DNA from: Eledone cirrhosa
Taxonomy: Eukaryota
DNA: 64,000 bases
Assembly: GCA_964016885.1 (NCBI GenBank)
Contig: OZ024760.1
Coordinates: 34,410,001-34,474,000 of the forward strand
Direction of reading: 5' to 3'
Positions 1-64,000 of this stretch are shown here, piece by piece. Under the pieces are notes generated by a model, which made no database searches, was not told the DNA's origin, and saw nothing but the letters and a program-made list of their open reading frames with translations. Within the stretch, counting starts at the first letter, position 1, and each line of letters begins with the position of its first letter. The translations under genes were made by a program, and so were the position numbers.

Positions 1-2876
1 TGCTTGCAAAGGTGGGACGGGTCTTATTCAGCACAGCATCTCTCCACTTGTCACGGTCCTTCGTCATCTCCACCGTGAGCTTCAGCGATCTGAGGTCTGT
101 TCTCACCACCTGCGCCCATGTTTTTCGTGGTCTACCTCTACCACGTCTTCCTTCAACTGGCATTTCCTGGCACTTCTTCACCCATCGGTCATCCTCCATG
201 TGCATCACATGTCCATACCACCTCAGCCTCCTCTCTCGCACACTACATTCTATCCCTCTCAGACAGTTTCTCTCTCAACACATTCATGCTGGGTCGTTCA
301 CGCACATTGACATTGCACATCCAACGGAGCATGCTTGCCTCATTTCTCTCCAGCCGTCGCATATCCTCTGCAGTTGCTGCCCATGTCTCACTACCATGCA
401 GCATCGCGCTCCTCACACAGGCATCATATAACCGGCCTTTCGTACGGAGGGAGAAACTCTTCTTCGTCAGCAGAGGAAGCAGCTCCCTAAACTTCTTCCA
501 ACCCGTCGTTATTCTAGATACTATAGCCTCGGAACACCCCCTCCCATGCTAATCTGATCTCCTAGGTACCGGAAGCTATCCACCACTTCTATAGCACCCG
601 CCTGTATTTGAAAAATGTGTCTATCAATGCGACTTCTACTGTCTAATTTCCCTGTACATTTACTGCATATGTATTTCTCCCTACCTGTTAGTTTGCCTGC
701 TATCCCGCTACATCTCTTGTGTACCCAGGATCTGCATTGTGTGCATTTTATAGAATTTATGCCAGTTCCTTTTCTGCATATCGAACATGGCCATTTCCCT
801 GACGGAATCAGAGTTTTGTCCTCTTTTCTACTCATCAACACTTTCGTCTTAGCTAGGTTCACTCTCAGTCCTCTTGCTTCGAACTGCTGTCTCCATAGCC
901 AGAATTTATTCTCTAGCCCCTCTACTGATTCTGCTATAAGAATCAGATCGTCAGCTTGGAGGACTATAATGAACAAGAGCGGGCTGAGGACCGAACCTTG
1001 ATGTACTCCTACTTGTATCTGGAATTCCTCACTAAACTCCATTTCTACGCTGACTTTACTGACAGTACTTCTGTACAAAGTTTGCACTGTCCTTACCAGC
1101 CATTCCTCAACACCTGGTTTCCTTAGGGACCACCAGATGACAGATCGGGGTACCCTATCAAAGGCTAAGTATAGTGGCATATTTTTCTCTAAGAACCTCT
1201 CTTCTAATTGTCTCACCAAGAAGAGGGCATCTGTTGTACTTTTCCCAGGCACAAAACCAAACTGCATCTCATCTAGTTTGACCCTTTCTCTAATTAGTGC
1301 TAATATCCTTTCTGCCACTTTCATCAGTTTTATACCCCTATAATTACTCCTCTCCAGAGCATCCCCTTTACCTTTGTAGCAATTTATGAGAATACTGCTG
1401 CACCAGTCTTTGGGCATGGCACCACCATATATAGCCTGATTGATGATGCGTGCAACCAGTTTAGTGCCTACGTCCCCTGATGCCTTCAGCATCTCAGCAA
1501 CTATCCCCGATGGTCCAGCAGCCTTACCATTTTTCATTTCCTTAATCGCCTCTTGGACCCTATATTCTCTCTCCCATTCATTCGCCACATTCATCAGTCT
1601 CTCATAATGACATTTCCAGGCCTCCTTTTTCTGATCATTCATGACACTAAGTACACCGGCATCATTCCGGACACATTTATCTCCAACAACATGCTGATTT
1701 GCATTGACACACTGCCTTGCAATGTGGAACACCGCACGCCTCTGATCTTCCCGTCGCAGAACATTAGCAAACCTCCTACTCTCAGCCTCCCTGCGTGCTA
1801 AGTACACCTGACGTCTAACTTCTCTCTTAGCGGTTGTATATCCTTCCCTACTTCCACCCTTTTTCCAAGCCTTCCATGCTAGTCTTTTGTCTCTAATGGC
1901 CTTATCTACTGTGCTGTTCCACCACCAGGTCACTATCTGTCTGGTTGGAGCTCTGCTCCAGCCACAAGTTTCATCAGTAGCCTGCAGTAAGTTGTCATGT
2001 AAGAAATTCCAGTTATTATCTGTCATACGTCTCTAAATCGTCTTCTTTTTCGTCATACACATCTTGAAGGGCTTTCCTAAATTTGAATTTTAGTGAAAGG
2101 TCTTTTAGCTTCCAGACCTTTCTTCTCCACACCTTCCTGTATGTCTCATTCCATCTCTTGCTTACTGAGATATCACTAACGACTAACCTATGCTGTGGGG
2201 TACATTCTTCCCCAGGGTATGCCTTGGTATTAGACACTATCTGCCTGTCCCGCTGCCTAAGTAGTAAGAAGTCAAACTGGCTTATGTGCTCGCCAGATTT
2301 GTAGGTTATTAGGTGGTTGGCAGGTTTCTGGAAGTTAGTGTTTCAAATAATCAGTGTACTTACATCACAAAATTCAAGAAGTCTCACTCCTTCTTCATTT
2401 CTTGAGCCATAACTGTGCCCACCATGTACCCCAGTGTAACCATCCTGGAGCTGTCCAACATGACCATTGAAGTCCCCTGCTAGCAGAACGATGTCTCCAT
2501 CCTTTGTCATTGCAGTTGTGTGTAAAAGTTGCTCGTAAAAGCAGTCTTTCTCATCTTTGCCTAGGCCTGCTTGGGGAGCATAGGCAGAGATGATTGTCAG
2601 TAGTCTCCTTACCTACCCAGAAAAGCTATAGCTAAGATATTTGGCTACGACTAGTCTCGCAGAGGCACCTCTCCATCTCACCTCTTGCACGCAGCACACA
2701 TCCACATGCCTTCTCTCTAGCATCTCTTCTATTTCAGCAGATCTACCTCTGAGAGTGCCAACATTAAGTGTTGAAACTCTGAGATGCGACGTCTTCATGT
2801 ATTGTTGTTCCTATCTTACTTGTTGCTGTGCTCATAATCGTTTTGGCAGGGATACACTGGTTGGATGCCCTTCCTA
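1..2876 (-). mobile_element. RTE-clade non-LTR retrotransposon (APE endonuclease + RT with PHD finger), near full length, decayed; 3' end runs off the window
   Basis: APE N-terminus 'VSTLNVGTLRGRS..VDVCCVQEVRW' (2613-2798). RT motifs 'GKAAGPSG', 'YKGKGD..NYRGIKL', 'QFGFVPGKSTTDA', 'GVHQGSVLSPLLF' in 521-2026. Several frameshifts and deletions: the segment before ADD is lost, and DLxKAFD is shortened to LAFD. Confidence 0.93.
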
Positions 2877-3343
2877 TATATATATATATATAATAAACCC
2901 GCGTGTATTAAATATTTTCCTCTTAATTTGGCCAGAGATTTACATTCCCAAATGCCCTTATAAGCGTAACTCTCCGTATTTGCTACAGTTATGGGATGCG
3001 GCTTGTTGTTTGTGTATCACTTCTGTTTTTAGCCTAAGAAAATATCTATATGCGTGTGTAATTAATACACGCATACATTTATTTTTTTAATTTCAATTGA
3101 GTTCTTAACACGCTGGATTGATAATGTTTTTGAAAAAACTAATTAACCCATGTGTATATTATTTTCTTTTCTCGTGTTTCGTGGTTGTCTCCCTTTCCCG
3201 CTTTGTGACGCTATGATACTTCCTCAGTCAAAAGACTGCTGGAATTTCAAATTTGGCGTTCATTCGATGCGTGAAGGAGCAGCTTAGCAGACACGATTTT
3301 TAACTGCGGTAAGAGTTTTTTCTTATATCAAAGTTTAATGGGC

Positions 3344-3468
3344 TTCCACTGAAGATTTATAAGTGCCCACCTAAATATATCCTTAAAAGAATATATGTTA
3401 GGCTTCTACATAAACTGGAAACATTCTCCCAATTTGTAGAAAACTTATAATGAAACAATTGTTTGGAA
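3344..3468 (+). ncRNA. Type I hammerhead ribozyme motif with ~96-nt branched stem II (family A)
   Basis: ttcca-CTGAAGA-(t)ttataag...cttataa(t)-GAAA-caattg-TT-tggaa. Stem I ttcca/tggaa; stem III palindrome ACAATTGT; GUU site. Confidence 0.7.
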
Positions 3469-3653
3469 AGAGAGATATATTTTAACTTTAATTATATCTC
3501 ATAAAATAATACAACTGGCTTTCCACAAAATACATATAGTTAGCACCCCAAACACTTAAATTAACTTTATACTAACATATAACCTAATGTTTGTTGAGTG
3601 AGATGGTTAGCAGTCGGAGTTTAGCTTAAAGCTATCTCTGTTATTGTATTAAA

Positions 3654-3656
<3 letters not shown>

Positions 3657-3702
<46 letters not shown>

Positions 3703-3717
3703 ATCTATGTATATATC

Positions 3718-3761
<44 letters not shown>

Positions 3762-3857
3762 CATAGATACATATATATATATATATATATATACATAGAT
3801 ACATATATATATATATATACATAGATATATATATATATATATATATACATACATAGA

Positions 3858-3909
<52 letters not shown>

Positions 3910-3914
3910 CATAG

Positions 3915-3955
<41 letters not shown>

Positions 3956-3969
3956 CATAGATACATATA

Positions 3970-4006
<37 letters not shown>

Positions 4007-4056
4007 TCATAGATACATATATATATACATAGATACATATATATATATATACATAG

Positions 4057-4091
<35 letters not shown>

Positions 4092-4100
4092 CATGGATAC

Positions 4101-4157
<57 letters not shown>

Positions 4158-4169
4158 CATAGATACATA

Positions 4170-4203
<34 letters not shown>

Positions 4204-4240
4204 CATAGATACATATATATATATATACATACATGGATAC

Positions 4241-4299
<59 letters not shown>

Positions 4300-4311
4300 C
4301 ATAGATACATA

Positions 4312-4345
<34 letters not shown>

Positions 4346-4350
4346 CATAG

Positions 4351-4387
<37 letters not shown>

Positions 4388-4392
4388 GATAC

Positions 4393-4457
<65 letters not shown>

Positions 4458-4458
4458 G
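3657..4458. repeat. Interrupted (TA)n microsatellite with ATACATAGATACAT variant units
   Basis: Directly visible; produces the IY-rich pseudo-ORFs. Confidence 0.97.
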
Positions 4459-4508
4459 ATAACTTTGAAATGTTTTGGCCAGTATTGGCCCTGGCGAAGT
4501 CTTTCAAT

Positions 4509-7500
4509 TCAGGATTTGGGCACCATGGCCCATTCGGGAAGAGAATTACTGTTTGCGGAGACATATCCGGGTGTGGGTGGTTTGTCCGGGATTACTTGGA
4601 GGAATTTGTCCAAAGACTTCTTGAATTTTGTGTGGTCAGTTTCTGTTTTGACGTGTCCTGGTGTGATGTTGAAGAGAGCAGGGCCGATTGAGGTGAAATA
4701 ATTGTGCCGTATTGTTGTTATGAGTTGCGATTTAGATTTTTGTTTGGGACGGATACCACGGCGCCCAAGCCTTGGGTGTAATTTGAAGGTGATGCCAACA
4801 TCATTTGGGCAGTGATGAAACATTTTCCACATCATGCAGATAATATAACGCTCACGGCGACGTTGGAGTGAGTAAAGTTTCAGCTTTTCGACCCCAGTAG
4901 TCAAGGTCTGACATGCCATCTATCTTATTCGTGATTGCCCTTTGGGGAGCTTCAAGTTTCATGATACTTTGTTTCGTGTGGGGAGACCACAGTGGACAAC
5001 AGTATTCAAGGTGTGGTCGGGCTAAAGTAGAGAAGAGAAGGATAATGGTGTGGGAATCTCTCGACTGGAAGGTTCTGAGGATCCAGGAACACATTCTGCG
5101 GGCCATGTCAACTTTGCTGCTTATATGCGTAGCCCAGCTTATGTTGCTGTCCACGGTTACTCCCAAGTCTCTGATGTTGTTAGATGCCACGAGAGTTTCC
5201 CCGGAGGGAAGGGAGTACGGGAGTTTCAGAGCATCCTCTTTTCCAAAGTGGATCAGTTCGAATTTGTCTTCGTTCAGTAACATGTTGTTCTTTTCCGCCC
5301 ATTGGGTAACAGCCAGTAGGTCTGACTGAAGGCTTATCCGGTCATCCACGCCATCGATGACCTTTTGGAGCTTGGAATCATCAGCGAAAATTCTAATGTT
5401 GCTGTGTTTGATAATGTCAGTGATGTCATTAATATAGATGATGAAGAGAAGTGGTGCCAACACAGTGCCTTGTGGGACCCCACTACTGACTTTGGCTGGG
5501 CTGGATTTGACTCCTTCGACTACAACATGTTGGGTTCTGTTTGACAGGAAGCTCTTGATCCACTGCAGCAGCCTTCCAGTGACACCAATATTGGATAGTT
5601 TTCTCAGTAGAATGTTATGATCAACCCTGTCAAAGGCCTTGCTGAAATCAAGGTAGATAACATCAGTGTTGGAACCCTCTCCCAAGGCTCTCAAAATGTC
5701 ATCAAAGTGATGCAGTAGCTGCGTCAGGCAATCTCTTCCATTACGGAATCCATGTTGGCTGGAGTTCAGCATATTGTTACTCTCAAGGAAGTGAGTCATT
5801 CGCGATCTCACCACTCTCTCAAATACATTAATGATATGAGAGGTGAGTGAGATTGGACGGTAATTCACGGCAAGGGATTTGTTTCTTTTTTTGAAAACTG
5901 GGACAACAGACTGGGATAGAAGGTTTTCTGGCACATATCCAGCATCCAGTGAGTTCCGCCACAGATTGGCAAGAGAAGATGCAAGTTGGTGTTGTCACGC
6001 CTTCAAGACACAAGCAGGGAACCTATCGGGACCTACTGCTGAATTATGCTTGATTTCCTTTATTGCCGCTAAGACATCAGGGGCGCCAAACGTTATGTCC
6101 GATAAGGTGTAATGGGGAGTAACATCGCCGATACAGACAAGATCGGCCTTATCAGGATTGCTGAAATCAGAGCAGTATTGTTTCTGCAGTATCTCACCCA
6201 TGGTTTTAGCATTGTCTTGAAGAGTGCCATTTTCATCAATTAGAGGGCCAACAGTGGAGCCAGTGATTTTGTGTTTTTTTGCAAATGAAAAGAACACTTT
6301 GGGATTGAGTTTGATCTTCTCAATGGCCCAGGCCTCTTCAGCTCTTCCCTGATTGTTGATGATAGACATCATATTGTTTTGGAGGTTATGTTTTTTAATC
6401 TCTAGTGATGAAATGGCAGTCAAGTTGATGTGTTGCTGCTGACAGTATTTCAGCTTGTTGATTTTTTTGTTCGTTCTCTTAATTTTCCTGATGAGCGTTT
6501 TTCTATTTCTAGGGATTCTGCTCTTAGATTTGTTTATAGTTCTTAATGGGGTGTGTTTTGCACATATGTTTGTAACAGTGTCCACAAATGTCTGCCAGGA
6601 CTTTTTGATGTTAGTGGGTGTATGAGTGTGCGTGAAGGACCAGTCGACATGTGCAAGATCATGACTGATCGCTTCCCAGTTTGCATTGTGGAAATCCATA
6701 GCGTCAAACGGATGGACAGGAGAGATGACATTGGGTTTGTATATTGGACGGTGGAATCTCAGATCACAGAGAACCATGTCATGATCAGAGAGTAGAGTTT
6801 TCTCCACTGCAATATTGTGGATATTGTCAGTGTGATTGCTGAAAATTAAGTCTAGGACGTTTTTGTGGCACCTCGTTGGTTCGAGCACCAGTTGGGACAG
6901 GAAGAAATCATCCATGAAGTCAAGAAGCGATTCCACTGCTTCCCTGTCAGAGGTTGAGGCAGAAGAACCTGGTGGCAGGCTGTTTGTGGACCAGTCAACT
7001 CCGGGGAGGTTGAAGTCCCCCATCATTAAGATGTTGTCAGGGTGATACTCTTGGATGAAACACTTTATGCTGTTGAGGCATTCCTTGAAGCATGGTACAG
7101 GCGTTTGGGGTGGCCTATAGAGCCCAACTACTATTAGGTTGTTGGTTTGACTGAATACAGTGACTGCTTCGCAGTATCCATTAGTAAATATGTTCATAGC
7201 CTCTGTTGAGAAAGAATTATGGACATAAATGGCAGTCCCACCCTTTCTTCTGCCAGCGCGATCAGCACGGAGGGCTTTGAAATTTTTCACTTTCACCTCG
7301 GCTTCCAAGTGGAGGTTACTGAGATGGGTTTCAGTGAGGACGAAGAAAGGGATGTGGTTTGGATGGACATCAACCCAGTCCTCCAGGAATTTGATCTTCC
7401 ATTTTTGAGTATTGGTGGAAGGGCTGATGCCCTGGGCGTTAAGCAAAAATGTTGAGGCGAGAGTGGATGGTTTTAATTGTTTTGGTGTGTTGTTAATTTG

Positions 7501-7521
7501 TTTGTTTGTTAATGGCAACAA
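4509..7521 (-). pseudogene. LINE ORF2 (APE endonuclease + reverse transcriptase), split into three frames
   Basis: ORFs 5995-7521 (EN + linker), 4852-5934 (RT) and 4509-4919 (C-terminus) are colinear parts of one ORF2 with stop/frameshift lesions. Confidence 0.9.
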
Positions 7522-8375
7522 TGGGAGTTTGTGCAGTGGGGTGGTTGTATTGGTGTTAAATTAGAGTATGTATTATGGTGGTGGCTGTTTGTGGGGATAG
7601 ACCGTTTTGTCCTAGGTAAATGGGTGAATTTGCAGCCACTATCCGTACATATTCTATAGCGTAGAGAGTAGCGGCAAATGATGGGGTTTCGAGTGGGTGG
7701 GTATGTGGGTGTGTGTGTTGTGAGAGGTGTAGATGATGGTTTGAGTAGGATTTGACGACCTTTGTGGGCTGTGGGAGGGAGAGTTCTTGTACAGGTATTA
7801 GAAGGTAAATTCCTTGAGATAGCAGTAGGCAAACATGTTGTAGTAGTTGTAGTAGTAGGCAGAGAAGATGTTGGCAGTGGTGATGATTGGACTGCTGGGG
7901 CAGAGAAAGGAAGTGGCGTTTCCTGCTGTGAGACAGAGGCTACTGGGAGGTCAATAGTTTCATTTAGTAGATCGGCCATTGTTGATGAATCAAGGAGTGG
8001 TTCACACTGTTGTTGTTGTTGTCGCTGTTGCTGTTGTTGCTGTTGTTGCTGTTGTTGTTGTAGCTGTTGTTGTTGTTGCCGTTGTTGCTGCTGCTGTTGT
8101 TGTTGTTGCTGCTGCTGGACTGCATCCGAAGAAAAAACACACCGTAGTTTATCCAAATGTTTATTGATTAATTTAAAAGCAACTTCGATTTGCTTTAATT
8201 TATTTTGAATCTGTTGTTCAGATCGGGTTTTCAAAAGGTGAACTGTACGTTTAGCAATGTCGTTCAGACATGAAGCATCTATGTCTTCTGTTTGGGTAAG
8301 GCAATACCATGTGTTTATTAGAATGTCGATTTCATTATCAGACCAGTTCTGTTTGGATTTTTGCTGGTTAGCCAT
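7509..8375 (-). CDS. LINE ORF1 protein: Myb/SANT-like N-terminus, polyQ tract, P/T-rich linker, CCCH zinc finger
   Basis: Open frame from the ATG at 8375 directly upstream of ORF2. Contains 'NWSDNEIDILINTW..IAKR..RSEQQIQNKLKQI', a CAG/CAA tract at ~8008-8117, and C-x8-C-x4-C-x3-H at 7620-7676. Confidence 0.7.
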   Translation of the reverse strand: MANQQKSKQNWSDNEIDILINTWYCLTQTEDIDASCLNDIAKRTVHLLKTRSEQQIQNKLKQIEVAFKLINKHLDKLRCVFSSDAVQQQQQQQQQQQQRQQQQQLQQQQQQQQQQQQRQQQQQCEPLLDSSTMADLLNETIDLPVASVSQQETPLPFSAPAVQSSPLPTSSLPTTTTTTTCLPTAISRNLPSNTCTRTLPPTAHKGRQILLKPSSTPLTTHTPTYPPTRNPIICRYSLRYRICTDSGCKFTHLPRTKRSIPTNSHHHNTYSNLTPIQPPHCTNSHCCH

Positions 8376-8414
8376 TCTAGTTTTGGGTGTGTGTGTTTTA
8401 GTTAAGTATTTCAA

Positions 8415-8445
<31 letters not shown>

Positions 8446-8660
8446 TTTCTTGTGTGTGAGTGAGAAGAGTATATATATAAATATGAGTATATATATATAT
8501 ATATTCTGGTTATTTGAAATTAATGAAATTAATGAAAAGATGAAAGTATATAATAATTTGTAGTTAAAGGAAAATGTACTCACAAGTTGGTAAACACGAG
8601 GTTTCAAATATATAAGAATATAGATGTATGTAAATGTAATTGACCGGTCAATTTGGTTTG

Positions 8661-8798
8661 TTTGGTGTTGCAAAAATTCTTGTGGTCAAAACAATTTTGA
8701 TTGGTCGGTAGAGGTCATGTGAATGTAAAAAATTGATTTTGCGCCAAGACTGTTTTTATGTTAAAAAAGTGGCTCCAGCACTACTTGGTGTTTGCAAA
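8661..8798. repeat. ~1.1 copy of a 124-bp monomer (also at 9938-10183)
   Basis: Near-identical to the tandem units at 9938-10183. Confidence 0.88.
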
Positions 8799-8816
8799 AT
8801 ATATATATATATATAT

Positions 8817-8990
8817 AGTATTAGTTATACTATTTATGGTTATGCAAATACAAAACCTTATGCAGTTATAAGTATTTTACACACACCCTAAACAGTGGTA
8901 GGCAGTAATGTATTACTACCTTATTACCAGTAAGTTAAGTAGCTCAATGTAAAAACATCAGATGGTTTACAGAGCAGTTATATGAAATAT
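8817..8990 (-). mobile_element. Solo 3'-terminal fragment of PLE family H
   Basis: Homologous to 26762-26935 and 45681-45850; same terminus against (TA)n. Confidence 0.8.
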
Positions 8991-9042
8991 ATATATATAT
9001 ATATATATATATCTATGTATATATATATATATATATATACAT

Positions 9043-9085
<43 letters not shown>

Positions 9086-9158
9086 GATATATAAATATAT
9101 ATATATATATATATACATAGATATATATATATAGATATATATATATATATATATACAT

Positions 9159-9211
<53 letters not shown>

Positions 9212-9263
9212 TATATATATATATATATATCTATGTATATATATATATATATATTTATATATC

Positions 9264-9302
<39 letters not shown>

Positions 9303-9375
9303 ATCTATGTATATATATATATATATATACATAGATATATATATATATATATATATATATTTCATATAACATATA

Positions 9376-9411
<36 letters not shown>

Positions 9412-9419
9412 TACATATA

Positions 9420-9465
<46 letters not shown>

Positions 9466-9528
9466 GATACATATATATATATATATATATACATAGATAC
9501 ATAGATACACATATATATATATACATAG

Positions 9529-9565
<37 letters not shown>

Positions 9566-9592
9566 GATACATATATATATATATATACATAG

Positions 9593-9633
<41 letters not shown>

Positions 9634-9718
9634 GATACATATATATACATAGATACATATATATATATATACATAGATACATATATATATATATATACAT
9701 AGATACATATATATATAT
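8991..9718. repeat. Interrupted (TA)n microsatellite
   Basis: Directly visible. Confidence 0.97.
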
Positions 9719-9937
9719 TGGTAAACGGAATAGAAAATGCTGACAAATTGTTCACAGTTGAAAAATGGTTTAATTAGGAATAAAAGAGTATTAGTAATTG
9801 TATGGGTTAGTATTCAGTTGTGGTTTTAAGTTTTTAAGTTTTTACCGGTTGCGCATTTCTAAATGCTTTTCAAAAATAATTTTGAGATAGAGTGTCCGTG
9901 TTGTTTGCTCTGATCTGGTTAGTTTTGGGAATTCTAC

Positions 9938-10183
9938 CTGTTTTTATGTTAAAAAAGTGGCTCCAGCGCCACTTTGGTGTTGCAAAAATTCTTGTGGTCA
10001 AAACAATTTTAATTGGTCGGTAGAGGACATGTGAATGTAAAAAATTGATTTTGCGCCAAGACTGTTTTTATGTTAAAAAAGTGGCTCCAGCGCTACTTGG
10101 TGTTTGCAAAAATTCTTGTGGTCAAAACAATTTTGATTGGTCGGTAGAGGTCATGTGAATAAAAAATTGATTTTGCGCCAAGA
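9938..10183. repeat. Two tandem 124-bp monomers
   Basis: 'ctgtttttatgttaaaaaagtggctccagc' recurs at 9938 and 10062. Confidence 0.9.
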
Positions 10184-10208
10184 TTGAGAAATGACTCTTT
10201 CACAACAA

Positions 10209-10242
<34 letters not shown>

Positions 10243-10290
10243 TAGTAGTAGTAAGGTGTTCGATGTTGTGATAATGGTTAGCAGGGATGT

Positions 10291-12085
10291 GTGTCAAATG
10301 GCCTTTTCTACGGTATCCCTAAAGTACATAAAAGCGAATCAATAAGTAAGGCATGCAAGGAAGCCACAGACATAGTCATCAATGTCCCCTCACCCAATGA
10401 TCTCAAATTAAGACCTATAATAGCAGGCCCCGCTTGCGAAACCCACCGCCTTAGCAACTTCATTAAAATCCTTCTCAAACCCTTCCTCAAACACATCAAA
10501 AGCTATATAAGGGACGACCTAGATATGCTCAATCACCTCCCTAATATGCAACTTTCTGAACAAACCCTACTAGTGACGTTCGATGTAGTCAACCTATACT
10601 CCAACATCCCCCACAACCTAGGAATAGAAGCTATCCAATTCTGGCTGGATAATTTCCACAATGAACTCCCACAACGCATCAAAAAAGAATTTGTGATAGA
10701 GGGACTCAAATTTATCTTGGAGAACAATTACTTCGTTTTCAATAACAAACCCTACAGGCAGAAATCTGGGACCGCTATGGGAACGAAAACAGCCCCCACT
10801 TATGCCAACCTAGTCATGGGATACCTGGAAATCACCCTCTACACTAAAGTCCTAAACAAATTTGGAAACACCCTCCACTTACACATTGAAAGGAACTGGA
10901 AGCGATATCTAGATGACTGCTTCATCCTTTGGCACGAAAACATCGAAAAACTTAAAGAATTTCACACCCTTATAAATGGGCTCAACACGAATATTAACTT
11001 CATGATGGAATACAGCCATCAACAACTCCCCTTCCTCATTAAGATCCATCCTCATTAAGATCCATAACAAAAAAATAGAAACAGACATATACTACAAGCC
11101 CACAGACTCCAAGCAATATCTCCCTTTCAACTCTTGCCACCCTAGACACGTTAAAATTAATATTCCCTACAACCTAGCCAAGAGAATCTACTATAGTCTC
11201 CAATAAAAACATCTGCTTCTTACGGCTACAAGAACTAAAGGATACACTCATAGGCAGGGACTACCCTGCATCACTAATTGACAATGGAATCCAACGTGCC
11301 CTAAAACTCAGTACCCAGGACTTTAGACACCCTAAAGTAAATCAACCGAAACTAAAAGCTTTTCCATACATCTCCACACACAACCCCCTCAACAATGAGG
11401 CCTTTGACACCATCCTCCAGAACATCCCTGTGTTGAAAAAGGACCATAGAATGAACCAAATCCTACGAACACACGATATCATAAAGAGCAAAAGACAATC
11501 CAAGTCAATGAAAAACATCCTAACACATGCCAGAGTACTGCCAACCACAACAACGAAACCCACAGTAAAAAAATGCGATAGACCCAACTGTGGCATTTGC
11601 ATCAACCTAATAGAGGGTTCGGAATTCTATTTCAAAGGACAACGTTTTATAGTAAAACACAATTTCACATGTGCATCGGAAAATCTAATATATGTATTAA
11701 CTTGCTCAGGTTGTCGAGAACAATACATAGGCCAGACCAAAAACAGCCTCCGCCAACGCATGACTGTCCATAGATCCCAAATTAAAATACGGGAATACAG
11801 GAAAATACCACTGAGTGAACACATTGATACCTGTGCCGCCCAAAATCATCCCAACTTCAGAATCTTTCCCCTCTACAAATTTAAAGATAATGCCACCCAC
11901 ACCCAGCGCATCAGCAAGGAATCTTACTTCATTAACAAATACGGACCCCGTCTAAACACTTCTCCCTAAGACGAACCCACAACATACACACGTCAACATA
12001 CATACCTACATCAGCACACATCTCTACCTACATATAAACACAATGACATACGTAAACACACATGCTCTATGGTGCAACACAAAAA
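10291..12085 (+). mobile_element. Penelope-like element (RT + GIY-YIG, Neptune-like), 5'-truncated and frameshifted
   Basis: RT 'FYGIPKVHK', 'LRPII', 'FDVVNLYSNI', 'GTAMG', 'RYLDD'. Linker CxxxxCxxC; 'LIYVLTCSGC..YIGQT'; stop at 11969. A 16-bp tandem duplication at 11033-11064 breaks the frame. Related to 62038-63916. Confidence 0.92.
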
Positions 12086-12086
12086 A

Positions 12087-12118
<32 letters not shown>

Positions 12119-12138
12119 TTATTAAAATAACATATTAA

Positions 12139-12189
12139 AGTTTAAGCAAAGAATCGCTGCTTTCACTCTTAACGGGATCTTCTGAAACT
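12139..12189 (-). ncRNA. Hammerhead-like motif, CAGAAGA core (family B)
   Basis: Reverse-complement copy of 13445-13495. Confidence 0.55.
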
Positions 12190-13444
12190 AACAAAGTCAA
12201 TCTGTAAACGCAGAAGTGGATATTTCAAAAAACGTTGCAACCGGAGGAAGACAGGAAGACGATACTTTGGTTCGTGGAAACGTTCCCTGGCAAAGAACGG
12301 GAAAAAACGAATATAATACGTCATTAATAGGAGCGGTGAAAAACAATTACACGCAAAAACAGGACCACGTTTATGGTATAAAAGAAGTCGTAGGCTAATG
12401 TTCTCTTAGGTGGTTCATAGAGACGTTCTCTGGCAATGAACGGAAAAAAACGAAGATAATAAATAAATTGCACAAATCTTTCCTGTATTACAGCCCCACG
12501 TTATACCCTAACGGATAGTACGATCTATACGTGGATATTTTACGTCTTGATGTGGTAGCTAAGTATATGTTTTACTTATTTGCATAGGTAAGTATATATT
12601 ACCTGTATGTTTTGTAAAGGTACGCATACTTTCTCGTACGTATATTTGATTGTATATGTTATGGCATATAATTTTTTATATATTCTGGTACATATGGTTT
12701 GGTTATGTGTATACGGGAGTTTTGCATCTGTGTGAGTATGCTGGTTCGTACGTATGTAGGGTGTGTGTATATGTGTACTTCATGTTTTGGTTGACTTACG
12801 TCTCCGAACTTTTGTGTATTTACATGTAGGTATGTGTGTGTGCTTGTTATATACGTATTTATTTATATACGTCTATTTAATTATTTATTTATTTGTATAC
12901 ACACACACACACACACACATATTTATATGTGCGTGGTTTTGTATACCTATGGCAAGTGTTTTCGCGTATGCTTGTGTATGTACGTATTTGCATGCGTGTA
13001 TGTATTTATTTAATTTCTATTACCTCTGTATTGCATTTTATTTACTTTATTCTTAACTCTGAAGCGGAGATTCATTCGGTTTCCTAGTTAGAATTTTAGT
13101 CTACGACTTCAGTTATGCCATTTACGTGGTTTTGTCTTTGCGTGCAATTGTTCTCCAAAGTCCACATATGACGTATTATCTTCGTTTTTCCCCTTCATTG
13201 CCAGAGAACGTCTCTATGAACCACCTAAGAGAACATTAGTCTACGACTTCTTTTATACCATAAACGTGGTCCTGTCTTTGCGTGTAATTGTTTTTCACCG
13301 CTCCTATTAATGACGTATTATATTCGTTTTTTCCTGTTCTTTGCCAGGGAACGTTTCCACAAACCAAAGTATCGTCTTCCTGTCTTCCTCTGGTTGCAAC
13401 GTTTTTTGAAATATCCACTTCTGCGTTTACAGATTGACTTTGTT

Positions 13445-13495
13445 AGTTTCAGAAGATCCCGTTAAGGTTGAAAGCAGCGATTCTTTGCTTAAACT
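13445..13495 (+). ncRNA. Hammerhead-like motif, CAGAAGA core (family B)
   Basis: agttt-CAGAAGA-tcccgttaaggtt-GAAA-gcagcgattctttgc-TT-aaact; AATAAA follows. Confidence 0.58.
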
Positions 13496-13596
13496 TTAAT
13501 CTGTTATTTTAATAAATATTTGCTCTACGGTTTGATATATATTTATCCTTATCAAGCCCTCTTTGGATTTTAGTCTTCAAATTTATTATTATTACT

Positions 13597-14705
<1,109 letters not shown>

Positions 14706-14706
<1 letters not shown>

Positions 14707-15170
14707 AAGATCAAAAGATGGCCAAATGAGTTCCATGTATTTTATTATGCGCATTTCAAAAACAAATATCATCATGCAATAACATTTGTGCCCCCATCAG
14801 ATAAAATAGGAGGACATGATATGAAGGTTAAAAACACTTGTGGATAGTGCAGTTTTAAATCAACACATGAAAAGCAGTCCCAGATTGATGTGTGACACTG
14901 GGGAAAATTTTTTTTGAGGGGGTGGGGGGTGGAAAGGACGAAAAAGAGGAGGAGATGAGAGCAAAAAGTGGAGGGGTAGGAGCACAATGAGGAAGGACAA
15001 GACAGGAGGAGAGATGGGCGACAGAGAGAGAGAGATAGCTTTCACAACTGAGACAAATATATTGTTTTACATAGAGAGGCCGAAAAAACCGTTGGAAGAC
15101 AACGTATAAATTAAAAGAATTTGAAAATTAACGAAGAGAAAAACAATGCAAAGTTAAGGTTTGTATATTG
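14706..15170 (-). mobile_element. Diverged copy of HHR family C terminal region (probable PLE pseudo-LTR/3' UTR)
   Basis: Homologous in reverse to parts of ~40540-41318 and to 55458-55795. Confidence 0.78.
14740..14806 (-). ncRNA. Degenerate hammerhead motif (family C; core CTGATGG)
   Basis: ttttat-CTGATGG-long stem II-GAAA-tgcgca-TA-ataaaa; A9 mutated. Confidence 0.55.
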
Positions 15171-15325
15171 AAGGGTCCAACAACATGTGCGATGAAAAGA
15201 AACTGCCAATATGTACCAAGAATAACACTTAAGGGCCCAACAACATGTGCGATGGAAAGAAAATGCCAATACGTACCAAGAATAATACCCAAGGGTCCAA
15301 CAATATGTGCGAAGGAAAGAAAATA
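15171..15325. repeat. 60-bp minisatellite, ~2.6 units
   Basis: 'aagggtccaacaacatgtgcga' and close variants at 15171, 15231 and 15291. Confidence 0.92.
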
Positions 15326-15342
15326 CTTGTTCAATTAACACT

Positions 15343-15520
15343 TCGTAAGGTTGTGAGTTCGATTCCTGGACCAGGCGATGTGTTATGTCCTTGAGCAAGA
15401 CACTTTATTTCACGTTGCTCCTTCTACCTGGAGTTGCGACCGATAGATAGTATTAGTAATTGGAAAGACCAACGGAAACATTGTTCCCTCGGTCCGATTT
15501 GACGAAAGTCGATCGTTCCT
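15343..15520 (+). mobile_element. tRNA-derived SINE, 5'-truncated and diverged
   Basis: Pol III B-box 'gagttcgattcc' followed by 'gtccttgagcaagacactt', a motif typical of conserved SINE central domains. Confidence 0.65.
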
Positions 15521-16009
15521 TTATATATCTATATATATATATATCTCTATATATATATCTCTCTCTATATATATATCTATGTATATATATCTCTATATAT
15601 CTATGTATATATATCTATCTATGTGTATATATCTATATATTCTTTCTTTTACCTTGTGTCATGAGATTGACGCTAACTTATGTTCCCATCCCTTTCTGTT
15701 TTCGTTTAGCTGACCGGTAGTAGCATACTATAAACTTTAGCCACGTCACTCGAGGGCGACCGGCTGAGGTTGAAGGAACAGAATAGCAGTCGCCCTCGGG
15801 CCCATCAATTTTCAGCCCCTTGGATTTTATCTATTACATTCACGTATTATATTTCGAATACCTGATGATATCACCGGATTCATACGGAACCCAGTCATTG
15901 AAATGATCATAGTATAATAAACCTTTCAAGGATTTACACAAATCCAGCCTCCTGTCATTTCATTATAATATTTAACTCCGTAATAGCACCACCAACTACA
16001 AAAACAAAG

Positions 16010-16109
16010 ACGGTTGAACTGCCTTGCGTTGAGTACTCTCTATATTATTGCATTACGATTGACCATACGGAATAGACCAGCTCTATACAGTGGTAAACCT
16101 CAAACCTGA

Positions 16110-16143
<34 letters not shown>

Positions 16144-16146
16144 CTA

Positions 16147-16190
<44 letters not shown>

Positions 16191-16287
16191 GGTTTGAGGT
16201 TTACCACTGTATAGAGCTGGTCTATTCCGTATGGTCAATCGTAATGCAATAATATAGAGAGTACTCAACGTAAGGCAGTTCAACCGT
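16010..16287. repeat. 101-bp inverted repeat (16010-16110 / 16187-16287) around a (TA)n spacer
   Basis: Arms are reverse complements with one visible mismatch. Confidence 0.92.
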
Positions 16288-16297
16288 ATAACTCCTG

Positions 16298-16444
<147 letters not shown>

Positions 16445-16499
16445 TATTTTTAAAGAAAAGGTTCATTGTATGTTGTGTAGTTCTATATATATATGTGTG

Positions 16500-19400
16500 T
16501 ATTAAGAGAGTAAAACAAAGAAGCCTTCAATACATCAAAAATCTTTATTAGCCGACAATGTTTCGTCCTATTAAGGACTCATCAGGGCAATTAAAACAAC
16601 AAGAAGTAATATCGGCAGATACAAGCCGGAAGCTCCGAAGAATATGGAGTGTACATACACTAAAGTATTGCAAAAATATATAATAAAAATTACTAAGGAT
16701 GTATATAACATTAGGAACCATATTACAAATATAGTCCAAAGCAAAAAAAGCCTAGAGCTAAACAATGGTGGTTTATATATAATACAATGTAATATAATAT
16801 AATATACCTTTACCAACATTAAAATTACAATAAAAATCAAAAGGTACAATAAGCATATGTATATATGTACGCACACGTACACACACATACATACACATAC
16901 AACAATACACACATCCATCTTCAACTGCACAAATTAAACCTTATCAAGAGTTTGAATATAAAAATAAGCATGATAGGAATGAAAATAATAATAATAATAC
17001 TACTAATACATCTACCCAATATACATGAGGTAATAATATGATATAATTATAAGTAGCACATATAATAAATAATAAATAATACAATTATATACTATATAAT
17101 ACAATATAATAGAATAGATAATCTCCGGTTAATTTACACAAACAATATAGATGTCACAATAATAATATAATAATAATATAATAACATTTATAATATACAA
17201 TATACTAACATTTATAATAAACAATACATAATGGTGCTCAAGTTAACAAATCAATTCATACTGGGTTACAGTGTAGGTGAGGAAAAAATAAATTGTACAA
17301 TACCCCAAAAAAATATTTTGATGGTACAAAAGTACAAACATCTTACATGATATATAAAGTTTAACATATCATAATGTTACATATAATTAACGGTAAGTAA
17401 TAAGGATCAATATTACAATAAAAAATACAATATAATATAGTATATTATATAAAATAAATTAACATAATATAATATATAATTACTTATAATTACAAGGTTG
17501 GTAGACAGACATGTATATGGATGAGTGAGTAAGTGCCAGACAGTAAATATAATGCACAGTAGTATTACAAATTAAATATAAAATATAGAATAAAATAAAA
17601 AATAAATGGAATCAACCGGAAATTAAAAAACAAAAACAAACGTATACGTTTAGGTCTCACATGCAGTTAAGTAGTTAAGTAAAAACTAAGGAAACAACCC
17701 CTGTAAATGACTCAAAAACCCTATTTGATAAATTAATATTAAAAATATTTAAACTATCCAATAAGGCAGTATAATATTAGCTATAGTTTAAGTCATTAAA
17801 TTTTATAAATGTTAATATTTTGTTACAAATGTTTACAAAAAGGAATGAAAATTATTTACTATCATATACATAACGATATCTAAAAAACTGACTTAAGCAG
17901 AATTAAGGTAGGCTAATAGGGACAGAAATGAAGAGATATATGGAGGATGCAAAGGGGCATAAAAAATAGTCGATATACTATATTACATAATAGAAAGGAG
18001 CGTAAAAGAGGGGGAGGTTAAATATAATCATAGTCAATTTGGAGGGGTTGATAATAAGTTTATGTGCGCATGGCGGGGGGGGGGGGGGTTCCAAAGAAGA
18101 ATCCGAATAAAAATAAAAATAAAAATAAGAATAAAATAAATACCGTAAAATATATAGTCTTATATACATTCATAAGGTGTAATAGTGAAAATTTAATGCG
18201 TAAGAAGATAGATATGGTACAGTAGCCAAAAGATTATGAGAGCTAGAATAAAGAGTCATCAAAAACCAATGATAATAATGATGATAATAATAATGTTGGC
18301 AAACAAAAGAACCTAAACTAAAAAATAAATAATGGAATATATCAGCTAATGGGTACAATTTGTACTACTAGAACGTTTAGGTTTATAATAAAAGTATGAA
18401 TTAGAAATAGCGTGGGGGCAAGAAGAGAATATCTCAGACTTTCTATTAAGTAAGGATGCGCTAGAGAAGATTATAGAGCGTGTCTCGAGGATACAGAGAT
18501 TACAAAACTTAGTATGTGTAGAAAGGTGGTTAGAGCGTGCTACTAAACGCCAGTTAAGGCTATGTGGTATATTAGCTCCCTTAAGATCCCAGATATAATG
18601 TGCTAAAGAAGTAGAATTCTTAAACTTAACATGCTTGAAATTAGAGATATGAGAGTTAAACCTAGTCTTAAAAGTGTTAGATGTAGAGCCTATATAAGTT
18701 CTATTAGAGGAATTAGTTATAACTTCGCAAGCATAGACAATGTTCTTAGAAAGGCAGTTACCGTTTAAAGGGCAGTTAGCACTCACTCTACAATTGCACT
18801 TCCGGGTGTTATTGGTTGGCTCGAGTGGTGATGCATTACACGTAGGATTGCTATTAGATAAGGACTGTTCTGGTGGTAATGCATTGCCAGATCTGTTCAG
18901 ACTAGTAGTATGTATAGAGGAGAATCCATCCCTAATTTTCCTATTGTTAGTGCTAGCTAAATGAGAACTAATATTAGGGGTGGTAGAGAATGAAAGTTTA
19001 ATAACATTGTTATTAAAAATACTATGGTATTTATGAGAAGGGGGGAAATTTTTCTCTAAGATAGAGAAGAAAGACCTAGGGATATTAGTTGATACTTCCT
19101 GATTATATGGCGGGTTAAAATAAGTATTTAATCGCCTTCTATTTTAATTCTTACCGACTCTACCATTATCAAATATCCCACCATCGAGACTAGGGTTACT
19201 ACAAGGATTAGTTAAAGCCGCATTCATAGAATCAGCCAAAATTTCATTAAGTCTATTACAGTTTCTACCTCCAGTAGATCCGCTGCTGTCCGGAATCCCA
19301 TCATAAGGATTAGGGCCAATGATAGGATCAGTAGGAGCAACATTATTAGAATAAGATCCAGCAAAATTATCACCAATGTGTGAGCGCTCAGGGGGTTCAA

Positions 19401-19510
19401 CTTGTTTCCTAGAGGTATTATACTCACTATTACGAGTCCGGTGGGTTAACTTATGGATGGGTTCAGATACACCTATATAATTTTTACGGTTACTATGTTT
19501 GCTACTCCCA
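16500..19510 (-). mobile_element. Penelope-like element 3' half (Naiad-like GIY-YIG) with a 1.8-kb AT-rich 3' UTR and terminal HHR
   Basis: One reading frame 18346-~19510 with a single TAA at 19144-19146: 'YFNPPY..VSTNI..NFPPSHKYHSIFN..IKLSFS', 'CNCR..CPLNGNCL..IVYAC..YIGST..FKTR..H', 'CNLC..E', 'CPH'. Confidence 0.88.
16551..16588 (-). ncRNA. Minimal type I hammerhead ribozyme (family D)
   Basis: gcc-CTGATGA-gtcc ttaata ggac-GAAA-cattg-TC-ggc. Canonical core, GUC site, AATAAA immediately after. Confidence 0.85.
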
Positions 19511-19583
19511 TATATACATATATATGTATATATATCTATATATATATATCTATTATTATGTAATAAACAACATAAGGCAATTA

Positions 19584-19643
19584 TTCCATTTACCAGTGGT
19601 TTCTTAAAAGCAAAAGGTTTTGCTTTCAATCCTCAGAATGAAA
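19584..19643 (-). ncRNA. Type I hammerhead ribozyme (family E) in a ~250-bp island between (TA)n arrays
   Basis: tttcatt-CTGAGGA-ttgaaagcaaaaccttttgcttttaa-GAAA-ccactgg-TA-aatggaa. Canonical core, GUA site. Confidence 0.82.
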
Positions 19644-19799
19644 AAATCCTGGTTTGTTTATTGAATTTGGATTTTAAAAAAACAAAAATGCAATCTATAT
19701 GAAAGTGAGGCTGGAGAAGGAAGAAGGAAAGGAAAAATAAAATAAAACTACACATGCAAACACACACACAAAAAAACCCACAAAAGCATACATACACAC

Positions 19800-19815
19800 A
19801 CATATATATATATAC

Positions 19816-19871
<56 letters not shown>

Positions 19872-19896
19872 ATACATATATATATATATATATATC

Positions 19897-19947
<51 letters not shown>

Positions 19948-19979
19948 CTATACATATATATATATATATATATCGATAC

Positions 19980-20017
<38 letters not shown>

Positions 20018-20048
20018 CTATACATATATATATATATATACCTATATC

Positions 20049-20081
<33 letters not shown>

Positions 20082-20098
20082 CTATATATATATATATC

Positions 20099-20140
<42 letters not shown>

Positions 20141-20148
20141 TCTATACA

Positions 20149-20187
<39 letters not shown>

Positions 20188-20214
20188 CTATACATATATA
20201 TATATATATATACC

Positions 20215-20282
<68 letters not shown>

Positions 20283-20285
20283 TCT

Positions 20286-20323
<38 letters not shown>

Positions 20324-20328
20324 ATACA

Positions 20329-20387
<59 letters not shown>

Positions 20388-20394
20388 CTATACA

Positions 20395-20432
<38 letters not shown>

Positions 20433-20504
20433 TATACATATATATATATATATATACCTATATATTATATATATATATTATATATATTATATATATATAT
20501 ACCT
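19800..20504. repeat. Interrupted (TA)n microsatellite, ATCTATACAT variant
   Basis: Directly visible. Confidence 0.96.
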
Positions 20505-21727
20505 ATGATAATAGTGATGGCTGTGCGTTGCAAATGGTGGTGCATATGAAAAAGTAAGTCCTTCATCAGTGACCCTCCAACCGTCCCAGGCATTTCATCG
20601 CTTTAAGGGCCATATGCCTCAGGTTGGTGCGAACAACGGCTAAAAAAAGTCGTTGGGACACGTAAATAAAGGGGACGTTAGGGTAACAAACAAAATGGTG
20701 TAAGCAACGGAAAGTGAGAAGAAATAGACAAGTCCCAGATCTCTATGAATATAAACTCGGTGAAATCGTGAACAAGAGACAAAAGACCATCAAACCTGGT
20801 TGAAATGTGAGCAAGGAAGGAATTTCGCACAGGTCTAACGGGGGGAAGAAAAAGAAGAAGAAGGGGTCTGGTCTACGAATTCGGTAAACATAAGTTTTGT
20901 GAAGTCGCAGACGAAAGAGAGAGAGAGAAAAAAAATTCCATACCAGCTTGACCAAGACAGCGCGAGAAAAGAATTACACACAGGTCAAACTTGAAGGAGG
21001 AGGAGGAAAGAGGAGGAGGAGAGGTAGTGACAGAGAATGAGTGAGTGAAAGTTGAGGAGGAGGCTAACAGAGAGAGACTGCTAGAAAGGGTAAAAGGTAC
21101 AAAGAACGAGAAAGGGTAAAAGGTACAAAGAATGAAACAGACGGGTGGCAGCAGAAGAAAAATTATGTGTAAATATGATAATAGTGATGGCTGCGCGTTG
21201 CAAATGGTGGTGCATATGAAAAAGTAAGTCCTTCATCAGTGACCCTCCAACCGTACCAGGCATTTCATCGCTTTAAGGGCCATATGCCTCAGGTTGGTGC
21301 GAACAACGGCTAAAAAAAGTCGTTGGGACACGTAAATAAAGGGGACGTTAGGGTAACAAACAAAATGGTTTAAGCAACGGAAAGTGAGAAGAAATAGACA
21401 AGTCCCAGATCTCTATGAATATAAACTCGGTGAAATCATGAACAAGAGACAAAAGACCATCAAACCTGGTTGAAATGTGAGCAAGGAAGGAATTTCGCAC
21501 AGGTCTAACGGGGGGAAGAAAAAGAAGAAGAAGAAGAAGGGGTCTGGTCTACGAATTCGGTAAACATAAGTTTTGTGAAGTCGCAGACGAAAGAGAGAGA
21601 GAGAAAAAAAAATTCCATACCAGCTTGACCAAGACCGCGCGAGAAAAGAATTACACACAGGTCAAACTTGAAGGAGGAGGAGGAAAGAGGAGGAGGAGAG
21701 GTAGTGACAGAGAATGAGTGAGTGAAA
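20505..21727. repeat. Partial tandem duplication: ~1.8 units of a 670-bp unclassified sequence
   Basis: 'atgataatagtgatggctg' at 20505 and 21175; units nearly identical. Confidence 0.92.
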
Positions 21728-21897
21728 ATACCTATATATATATATATATTATATATATACCTATATATATATTATATATATATATACCTATATATATATA
21801 TATATACATATATATACATATATGTCTATACATATATATCTATACATATATATACATATATATCTATACATATAGATATATATATATATACATATAG

Positions 21898-21928
<31 letters not shown>

Positions 21929-21935
21929 CATATAG

Positions 21936-21984
<49 letters not shown>

Positions 21985-21985
<1 letters not shown>

Positions 21986-22160
21986 GGTGGCTGCCAACTC
22001 GTTTTCGAGTACGGCCACTACTTTATATCCATGTAGGAGAACCCCTACCGATGCGCTGAACGAATGTGACTTTTTAGTCCAGCCAGCGACTTGAAAACTC
22101 TGGTACAAAGACTACACTTGTGACCATTATTGACACATAGTGCAGGGCCCATGGTACCAT
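21985..22160 (-). mobile_element. 3' end of an RTE-like LINE encoding a C-terminal C2H2 finger
   Basis: 22116->22045 reads [24 protein letters not shown] short 3' UTR with the ctcg-aaaa-cgag hairpin follows, then (TA)n. Confidence 0.6.
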
Positions 22161-22396
22161 GTGATGACAAGTGCAGAGAGATCTCCAGATATAAAGCAAT
22201 GCCTGTGCTGTGAAGCTTTTATAGTGAGCAAAGGCACTGCACAAAGCCAGTCCCACTCTCTTAACCAAGATGATATTTACCAAAAAGAAGAACAAGTCAA
22301 CATCATTGGATACCATCAGGGTTGCAGGTGTTATATCAGAGTTTTCCTTCTCCTAGAATTCTGCCTTGACAAAGGCTAAGGGGTCATCTCTCCCGG

Positions 22397-23003
<607 letters not shown>

Positions 23004-23476
23004 TTATTCGGCCGCTGACCTCTGCCCGACCGACCCCATTTCATGCGCACGCGCGCTCTGCTGAATACCTCAGATATTCAAAACAACAAACAGCGGAGGA
23101 CGCGTTTCGCACCTGTCCGACAGACAACCTTTCCCCCACCCCGGAAAAAACCCCAGTTGATGGATGTAAATCAGAAATATATAGGGACTATTAAATCTCT
23201 CCCAAGGTAACTCTCTCTCGTGTTGTTCTTTTTATTTTATCCTTTATACTCTTTCCTTCATTCTTCTACACATCTCATACACACCACGCATCTCAACATA
23301 CACCCACTTACATCTCTCTCTCCACCACCAGATCTTGTTACCCGGAGATTTACCAATTTGCATTGTCGAGGCTTCCAAACGACTTAAAGATATTTACATA
23401 TATATATATATATTTATAAATATATATATATATATATTTATAAAAATATATATATATTTATATTTATATATATATA

Positions 23477-24610
23477 TCATCATCATCATCACCGTTTAAC
23501 GTCCGTGTTCCACGCTTGCATGGGTTTGGACGGGGGTAGTCCCACTTGAGGCAAGAGTGATTGTCTTGCTCGCATAGGACTGTCTGGCAGGTTTTCTACG
23601 GTTGGATGCCCTTCCTAACACCAACCACATTTACAGTGTGGGTCTGGGAGGTTTTTACCGTGTTGCCTACACGGCCACATTACAGCGTGGACTGTGTGTT
23701 TTTTTGTCGTGACACCTACACGATCTCATTTGTTTCGGCCTGGATGGTGTGGCACCAACACAACTTTACATAGAACGGGGTGGCGTGGATGGGTTGGGGG
23801 TGGTGGGACGGGGAGGTATTTTGTTAGATGCCTACTGGCTGTAGTAGGTTTTACTATGTATTTAGGTAAGGCGGGTCTTCTCTGTTACTGAGTACCGCCA
23901 AAGGTCTCGGTCCAGTTACATTGTCTTGGAGAGGTGTAAGTGTGTGAGGTCGGAGTTTATCAGCTCGTCCCAGGTTTTTCTAGGTCTGCCTATTCCGTGG
24001 CTACCGTCTATCTTTATTGCCCTGCACTTTGTTATACAGCTATCGACTTTCATGCGCATCACGTGTCCATACCAACGTAGCCTTCTCTCAAGTAAACAAC
24101 ATCTGATCCCTGTTATTTCTAATTTTTTCCTTAGTTCGTTTATGCTTTGCCGTTCACGTATATTACTGTTACACATCCAGCGGAGCATGCAAGCTTCGTT
24201 CCTCTCTAGTCTGCGTATATCCTCTGCACACAATGCCCAGGTCTCACTGCCATGCAACATTGCTGTTCGTATGCAGGCATCGTACAACCTGCCTTTCATT
24301 TTTAGGGAGAACCCTTTAGCAGCTAATAGTGGTATAAGCTCTCTGAACTTTTTCCAACCAGTTCTGACTCTAGCTACTGTACTTTCAGAGCACCCTCCCC
24401 CACTGCTGATTTTATCACCCAGGTAACGGAAACTGTCCACTATTTCTATAGAACCCTCTGCGCAATTGAAAGAGCTAGTATTTGTGGGCACTTGCTGCTA
24501 CTTATTGCACCAGAGCACCGGCCACATGTAAAATCTATGTTCTTAGTTAGCTTACCTGTGATCCCACTACATCTTTTATGCACCCATACTTTGCATTTAG
24601 GACATAAAAG
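23477..24610 (-). mobile_element. RTE-clade LINE, 5'-truncated, with (ATG)n tail
   Basis: ORF 23916-24491 'FRYLG', 'MLHGSETW', 'RRLRWYGHV', 'GRPRKTW'. (cat)n at 23477-23490. Same family as 47345-49416. Confidence 0.93.
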
Positions 24611-24619
24611 GGTGGGACC

Positions 24620-24975
<356 letters not shown>

Positions 24976-25945
24976 TAGTTTTGCGAGGTTTTTGATATGA
25001 AATCGTGTGTTGAAACAAATATTGTTATACTTGGGGAGGGTCATATTTGTGTAATATTGCCAGAATTAATAACAGAACACACTCAATGTTTGGTTGGTTT
25101 TCGCTTTTCGCTTCTGTGTCTTTTAGATCGGTAATTTAATTTATTCGGTCCTCAATGTTGCCATTGACTGACCAACGGTCAAAAATACAGATACCATATA
25201 GACACACACACATATATATAGTTTATCAAAGTTCTTTCGTTGCACATCTGCAACATTGTCAGTGGTGCTATTGTTTCCTCCCGTTGCATTGTATTTTCTA
25301 CGCCATCTTTATTTAGTCTGTTTATATATTTATTTTGTCTTCTTTGCGCATGCGTTTGCGTGTGTGTATAGTGTTTTGTTTGATCTGTGTTCGTGATTGG
25401 GTGGCTGTGTAGTGGTTAATGTATTCTATCTTTACTAGTGTGTGTTTATATGTGTTTGTTGTTATTGTGCTTGTGTATGTATTTATTTATTTATCTATTT
25501 ATTTATTTATTTATACTTCTCTTAGGTCAGTGTTATTTGTTTGGGTGTTGTTGTTATTCCATTCATTCTTTCTGTTTAACCTTGGCCTTCTAAGTTCTAT
25601 TTCACTGGCCTCTCTGATTTGCCTATCTGTTGGATCATTTCTATGTTTAGATATTATTCTAATTTCTATGTTGTCTATGTTACCATCGTGTTGTTGTCTG
25701 GCATGTTCATATAGTATTGAACCGTTTTTTCGTCCTTTTAGTTCCCCCCAGTGTTGGTCTATCCTTTCACCTATGCTACGAGCTGTCTCGCCTATGTATG
25801 TTGTTGTCAATGAGGACCGAATAAAATAGATTACCGATATAAGAGACACAGAAGCGAAAAGCGAAAACCAACCAAACAGTGAGTGTGTTCTGTTATTAAT
25901 TCTGGCAATATTACACAAATATGACCCTCCCCAAGTATAACAATA
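24976..25945 (-). mobile_element. PLE family F 3' fragment (GIY-YIG end + pseudo-LTR) with an inverted terminal segment
   Basis: 'YIGETARSIGERIDQHW..SILYEHA..RQIREA..LNRKNEW' (25511-25805) matches the C-terminus of the 835-aa ORF. 25810-25945 is an inverted copy of ~25020-25155. Confidence 0.88.
25225..25266 (-). ncRNA. Degenerate hammerhead motif (family F relative)
   Basis: acca-CTGACAA-t-gttgca gatg tgcaac-GAAA-gaac-TT-tgat. G8 mutated and stem I weak; positionally equivalent to 56850-56894. Confidence 0.42.
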
Positions 25946-25963
25946 TATATATATATTTATAAA

Positions 25964-26037
<74 letters not shown>

Positions 26038-26278
26038 AATATATATATATATATTTATAAATATATATATATATATATATGTAGATAAATCTACCAAGAG
26101 TTTAGGTAGTGTCCAATCCGTATGAAGAATTCAATGTAATCCGGATATCATGGAAAGAAGAGATGCAATGAAAAATCACTTTCGGTGAAAGATAAACGGA
26201 ATACAGAGTCAAGATAAAATATTAAAAAAATAATGAATAAAACAATGAAACAGTTCCTTATATTAAACAAAAAAAGTT

Positions 26279-26428
26279 CATTATTTAACGATCGTTTCTA
26301 GGATATATATGTGTTAGAATTGGCATGCATATTCAACAGATCTATGTACAAAATTATACAAAATTATACAAACTATCAAAATTAAATATACATACCAAAC
26401 ACATATATATGCCGTCTTCAGAAATAAT
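26279..26428 (-). ncRNA. Hammerhead motif with 116-nt stem II (family G, inverted arm)
   Basis: Reverse complement of 26429-26579. Confidence 0.68.
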
Positions 26429-26579
26429 CATTATTTCTGAAGACGGCATATATATGTGTTTGGTATGTATATTTAATTTTGATAGTTTGTATAATTTTGT
26501 ATAATTTTGTACATAGATCTGTTGAATATGCATGCCAATTCTAACACATATATATCCTAGAAACGATCGTTAAATAATG
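26429..26579 (+). ncRNA. Hammerhead motif with 116-nt stem II (family G)
   Basis: cattattt-CTGAAGA-[..atatatatgtgtt...aacacatatatat..]-GAAA-cgatcg-TT-aaataatg. 8-bp stem I; palindrome ACGATCGT. Confidence 0.72.
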
Positions 26580-26659
26580 AACTTTTTTTGTTTAATATAA
26601 GGAACTGTTTCATTGTTTTATTCATTATTTTTTTAATATTTTATATATATATATATATT

Positions 26660-26766
<107 letters not shown>

Positions 26767-26972
26767 TTAAGGATACTATTTATGGTTATGTATGTAATAA
26801 AACCTTTTATGGGTATATATTTTTTATACAAACCCTAAATAGTGAAAGATAGTCATTAATTATTATCTTATTACCAGTAAGATAAATAGCTCAATGTAAT
26901 AACATCGGTTGTTTTACAGAGCAGTTATATAGAGATTACAATAATCAAAGTTCAGTTTAAATCATTTATTTG

Positions 26973-27021
26973 TTGCTTACAATTGTTTCCTCCAAACCGA
27001 GGTTTGGATTCTTTGGAGGAA
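26973..27021 (-). ncRNA. Degenerate hammerhead motif (family H, inverted arm)
   Basis: Copy of 31276-31324 with core CCAAAGA and one stem I change. Confidence 0.45.
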
Positions 27022-30000
27022 CTATTTAGTGATCTATAACATACTTGACCTCCTTTTCAACACAAGAGACATATAAAAACATATGCACATATTGATCCAC
27101 AGTGGGATGACATCCATCAAAATGATATAGCATGGCAATTTACATATAAAGGTTAAAGGATAAAGATAAAAATAAAAATAAAAATAATAATGAAGCATTG
27201 GCAGTCTATGAAGATAAAGCAAGAGGAAAGTTTAGAGTAGTCAGTGTATGAAACAATCTCACGTGTAGCATGCACGCGTGTCTTATTTATACAGGATGAG
27301 AGTGCGTCAGAATGTTACTTGCAGGGTCAGGCAGTTGAAGCAGGCAATTGATATTATTATGTGGGCTGAATTATTAAATCATTTTTTCTCATACACCTGT
27401 ATGATATACAGTCCCGAATGTGGAGAAACACCAAAATATCAAAAATATCAAACATATTATAAAACATATTATATCGTAGGCAAAACATTACCACTGTCTT
27501 CGCGCACACCACCACTCACATAATCCATGAGACGCAATATATAGACCACGGGTCTATCATATAATTCACGATGGTTCGGCATATAACCAAGTTATAAACC
27601 GTATCTTGTCGATTCTTAATTAATAGATCATGTTGTTTAGTTTTGTGTGATGATACTATATTCCGGAAGTGTGTGTATGACCAAGGGGAATTAATGCGTA
27701 AGGGGAGGTAACTAGCTGGTTTACTTAGTTAAATTTATTATCCTAAATTACATTAATGGTGTTTCAAATAAGTGCCTATCATATGATGCTATAACTAATT
27801 TCTAGATTATGTAACTTATCTATATGTTACAGTGTTGTCTATTAAGAAGTATTAAAGGTGTATATATCAGGATGATTACCTTCTATTAAGGGGTGTCATA
27901 TCTGAACATTCTATAAGAAGAGTCAGACCCCCAAATCAATGTTCTATGTAAGTGTAATTCCTCCCGCAGGACCTGGCATGGTCCTATTATTTTATATGTG
28001 ACTCCCGGTAAGCTCTGGGTCATTGTATGTCTGAATCCTTGGTAAATCTGAATATCTCCAGGGTGGTCTGGAGATCAAATCTCTCATATAAAGACACCAT
28101 TCTGGCCATCAAGCAATAGATAAACTCCTATCTCATATATAAATTAAATTAGGTATCTTATCTACAAATTAGAGTGGAGTCTATTAATAAGTACTAAAGG
28201 GGTTCATATCCTGATGATTACAATCTAATATGGAGTGCCACACCTGGACAATCCATAAGAAGAGTCAGACTACAAAATTAATTATAAGGGTCTCACTACT
28301 AATAAGGGTCTTATTACTAATAATGGTGTTATCATCATATAGTTTTTGAATGTTTTGTGCAAAAGAACTAGAAAACTATTGCACAAAACATTCAAAAACT
28401 ATAACCTTAGTATTACCATGGACAAAAACACCAAAAATGTCAACTTCCTAGACGCCACACTCTACCTAGACTCAATAATATATACACCTTTCCACAAACC
28501 TAATGAAAAACTCATCTACGTAGATACCAAGTCTAACCACCCTAGATCTATATTAAACTCTATCTCTAAGGGAGTATCTAATAGAATCTCTAATCTATCC
28601 TATGACATAAACACATTTAACAATAACTCGCAGTATTATAATCAGGCATTAGCTAGATCAGGATATAATACAGGGATAGAGTTCCTACCTACAAAAACGC
28701 ATAGCTACAACATTATTTCACACAACATATCCATGGGAAAATTTAATAATAAGAATAGCAACCTCACACACACTAATAGAGACGATAACAACAAAAGTAA
28801 CCCACACCACAGAAATTACCATAGTAACATTAAAGGAAACAAATCACCGGACATAAAAAACAGAAATAGAAGAAGAAATAATACATTTTTCAACCCTCCC
28901 TTCAATCTAAATGTCTCTACCAACCTACCTAGGGCTTTCTTCTCACTACTGGATAAACACTGGATAAACACTTCCCATCCGGCCACAGGTACCATAGCCT
29001 TTTAAACAAAAACACTATTAAAATCTCATACTCTACTACACCCAGAATAATTGTAACTGTAGATCAAATAGAACCTGCCCTTTAGATAAAAAATGCTTAA
29101 CCAAGGATATCATATACTCATGTACAGTCACAACTAACAACTCTTCTGAAACCTATATAGGCTCTACTTCTAACTGCTTCAAAACTAGATACAATTCGCA
29201 CCTCCACTCTTTCAAAAAACACAGTCTGGCCAACTCCACTTCACTATCTAGCTACATACACTATCTAAAAACTAAAAATAAACTATACACACTTAAATGG
29301 GAAGTGGTAGGTAGTGCATCGTCGTACAAACTACCTAATAAATTTTGTAACCTCTGTCTACTAGAGACCCATACTATCGTCTTCTCTAACAATAATCTCC
29401 TTAATAAAAAATCAGAAGTGTTCACATCTTGCCAACACCGCTTCCGACACTCTTTCCAAAACTTTAGACCCTATATATAACAATGTCTGACTGGAACCGT
29501 CACCACCCCTAGCAATTAGCATCAGTAGCACATCTCACACCTCACCTCCACACCCATTTATATACTCTAAAGGTAATACTGGCAGCATTATAGCACCATC
29601 TACCCTGGGGATACCCCCATGTACTTCTAATTCTGATATCTCAGCCATGGATTACTTAAACTGCATTGCACAAATATATGATTAATATAAACTGTAGACA
29701 CAGTATTGGTTGTGCTAACATAGTCCTGTGCATGAAGTGCCACCATGAGCTAGATTGATGATTAAGTAAGTAATCTTATTATTATGTGACTATATATTCT
29801 ATACGATCAGTACAATGAATTATGCACAGGTGATACATCAGTTAGGAGTCTCTGTGTTGCTTGATGACCTGACTAGTATCTTTTGATGAGAGAATGGGTC
29901 CCCGGACCACCCTGGTGAACTTATCGTGAATGCAGTCATACAATGACCCGAAACTTGCCGGGAGTCCTGTATGATAATAAGACCCTTATTAGTAGTGAGA

Positions 30001-31275
30001 CCCTTATAATTAATTTTGTAGTCTGACTCTTCTTATGGATTGTCCAGGTGTGGCACTCCATATTAGATTGTAATCATCAGGATATGAACCCCTTTAGTAC
30101 TTATTAATAGACTCCACTCTAATTTGTAGATAAGATACCTAATTTAATTTATATATGAGATAGGAGTTTATCTATTGCTTGATGGCCAGAATGGTGTCTT
30201 TATATGAGAGATTTGATCTCCAGACCACCCTGGAGATATTCAGATTTACCAAGGATTCAGACATACAATGACCCAGAGCTTACCGGGAGTCACATATAAA
30301 ATAATAGGACCATGCCAGGTCCTGCGGGAGGAATTACACTTACATAGAACATTGATTTGGGGGTCTGACTCTTCTTATAGAATGTTCAGATATGACACCC
30401 CTTAATAGAAGGTAATCATCCTGATATATACACCTTTAGTACCTCTTAATAGACAACACTGTAACCTATAGATAAGTAACATAATCTAGAAATTAGTTAT
30501 AGCATCATATGATAGGCACTTATTTGAAACACCATTAATGTAATTTAAGATAATAAATTTAACTAAGTAAACCAGCTAGTTACCTCCCCTTACGCATTAA
30601 CTCCCCTTGGTCATACACACACTTCCGGAATATAGTATCATCACACAAAACTAAACAACATGATCTATTAATTAAGAATCGACAAGATACGGTTTATAAC
30701 TTGGTTATATGCCGAACCATCGTGAATTATATGATAGACCCGTGGTCTATATATTGCGTCTCATGGATTATGTGAGTGGTGGTGTGCGCGAAGACAGTGG
30801 TAATGTTTTGCCTACGATATAATATGTTTTATAATATGTTTGATATTTTTGATATTTTGGTGTTTCTCCACATTCGGGACTGTATATCATACAGGTGTAT
30901 GCGAATAAATGATTTAATAATTCAGCCCACATAATAATATCAATTGCCTGCTTCAACTGCCTGACCCTGCAAGTAACATTCTGACGTACTCTCATCCTGT
31001 ATAAATAAGACACGCGTGCATGCTACACGTGAGATTGTTTCATACACTGACTACTCTAAACTTTCCTCTTGCTTTATCTTCATAGACTGCCAATGCTTCA
31101 TTATTATTTTTATTTTTATTTTTATTTTTATCTTTATCCTTTAACCTTTATATGTAAATTGCCATGCTATATCATTTTGATGGATGTCATCCCACTGTGG
31201 ATCAATATGTGCATATGTTTTTATATGTCTCTTGTGTTGAAAAGGAGGTCAAGTATGTTATAGATCACTAAATAG

Positions 31276-31324
31276 TTGCTCCGAAGAATCCAAACCTCGG
31301 TTTGGAGGAAACAATTGTAAGCAA
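31276..31324 (+). ncRNA. Hammerhead-like motif, CCGAAGA core (family H)
   Basis: ttgct-CCGAAGA-a tccaaac ctcg gtttgga g-GAAA-caattg-TA-agcaa. Palindrome ACAATTGT; AATAAA follows. Confidence 0.68.
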
Positions 31325-31372
31325 ATAAATGATTTAAACTGAACTTTGATTATTGTAATCTATATATATATA

Positions 31373-31431
<59 letters not shown>

Positions 31432-31586
31432 TTATATATATATATATATTTATAAATATATATATATATATATTTATAAATATATATATATATATTTATA
31501 TATATATATATTTATAAATATATATATATATATTTATATATATATATATTTATAAATATATATATAAATATATATATATATATATT

Positions 31587-31632
<46 letters not shown>

Positions 31633-31673
31633 AATATATATATATATATTTATAAATATATATATATATATAT

Positions 31674-31717
31674 ATTGTTATACTTTGGGAGGGTCATGTT
31701 GCCAAATTCAGAAACGA
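31674..31717. mobile_element. 44-bp micro-insertion of PLE family F termini
   Basis: attgttatactttgggagggtcatgttgccaa (= 56672-56713 region) joined to inverted attcagaaacga (= reverse complement of ~56625-56636). Confidence 0.75.
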
Positions 31718-31785
31718 TATATATATATATTTATATATAGATATATATATATATTTATATATATATTTATATATATATATATATT

Positions 31786-31821
<36 letters not shown>

Positions 31822-31825
<4 letters not shown>

Positions 31826-32752
31826 ACTTTGTTAACTTTCGGCCAGTATTGGCCCAGGCCATGTCTAACTTAACAGCACCACCTGGCGAAGTCTTACAAA
31901 TCAGTGTTTGGGCACCATGGACCACTCGAGCAGAGAGTTATTGTTTACTGAGGCATATCCGGGTGTAGGAGGCTTATCCGGGATTTCATGAAGGAATTTA
32001 TCCAAAGACTTCTTGAACTTGATGGGGTCTGTCTCTGCTTTGATGTGTTTTGGTGTAATGTTAAAGAGTGCAGGGCCAATTGAGGTGAAATAATTGTGCC
32101 GTATTGTTGTTATGTGATGCGAATGGGATTTTTGTCGTCGGCGGATAACACGGGGCCCAAGCCTTTGGTGTACACTAAAGGTGATGCCAACATCATTTGG
32201 GCTAAGTTGATGGAATATTTTCCACATCATACAGATGATGTAGCGCTCACGGCGACGTTGAAGAGAATAATGTTTGAGCCTTTCTAAACGACCCTAATAT
32301 TCAAGGCCTGTCATGCCAACTATCTTTTTTTGTAATTGACCTTTGGGGTGCTTCAACTTTCATGATACTTTGTTTCGTGTGGGGTGACCACAGTGGACAA
32401 CAGTATTCAAGGTGGGGTCGGGTAAAAGTGGAGAAGAGAAGGACAGCAGTGTGGATATCTCTCGACTGGAAAGTTCTGAGAATCCAGGAACATATCAACT
32501 TTGCTGTTTATATGAGTGGCCCAGCTTATGTTGTTGTCCACAATTACTCCCAGGTCTCTGATGTTATTGGAAGCCACTAGAGTTTCACCCGAAGGAAGAG
32601 AGTATGGTAGTTTCAGGGCATCCTTTTTTCCAAAGTGGATTAGTTCAAATTTATCCTCATTCAACAGCATATTATTCATCTCTGCCCATTGGATAACAGC
32701 CAGTTGGTCTGACTGAAGGCAAGTCCGGTCACCCACCTCATTGATGACCCTT
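31822..32752 (-). mobile_element. CR1/L2-group LINE 3' fragment, sister subfamily of 4459-8800
   Basis: '[14 protein letters not shown]', '[13 protein letters not shown]', '[17 protein letters not shown]'; AAAGTTA-repeat tail at (TA)n. Confidence 0.92.
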
Positions 32753-32760
32753 ATATGACC

Positions 32761-32835
<75 letters not shown>

Positions 32836-32838
<3 letters not shown>

Positions 32839-32950
32839 GGGACGAGTAGGAGCCCGACGGCTGAGCTCAAGCCGTTTCGACGGCTAATTCTGGACTAGAT
32901 AGCCGTCGGAACGGCCTGAGCCCAGCCGTCGGGGTCCTACTTGTTCCTAT
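32836..32950. repeat. GC-rich 51-bp inverted repeat with a 13-nt loop
   Basis: Arms 32836-32886 and 32900-32950, ~6 mismatches; left arm + loop recur at 56023-56079. Confidence 0.88.
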
Positions 32951-33156
32951 TACCCACTCTACTACCCTCAGTATTGAGTACTTTGGTGCGTTATGGTCCA
33001 TCTGGTTCCTTACCACATTTCCTTCGTTATATATACATATATATACATATATACATATACATATATATATATACATATACATATATATATATATATACAT
33101 ACATATATATATATATATACATACATATATATATATATATATACATATATATATAC

Positions 33157-33295
<139 letters not shown>

Positions 33296-33296
33296 C

Positions 33297-33327
<31 letters not shown>

Positions 33328-33394
33328 CATATATATACATATATATATACATATATACATATATATACATATATATATACATATATATATATAC

Positions 33395-33427
<33 letters not shown>

Positions 33428-33631
33428 CATATATATACATATACATATATACAGTATTTTCCGTTGTGTTGTAATATAAATATTACACACAGTAGATTAA
33501 CAGCTCACGTAGAGTTTGCTCGACGGTTCCAGTTGTAGTTCCAAAAGTAATCCGGAGAAAAATAGATATATTTATATACATATAGATATATACAAAAATA
33601 GATATATATATATACATAAATATATACAAAA

Positions 33632-33663
<32 letters not shown>

Positions 33664-33669
33664 ATATAC

Positions 33670-33719
<50 letters not shown>

Positions 33720-33721
33720 GT

Positions 33722-34563
33722 ATGCGCCTTGCACTGGAGAAACACCAGGACACTGGCTTTACTGTAGCACCGGCTCAGAGCAGGAGAGTTGGGGCGAAAA
33801 AGGTATCGGATGCTGAATTTGCCGACGACAAAGTTTTGGTGACAAATACAATGAAGGAGGCAGAGGATTTGATGCGGGAGGTTGAGACTGTGTCAGTGAG
33901 TGTGGGGCTGAGAATGAATGAGACTAAAACAAAATATCTGGTAGAGAATGTTGAGAAGCCAGAGGGGATCACTAATGTAGGCGGGAAGCCGCTGGAATTG
34001 GTTGAGGACTTCCTGTATTTGGGAATACGGAAGATGATGTGGTTGAGAGGAAGAGCAAGGCCTGGGCGGCGTGTCACAGCTTGAGATCGGTGTGGAAGTC
34101 GGACCTTCGTAGAGACCTGAAAATCCGCCTCTTCATTGCTGTAGTGGAGTCTGTGCTGCTGTATGGGTCTGAGACTTGGACACTGACCAAGAGACTCACT
34201 CAGATGGTGGATGGGTGCTACACGAGAATGCTGAGGATGGCTCTGAACATTAATCAGTATACACTGAGGATGAAAAACTCAGAGGTGTATGGGAGCATAA
34301 CAAAAGTCAGCTCAAAAGTGACACAGAGGAGACTGAGGTTGGCTGGACATGCTCACCGACATCCAGAGTTGACATTGCACTCAGTGCTCCTTTGGGAGCC
34401 CCTACATGAACACACTAGAAGAGGAAGACCAAGGTTAACATATGTTGATGCACTAAGGACAGACACTGGTCTTTTGGAGATGCAGGATATGGCAGCGATA
34501 ATGAGGGACAGAGACCGCTGGAGAGAACTCGTGCATGGATCTCGGGAATTTTACCCGTCTTAG
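33722..34563 (+). mobile_element. RTE-clade LINE 3' fragment (second family, no PHD insert), frameshifted
   Basis: 'EFADD', 'GLRMNETKTK', 'EDFLYLG', 'LLYGSETW', 'RLRLAGH', 'RRGRP'. Confidence 0.9.
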
Positions 34564-34582
34564 ATAGATAGATATATACATA

Positions 34583-34903
<321 letters not shown>

Positions 34904-35000
34904 TATATATATATACATATATACATACATATATACATACATATATATATACATACATATATATATATATATATACATACATATATATATACATACATAC

Positions 35001-35117
<117 letters not shown>

Positions 35118-35172
35118 TATATACATATATATATATACATATACATATATATATATATATACATATATATAT

Positions 35173-35340
35173 ATTGTTATACTTTGGGAGGGTCATGTTG
35201 CCAATAAGAAACACACGCACCAGTTGCTTTCACTTCAATTTATTATATATTTACAAATTTATAAATTTACAAACTTATAAATTTCTAGTTGGTTGGTTGG
35301 TTCCACAACCAGATAGTTGTTTATATATATTCAGAAACGA
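35173..35340 (-). mobile_element. 168-bp mini-element of PLE family F (copy 2, tandem)
   Basis: Near-identical to 34736-34903, including the start of the downstream microsatellite. Confidence 0.85.
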
Positions 35341-35385
35341 TATATATATATACATATATACATACATATATACATACATATATAT

Positions 35386-35422
<37 letters not shown>

Positions 35423-35491
35423 CATACATATATATATACATACATATATATATACATACATACATATATATATATATACATATATATATAC

Positions 35492-35576
<85 letters not shown>

Positions 35577-35597
35577 CATATATATATACATATATAT

Positions 35598-36627
35598 ATA
35601 ACTTTGAATAACTTTGAAATGTTTTGGCCAGTATTGGCCCAGGCCATGTCTAACTTAATAGCACCACCTGGCGAAGTCTTTCAATTCAGGATTTGGGCAC
35701 CATGGCCCATTCGAGAAGAGAATTACTGTTTGCGGAGACATATCCGGGTGTGGGTGGTTTGTCCGGGATTACTTGGAGGAATTTGTCCAAAGACTTCTTG
35801 AATTTTGTGTGGTCAGTTTCTGTTTTGACGTGTCCTGGTGTGATGTTGAAGAGAGCAGGGCCGATTGAGGTGAAATAATTGTGCCGTATTGTTGTTATGA
35901 GTTGCGATTTAGATTTTTGAATGGGACGGATAGCACGGGGCCCAAGCCTTGGGTGTATCTTGAAGGCGATGCCAACATCATTTGGGCAGTGATGATGGAA
36001 CATTTTCCACATCATGCAGATAATATAACGCTCACGGCGACGTTGGAGTGAGTAAAGTTTCAGGTTTTCCAATCGACCCCAGTAGTCAAGGTCTGACATG
36101 CCATCTATCTTTTTCGTGATTGCCCTTTGAGGAGCTTCAAGTTTCATGATACTTTGTTTCGTGTGGGGAGACCACAGTGGACAACAGTATTCAAGGTGTG
36201 GTCGGGCGAAAGTAGAGAAGAGAAGGATAATGGTGCGGGAATCTCTCGACTGGAAGGTTCTGAGGATCCAGGAACACATTCTGCGGGCCATGTCAACTTT
36301 GCTGCTTATATGCGTGGTCCAGCTTATGTTGCTGTCCACGGTTACTCCCAAGTCTCTGATGTTGTTAGATGCCACGAGAGTTTCCCCGGAGGGAAGGGAG
36401 TACGGGAGTTTCAGAGCATCCTCTTTTCCAAAGTGGATCAGTTCGAATTTATCTTCGTTCAGTAACATGTTGTTCTTTTCTGCCCATTGGGTAACAGCCA
36501 GTAGGTCTGACTGAAGGCTTATCCGGTCATCCACGCCATTGATGACCTTTTGGAGCTTGGAATCATCAGCGAAAATTTTAATGTTGCTGTGTTTGATGAT
36601 GTCAGTGATGTCATTAATATAGATGAT
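35598..36627 (-). mobile_element. CR1/L2-group LINE, 5'-truncated copy with an open RT C-terminal frame
   Basis: Only the last ~310 aa of the 1120-aa ORF are real ('[22 protein letters not shown]..'); tail (TTCAAAGTTA)2. Confidence 0.94.
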
Positions 36628-40161
<3,534 letters not shown>

Positions 40162-41410
40162 TTAACTGTATATTTTTCACAAAGTATACAGTTAATATTC
40201 AATTCTTTATCAATTTAGAATCTTTTCTCAAAGGCACATATACATACACCTCTTTAAAATATACCCATCTTCCTACCTTACTTCAAAGGGCATTATACAC
40301 TCTATAATACTTGTTTACTCATTACCCTCTTTCTATCTTCACCTTGTAAAATCCTTCATAACATATACATTTGTTTTTTGACGTTAGAATATTCATCCGC
40401 AATTATTATTATTTTTTCTCTCTATCATAAAACTTTTTAATCTCAATTTCATCCTTAATTTATTATTTTTTTCTCCCCATCAACGAACTCATTCTTAATA
40501 CATATTAACTCTTTATTCGCACATATTATCAATTCCTTCAATATACAAACTTTAACTTTACATTATTTTTCTCAAATCCTTCTACACACAAACCTTAATA
40601 ATTTTTTCTCTTCGTTAATTTTGAAATTGCCACAATACTTATCAACATACACTTTTTTTGACGTTAGAATATTCATCCACAATTATTATTTTTTCTCTCT
40701 ATCTTCATACATAAATTCCCTTCGTTAATTTTCAAATTCTTTTAATTTATACATTATCTTCCAACGGTTCTCAACCTCTCTATGCAAAACAATATATCTT
40801 TTCTCAGTTATAAAAACTATCTCTTTCTCTCTATCACCCATCTCTCCCTCTCCACCTTCACTCTCATCTCCTCCCCCTTTTTTCATCCTTTCCCCCCCCC
40901 TCCCTAAATAAAATATTTTTTCCTCGTACATATCTTCCCTTCGTTAATTTTCAAATTCTTTTAATTTATACATTATCTTCCAACGGTTTTCAACCTCTCT
41001 ATGTAAAACAATATATCTTCTCTCAGTTATAAAAACTATCTCTTTCTCTCTATCACCCATCTCTCCCTCTCATCTCCTCCCCTTTTTCATCCCCCCCCCC
41101 CTCTCTAAATAAAATATTTTTCCCAATATCACACATCAATCTAAAACCACTTTTCATATGTTGATTTAAAACTGCACTATCCACAAGTGTTTTTTAGCCT
41201 TCATATCATGTTCTATTTTATCTGATGAAAACACAAATATTATTGCATGATGATGTTTGTTTTTGAAATGCGCATAATAAAATACATGGAACTCCTTTAA
41301 CCATCTTTTGATCTTATATTATGTATACTCCAGTCCTACAAACTGTAGAGTGCTTCTTATCCGATATCTGCATTGCTTTATTGTACTACAATAAAACTCA
41401 CCTCCTACAT
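40162..41410 (+). mobile_element. HHR family C terminal region (probable PLE 3' UTR/pseudo-LTR) with internal duplications
   Basis: Homologous to 14706-15170 and 55630-55885; direct repeats ~40715-40925 / 40935-41125. Confidence 0.72.
41216..41282 (+). ncRNA. Type I hammerhead ribozyme with long stem II (family C)
   Basis: ttttat-CTGATGA-aaacacaaatattattgcatgatgatgtttgttttt-GAAA-tgcgca-TA-ataaaa. Palindrome ATGCGCAT; AUA site. Confidence 0.8.
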
Positions 41411-41411
41411 T

Positions 41412-42236
<825 letters not shown>

Positions 42237-42450
42237 TAGAAAGTGGGTTTTTTTTTACAAAATGAAAAATAACCGAGGTGTCCTACACGAGTGAAAGTAT
42301 AAAGAAAAAGAGATGAAATCGAAAATGCAACTCGAGTCTTATTTTAAAAAAAAATATATATATTTATTTGGTTCCTTTACCAGTTTCGCAGTTCTTCTGC
42401 TTTTCAAAAGGTGAGTTGAGATGGAGGGTCTGTGGTTTTTCTCACATCTG
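42237..42450 (-). mobile_element. Terminal fragment of PLE family I (same family as 60607-64000)
   Basis: 42298-42450 is near-identical to 60607-60758. Confidence 0.87.
42374..42411 (-). ncRNA. Hammerhead motif, U3-A8 core variant (family I)
   Basis: cctt-TTGAAAA-gcag aagaa ctgc-GAAA-ctgg-TA-aagg. Confidence 0.75.
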
Positions 42451-42451
42451 A

Positions 42452-45450
42452 TGTGAGAGTGGGGGAGTATCGTTGGGGGTGGCGAACGACGGGGATGGGG
42501 GGAATGTGAGAGGCAATGTAGAAGGTGTTTTACATACATACATACACATACATATACCCATACACACATATGGGTATGGGCACATGAACTCACACTATAT
42601 ATACACATACACACTCACACACACGTATACTCACGCATATACATATACACATACACATATATATATATACACACACATGTACAGACAACACACAGATATA
42701 CACGCACATATGCACATACATGAGCTCACCCACACATATAGTCAGATTCACCCATATACATATATGTAGACGTGCACATATACACACATACATACATATA
42801 GACACACACACATACACATACGCACACACATACACATATATATACAGATATGTACCCACACATACACACATGTATACACCTGTGTTCACATACACACACA
42901 CACATACATATAACTATGCGTACACGCACGCACACTCATACGTCCGTATGTGTAAGAATACTTACACACCGACACACACGCTAACATAGATCGAAACGAT
43001 CCCAAACAAAACTGGCCGACTTGATCTGGGACCTCAAGGACAGGAATATTGAACCCCAGATTTCGTGATCATTAAAAAGACGCGTGGCATATATCCCCAG
43101 TGACAGAAACCACTGCAGATTATGCCTAGCTGAGGCGGCGGAAATAATTAAACTTGATTCCGCCATAAACTATAGGTCGGACATAATTGTCAATTGCAGA
43201 CACACTAGGATGAACACCTTTTCTGCACAAACTTTCGCGGGAGGTGCCACGCACTAACTATGACCCACCATAATAATAACCACATCTGCCCCGTATCACC
43301 ATCGCCCATCTCAACGAATTTTAATTCTAATCTTACTTTACTTTATCTTATTTTATTGTATTGCATTTAACCATATGTAAGCCCGTATTTTGTATATCAT
43401 GCCGCATACATAACCCACACCAAAAATCACACTAACCATGACACACCATATTAATAACCACATATACTCCGTCTCAACATCGCCCACCTCAATGAACTTA
43501 TTGTATTGTACTCCATGTAACCATTTCTAAGCCCGCATTTGTATATCATGCCGCACACATCACCATCACCACCACCAAAATTCACATCAACATACACACC
43601 TCATCGTTGCAACATCGTATTAGATCGGTCCACTATGATACGTTCTAACTTGCAATCCACAATGACAAGGGACCTTGTAAATACAATGTCGAACATATCA
43701 CACCATCGCCACCACCACCACACATCGTCAAATGCCTACCATACACACCTACAACCTCATCCTCCCATATTCCCTCTGTCTACCCTAACCTACAACCCCA
43801 CGCTAAATTCGACCCTGTAATTGTACTGTCGCACGCACACACAACCACCGCCACCAATATCACCCCTCGCTCCCAGATCGACTGTATTATATACCCCCCA
43901 CCCCCCGTCTGCCTTACCCTATAACACACCGTAACCTCTGATCATGTAATCATCTTGTCGAACATATCACCCCAGTACCACCACCGCCACCATGTCAACA
44001 ACACACATCGCCGTACATCCATAGACACCTTCTAACCGGTATTCGATTCTGTATATATCTTTTTATCCCTCACAACTCCACCACCACCACAAAACACAAC
44101 TCCATACTTCACCAACACCGACAACACATACCTCCACTCCGCAACCAACGATAGCGTGTGTGTCGGTGTGTAAGTATTCTTACACTTACGGACGTATGAG
44201 TGTGCTTGCGTGTACGCATAGTTATATGTATGTGTGTGTGTATGTGAACACAGGTGTATACATGTGTGTATGTGTGGGTACATATCTGTATATATATGTG
44301 TATGTGTGTGCGTATGTGTATGTGTGTGTGTGTATGTGTATGTATATGTGCACGTCTACATATATGTATATGGGGGAATCTGACTATGTGTGGGTGGCTC
44401 ATGTATGTGCATATGTGCGTGTATATCTGTGTTGTCTGTACATGTGTGTGTGTGTATATATATGTATATATATATGTGTATGTATGTGTATATGTATATG
44501 CGTGAGTATACGTGTGTGTATGTGTATATTTTGTATACGTGAGTGTGTGTCTATGTGCCCATACCCATATGTGTGTATGGGTATATGTATGTGTATGTAT
44601 GTATGTAAAACACCTTCTACATTGCCTCTCACCTTCCCCCCATCCCCGTCGTTCGCCACCCCCAACGATACTCCCCCACTCTCCATATTCGTAACTGCAT
44701 GCGCACACGCACATACATGTGTGTACATATACATATGGCTGTGTGTGAGCGTGTGTCGATATGTGTGGACAGGGATGTGCGTATGTGTTTTGTGGTGGGT
44801 GTGTTTATACAACAATATGTGTGCACATATATACCTATATGTGTGTGCGTATACGTATATACAAAGCATCTGTCAGACGATGAGCGTCTAGCTATGTATC
44901 TAGGTAATGACCTTGACGCCACCAATACATCCACCTCACCACCACAAACGCCACTACCATAGACAGCGGCACCAATACCACACCCCGACACACACGCCAA
45001 CCCGTCTACTGACAACCCACTAACCTCATACCACAGCCCATCCCACTAAGCAACCATAACCACCACCATATCATAACATCTACCCCTACATACTCTACAC
45101 GCCAAGGCCAATCAACCACCACCACACCATAGCCCATCTCATCCACCCATCGTCACCAACATCTCACCATCACACCCACCCCCAAATACACTATAGGCCA
45201 GTATATCACCTTGATCCTTCCCACCATCAAAACAACTCATTTTGTCAAACTCTTGAATCTCTGACCTTATCACATAGCATGTATTTCATTTTCTTATAGC
45301 ATTTTAAGAAGGTCCGCCGAGCTGCGGATTATTGAGTCGGGTCGGGTAGGATCGATATCGATCGAACTTTGAGCTGATCAGTGGCGAAACGCGCGTCACC
45401 TATCAATAAATGCAATGAAGGAATAATCAATCGTCCTTTTTATCCTTTCT
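42452..45450 (+). mobile_element. PLE family J (Naiad-like): GIY-YIG C-terminal remnant, 2.2-kb 3' UTR, inverted 5' segment
   Basis: ~42995-43257 reads 'TKLADLIWDLK..IS*SL..CRLCLAEAAEII..INYRSDIIVNCRH' (not in the ORF track). 42456-42983 is an inverted copy of 44152-44683. Confidence 0.82.
45310..45401 (+). ncRNA. Hammerhead-like motif with divergent core (family J)
   Basis: aggt-CCGCCGA-gctgc..55 nt..gtggc-GAAA-cgcgcg-TC-acct. Palindrome ACGCGCGT; AATAAA at 45405. Confidence 0.55.
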
Positions 45451-45494
45451 ATATATATATATATATATATAGATATACATATATATATATATAC

Positions 45495-45679
<185 letters not shown>

Positions 45680-45680
45680 T

Positions 45681-47344
45681 AGTATTAATTATACTATTTA
45701 TGGTTATGCAAATACAAAAACCTTTTGTAGTTATATATATTTTTATAAACCCTAAATAGTGGTAGGCAGTAATATATTACTACCTTATTACCAGTAAGTT
45801 AAATAGCTCAATGTAATAACATCAGATGATTTACAGAGCAGTTATATGAATTATAAGAATCAAAGAACTGTTCAAAACATTTTTATGCTTCCAACTGTTT
45901 CCTCCAAACCGAGGTTTGGATTCTTCGGAGCAATTTATTATTGAATGAACACTTATATGACCTCCTTTTCACCCAAGAGACATACAGATACATATGCAAA
46001 TATTGTGGGTCAACATTCATTACAGCATTTAGTGTGGCAGTACACATTTAGAGATTACATTCATATTAAAAGATACAATCAAAAATACAGGTTAAAATAC
46101 AACATGAAATTAAGGGGTTATAGAGTGCAATGGTTATATGTGTGGCAAGCACGTGCGTCTTGTTTATATAGTGTGGAAGAGAGTTACGTGTAATAGAAGC
46201 ACTTAAGCATGTAATCAGGAGTGTTAAGAAGGTTGATCTGGTAATGAATTCTTTATATGATTGTTATAGTCTGTGTGTGGAGAAATAATATAAGTATTAA
46301 AAATAATGTAAGCATTAAAAATATTGTAAATGCGTAGCGAAACGATGATATGGATTTCATGCACTGCGACATTTTCATAGTCTGGGGAGCGTATTTTTCA
46401 GATTATATGCCCCTCACATAATCAACGATGATTTGATATTGGGCGTTTGACAATCCAGTTAGAGAATCGTAGTCTGATGTTCTTTAGCTTAATACAGGAG
46501 GATGTTACGTTGCGAGAATCGACATCGAAATATTACCCAGAAGTGTGTGTGTGGCTAAAGGGAGTTAATGCATGAGGGGAGGTAACTCAGTGGTTTCTAT
46601 TACTAACTATTAAATTGTGTCTCAAAATAGTCCCTAACTTATATGGTTATGCGCAGTTTCTAAAAAATTTCTAAAATTTAAAGTGTTTTAACTATAAAGT
46701 AGTCTATTAAGTTTTTATTATGGTGTTTAACCTCCATCGTAGAGTGCCACAAATGAATATTATACACGACGAGCGAGATTTCTAAATTAATGATCACTGT
46801 GATTGTAGTCTACTCAAAGGACTAGGCAAGGTGTTTGCAGAATCACTTCAACACACAATGATCCCTGGTAAGTTCCGGGTCAGTGCATGCTATATTGGAT
46901 GTCGAAAGATAATGATCACCAGGGCCGACCAGAGGTCAATCCACACTCCTCATGTCTCCAATCTGACCATCAAATCATACATATATGTACAACCCATACG
47001 CCACTTGCAATACATTCACTGCACTCAGCATACCGGTCGTACAGCTCATCAACGTTACTGGATTAGTTAGTTTTCCATTTATCCAATGATGGCACTTCCT
47101 CCGCATAGCACCAACAATACAATCAATTCAATGCTTAAATTTTACATTAACTATAAAGTGGTGTTGTGCAGTTCAAGCAACTGGATGTAGTCACACCTAA
47201 AGTAGAAGTACAAAGGGGTATTCCCACTGTGAAGGGTTCTAGAGGGGTGTCCCGATTTGTGTTATATTAGATCAATGAGTGTGGGGATGTGGTGTAATGT
47301 GTGCCCCTGGTGTTTGATGCTAGAGGTGGTGTCTGGTTCAAGTC
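45681..47344 (-). mobile_element. Diverged PLE family H copy, 3' UTR/pseudo-LTR only
   Basis: Colinear homology with 26762-28000 and, in reverse, with 29488-29950. Confidence 0.82.
45886..45933 (-). ncRNA. Hammerhead-like motif (family H), CCGAAGA core, cleavage triplet mutated
   Basis: ttgct-CCGAAGA-atccaaacctcggtttggag-GAAA-cagttg-GA-agca. Confidence 0.5.
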
Positions 47345-49416
47345 CATCACTGACGCTGATAAGAAGGAAGCTTGGAAGTGTCACTACGAAAGGCTACTAA
47401 ATGAGGAGAATAAATGGGAGAAAGACAGTCTCCCCCACATCGATTCAATAGAGGGACCAGCAGTGCTAGTTGAAGGTTGTATAATAAGTAAGGCAATCAA
47501 AGATATGAAGACGGGTAAGGCAGCTGGGCCTTCAGAAATAGTTGCTGAAATGCTGAAAGCATCTGGAACGGTGGGACACACTATGGTCACCCGGATAGTA
47601 AACCAAGTCATACAGCGGTAACTATAGAGGCCTTAAATTAATCGACCAGGTCATGAAGGTCACAGAAAAAGTAATAGCGCAACTAATCAGAGAACGAATT
47701 GATCTAGATGAAATGCAGTTCGGGTTTGTGTCAGGTAAAAGTACGACAGACGCTCTTTTCATGGTACGACAACTACAGGAGAAGTACCTAGCTAAAAGTA
47801 AACCCCTATACTTAGCTTTTGTTGATTTGAAGAAAGCCTTTGACAGAGTCCCCCGCTCCGTTATCTGGTGGGCGCTTTGAAAACTAGGCGTTGATGAATG
47901 GCTTGTGAGAGCTATACAAGCCATGTATAAAGAAACAGTCAGCAAGGTTAGAATTAACAACGAATATAGTGAAGAGTTTAGCGTAAAAGTTGGTGTTCAT
48001 CAGGGCTCCGTTCTTAGCCCCCTACTATTTATTATTGCCCTTCAGACTATAACAGAGGAGTTCAAAACCGGCTGCTCATGGGAACTCCTATATGCAGATG
48101 ATCTAACGCTCATAGCTGAATCAATGGCTGAACTAGAGAAGAAATTCCAAACATGGAAGCACGGCCTAGAATCAAAAGGCCTTAAAGTTAACTTGTCTAA
48201 GACTAAAGTTCTAGTTTGTAAGAAGGAAAATAGGGCACTGGTTACATCCGGGAAATGGCCATGCTCAGTGTGTAGGAAAGGAATAGGTAGAAACTCCATT
48301 TTATGTCACAAATGCAAAGTATGGGTGCATAAAAGATGTAGTGGGATCACAGGTAAGCTAACTAAGAATATAGATTTTATATGTGGCCGGTGCTCTGGTG
48401 CAATAAGTAGCAGCAAGTGCCCACAGAATACTAGCTCATTCCATTGCACAGATGGTTCTATAGAAATAGTGCACACCTTCCGTTACCTGGTTGACAAAAT
48501 CAGCAGTGGTGGAGGGTGCTCTGAAAGTACAGTAGCTAGAGTCAGAACCGGATGGAAAAAGTTCAGAGAGCTTATACCAGTATTGGCTGCTAAAGGGTTC
48601 TCTCTAAAAATGAAAGGCAGGCTGTATGATGCCTGCATACAAACAGCGATGTTACATGGCAGTGAAACCTGGGCATTGTGTGCAGAGGATATACGCAGAC
48701 TGGAGAGAAACGAAGCTTGCATGCTCCGCTGGATGTGTAATAGTAATATACGTGAACGGCAAAGCATAAACGAACTAAGGGAGAAATAAGGAATAAGAGG
48801 GATCAGATGATGTTTACTCGAGAGAAGACTACGTTGGTACGGTCACCTGATGCGCATGAAAGACGACAGCTGTATAAAAAAGTGCAGGGCGATAAAAATA
48901 GACGGTAGCCATGGAGTAGGCAGACCCAGAAAAAACCTGGGACGACTTAATAAATTCCGACCTCACACACTTACACCTCTCCAAGACAATGTCACTGGAC
49001 CGAGATCTTTGGCGCTACACAGTCATACAGAAGACCCGCCTTGCCTAAGTACAAAGCGAAACCTATAGTCAGTAGGCACCTCTAACATAATACACCCCTG
49101 CCCCACTCCCCCCCTCTTAAATGTGAAGTTATGTTGGTACCACAACATCCAGTCCAAAACAAATGAGGTCATGTAGGTGTCACAACAAAACAAAACACAC
49201 AGTCCACGCTGTAATGTGGCCGTGTAGGTAACACGGTAAAAACCTCCCAGTCAACACTGTAAACATGGTTGGTGTTAGGAAGGGCATCCAGCCGTAGAAA
49301 ACCCGCCAGACAGTCCTATACGAGCAGGATAACAAATCTTGCCTCAAGTGGGAAAACTCCCGTCGAAACCCATGCATGTGGAAGATGGATGTTAAACGAT
49401 GATAATGATGATTATG
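47345..49416 (+). mobile_element. RTE-clade LINE, 5'-truncated, with PHD insert and (ATG)n tail
   Basis: 'DLKKAFD', 'GVHQGSVLSP', 'LLYADD', C4HC3 motif at 48262-48393, 'HGSETW'. In-frame stops and a deletion near 47620. Confidence 0.94.
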
Positions 49417-49455
49417 ATATATATATATATGTATATATATGAATATATATATATG

Positions 49456-49536
<81 letters not shown>

Positions 49537-49580
49537 GTATATATATATGTATATATATATATATATATGTATGTATATAC

Positions 49581-50835
49581 TCCCATATACACATAACCAA
49601 GCCCTAAATACCAGAATATGTAAAAATTATACGCCAAAACAGTCAAATATACGTACGAGAAGGTATACATACCTTCACAAAACATACGGGTAATATATAC
49701 TTACCTATGCAAAAAGTAAAGGAATAAACAAAACATATACTTAGCTCCCACATCGAGACGAAAATATCCACGTATAGATCGTGCTATCCGTTAGGGTATA
49801 ACGTAGGGCTGTAATACAGGAAAGTTTTGTGCAATTTATGTTTACAAGCCGAAATTGCCTCAGATTTTTTGTTTAAGATGTGGTCTGTGGCGTAGAGTAT
49901 TTCCAGGGCCTCAGCGGCGCAGAGGTCACATGGTCTTTTATTTCCGTTATACGATCTAGCCCTAGCTAGGATCTCCCAGTGTAACTTATATTGGGTGTGG
50001 TTGTCTTTTAGACTCCAGATATAAGCTGAAAGTGACGTCATATTCCTTCCGTGAGTATGCAGGTTCGTACGTATGGTGGGTGTGTGTATATGTGTACTTC
50101 TTGTTTTAGTTGACTTACGTCTCCGAACCTTCATGTATTTATTTGTAGGTATGTGTGTGCGCTTGTTATATACGTATTTATTTACTTATATACGTTTATA
50201 TAATTATTTATTTATTTGTACACAAGCATACACACATACACATATTTATATGTGCGTGGTTTTGTATACCTATGGTAAGGTTTTGCGTATGCTTGTGTAT
50301 GTACGTATCTGTTTGCGTGTATGTATTTATTTGTTCCTATTACTTCTGTAATGTATTTATTTACTTTGTTCTTAACTCTGAAGCGGAGATTCATTCGGTC
50401 TCCTAGTTAGAATTTTAGTCTACGACTTCTGCTATACCATTTACGTGGTTTTGTCTTTGCATGCTATTGTTCTCCACGCTCCACATATGACTTATTATCT
50501 TCGTTTTTTCGTTCATTGCCAGAGAACGTCTCTATGCACCACTTAGAGAACATTAGTCTACGACCTCTTTTATACCATAAACGTGGTTCTGTCCTTGCAC
50601 GTAATTGTTTTTCACCGCTCCTATTAATGACGTATTATTCAGTTTTTTTCCCATTCTTTGCCAGCGAACGTCACCATGAACCAAAGTATCGTCTTCCTGT
50701 CTTCCTCCGGTTGCAACGTTTTTTGAAATATCCAGTTCTGCGTTTACAGATTGACTTTGTTAGTTTCAGAAGATCCCGTTAAGGGTGAAAGCAGCGATTC
50801 TTTGCTTAAACTTTAATCTGTTATTTTAATAAATA
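49581..50835. mobile_element. PLE family B copy with 5' inversion: 49581-50046 on minus (GIY-YIG end), 50051-50835 on plus (rest of the 3' UTR)
   Basis: 'TSLSAYIWSLK..WEIL..CDLC..E..LNKKSE..CKH'. The two halves are nearly contiguous in the 12462-13517 copy. Confidence 0.88.
50762..50812 (+). ncRNA. Hammerhead-like motif, CAGAAGA core (family B, best-paired copy)
   Basis: agttt-CAGAAGA-t ccc gttaa ggg t-GAAA-gcag cgattct ttgc-TT-aaact; distal stem cagattga/ttaatctg. Confidence 0.63.
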
Positions 50836-52301
<1,466 letters not shown>

Positions 52302-52914
52302 ACTTTCGCCCGACCACACCTTGAATACTGTTGTCCACTGTGGTCTCCCCACACGAAACAAAGTATCATGAAACTTGAAGCTCCTCAAAGGGCAATCACG
52401 AAAAAGATAGATGGCATGTCAGACCTTGACTACTGGGGTCGATTGGAAAACCTGAAACTTTACTCACTCCAACGTCGCCGTGAGCGTTATATTATCTGCA
52501 TGATGTGGAAAATGTTCCATCATCACTGCCCAAATGATGTTGGCATCGCCTTCAAGATACACCCAAGGCTTGGGCCCCGTGCTATCCGTCCCATTCAAAA
52601 ATCTAAATCGCAACTCATAACAACAATACGGCACAATTATTTCACCTCAATCGGCCCTGCTCTCTTCAACATCACACCAGGACACGTCAAAACAGAAACT
52701 GACCACACAAAATTCAAGAAGTCTTTGGACAAATTCCTCCAAGTAATCCCGGACAAACCACCCACACCCGGATATGTCTCCGCAAACAGTAATTCTCTTC
52801 TCGAATGGGCCATGGTGCCCAAATCCTGAATTGAAAGACTTCGCCAGGTGGTGCTATTAAGTTAGACATGGCCTGGGCCAATACTGGCCAAAACATTTCA
52901 AAGTTATTCAAAGT

Positions 52915-52916
<2 letters not shown>
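52302..52916 (+). mobile_element. CR1/L2-group LINE 3' fragment, near-identical to 35598-36211
   Basis: ORF 52368-52829 has the same translation as the 35686 copy; tail (TTCAAAGTTA)2. Confidence 0.94.
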
Positions 52917-52946
<30 letters not shown>

Positions 52947-53229
52947 CGAATAACGAAACGAAATTAAATTTTGTTTCGCTTCTAACTCACTTTTGTATGA
53001 CTGACGCTTAAATAATTAAGTTAAAGTGTACATCTATATATGTATACGGAAGTATTAGTATGCATATAAATACACATATGTATACATATGTACATGTACC
53101 GAGCTTTTCACTAGACACTTTACAGTGAGTGTCCAGCTAGTCTGTATGTAGACAGACGAACCGGGTTTTAGAGTCATACGAGTTTTCAAGGAAACACATT
53201 TCCTCTATTCTCCAGAGAGCCAGACAGGA

Positions 53230-53272
53230 ATATTGGACTAGTTTCGATGTTATTACATCTCATCAGCAATAT
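53230..53272 (-). ncRNA. Minimal type I hammerhead ribozyme (family K, inverted arm)
   Basis: Exact reverse complement of 53621-53663. Confidence 0.9.
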
Positions 53273-53620
53273 ATACCTATCTTTCCGGCTTCTCTGGAGA
53301 ATTGTAAGTGTCTAGTGAAAAGCTCGGTACATGTACATATGTATACATATGTGTATTTATATGCATACTAATACTTCCGTATACATATATAGATGTACAC
53401 TTTAACTTAATTGTTTAAGCGTCAGTCATACAAAAGTGAGTTAGAAGCGAAACGAAATTTAATTTCGTTTCGTTATTCGTTTTTATCGTTTCCGCTGAAC
53501 CGGTGCGTACAATGACTCACGTTCTATGCAAATTAGTCTGCCCACTACTGATTTTCATAGAAAAAGCATATAACGATATGTGCTTTTACAATTCTCCAGA
53601 GAAGCCGGAAAGATAGGTAT

Positions 53621-53663
53621 ATATTGCTGATGAGATGTAATAACATCGAAACTAGTCCAATAT
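53621..53663 (+). ncRNA. Minimal type I hammerhead ribozyme (family K)
   Basis: atattg-CTGATGA-gatgt aata acatc-GAAA-ctag-TC-caatat. Perfect stems I and II, palindrome ACTAGT, predicted cleavage after C53657. Confidence 0.92.
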
Positions 53664-53898
53664 TCCTGTCTGGCTCTCTGGAGAATAGAGGAAATGTGTT
53701 TCCTTGAAAGCTCGTATGACTCTAAAACCCGGTTCGTCTGTTTACATACAGACTAGCTGGACACTCACTGTAAAGTGTCTAGTGAAAAGCTCGGTACATG
53801 TACATATGTATACATGTGTGTATTTATATGCATACTAATACTTCCGTATACATATATAGATGTACACTTTAACTTAATTATATATATATATATATATA

Positions 53899-54291
53899 TT
53901 ACTCTTTTACCCTTTTACTCTTTTACCTGTTTCAGCCATCCGGCTGAGGCCATGCTGGGGCACCGCCCTTGTTGCCACACATTTTATCTCCAGCCTGTAC
54001 AGGTTGGCCACTGGTGTAGGAGGGGGTTTGTTGCTGCTGCCCTTAGGTTTCCCTCGTGTCTTGCTGTGGGCTCATCCGGGATCCTGGATAACAAGGTGTC
54101 GAGATGTTTCTTAAAGACATCCACCTCCACGTCATGCAAGTCTCGCAGATGCCTCGGCAGCCTGTTGAAGAGTTGAGGGCCCTTGAATCCCAGGCTATTG
54201 CAATACCTGCTCCTTATTCTAGATGTGGAAGACGGGACCTTTGGCACCACACAGTGACGTCCTGTTCGACGGTTGGTCCAGCTCCCAATGC
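53899..54291 (-). mobile_element. 3' fragment of another CR1/L2-group LINE with a (GTAAAAGA)n-type tail
   Basis: 'NSLGFKGPQLFNRLP..FKKHLDTLLSRIPDEP' resembles the C-terminus of the other LINE family; ctcttttac repeats at 53902-53927. Confidence 0.82.
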
Positions 54292-54300
54292 CAGAAATAA

Positions 54301-54446
54301 TATTTCTGAAGACGGCATATATATGTGTTGGTATGTATATTTAATTTTGATAGTTTGTATAATTTTGTATAATTTTGTACATAGATCTGTTGAATATGCA
54401 TGCCAATTCTAACACATATATATCCTAGAAACGATCGTTAAATAAT
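54301..54446 (+). ncRNA. Hammerhead motif with long stem II (family G, third copy; element 54292-54512)
   Basis: Near-identical to 26432-26579. Confidence 0.68.
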
Positions 54447-54512
54447 GAACTTTTTTTGTTTAATATAAGGAACTGTTTCATTGTTTTATTCATTATTTTT
54501 TTAATATTTTAT

Positions 54513-55457
<945 letters not shown>

Positions 55458-55496
55458 TAATATAAGATCAAAAGATGGTTAAAGGAGTTCCATGTA

Positions 55497-55563
55497 TTTT
55501 ATTATGCGCATTTCAAAAACAAACATCATCATGCAATAATATTTGTGTTTTCATCAGATAAAA
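55497..55563 (-). ncRNA. Hammerhead ribozyme (family C, inverted arm)
   Basis: Reverse complement of 55691-55757. Confidence 0.8.
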
Positions 55564-55690
55564 CAGGAGAACATGATATGAAGGCTAAAAAACACTTGTG
55601 GATAGTGCAGTTTTAAATCTACATATCATATGTAGATTTAAAACTGCACTATCCACAAGTGTTTTTTAGCCTTCATATCAGGTTCTCCTG

Positions 55691-55757
55691 TTTTATCTGA
55701 TGAAAACACAAATATTATTGCATGATGATGTTTGTTTTTGAAATGCGCATAATAAAA
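55691..55757 (+). ncRNA. Hammerhead ribozyme (family C)
   Basis: Identical motif to 41216-41282. Confidence 0.8.
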
Positions 55758-55904
55758 TACATGGAACTCCTTTAACCATCTTTTGATCTTATATTATGCA
55801 TACTCCAGTCCTACAAACTGTAGAGTGCTTCTTATCCGATATCTGCATTGCTTTATTGTACTACAATAAAACTCACCTCCTACATATGTATATATATATA
55901 TATA

Positions 55905-55957
<53 letters not shown>

Positions 55958-55986
55958 ATATATATATATATGTGTATATATATATA

Positions 55987-56021
<35 letters not shown>

Positions 56022-56556
56022 GAACCAGTAAGACCCCGACAGCTGAGCTCAAGCCGTTTCGACGGCTAATTCTGGACTAAATGAAAATTTATCCTGGTAT
56101 TTAAATAGCCGATCTTCTCAAGGGGTAATTCCATATATGGTCAAAGTGATTGTCAAAAATCAGTAGTAATTCTGTGGTTGCAAATTAGTAGGGGAGATGG
56201 TGGCTAAACCTGCCAGTAGGAGAAAGAGGGGAGGGGGTGGAGTAGCCCCAGTCAAGCGTTTTTAGTGCCAGCTACAGCTGGGCATGAGGTCAAAGAAGAT
56301 ACAGGGGAGGGGGAGGGGAGGAAGTCGGAACGGTAGGTAGAACAATGGGGGGTAGAAAAATATAGGAAAGAAAAAATACTGAGAGTGAAGAAAAGCAAAT
56401 AAGTGTAAAGAAAAACAAATGAATGGAAAGAAAAAAGTAAAGTAAATTAAATTCTACGACCTAGGTCTCTAGCTATTGTTAGTCTAGAATAAATAAATAA
56501 ATAAAGAAAGAAAGAAGTAAGATATATATATATATATATGTGTGTATATATATATA

Positions 56557-56623
<67 letters not shown>

Positions 56624-56849
56624 TTCGTTTCTGAATTTGTTTAGCAAGATTCTTTATCTGAAATCGTGTGTTGAAACCGATATTGTTATACTTTGGGAGG
56701 GTCATGTTGCCAATAAGAAACACACGCACCAGTTGCTTTCACTTCAATTTATTATATATTTATAAATTTATAAATTTACATATTTACAAACTTATAAATT
56801 TCTGGTTGGTTGGTTGGTTGGTTTCACAACCAGATAGTTGTTTATATAT

Positions 56850-56894
56850 AGTCATAGTCCTTTCGTCACACACTCTGTGACCTCTTCAGTGACT
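56850..56894 (-). ncRNA. Type I hammerhead motif (family F)
   Basis: agtca-CTGAAGA-g-gtcaca gagtg tgtgac-GAAA-ggac-TA-tgact; one extra nucleotide before stem II. Confidence 0.75.
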
Positions 56895-57173
56895 GGGGAT
56901 TCCTTTCTTTGTTTCTGTGCCTTTCCTTTCTTCTATCCTACGCCATTTTGTTTCTGTGTGTGTGTTGTGTGCTCAGTTTGCGCATGCGCCACATCCGGGT
57001 GTCTGTGTGTGTTTGTGTTCATTTATCTATTTGTTTATTTATTTATTTATTTATCGTTGGTTGGTTGTTTGTTCTATGTGTGTGTGTGTTTTCATTTTGT
57101 CCTGTGTGTGTTTTCATTTTGTCCTTAATTGTAAGTTGTTTGTTCTATGTGTGTGTGTGTTTTCATTTTGTCC

Positions 57174-59681
57174 TTAATTGTAAGTTGTGATGTTGCTGTT
57201 CCACTCATATTTTCTATTTAATTTTGGTTTTAATTCTTTTATGCTTACTGCCTCTGTAATTTGCCTAAACATTGCGTCTTTTCTGTGTGTGGATTCTATT
57301 TTTATTTCTATGTTCTCTAATCTACCCCTGTGTTCTATCTTGGCATGTTGGTAGAGCACAGATGATTCTTTATTATCTTGGAGGTCTCGCCAGTGTTCAT
57401 TTATCCGTTCCCCTATACTACGAGCTGTCTCACCTATGTACACTATATTTTTGTTTCTACATTGTCCTTCAGTACATCTTACGCTATACACTACATTTCT
57501 AGTTTTACAGTTAATATGGGGGCTTATTTTACAGGTTATACATTTCTTATCTATACATGAGGGTCTTTGGAACGGGCACGTCTTGCTAATAAGTGTTTCT
57601 ACGGAGGTACCTGGTCTTTCCACTATCTTAATATTGAGATTATGTTTATTTAGGGCCCTTCTAAATTTGTAGGCTAGTTCGCCTCTAGGGGTTGCATTGA
57701 TGAACATTACACTCTGGTATTTATTGCTATCATACCATGAGTTTATTCCATTGGCCCTGTTCCTAGTTCTTTCTATTCCATTCCAAAATTTGCTCCTATA
57801 CAAGGGGCAGGTCCCATTTATGTCATTATTTACCATTTTTTCCCATTTGGTTCTGGCTCCTTTATACACTCTGATTCTATCTCTCTGATTGTAGCCAGAG
57901 AACTGCATACGGTGGATGGAGTGTTGTATGTGTCTCTCTAGTTCTTCGGGGTTGCACATGCGGGACACATTTCTCATCACCCGTACCAAATCCGCAATCA
58001 GTATGTTGATTTTGGTATGGTCCGAAATGGCCGAGTTTCGGTGGATCAGATGTTTGGAAGTCATGGGTTTGGCATAATGGGAATGGAGGATTTGTTTTTG
58101 GTTGTTAATGGTATCTAACCAGAGCTCTGTGTCTAGTACAGGTAATCGATGGTTGGGGTGTCTACTTGGGTAGTCTATAGTAACTCTAATGCTCTGGTGG
58201 ATGGAGTTTGCTATTTGCTGGATGCTTTCCATTGTGTTTTTCTCTAGTTCCTGACTGTTCTTTAGTGAGGCTGTCTTAACCACGACGTCCACATCATCTA
58301 CGTAGCGGGAGTACATCACCAGGGCCAAGCTGTCTACTAATTGTTCTTTAAGTTTTTGTTTAAGTCTACTGTCCCACCATACCATGAATAAGTTAGCTAT
58401 GTCGCCTGCAATGCTAACACCAATGGCTGCTCCTTCCTCTTGGGGATATGTTTTACCATTAAATTTGAACATATGTTCCTTAAGGGTTAATTTTATGCTG
58501 GCCCCCACCGCATGTGCAATCATCTTCTTCAGTTCATCGTGGTTTACGGGTGTACGTATGGCTCTGGTCCACCCGCTCCATCTATCTGTGTGGGTTTTCT
58601 TGGCCATTGAGGTAATGGTAGGTGGTCTGCCTCTTGCTGGTCTTGTAGGGCACAGGTTGCTAAGGCCACAAGTGTCTAGGTAACTATTACTATGGGTAAG
58701 CTTAAGTAGAAGTCCCAGCTCACTGGTAACAATCCCACGGAACTCAACCTTGCTCTCGCCGATCATTTCTACGCATTTCTCCACAGCAAAATCCACGTCA
58801 ACAGATGGATACAGGGACACAACATCCATACTGCCTATTATGCAGTTTGTTAGGTCCCCAGATCGGTTACCCGCGCCGATTCTGCTGAGGAGGTCCTCCG
58901 TGCTGTCACATACATCTGGGGACATCTCAATGATGGGGCGTATGATCAGGGAGAGGAAGTAGGACAGTCTGTAGTTACTAGCAATGTTAGCCCCACAGAC
59001 TGGCCGTGTTGGTGGTCCCGCGACAGGGTCCCAGCCCGTTTTATGGTCTTTTCGAAGCCCATACAACGCCGGCACGTCATTGTTCCAGGCCTGGAAGTTG
59101 TTGGCAGTCCTTCTGCTGGGCTGCACCACATTCGTCCACATCACCATATGGGCATTGAGGGCTTTTTCTCTATCCTCATACTCCTGTGGTGTTACCTCTC
59201 TTGTGTTAGTGATGTGGGGTTGTATTGCCTGGATGTAGTTTGGCAGGCTGTCAACCGACATCCTGCCAGACTTGTCTGTTGGAAAACATGCTATCTCTCC
59301 ATTACGCGAGCGCTGCATGAGCTTACACAAGCCATTTGCAGATTTTTCTCCCAGTTGCTGGGCCTCTATTCCATTATGCTTCTTGCTATACTGTTCTATA
59401 ATATTTCTAAGTTCGGATTTAGCTATACTAAATTGTGCTTCTGTTTGTTCATCGACCTGCGACGGCAACTGCGTGCGTTTGTTAAATGGCAAAGTCGTGG
59501 CGTGGACTCGTCGCAGGTCGAATGATTTATCGGAGGGGTTATAAAATGGAGAGTTCCAGGCTGCTGCTTTATGTGTACTAGTGCTATTATTATTGTTAGT
59601 TGTGTTGTTTCTATTTCTATTTCCACCAACAGCCTCATGGTTGTTTCTATGTCTCTCATAATTACTCCTGTCTCTTTCCAC
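57174..59681 (-). CDS. Penelope-type reverse transcriptase + GIY-YIG endonuclease (835-aa open frame; true N-terminus probably upstream)
   Basis: 'PTDKSG', 'LYGLRKDHK', 'TRPV', 'SMDVVSLYPSV', 'GAAIG', 'RYVDD', 'LPVLD', CxxxxCxxC, 'VVYSVRC..C..YIGET'. Confidence 0.9.
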   Translation of the reverse strand: MERDRSNYERHRNNHEAVGGNRNRNNTTNNNNSTSTHKAAAWNSPFYNPSDKSFDLRRVHATTLPFNKRTQLPSQVDEQTEAQFSIAKSELRNIIEQYSKKHNGIEAQQLGEKSANGLCKLMQRSRNGEIACFPTDKSGRMSVDSLPNYIQAIQPHITNTREVTPQEYEDREKALNAHMVMWTNVVQPSRRTANNFQAWNNDVPALYGLRKDHKTGWDPVAGPPTRPVCGANIASNYRLSYFLSLIIRPIIEMSPDVCDSTEDLLSRIGAGNRSGDLTNCIIGSMDVVSLYPSVDVDFAVEKCVEMIGESKVEFRGIVTSELGLLLKLTHSNSYLDTCGLSNLCPTRPARGRPPTITSMAKKTHTDRWSGWTRAIRTPVNHDELKKMIAHAVGASIKLTLKEHMFKFNGKTYPQEEGAAIGVSIAGDIANLFMVWWDSRLKQKLKEQLVDSLALVMYSRYVDDVDVVVKTASLKNSQELEKNTMESIQQIANSIHQSIRVTIDYPSRHPNHRLPVLDTELWLDTINNQKQILHSHYAKPMTSKHLIHRNSAISDHTKINILIADLVRVMRNVSRMCNPEELERHIQHSIHRMQFSGYNQRDRIRVYKGARTKWEKMVNNDINGTCPLYRSKFWNGIERTRNRANGINSWYDSNKYQSVMFINATPRGELAYKFRRALNKHNLNIKIVERPGTSVETLISKTCPFQRPSCIDKKCITCKISPHINCKTRNVVYSVRCTEGQCRNKNIVYIGETARSIGERINEHWRDLQDNKESSVLYQHAKIEHRGRLENIEIKIESTHRKDAMFRQITEAVSIKELKPKLNRKYEWNSNITTYN

Positions 59682-60320
59682 TGGCTCAATGTTGTTATCT
59701 ACCCTATTTTGTGTGTCTGTGTGTTCGTCTTGGTTATTCTCTTTGTCCTTAGTCTCCCATCTCCTTTTCCTTTTAATCCTATTACTTTCTCTTATTTCTC
59801 TGATTTCTGTGCTACTGTCATTACTTGTTTTCTGTGTCTGTGTTTGTTAAGATTGTGGTGGTGGTGAGAGGCATTGAATGCGTGTGTGTTGTTGTTGTTG
59901 ATGTGTGTTGTTGTCTCCGTGTGTGTTATCGTTGTTGTGTGTGTTGTTATTGTTGTTTGTGTCTGCGTGTCTGTTGTTGTATCTGGGTATGTTGCTATTG
60001 TTGTTGTTGTTGATGTGTGTGTTGTTGTTATTGTTGTCTCCGTGTGTGTTATCGTTGTTGTGTGTGTTGTTATTGTTGTTGTATCTGGGTATGTTGCTAT
60101 TGTTGTTGTTGTTGATGTGTGTGTTGTTGTTATTGTTGTTTGTGTCTGTGTGTCTGTTGTTGTTGGGATGTGTGTTGTATATGTGTGTGCGTATATTGTT
60201 GCTTTTGTTTTTGATGCTCCAGCGTAGTTTTGTAAATGATTTTTCTATTTCTGACAGACAACTAATCATATTTACCTTCTTGAATGTCGCAAATTTCGTT
60301 GTTGAACTCTTCTGATAATG

Positions 60321-60382
<62 letters not shown>

Positions 60383-60391
60383 ATATATATG

Positions 60392-60604
<213 letters not shown>

Positions 60605-60681
60605 GTATAAAGAAAAAGAGATGAAATCGAAAATGCAACTGAAGTCTTATTTTTTTTTTAAATATATATATTTATTTGGTT

Positions 60682-60719
60682 CCTTTACCGGTTTCGCAGT
60701 TCTTCTGCTTTTCAAAAGG
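60682..60719 (-). ncRNA. Minimal hammerhead ribozyme, U3-A8 core variant (family I)
   Basis: cctt-TTGAAAA-gcag aagaa ctgc-GAAA-ccgg-TA-aagg. Palindrome ACCGGT; AATAAA follows. Confidence 0.8.
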
Positions 60720-61260
60720 TGAGTTGAGATGGAGGGTCTGTGGTTTTTCTCACATCTGGTTGGTCTCTAAATGTTACTTGTTTTATATGGAAAAAGTGGC
60801 TCGAAAGCCAGGTTTTTCGAGAAGTAATTTGATTGGTTTTTCAATAATTATAATAAATTTCGCGCCAGTTCGCGTTACAATAGTTCTTCAAATAAGAGAG
60901 GGGGGGTTGTCACAGGTTGTTTTTTCAAATATGAGTGTTTGAATTTCTTTTTACTTGAAAAAAGGAGGCTCACGAAGGCTTTTTTTTGGTTGGTTATAAA
61001 TGAAATTTGGCTGTCATGTGAACAAGTTTTCATTACATTTTTGCGCCCTTATTTGGAAAACTATTCTGTAGTCTTTATAGTGAATGTTATGACAATGGAG
61101 AGATAGTGGTCAAGGGAAAAGGGATTGGGAGAAATGTTCTGGTTCAGTGAATATGGCCAGCTGTCAGAGTTCAGGTGTCAGAGTTCAGATTTTCTATTGA
61201 GACTGAAGATATGTGTTTATTTGTGTGCTTGTGTGTGTGTGTGTGTATGTGTGTATTGGA

Positions 61261-61877
61261 AGATGATTCTATTAGTAGAGATGGGGGAGGGAGTTGTGTG
61301 TGTGTGTATATGGTTGTTATGTGTGTGTGTGCGAGTATGTTAAGATGGAGAGAATATATATTTTGTGTGTGTGTGTATATATATATGTGTGTAGGAAAGT
61401 GGTTCTATTAGTAGAAATGGGGAGGGAGTTGTAGGTGTGGGGGTTGTTATGTGTGTGTATGGGTGTTATGTGTGTGGGAGTATGGTTAGCATGTTAAGAT
61501 GAAGAGAATTATATATATATATATATATTGTGTGTGTGTGTATGTGTGTGTGTAGGAAAGTGATTCCTTTAGTAGGAAGATGATTCTATTAGTAGAGATG
61601 GGGGAGGGAGTTGTGTGTGTGTGTATATGGGTGTTATGTGTGTGTGTGCGAGTATGTTAAGATGGAGAGAATATATATTTTGTGTGTGTGTATATATATG
61701 TGTGTAGGAAAGTGGTTCTATTAGTAGAAATGGGGAGGGAGTTGTAGGTGTGGGGGTTGTTATGTGTGTGTATGGGTGTTATGTGTGTGGGAGTATGGTT
61801 AGCATGTTAAGATGAAGAGAATATATATATATATATATATTGTGTGTGTGTAGGAAAGTGATTCCTTTAGTAGGAAT
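61261..61877. repeat. ~317-bp tandem duplication inside the PLE 3' UTR
   Basis: 'agatgattctattagtagagatggggg' at 61261 and 61578. Confidence 0.88.
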
Positions 61878-62037
61878 ATTTTTGAATGAACATATTTTCC
61901 TGACTTTTTCGTGTTTGCTGTTGTATTGCCAGTGCAAACGTATGTTAAGGTTTATTTAGTTCGGGTTTTTATTTTCTAAAGTAGAAGGTGTTATGTGTGT
62001 GTGTGTATGTCATATTGTGGTGTTGACATAATGTATA

Positions 62038-63916
62038 TTAAACCTTATTTAATGTTAGTCTATATTTTTGAATAAACATATTTTCCTTATTTATTCGCAT
62101 TTGTTCTGTTGTATTGTTAGCGCAAAGGTAAAATGGGAAGACTTGGAATTTGGGTGTCTTATTACTTGCGCAAATGTCTAGATGTGCACTTAGTGGTATC
62201 TGTCTCGTGGTTGGATCTCGTAATTGTTGGCGATGAACTGTCATTCTGTTTCTGAGTGTGAGTTTAGTTTGTCCTATATAATCTTCATTGCATCCTTTAC
62301 ATTTAATGGCATAAATTAAATTTTTTGATGAGCAAGTGAAGTGATTTTTTACAGTAAAATTTTGTCCTGATTTAAATGTATACGTGTTGCCTTCAATGAG
62401 GTGAGTGCAGGTTCCACAATTAGAGCGACCACATTTTTTGATACTTGGTTGTGGGTTTGTGGTAGGTAATTTGGCATTGGTGAGTAATGTTTTCAGTGAT
62501 TTTGGTTGTCTTTTGCTTTTGATTATTTTGTGTGTTTCAAGGGCTTTTTTCATTCTTGGGTTTTGTTTTAGTAGTGGGATGTTATTGTGAATAGTGTTGT
62601 AAGCTTCCGCATTTTTTGGGTTGTGTGTTGAGATATATGATAGAATATTGGACGTACCTTGAATTTGTTTCTGTTTCCGTAATTCATCAATGCCTATTGC
62701 TTTAGCCCTTTCTATTCCATTATTTATTAGTAATAGTGGGTACTCTCTCTCAAGTAGAATTTCCTTTAATTCTTGAAGTCTTTTATTTCGCGTTTCATAA
62801 TTGGAGACAATTGTGCAAATTCTTCTTGCTAGGTTAAAAGGAATGTTCGTCTTCGTGTGCTTTGGATGGTTGGAGGTGAATAGCAGATATTGTTTGGAAT
62901 CTGTTGGTTTGTAGTGTATGTCAGTTTCGATATTTGTGTCTTTTTTTGTGATTAAGATGTCCAGAAATGGGAGTTGATCTTGGCTGTATTCCATTGTGAA
63001 TTGGATGTGGTTATTGATGCCGTTTATTAAGTTTTTGAAATCCTTCAGTTGGTCGAGTGTGTGGGACCAAAGAATGAGGCAATCATCCAAGTAGCGTTTC
63101 CAATTCTCTGATAAATATTTGTGGAAGTTCAATCCGTATTTTGATTTGGACTGTTCATATATCTGGACTTCTAAGTATGCCATGACTAAGTTGGCATAAG
63201 TTGGAGCGGCTTTTGTGCCCATCGCAGTCCCCGATATTTGCTTGTAAGTATTGCCATCGAAATCAAAAAAGTTGTTCTGTAGGATGAATTTTAATCCCTC
63301 GGTGATGAAGCTTTTTTCTATTCTGTCAGGTATCTCATTGGGATATTTCTCTAGCCAGAATCCTATTGCTTCTAGTCCGTATTGGTGTGGGATCGTTGTG
63401 TAGAGATTCACTACATCGAAAGACACAATAATAGTGTCGTTGTTGACATGTTTGGGGAGGTGGTTTAAGAGGTCCAGATCGTCTCTTACAAGGCTTGGTA
63501 TGTGTTTCAGTATTGGTTTCAGTAGTATGTCTATAAAGTTGCTCAATCTTTGTGTTTCACATTGTGGGCCCGCTACAATTGGTCTTAATTTAAGGTCTGT
63601 GGGGGTATTGTGTGTTCACGCAGGCTGAGGTGGATTGTTTACAGGCATCGTTGATTATTTTACATTTGTGGATCTTCGGAAGTCCGTAAAGGTTGCTGGT
63701 TTTGTATTCAAAATTTGTTAAATAATCGCGTTCCTTTTTAGTTAGGTCTTCCTGGTATCGATAAATCAGTGTGTTTAATTTGGTCATTATTTTTGATTGC
63801 TGGTAGTTTTTTACTCTTTCATAGTAATTAGTATTTTGTAAGAGAGAGAACATAGAATTTTTATATTTTTCAGCCTCCATAATGACAACAGAACTTCCCT
63901 TGTCCGTTTCCTTCAT
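62038..63916 (-). pseudogene. PLE RT-GIY-YIG ORF split by one frameshift
   Basis: ORFs 63590-63916 and 62038-63546 are colinear and homologous to 10291-11969. Confidence 0.9.
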
Positions 63917-64000
63917 TACAATGTCCGTATTGTTTTTTAGTTCATGGATAATCTCCCATTCCCTTCGACTTGTGTTGGGTTTGGGTTTAGGTTGCGGTAG

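What the first reader, a model, noticed from the sequence alone, without database searches (positions are those of the whole stretch)
52942..53880. Retrozyme/viroid-like 467-nt non-coding monomer with a perfect hammerhead
Seen: unit length 467 (53308 to 53775), present as 1.2 direct units. The inverted arm (53307->52942) starts near unit position 53587, passes the HHR and reads straight through the monomer junction, so the template was circular or multimeric. The arms meet at a TGTAA microhomology. The HHR is canonical and sits on a long extended stem (ttctccagaga/tctctggagaa, agccgga/tctggct). The rest of the unit is rich in hairpins (cgaaacgaaat-tta-atttcgtttcg, ctggacact/agtgtctag, gtctgt/acagac, gcatat/atgtgc). 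No coding remnant; copies nearly identical, so recent. Known: animal non-LTR retrozymes are small HHR-bearing tandem repeats that yield circular RNAs and are thought to use PLE machinery. Inference: a probably undescribed retrozyme family targeting (TA)n and parasitising the PLEs around it.
Basis: partly seen in the sequence, partly recalled or inferred. Interest (0 to 1): 0.88.

Follow-up and report, generated by a model that had tools for sequence, protein, structure and literature searches.

The report
Hammerhead retrozyme with Penelope footprints
This is one insertion of a young, abundant, protein-free 467-base repeat with a predicted self-cutting RNA motif; its fixed ends and likely RNA-editing scars indicate that it is copied into DNA from its own RNA, likely by a Penelope-type jumping-gene enzyme working on both strands of the target.

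Summary
Observation confirmed: a 467-nt non-coding unit with a type I hammerhead (predicted cut after C53657), plus an inverted arm that crosses the monomer junction. The hammerhead is not 'perfect': helix III is minimal and palindromic, so it likely cuts as a dimer.

The family has 1,463 exact ribozyme cores in this genome, in arrays of up to about 95 units or more. A 430-nt sister family has 10,805. The unit was never found as the terminal repeat of a Penelope ORF.

Of 108 outer ends, 102 fall at two sites about 70 nt apart, and 34 of 34 fully called two-armed insertions pair one short with one long end. An autonomous Penelope element here does the same (12 of 12). Some copies carry A-to-G clusters on the ribozyme strand. 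In one locus both arms share rare changes; in two loci tandem units do. In seven loci the marker change is unit-specific, so uncut multimers also seem to serve as template.

Verdict: a new member of the known animal non-LTR retrozymes, with genomic evidence for the proposed Penelope route. The partner element, expression and cleavage are untested. This scan noted the same family before on other DNA of this genome.

The parts
52940..53879 (.). Whole two-armed insertion; the RNA 3' ends face outward and the 5'-truncated ends meet at 53307/53308
52940..53307 (-). Inverted arm, unit 279-467 then 1-179; ends at the long 3' end (unit 179)
53308..53879 (+). Forward arm, one 467-nt unit plus 105 nt; ends at the short 3' end (unit 105)
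53413..53486 (+). 'Tail' between the two family-wide 3' ends (unit 105-111 and 176-179); inferred reverse-transcription start sites; includes the AT-rich hairpin near 53449-53473
   Evidence: loose ends at 53486 in DNA-like runs
53526..53533 (+). Octamer ATGCAAAT, possible snRNA-type promoter element (untested)
   Evidence: 138 of 141 family A segments; present in sister families B and C
53592..53685 (+). Long predicted stem enclosing the hammerhead
53621..53663 (+). Type I hammerhead: helix I 6 bp, helix II 5 bp, minimal palindromic helix III; predicted cut after C53657
53230..53272 (-). Second hammerhead copy, in the inverted arm
52916..52939 (.). (TA)n target at the left end, directly after the 3' end of a LINE fragment
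53880..53899 (.). (TA)n target at the right end

Best explanation
This is a non-coding, hammerhead-bearing tandem retroelement (an animal non-LTR retrozyme) whose ribozyme-strand RNA is likely reverse-transcribed into (TA)n sites by a Penelope-type RT/GIY-YIG protein supplied in trans. Shown: dispersed copies and arrays, no ORF, two fixed 3' ends about 70 nt apart, head-to-head arms that pair a short with a long end, evenly spread 5' truncations, and strand-biased A-to-G clusters. Inferred: the enzyme nicks both target strands and primes one cDNA at each RNA site. The cDNAs run through the ribozyme cut site and are joined at short or no microhomology. The template is likely a mix of ligated monomer circles read in laps and uncut multimer transcripts. 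Predicted, untested: transcription (perhaps from an octamer-containing internal promoter), dimer-dependent self-cleavage and circularisation.
For: 1,463 exact cores, control 0. 102 of 108 3' ends at two sites and 34 of 34 fully called two-armed loci short+long (69 of 73 loci counted). An autonomous RT + GIY-YIG element shows the same rule in 12 of 12 head-to-head pairs, ends 41 nt apart. This matches the two RT start sites and 'tail' of the anole element (PMC11167929, parts 1-2 of 4 read). Only 2 of 99 5' ends lie within 5 nt of the cut, about 2 expected. A312G occurs at 14 loci against 1 for the T311C control. L247 has 16 A>G and no other rare change, and both arms share 474G and 103G, which are absent from 74 and 67 unselected loci. 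L054 has three tandem units sharing 8 A>G sites, and its 27-mer occurs only there. Hammerhead helices covary across families A, B and C: 7 of 13 pairs change on both sides.
Against: No partner found: the A and B monomers share no BLAST-detectable sequence with five Penelope regions, and two variant-core searches gave no Penelope terminal repeat. Hyper-editing is rare: 1 of 70 unselected A loci and 0 of 57 B/C loci. Single-unit variants show no A>G excess (17 A>G vs 28 T>C). In 7 of 9 loci where several segments cover position 312, only one carries the G, which argues against a single circle as the usual template. The ADAR neighbour bias is only a trend (p=0.08). The strong fold is not strand-specific (z -8.2 vs -6.6).
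Confidence: 0.85

Rival explanations
1. Same element and enzyme, but the template is always an uncut linear multimer; the ribozyme and circles play no part in mobility, and identical tandem edits come from later DNA duplication or an edited source array.
For: Unit-specific A312G in 7 of 9 informative loci. In the anole element the ribozyme was not needed for insertion in vitro (PMC11167929). Large arrays show unit-level variants spreading by DNA duplication (L041, L061). Helix III is weak.
Against: L054 shares 8 edits over three units with no other copy of its 27-mer in the assembly. L251 shares 3 edits over two units. The ribozyme helices are kept by compensatory changes across families 62% identical.
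Confidence: 0.4
2. The unit is the pseudo-LTR of an autonomous Penelope family not sampled here, and the copies are its 5'-truncated insertions.
For: End anatomy is the same as truncated Penelope copies. Xenopus retrozymes match Penelope pseudo-LTRs (10.64898/2026.07.22.740005). Only about 70 of several hundred loci were examined. In 6 of 26 one-armed or odd loci the 5' end joins Penelope sequence.
Against: Upstream of the ribozyme the sequence continues as the previous unit for many laps (arrays of about 95 units or more). The six joins involve three different Penelope types, lie mid-ORF or in an inverted tail, and two break the short+long rule, so they look like nested insertions.
Confidence: 0.08
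3. Ordinary satellite or fold-back DNA repeat spread by recombination, with an inert hammerhead relic.
For: A 45-kb-plus array exists. No RNA evidence was obtained.
Against: Hundreds of dispersed short insertions, fixed 3' ends with random 5' ends, and strand-biased A>G clusters are not expected from DNA recombination.
Confidence: 0.04
4. An endogenised viroid-like RNA that replicates RNA-to-RNA.
For: Small size, strong circular fold, hammerhead.
Against: No strict hammerhead was called on the opposite strand of the unit. Rare A>G clusters lie on the ribozyme strand only in the loci seen. Zero pattern hits in viral contigs.
Confidence: 0.03

Closest known systems
Metazoan non-LTR retrozymes (coral, mussel, axolotl; PMC7229834, passages and parts 2-4 of 6 read)
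   Same: Non-coding tandem repeats, GC 36%, one type I hammerhead per unit, strongly self-paired circle predicted. The weak palindromic helix III recalls axolotl HHR_Amex1, and the U-U at the base of helix II in family B recalls HHR_Amex2.
   Different: 467-470 nt is above the 170-400 nt (150-450 bp) given there. Two-armed insertions with fixed short and long ends and editing scars are not described in the parts read ('inverted' occurs 0 times). Expression and circles are not shown here.
Vertebrate retrozymes as Penelope derivatives (10.64898/2026.07.22.740005, parts 1-3 of 5 read, supplements not seen)
   Same: Proposes non-autonomous elements moved by Penelope enzymes; the size lies in its 51-972 bp range.
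   Different: Its evidence is co-occurrence and pseudo-LTR homology in frogs, it samples no mollusc, and it favours array growth by unequal crossover. Here no pseudo-LTR homology was found, and the evidence is insertion anatomy.
Penelope-like elements: tail and inverted copies (PMC11167929 parts 1-2 of 4; PMC8557442 and PMC3846280 passages)
   Same: AT-rich and (TA)n targets, head-to-head arms, a tail at one end only, two RT start sites.
   Different: No ORF; the tail is about 70 nt rather than 30-40. PMC3846280 suggests self-priming on an antisense template for inverted arms, whereas L247 shows sense-strand scars shared by both arms.
Newt satellite 2 (cited via PMC2220036 passage and PMC7229834; the primary paper was not held)
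   Same: Tandem hammerhead satellite with a dimer-type ribozyme; snRNA-type internal promoter, and an octamer is conserved here.
   Different: Promoter activity is untested here. That the octamer is the snRNA distal element is recalled knowledge.

Membership tests
Metazoan non-LTR retrozyme | Short tandem repeats with a type I hammerhead in each unit | tested here: met
   Cores spaced 465-471 nt, dimers up to about 95 units or more
Metazoan non-LTR retrozyme | No coding capacity, no LTR structure, low GC | tested here: met
   Longest frames 58 and 65 aa, GC 36%; ends abut (TA)n. PBS and PPT were not searched for.
Metazoan non-LTR retrozyme | Hammerhead structure conserved | tested here: met
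   94% of cells paired, 7 of 13 pairs change on both sides, 0 of 500 shuffles reach the covariation score (12 related sequences, so not a probability). Below Rfam gathering score.
Metazoan non-LTR retrozyme | Expressed as monomeric linear and circular RNA | tested here: inconclusive
   Editing-like scars imply that the RNA existed; no direct RNA data could be examined
Metazoan non-LTR retrozyme | Self-cleavage in vitro | not testable with these tools
   Only 1 of 9 Xenopus dimers cut in 10.64898/2026.07.22.740005, so it cannot be assumed
Metazoan non-LTR retrozyme | Co-exists with autonomous Penelope elements | tested here: met
   Many identical copies with an open 784-aa RT + GIY-YIG frame
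Penelope pseudo-LTR | Flanks an RT + GIY-YIG ORF | tested here: not met
   Not seen in the loci sampled; the sample is about 70 of several hundred loci
Penelope-type insertion | Tail at one end only, head-to-head inverted copy, TA targets | tested here: met
   34 of 34; control 12 of 12
Viroid-like RNA replicon | Ribozymes in both polarities, RNA-to-RNA replication, no genomic source | tested here: not met
   One polarity only, genomic copies abundant, 0 viral-contig hits; replication itself not testable

The most novel reading that the evidence does not exclude
A Penelope enzyme copies one small hammerhead RNA, often a circle, from both strands of the target at two fixed internal start sites and can lap the circle. 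RNA-editing scars act as single-molecule barcodes showing that both arms come from the same sense-strand RNA. This would give direct genomic support for rolling-circle retrotransposition of retrozymes and explain the inverted arms of Penelope elements without an antisense template.
Probability: 0.45. Interest if true: 0.75.

Novelty: new member of a known kind. Interest (0 to 1): 0.57.

Why it matters
The papers read propose, but do not show, that Penelope enzymes move animal retrozymes through RNA circles. This family gives exact predicted start sites, a strict one-short-one-long rule matched by an autonomous element in the same genome, and edited copies that trace single RNA molecules. That makes the step directly testable with a purified Penelope protein and a 467-nt RNA. 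It also bears on how Penelope inverted arms arise. With its sister families it contributes about 14,000 ribozyme cores to one genome.

Tried and rejected
No RNA holder was listed. Laying four runs of unrecorded kind showed family variants only. One run of a second organism label holds a single 499-nt contig that closes on itself at depth 2.4, which tandem DNA would also give, so it was not used.

Partner search failed. BLAST of the monomers against five Penelope regions was empty. A profile over 1.07 Mb of held DNA gave 3 remote relatives, none inspected as a Penelope terminal repeat. Variant-core patterns gave family C and scattered, probably chance matches. Joins to Penelope sequence were rejected as partner evidence.

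Linear cut monomers as the main template: no pile-up of 5' ends at the cut. The loci were chosen for holding a core, which biases against arms that stop there. Family B/C editing scan was negative. Rfam miRNA matches to the AT-rich part are far below gathering score and were dismissed. No target-site duplication can be read within (TA)n. A look-up of earlier scan notes by sequence and nearby place gave nothing. The newt promoter paper was not held.

Full report
Observation. The insertion spans 52940-53879 between two (TA)n runs. The forward arm is one 467-nt unit plus 105 nt. The inverted arm is unit 279-467 followed by 1-179, with 4 mismatches in 368 nt. Read on the ribozyme strand, both outer boundaries are RNA 3' ends (unit 179 and 105) and the two 5'-truncated ends meet in the middle. 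The junction shares AA exactly, or TGTAA with one A lost. There is no ORF over 65 aa. The circular fold is -148.9 kcal/mol, z -8.2 against 60 shuffles, but the other strand also folds well (z -6.6).

Ribozyme. It is a type I hammerhead with a 6-bp helix I, a 5-bp helix II and a minimal palindromic helix III. It is below Rfam's gathering score but absent from shuffles. Across 12 copies of families A, B and C, 7 of 13 pairs change on both sides. PMC4209133 (passages) says such helices impede monomer cutting and allow dimer cutting, so dimer dependence is predicted, not shown.

Family. The window lies in a 3.0-Gb genome. The exact 31-nt core occurs 1,463 times; a 30-mer marking the window's subtype occurs 55 times. 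Units are 465-471 nt, or about 520-540 where an internal TA run has grown. One array runs over at least 45 kb, about 95 units, end not reached. A colinear sister family B (430 nt, 62% identical) has 10,805 cores, and a variant pattern gives 1,692 more, mostly a B-like subfamily C. An octamer at 53526 is kept in 138 of 141 A segments and in B and C.

Ends. I mapped 73 loci: best DNA hits, consecutive loci on C1 at 14-96 Mb, and subtype hits, so not a random sample. Four at stretch edges were dropped. Of 108 3' ends, 50 lie at unit 105-111, 52 at 176-179, 3 elsewhere and 3 were not called. All 34 two-armed loci with both ends at these sites pair short with long (one near-duplicate pair included); five further two-armed loci had one end elsewhere or uncalled. 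An autonomous Penelope family with an open 784-aa RT + GIY-YIG frame has two ends 41 nt apart and pairs them the same way in 12 of 12 head-to-head cases. PMC11167929 shows in vitro that such a protein cuts and extends both target strands and starts at two internal RNA sites that define the tail. The 99 5' ends from 63 loci (10 duplicates, edge or complex loci dropped) are evenly spread, with 2 within 5 nt of the cut. So cDNA runs through the cut site, as expected for a ligated circle or an uncut multimer.

Editing-like scars. In 70 unselected loci one (L054) is hyper-mutated A to G on the ribozyme strand; single-unit variants show no bias (17 A>G, 28 T>C), and none of 57 B/C loci is hyper-mutated. 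L054's three tandem units share 8 A>G sites and its 27-mer occurs nowhere else, even with one mismatch. A genome-wide pattern forcing A312G found 14 loci; the T311C control found 1. Among those 14, L247 has 16 A>G and no other rare change, on both sides of the cut site, and L253 has 18 (one a subtype marker) beside 10 other changes, mostly subtype markers. In L247 both opposite arms carry 474G and 103G, seen in 0 of 74 and 0 of 67 unselected loci, so both arms likely came from one edited RNA. Against a single-circle rule: of 9 loci with several segments over position 312, only 2 share the G in all of them. Attribution to ADAR rests on established knowledge; the neighbour bias is only a trend.

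Mechanism. Most likely the ribozyme-strand RNA is bound by a Penelope protein, which nicks both strands of a (TA)n target, primes one cDNA at each RNA site, and the two truncated cDNAs are joined. Templates seem to include both re-read monomers (circles) and multi-unit RNAs; later DNA duplication enlarges some arrays. The partner family is unknown. No shared sequence was found, and six direct joins to Penelope DNA among 26 loci involve several families and look like nested insertions.

Known and new. The class is published (PMC7229834), and a Penelope origin is argued in 10.64898/2026.07.22.740005. Seven library searches listed no paper on this family, on fixed short and long ends in retrozymes, or on editing scars as template tracers; most listed papers were seen as listings only, and supplements were not seen. 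Earlier notes of this scan report the same family and related 310-478 nt families in this genome with the same two-end reading. My end rule was noted before that look-up. Note e1-8803865 reads the template as cut units, which one search does not support. The label 'cephalopod' comes from those notes and was not tested here.

Noticed in passing
L171:5799-9448; window 10282-11969 is a broken copy: The young Penelope family has a 455-codon upstream frame overlapping the 784-codon RT frame in the -1 frame, with T TTT TTA in the overlap in all 7 loci checked: a possible -1 ribosomal frameshift. No strong downstream hairpin was predicted, no hammerhead was seen by eye in its terminal region, and one paper search gave 0 hits.
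   Followed up: partly
L062:3570-5020, L096, L079: Sister retrozyme family B/C (about 420-434 nt), over 12,000 cores, with homologous short and long ends about 55-60 nt apart.
   Followed up: partly
G000:C1:95621000-95666000 (L074-L076, L179, L180): Satellite-sized array of about 95 or more 470-nt units, end not reached.
   Followed up: partly
window 16530-16600 (-), 41210-41300 (+), 55490-55770 (both strands), 56830-56900 (-), 54295-54450 (+), 26200-26650: Other hammerhead-like motifs, several in two-armed Penelope-type ends, one with a helix II insert of about 110 nt.
   Followed up: partly
window 12130-13520: Two-armed non-coding insertion with one short and one long end, inside the 3' region of the Penelope copy; no hammerhead recognised.
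   Followed up: no
L059:1533-1775, L038:7970-8093, L043:2871-3070: Remote relatives of the monomer; two keep the octamer nearby and all have reduced hammerhead-like cores.
   Followed up: partly
window 57174-59846 (-): Open 890-codon Penelope-like frame with no Pfam hit at E 0.001; its tail is about 60 nt.
   Followed up: no
L031 (G000:C9:26734600-26739800): Subtype in which an internal TA run has expanded, giving 527-539 nt units; two insertions lie side by side.
   Followed up: partly
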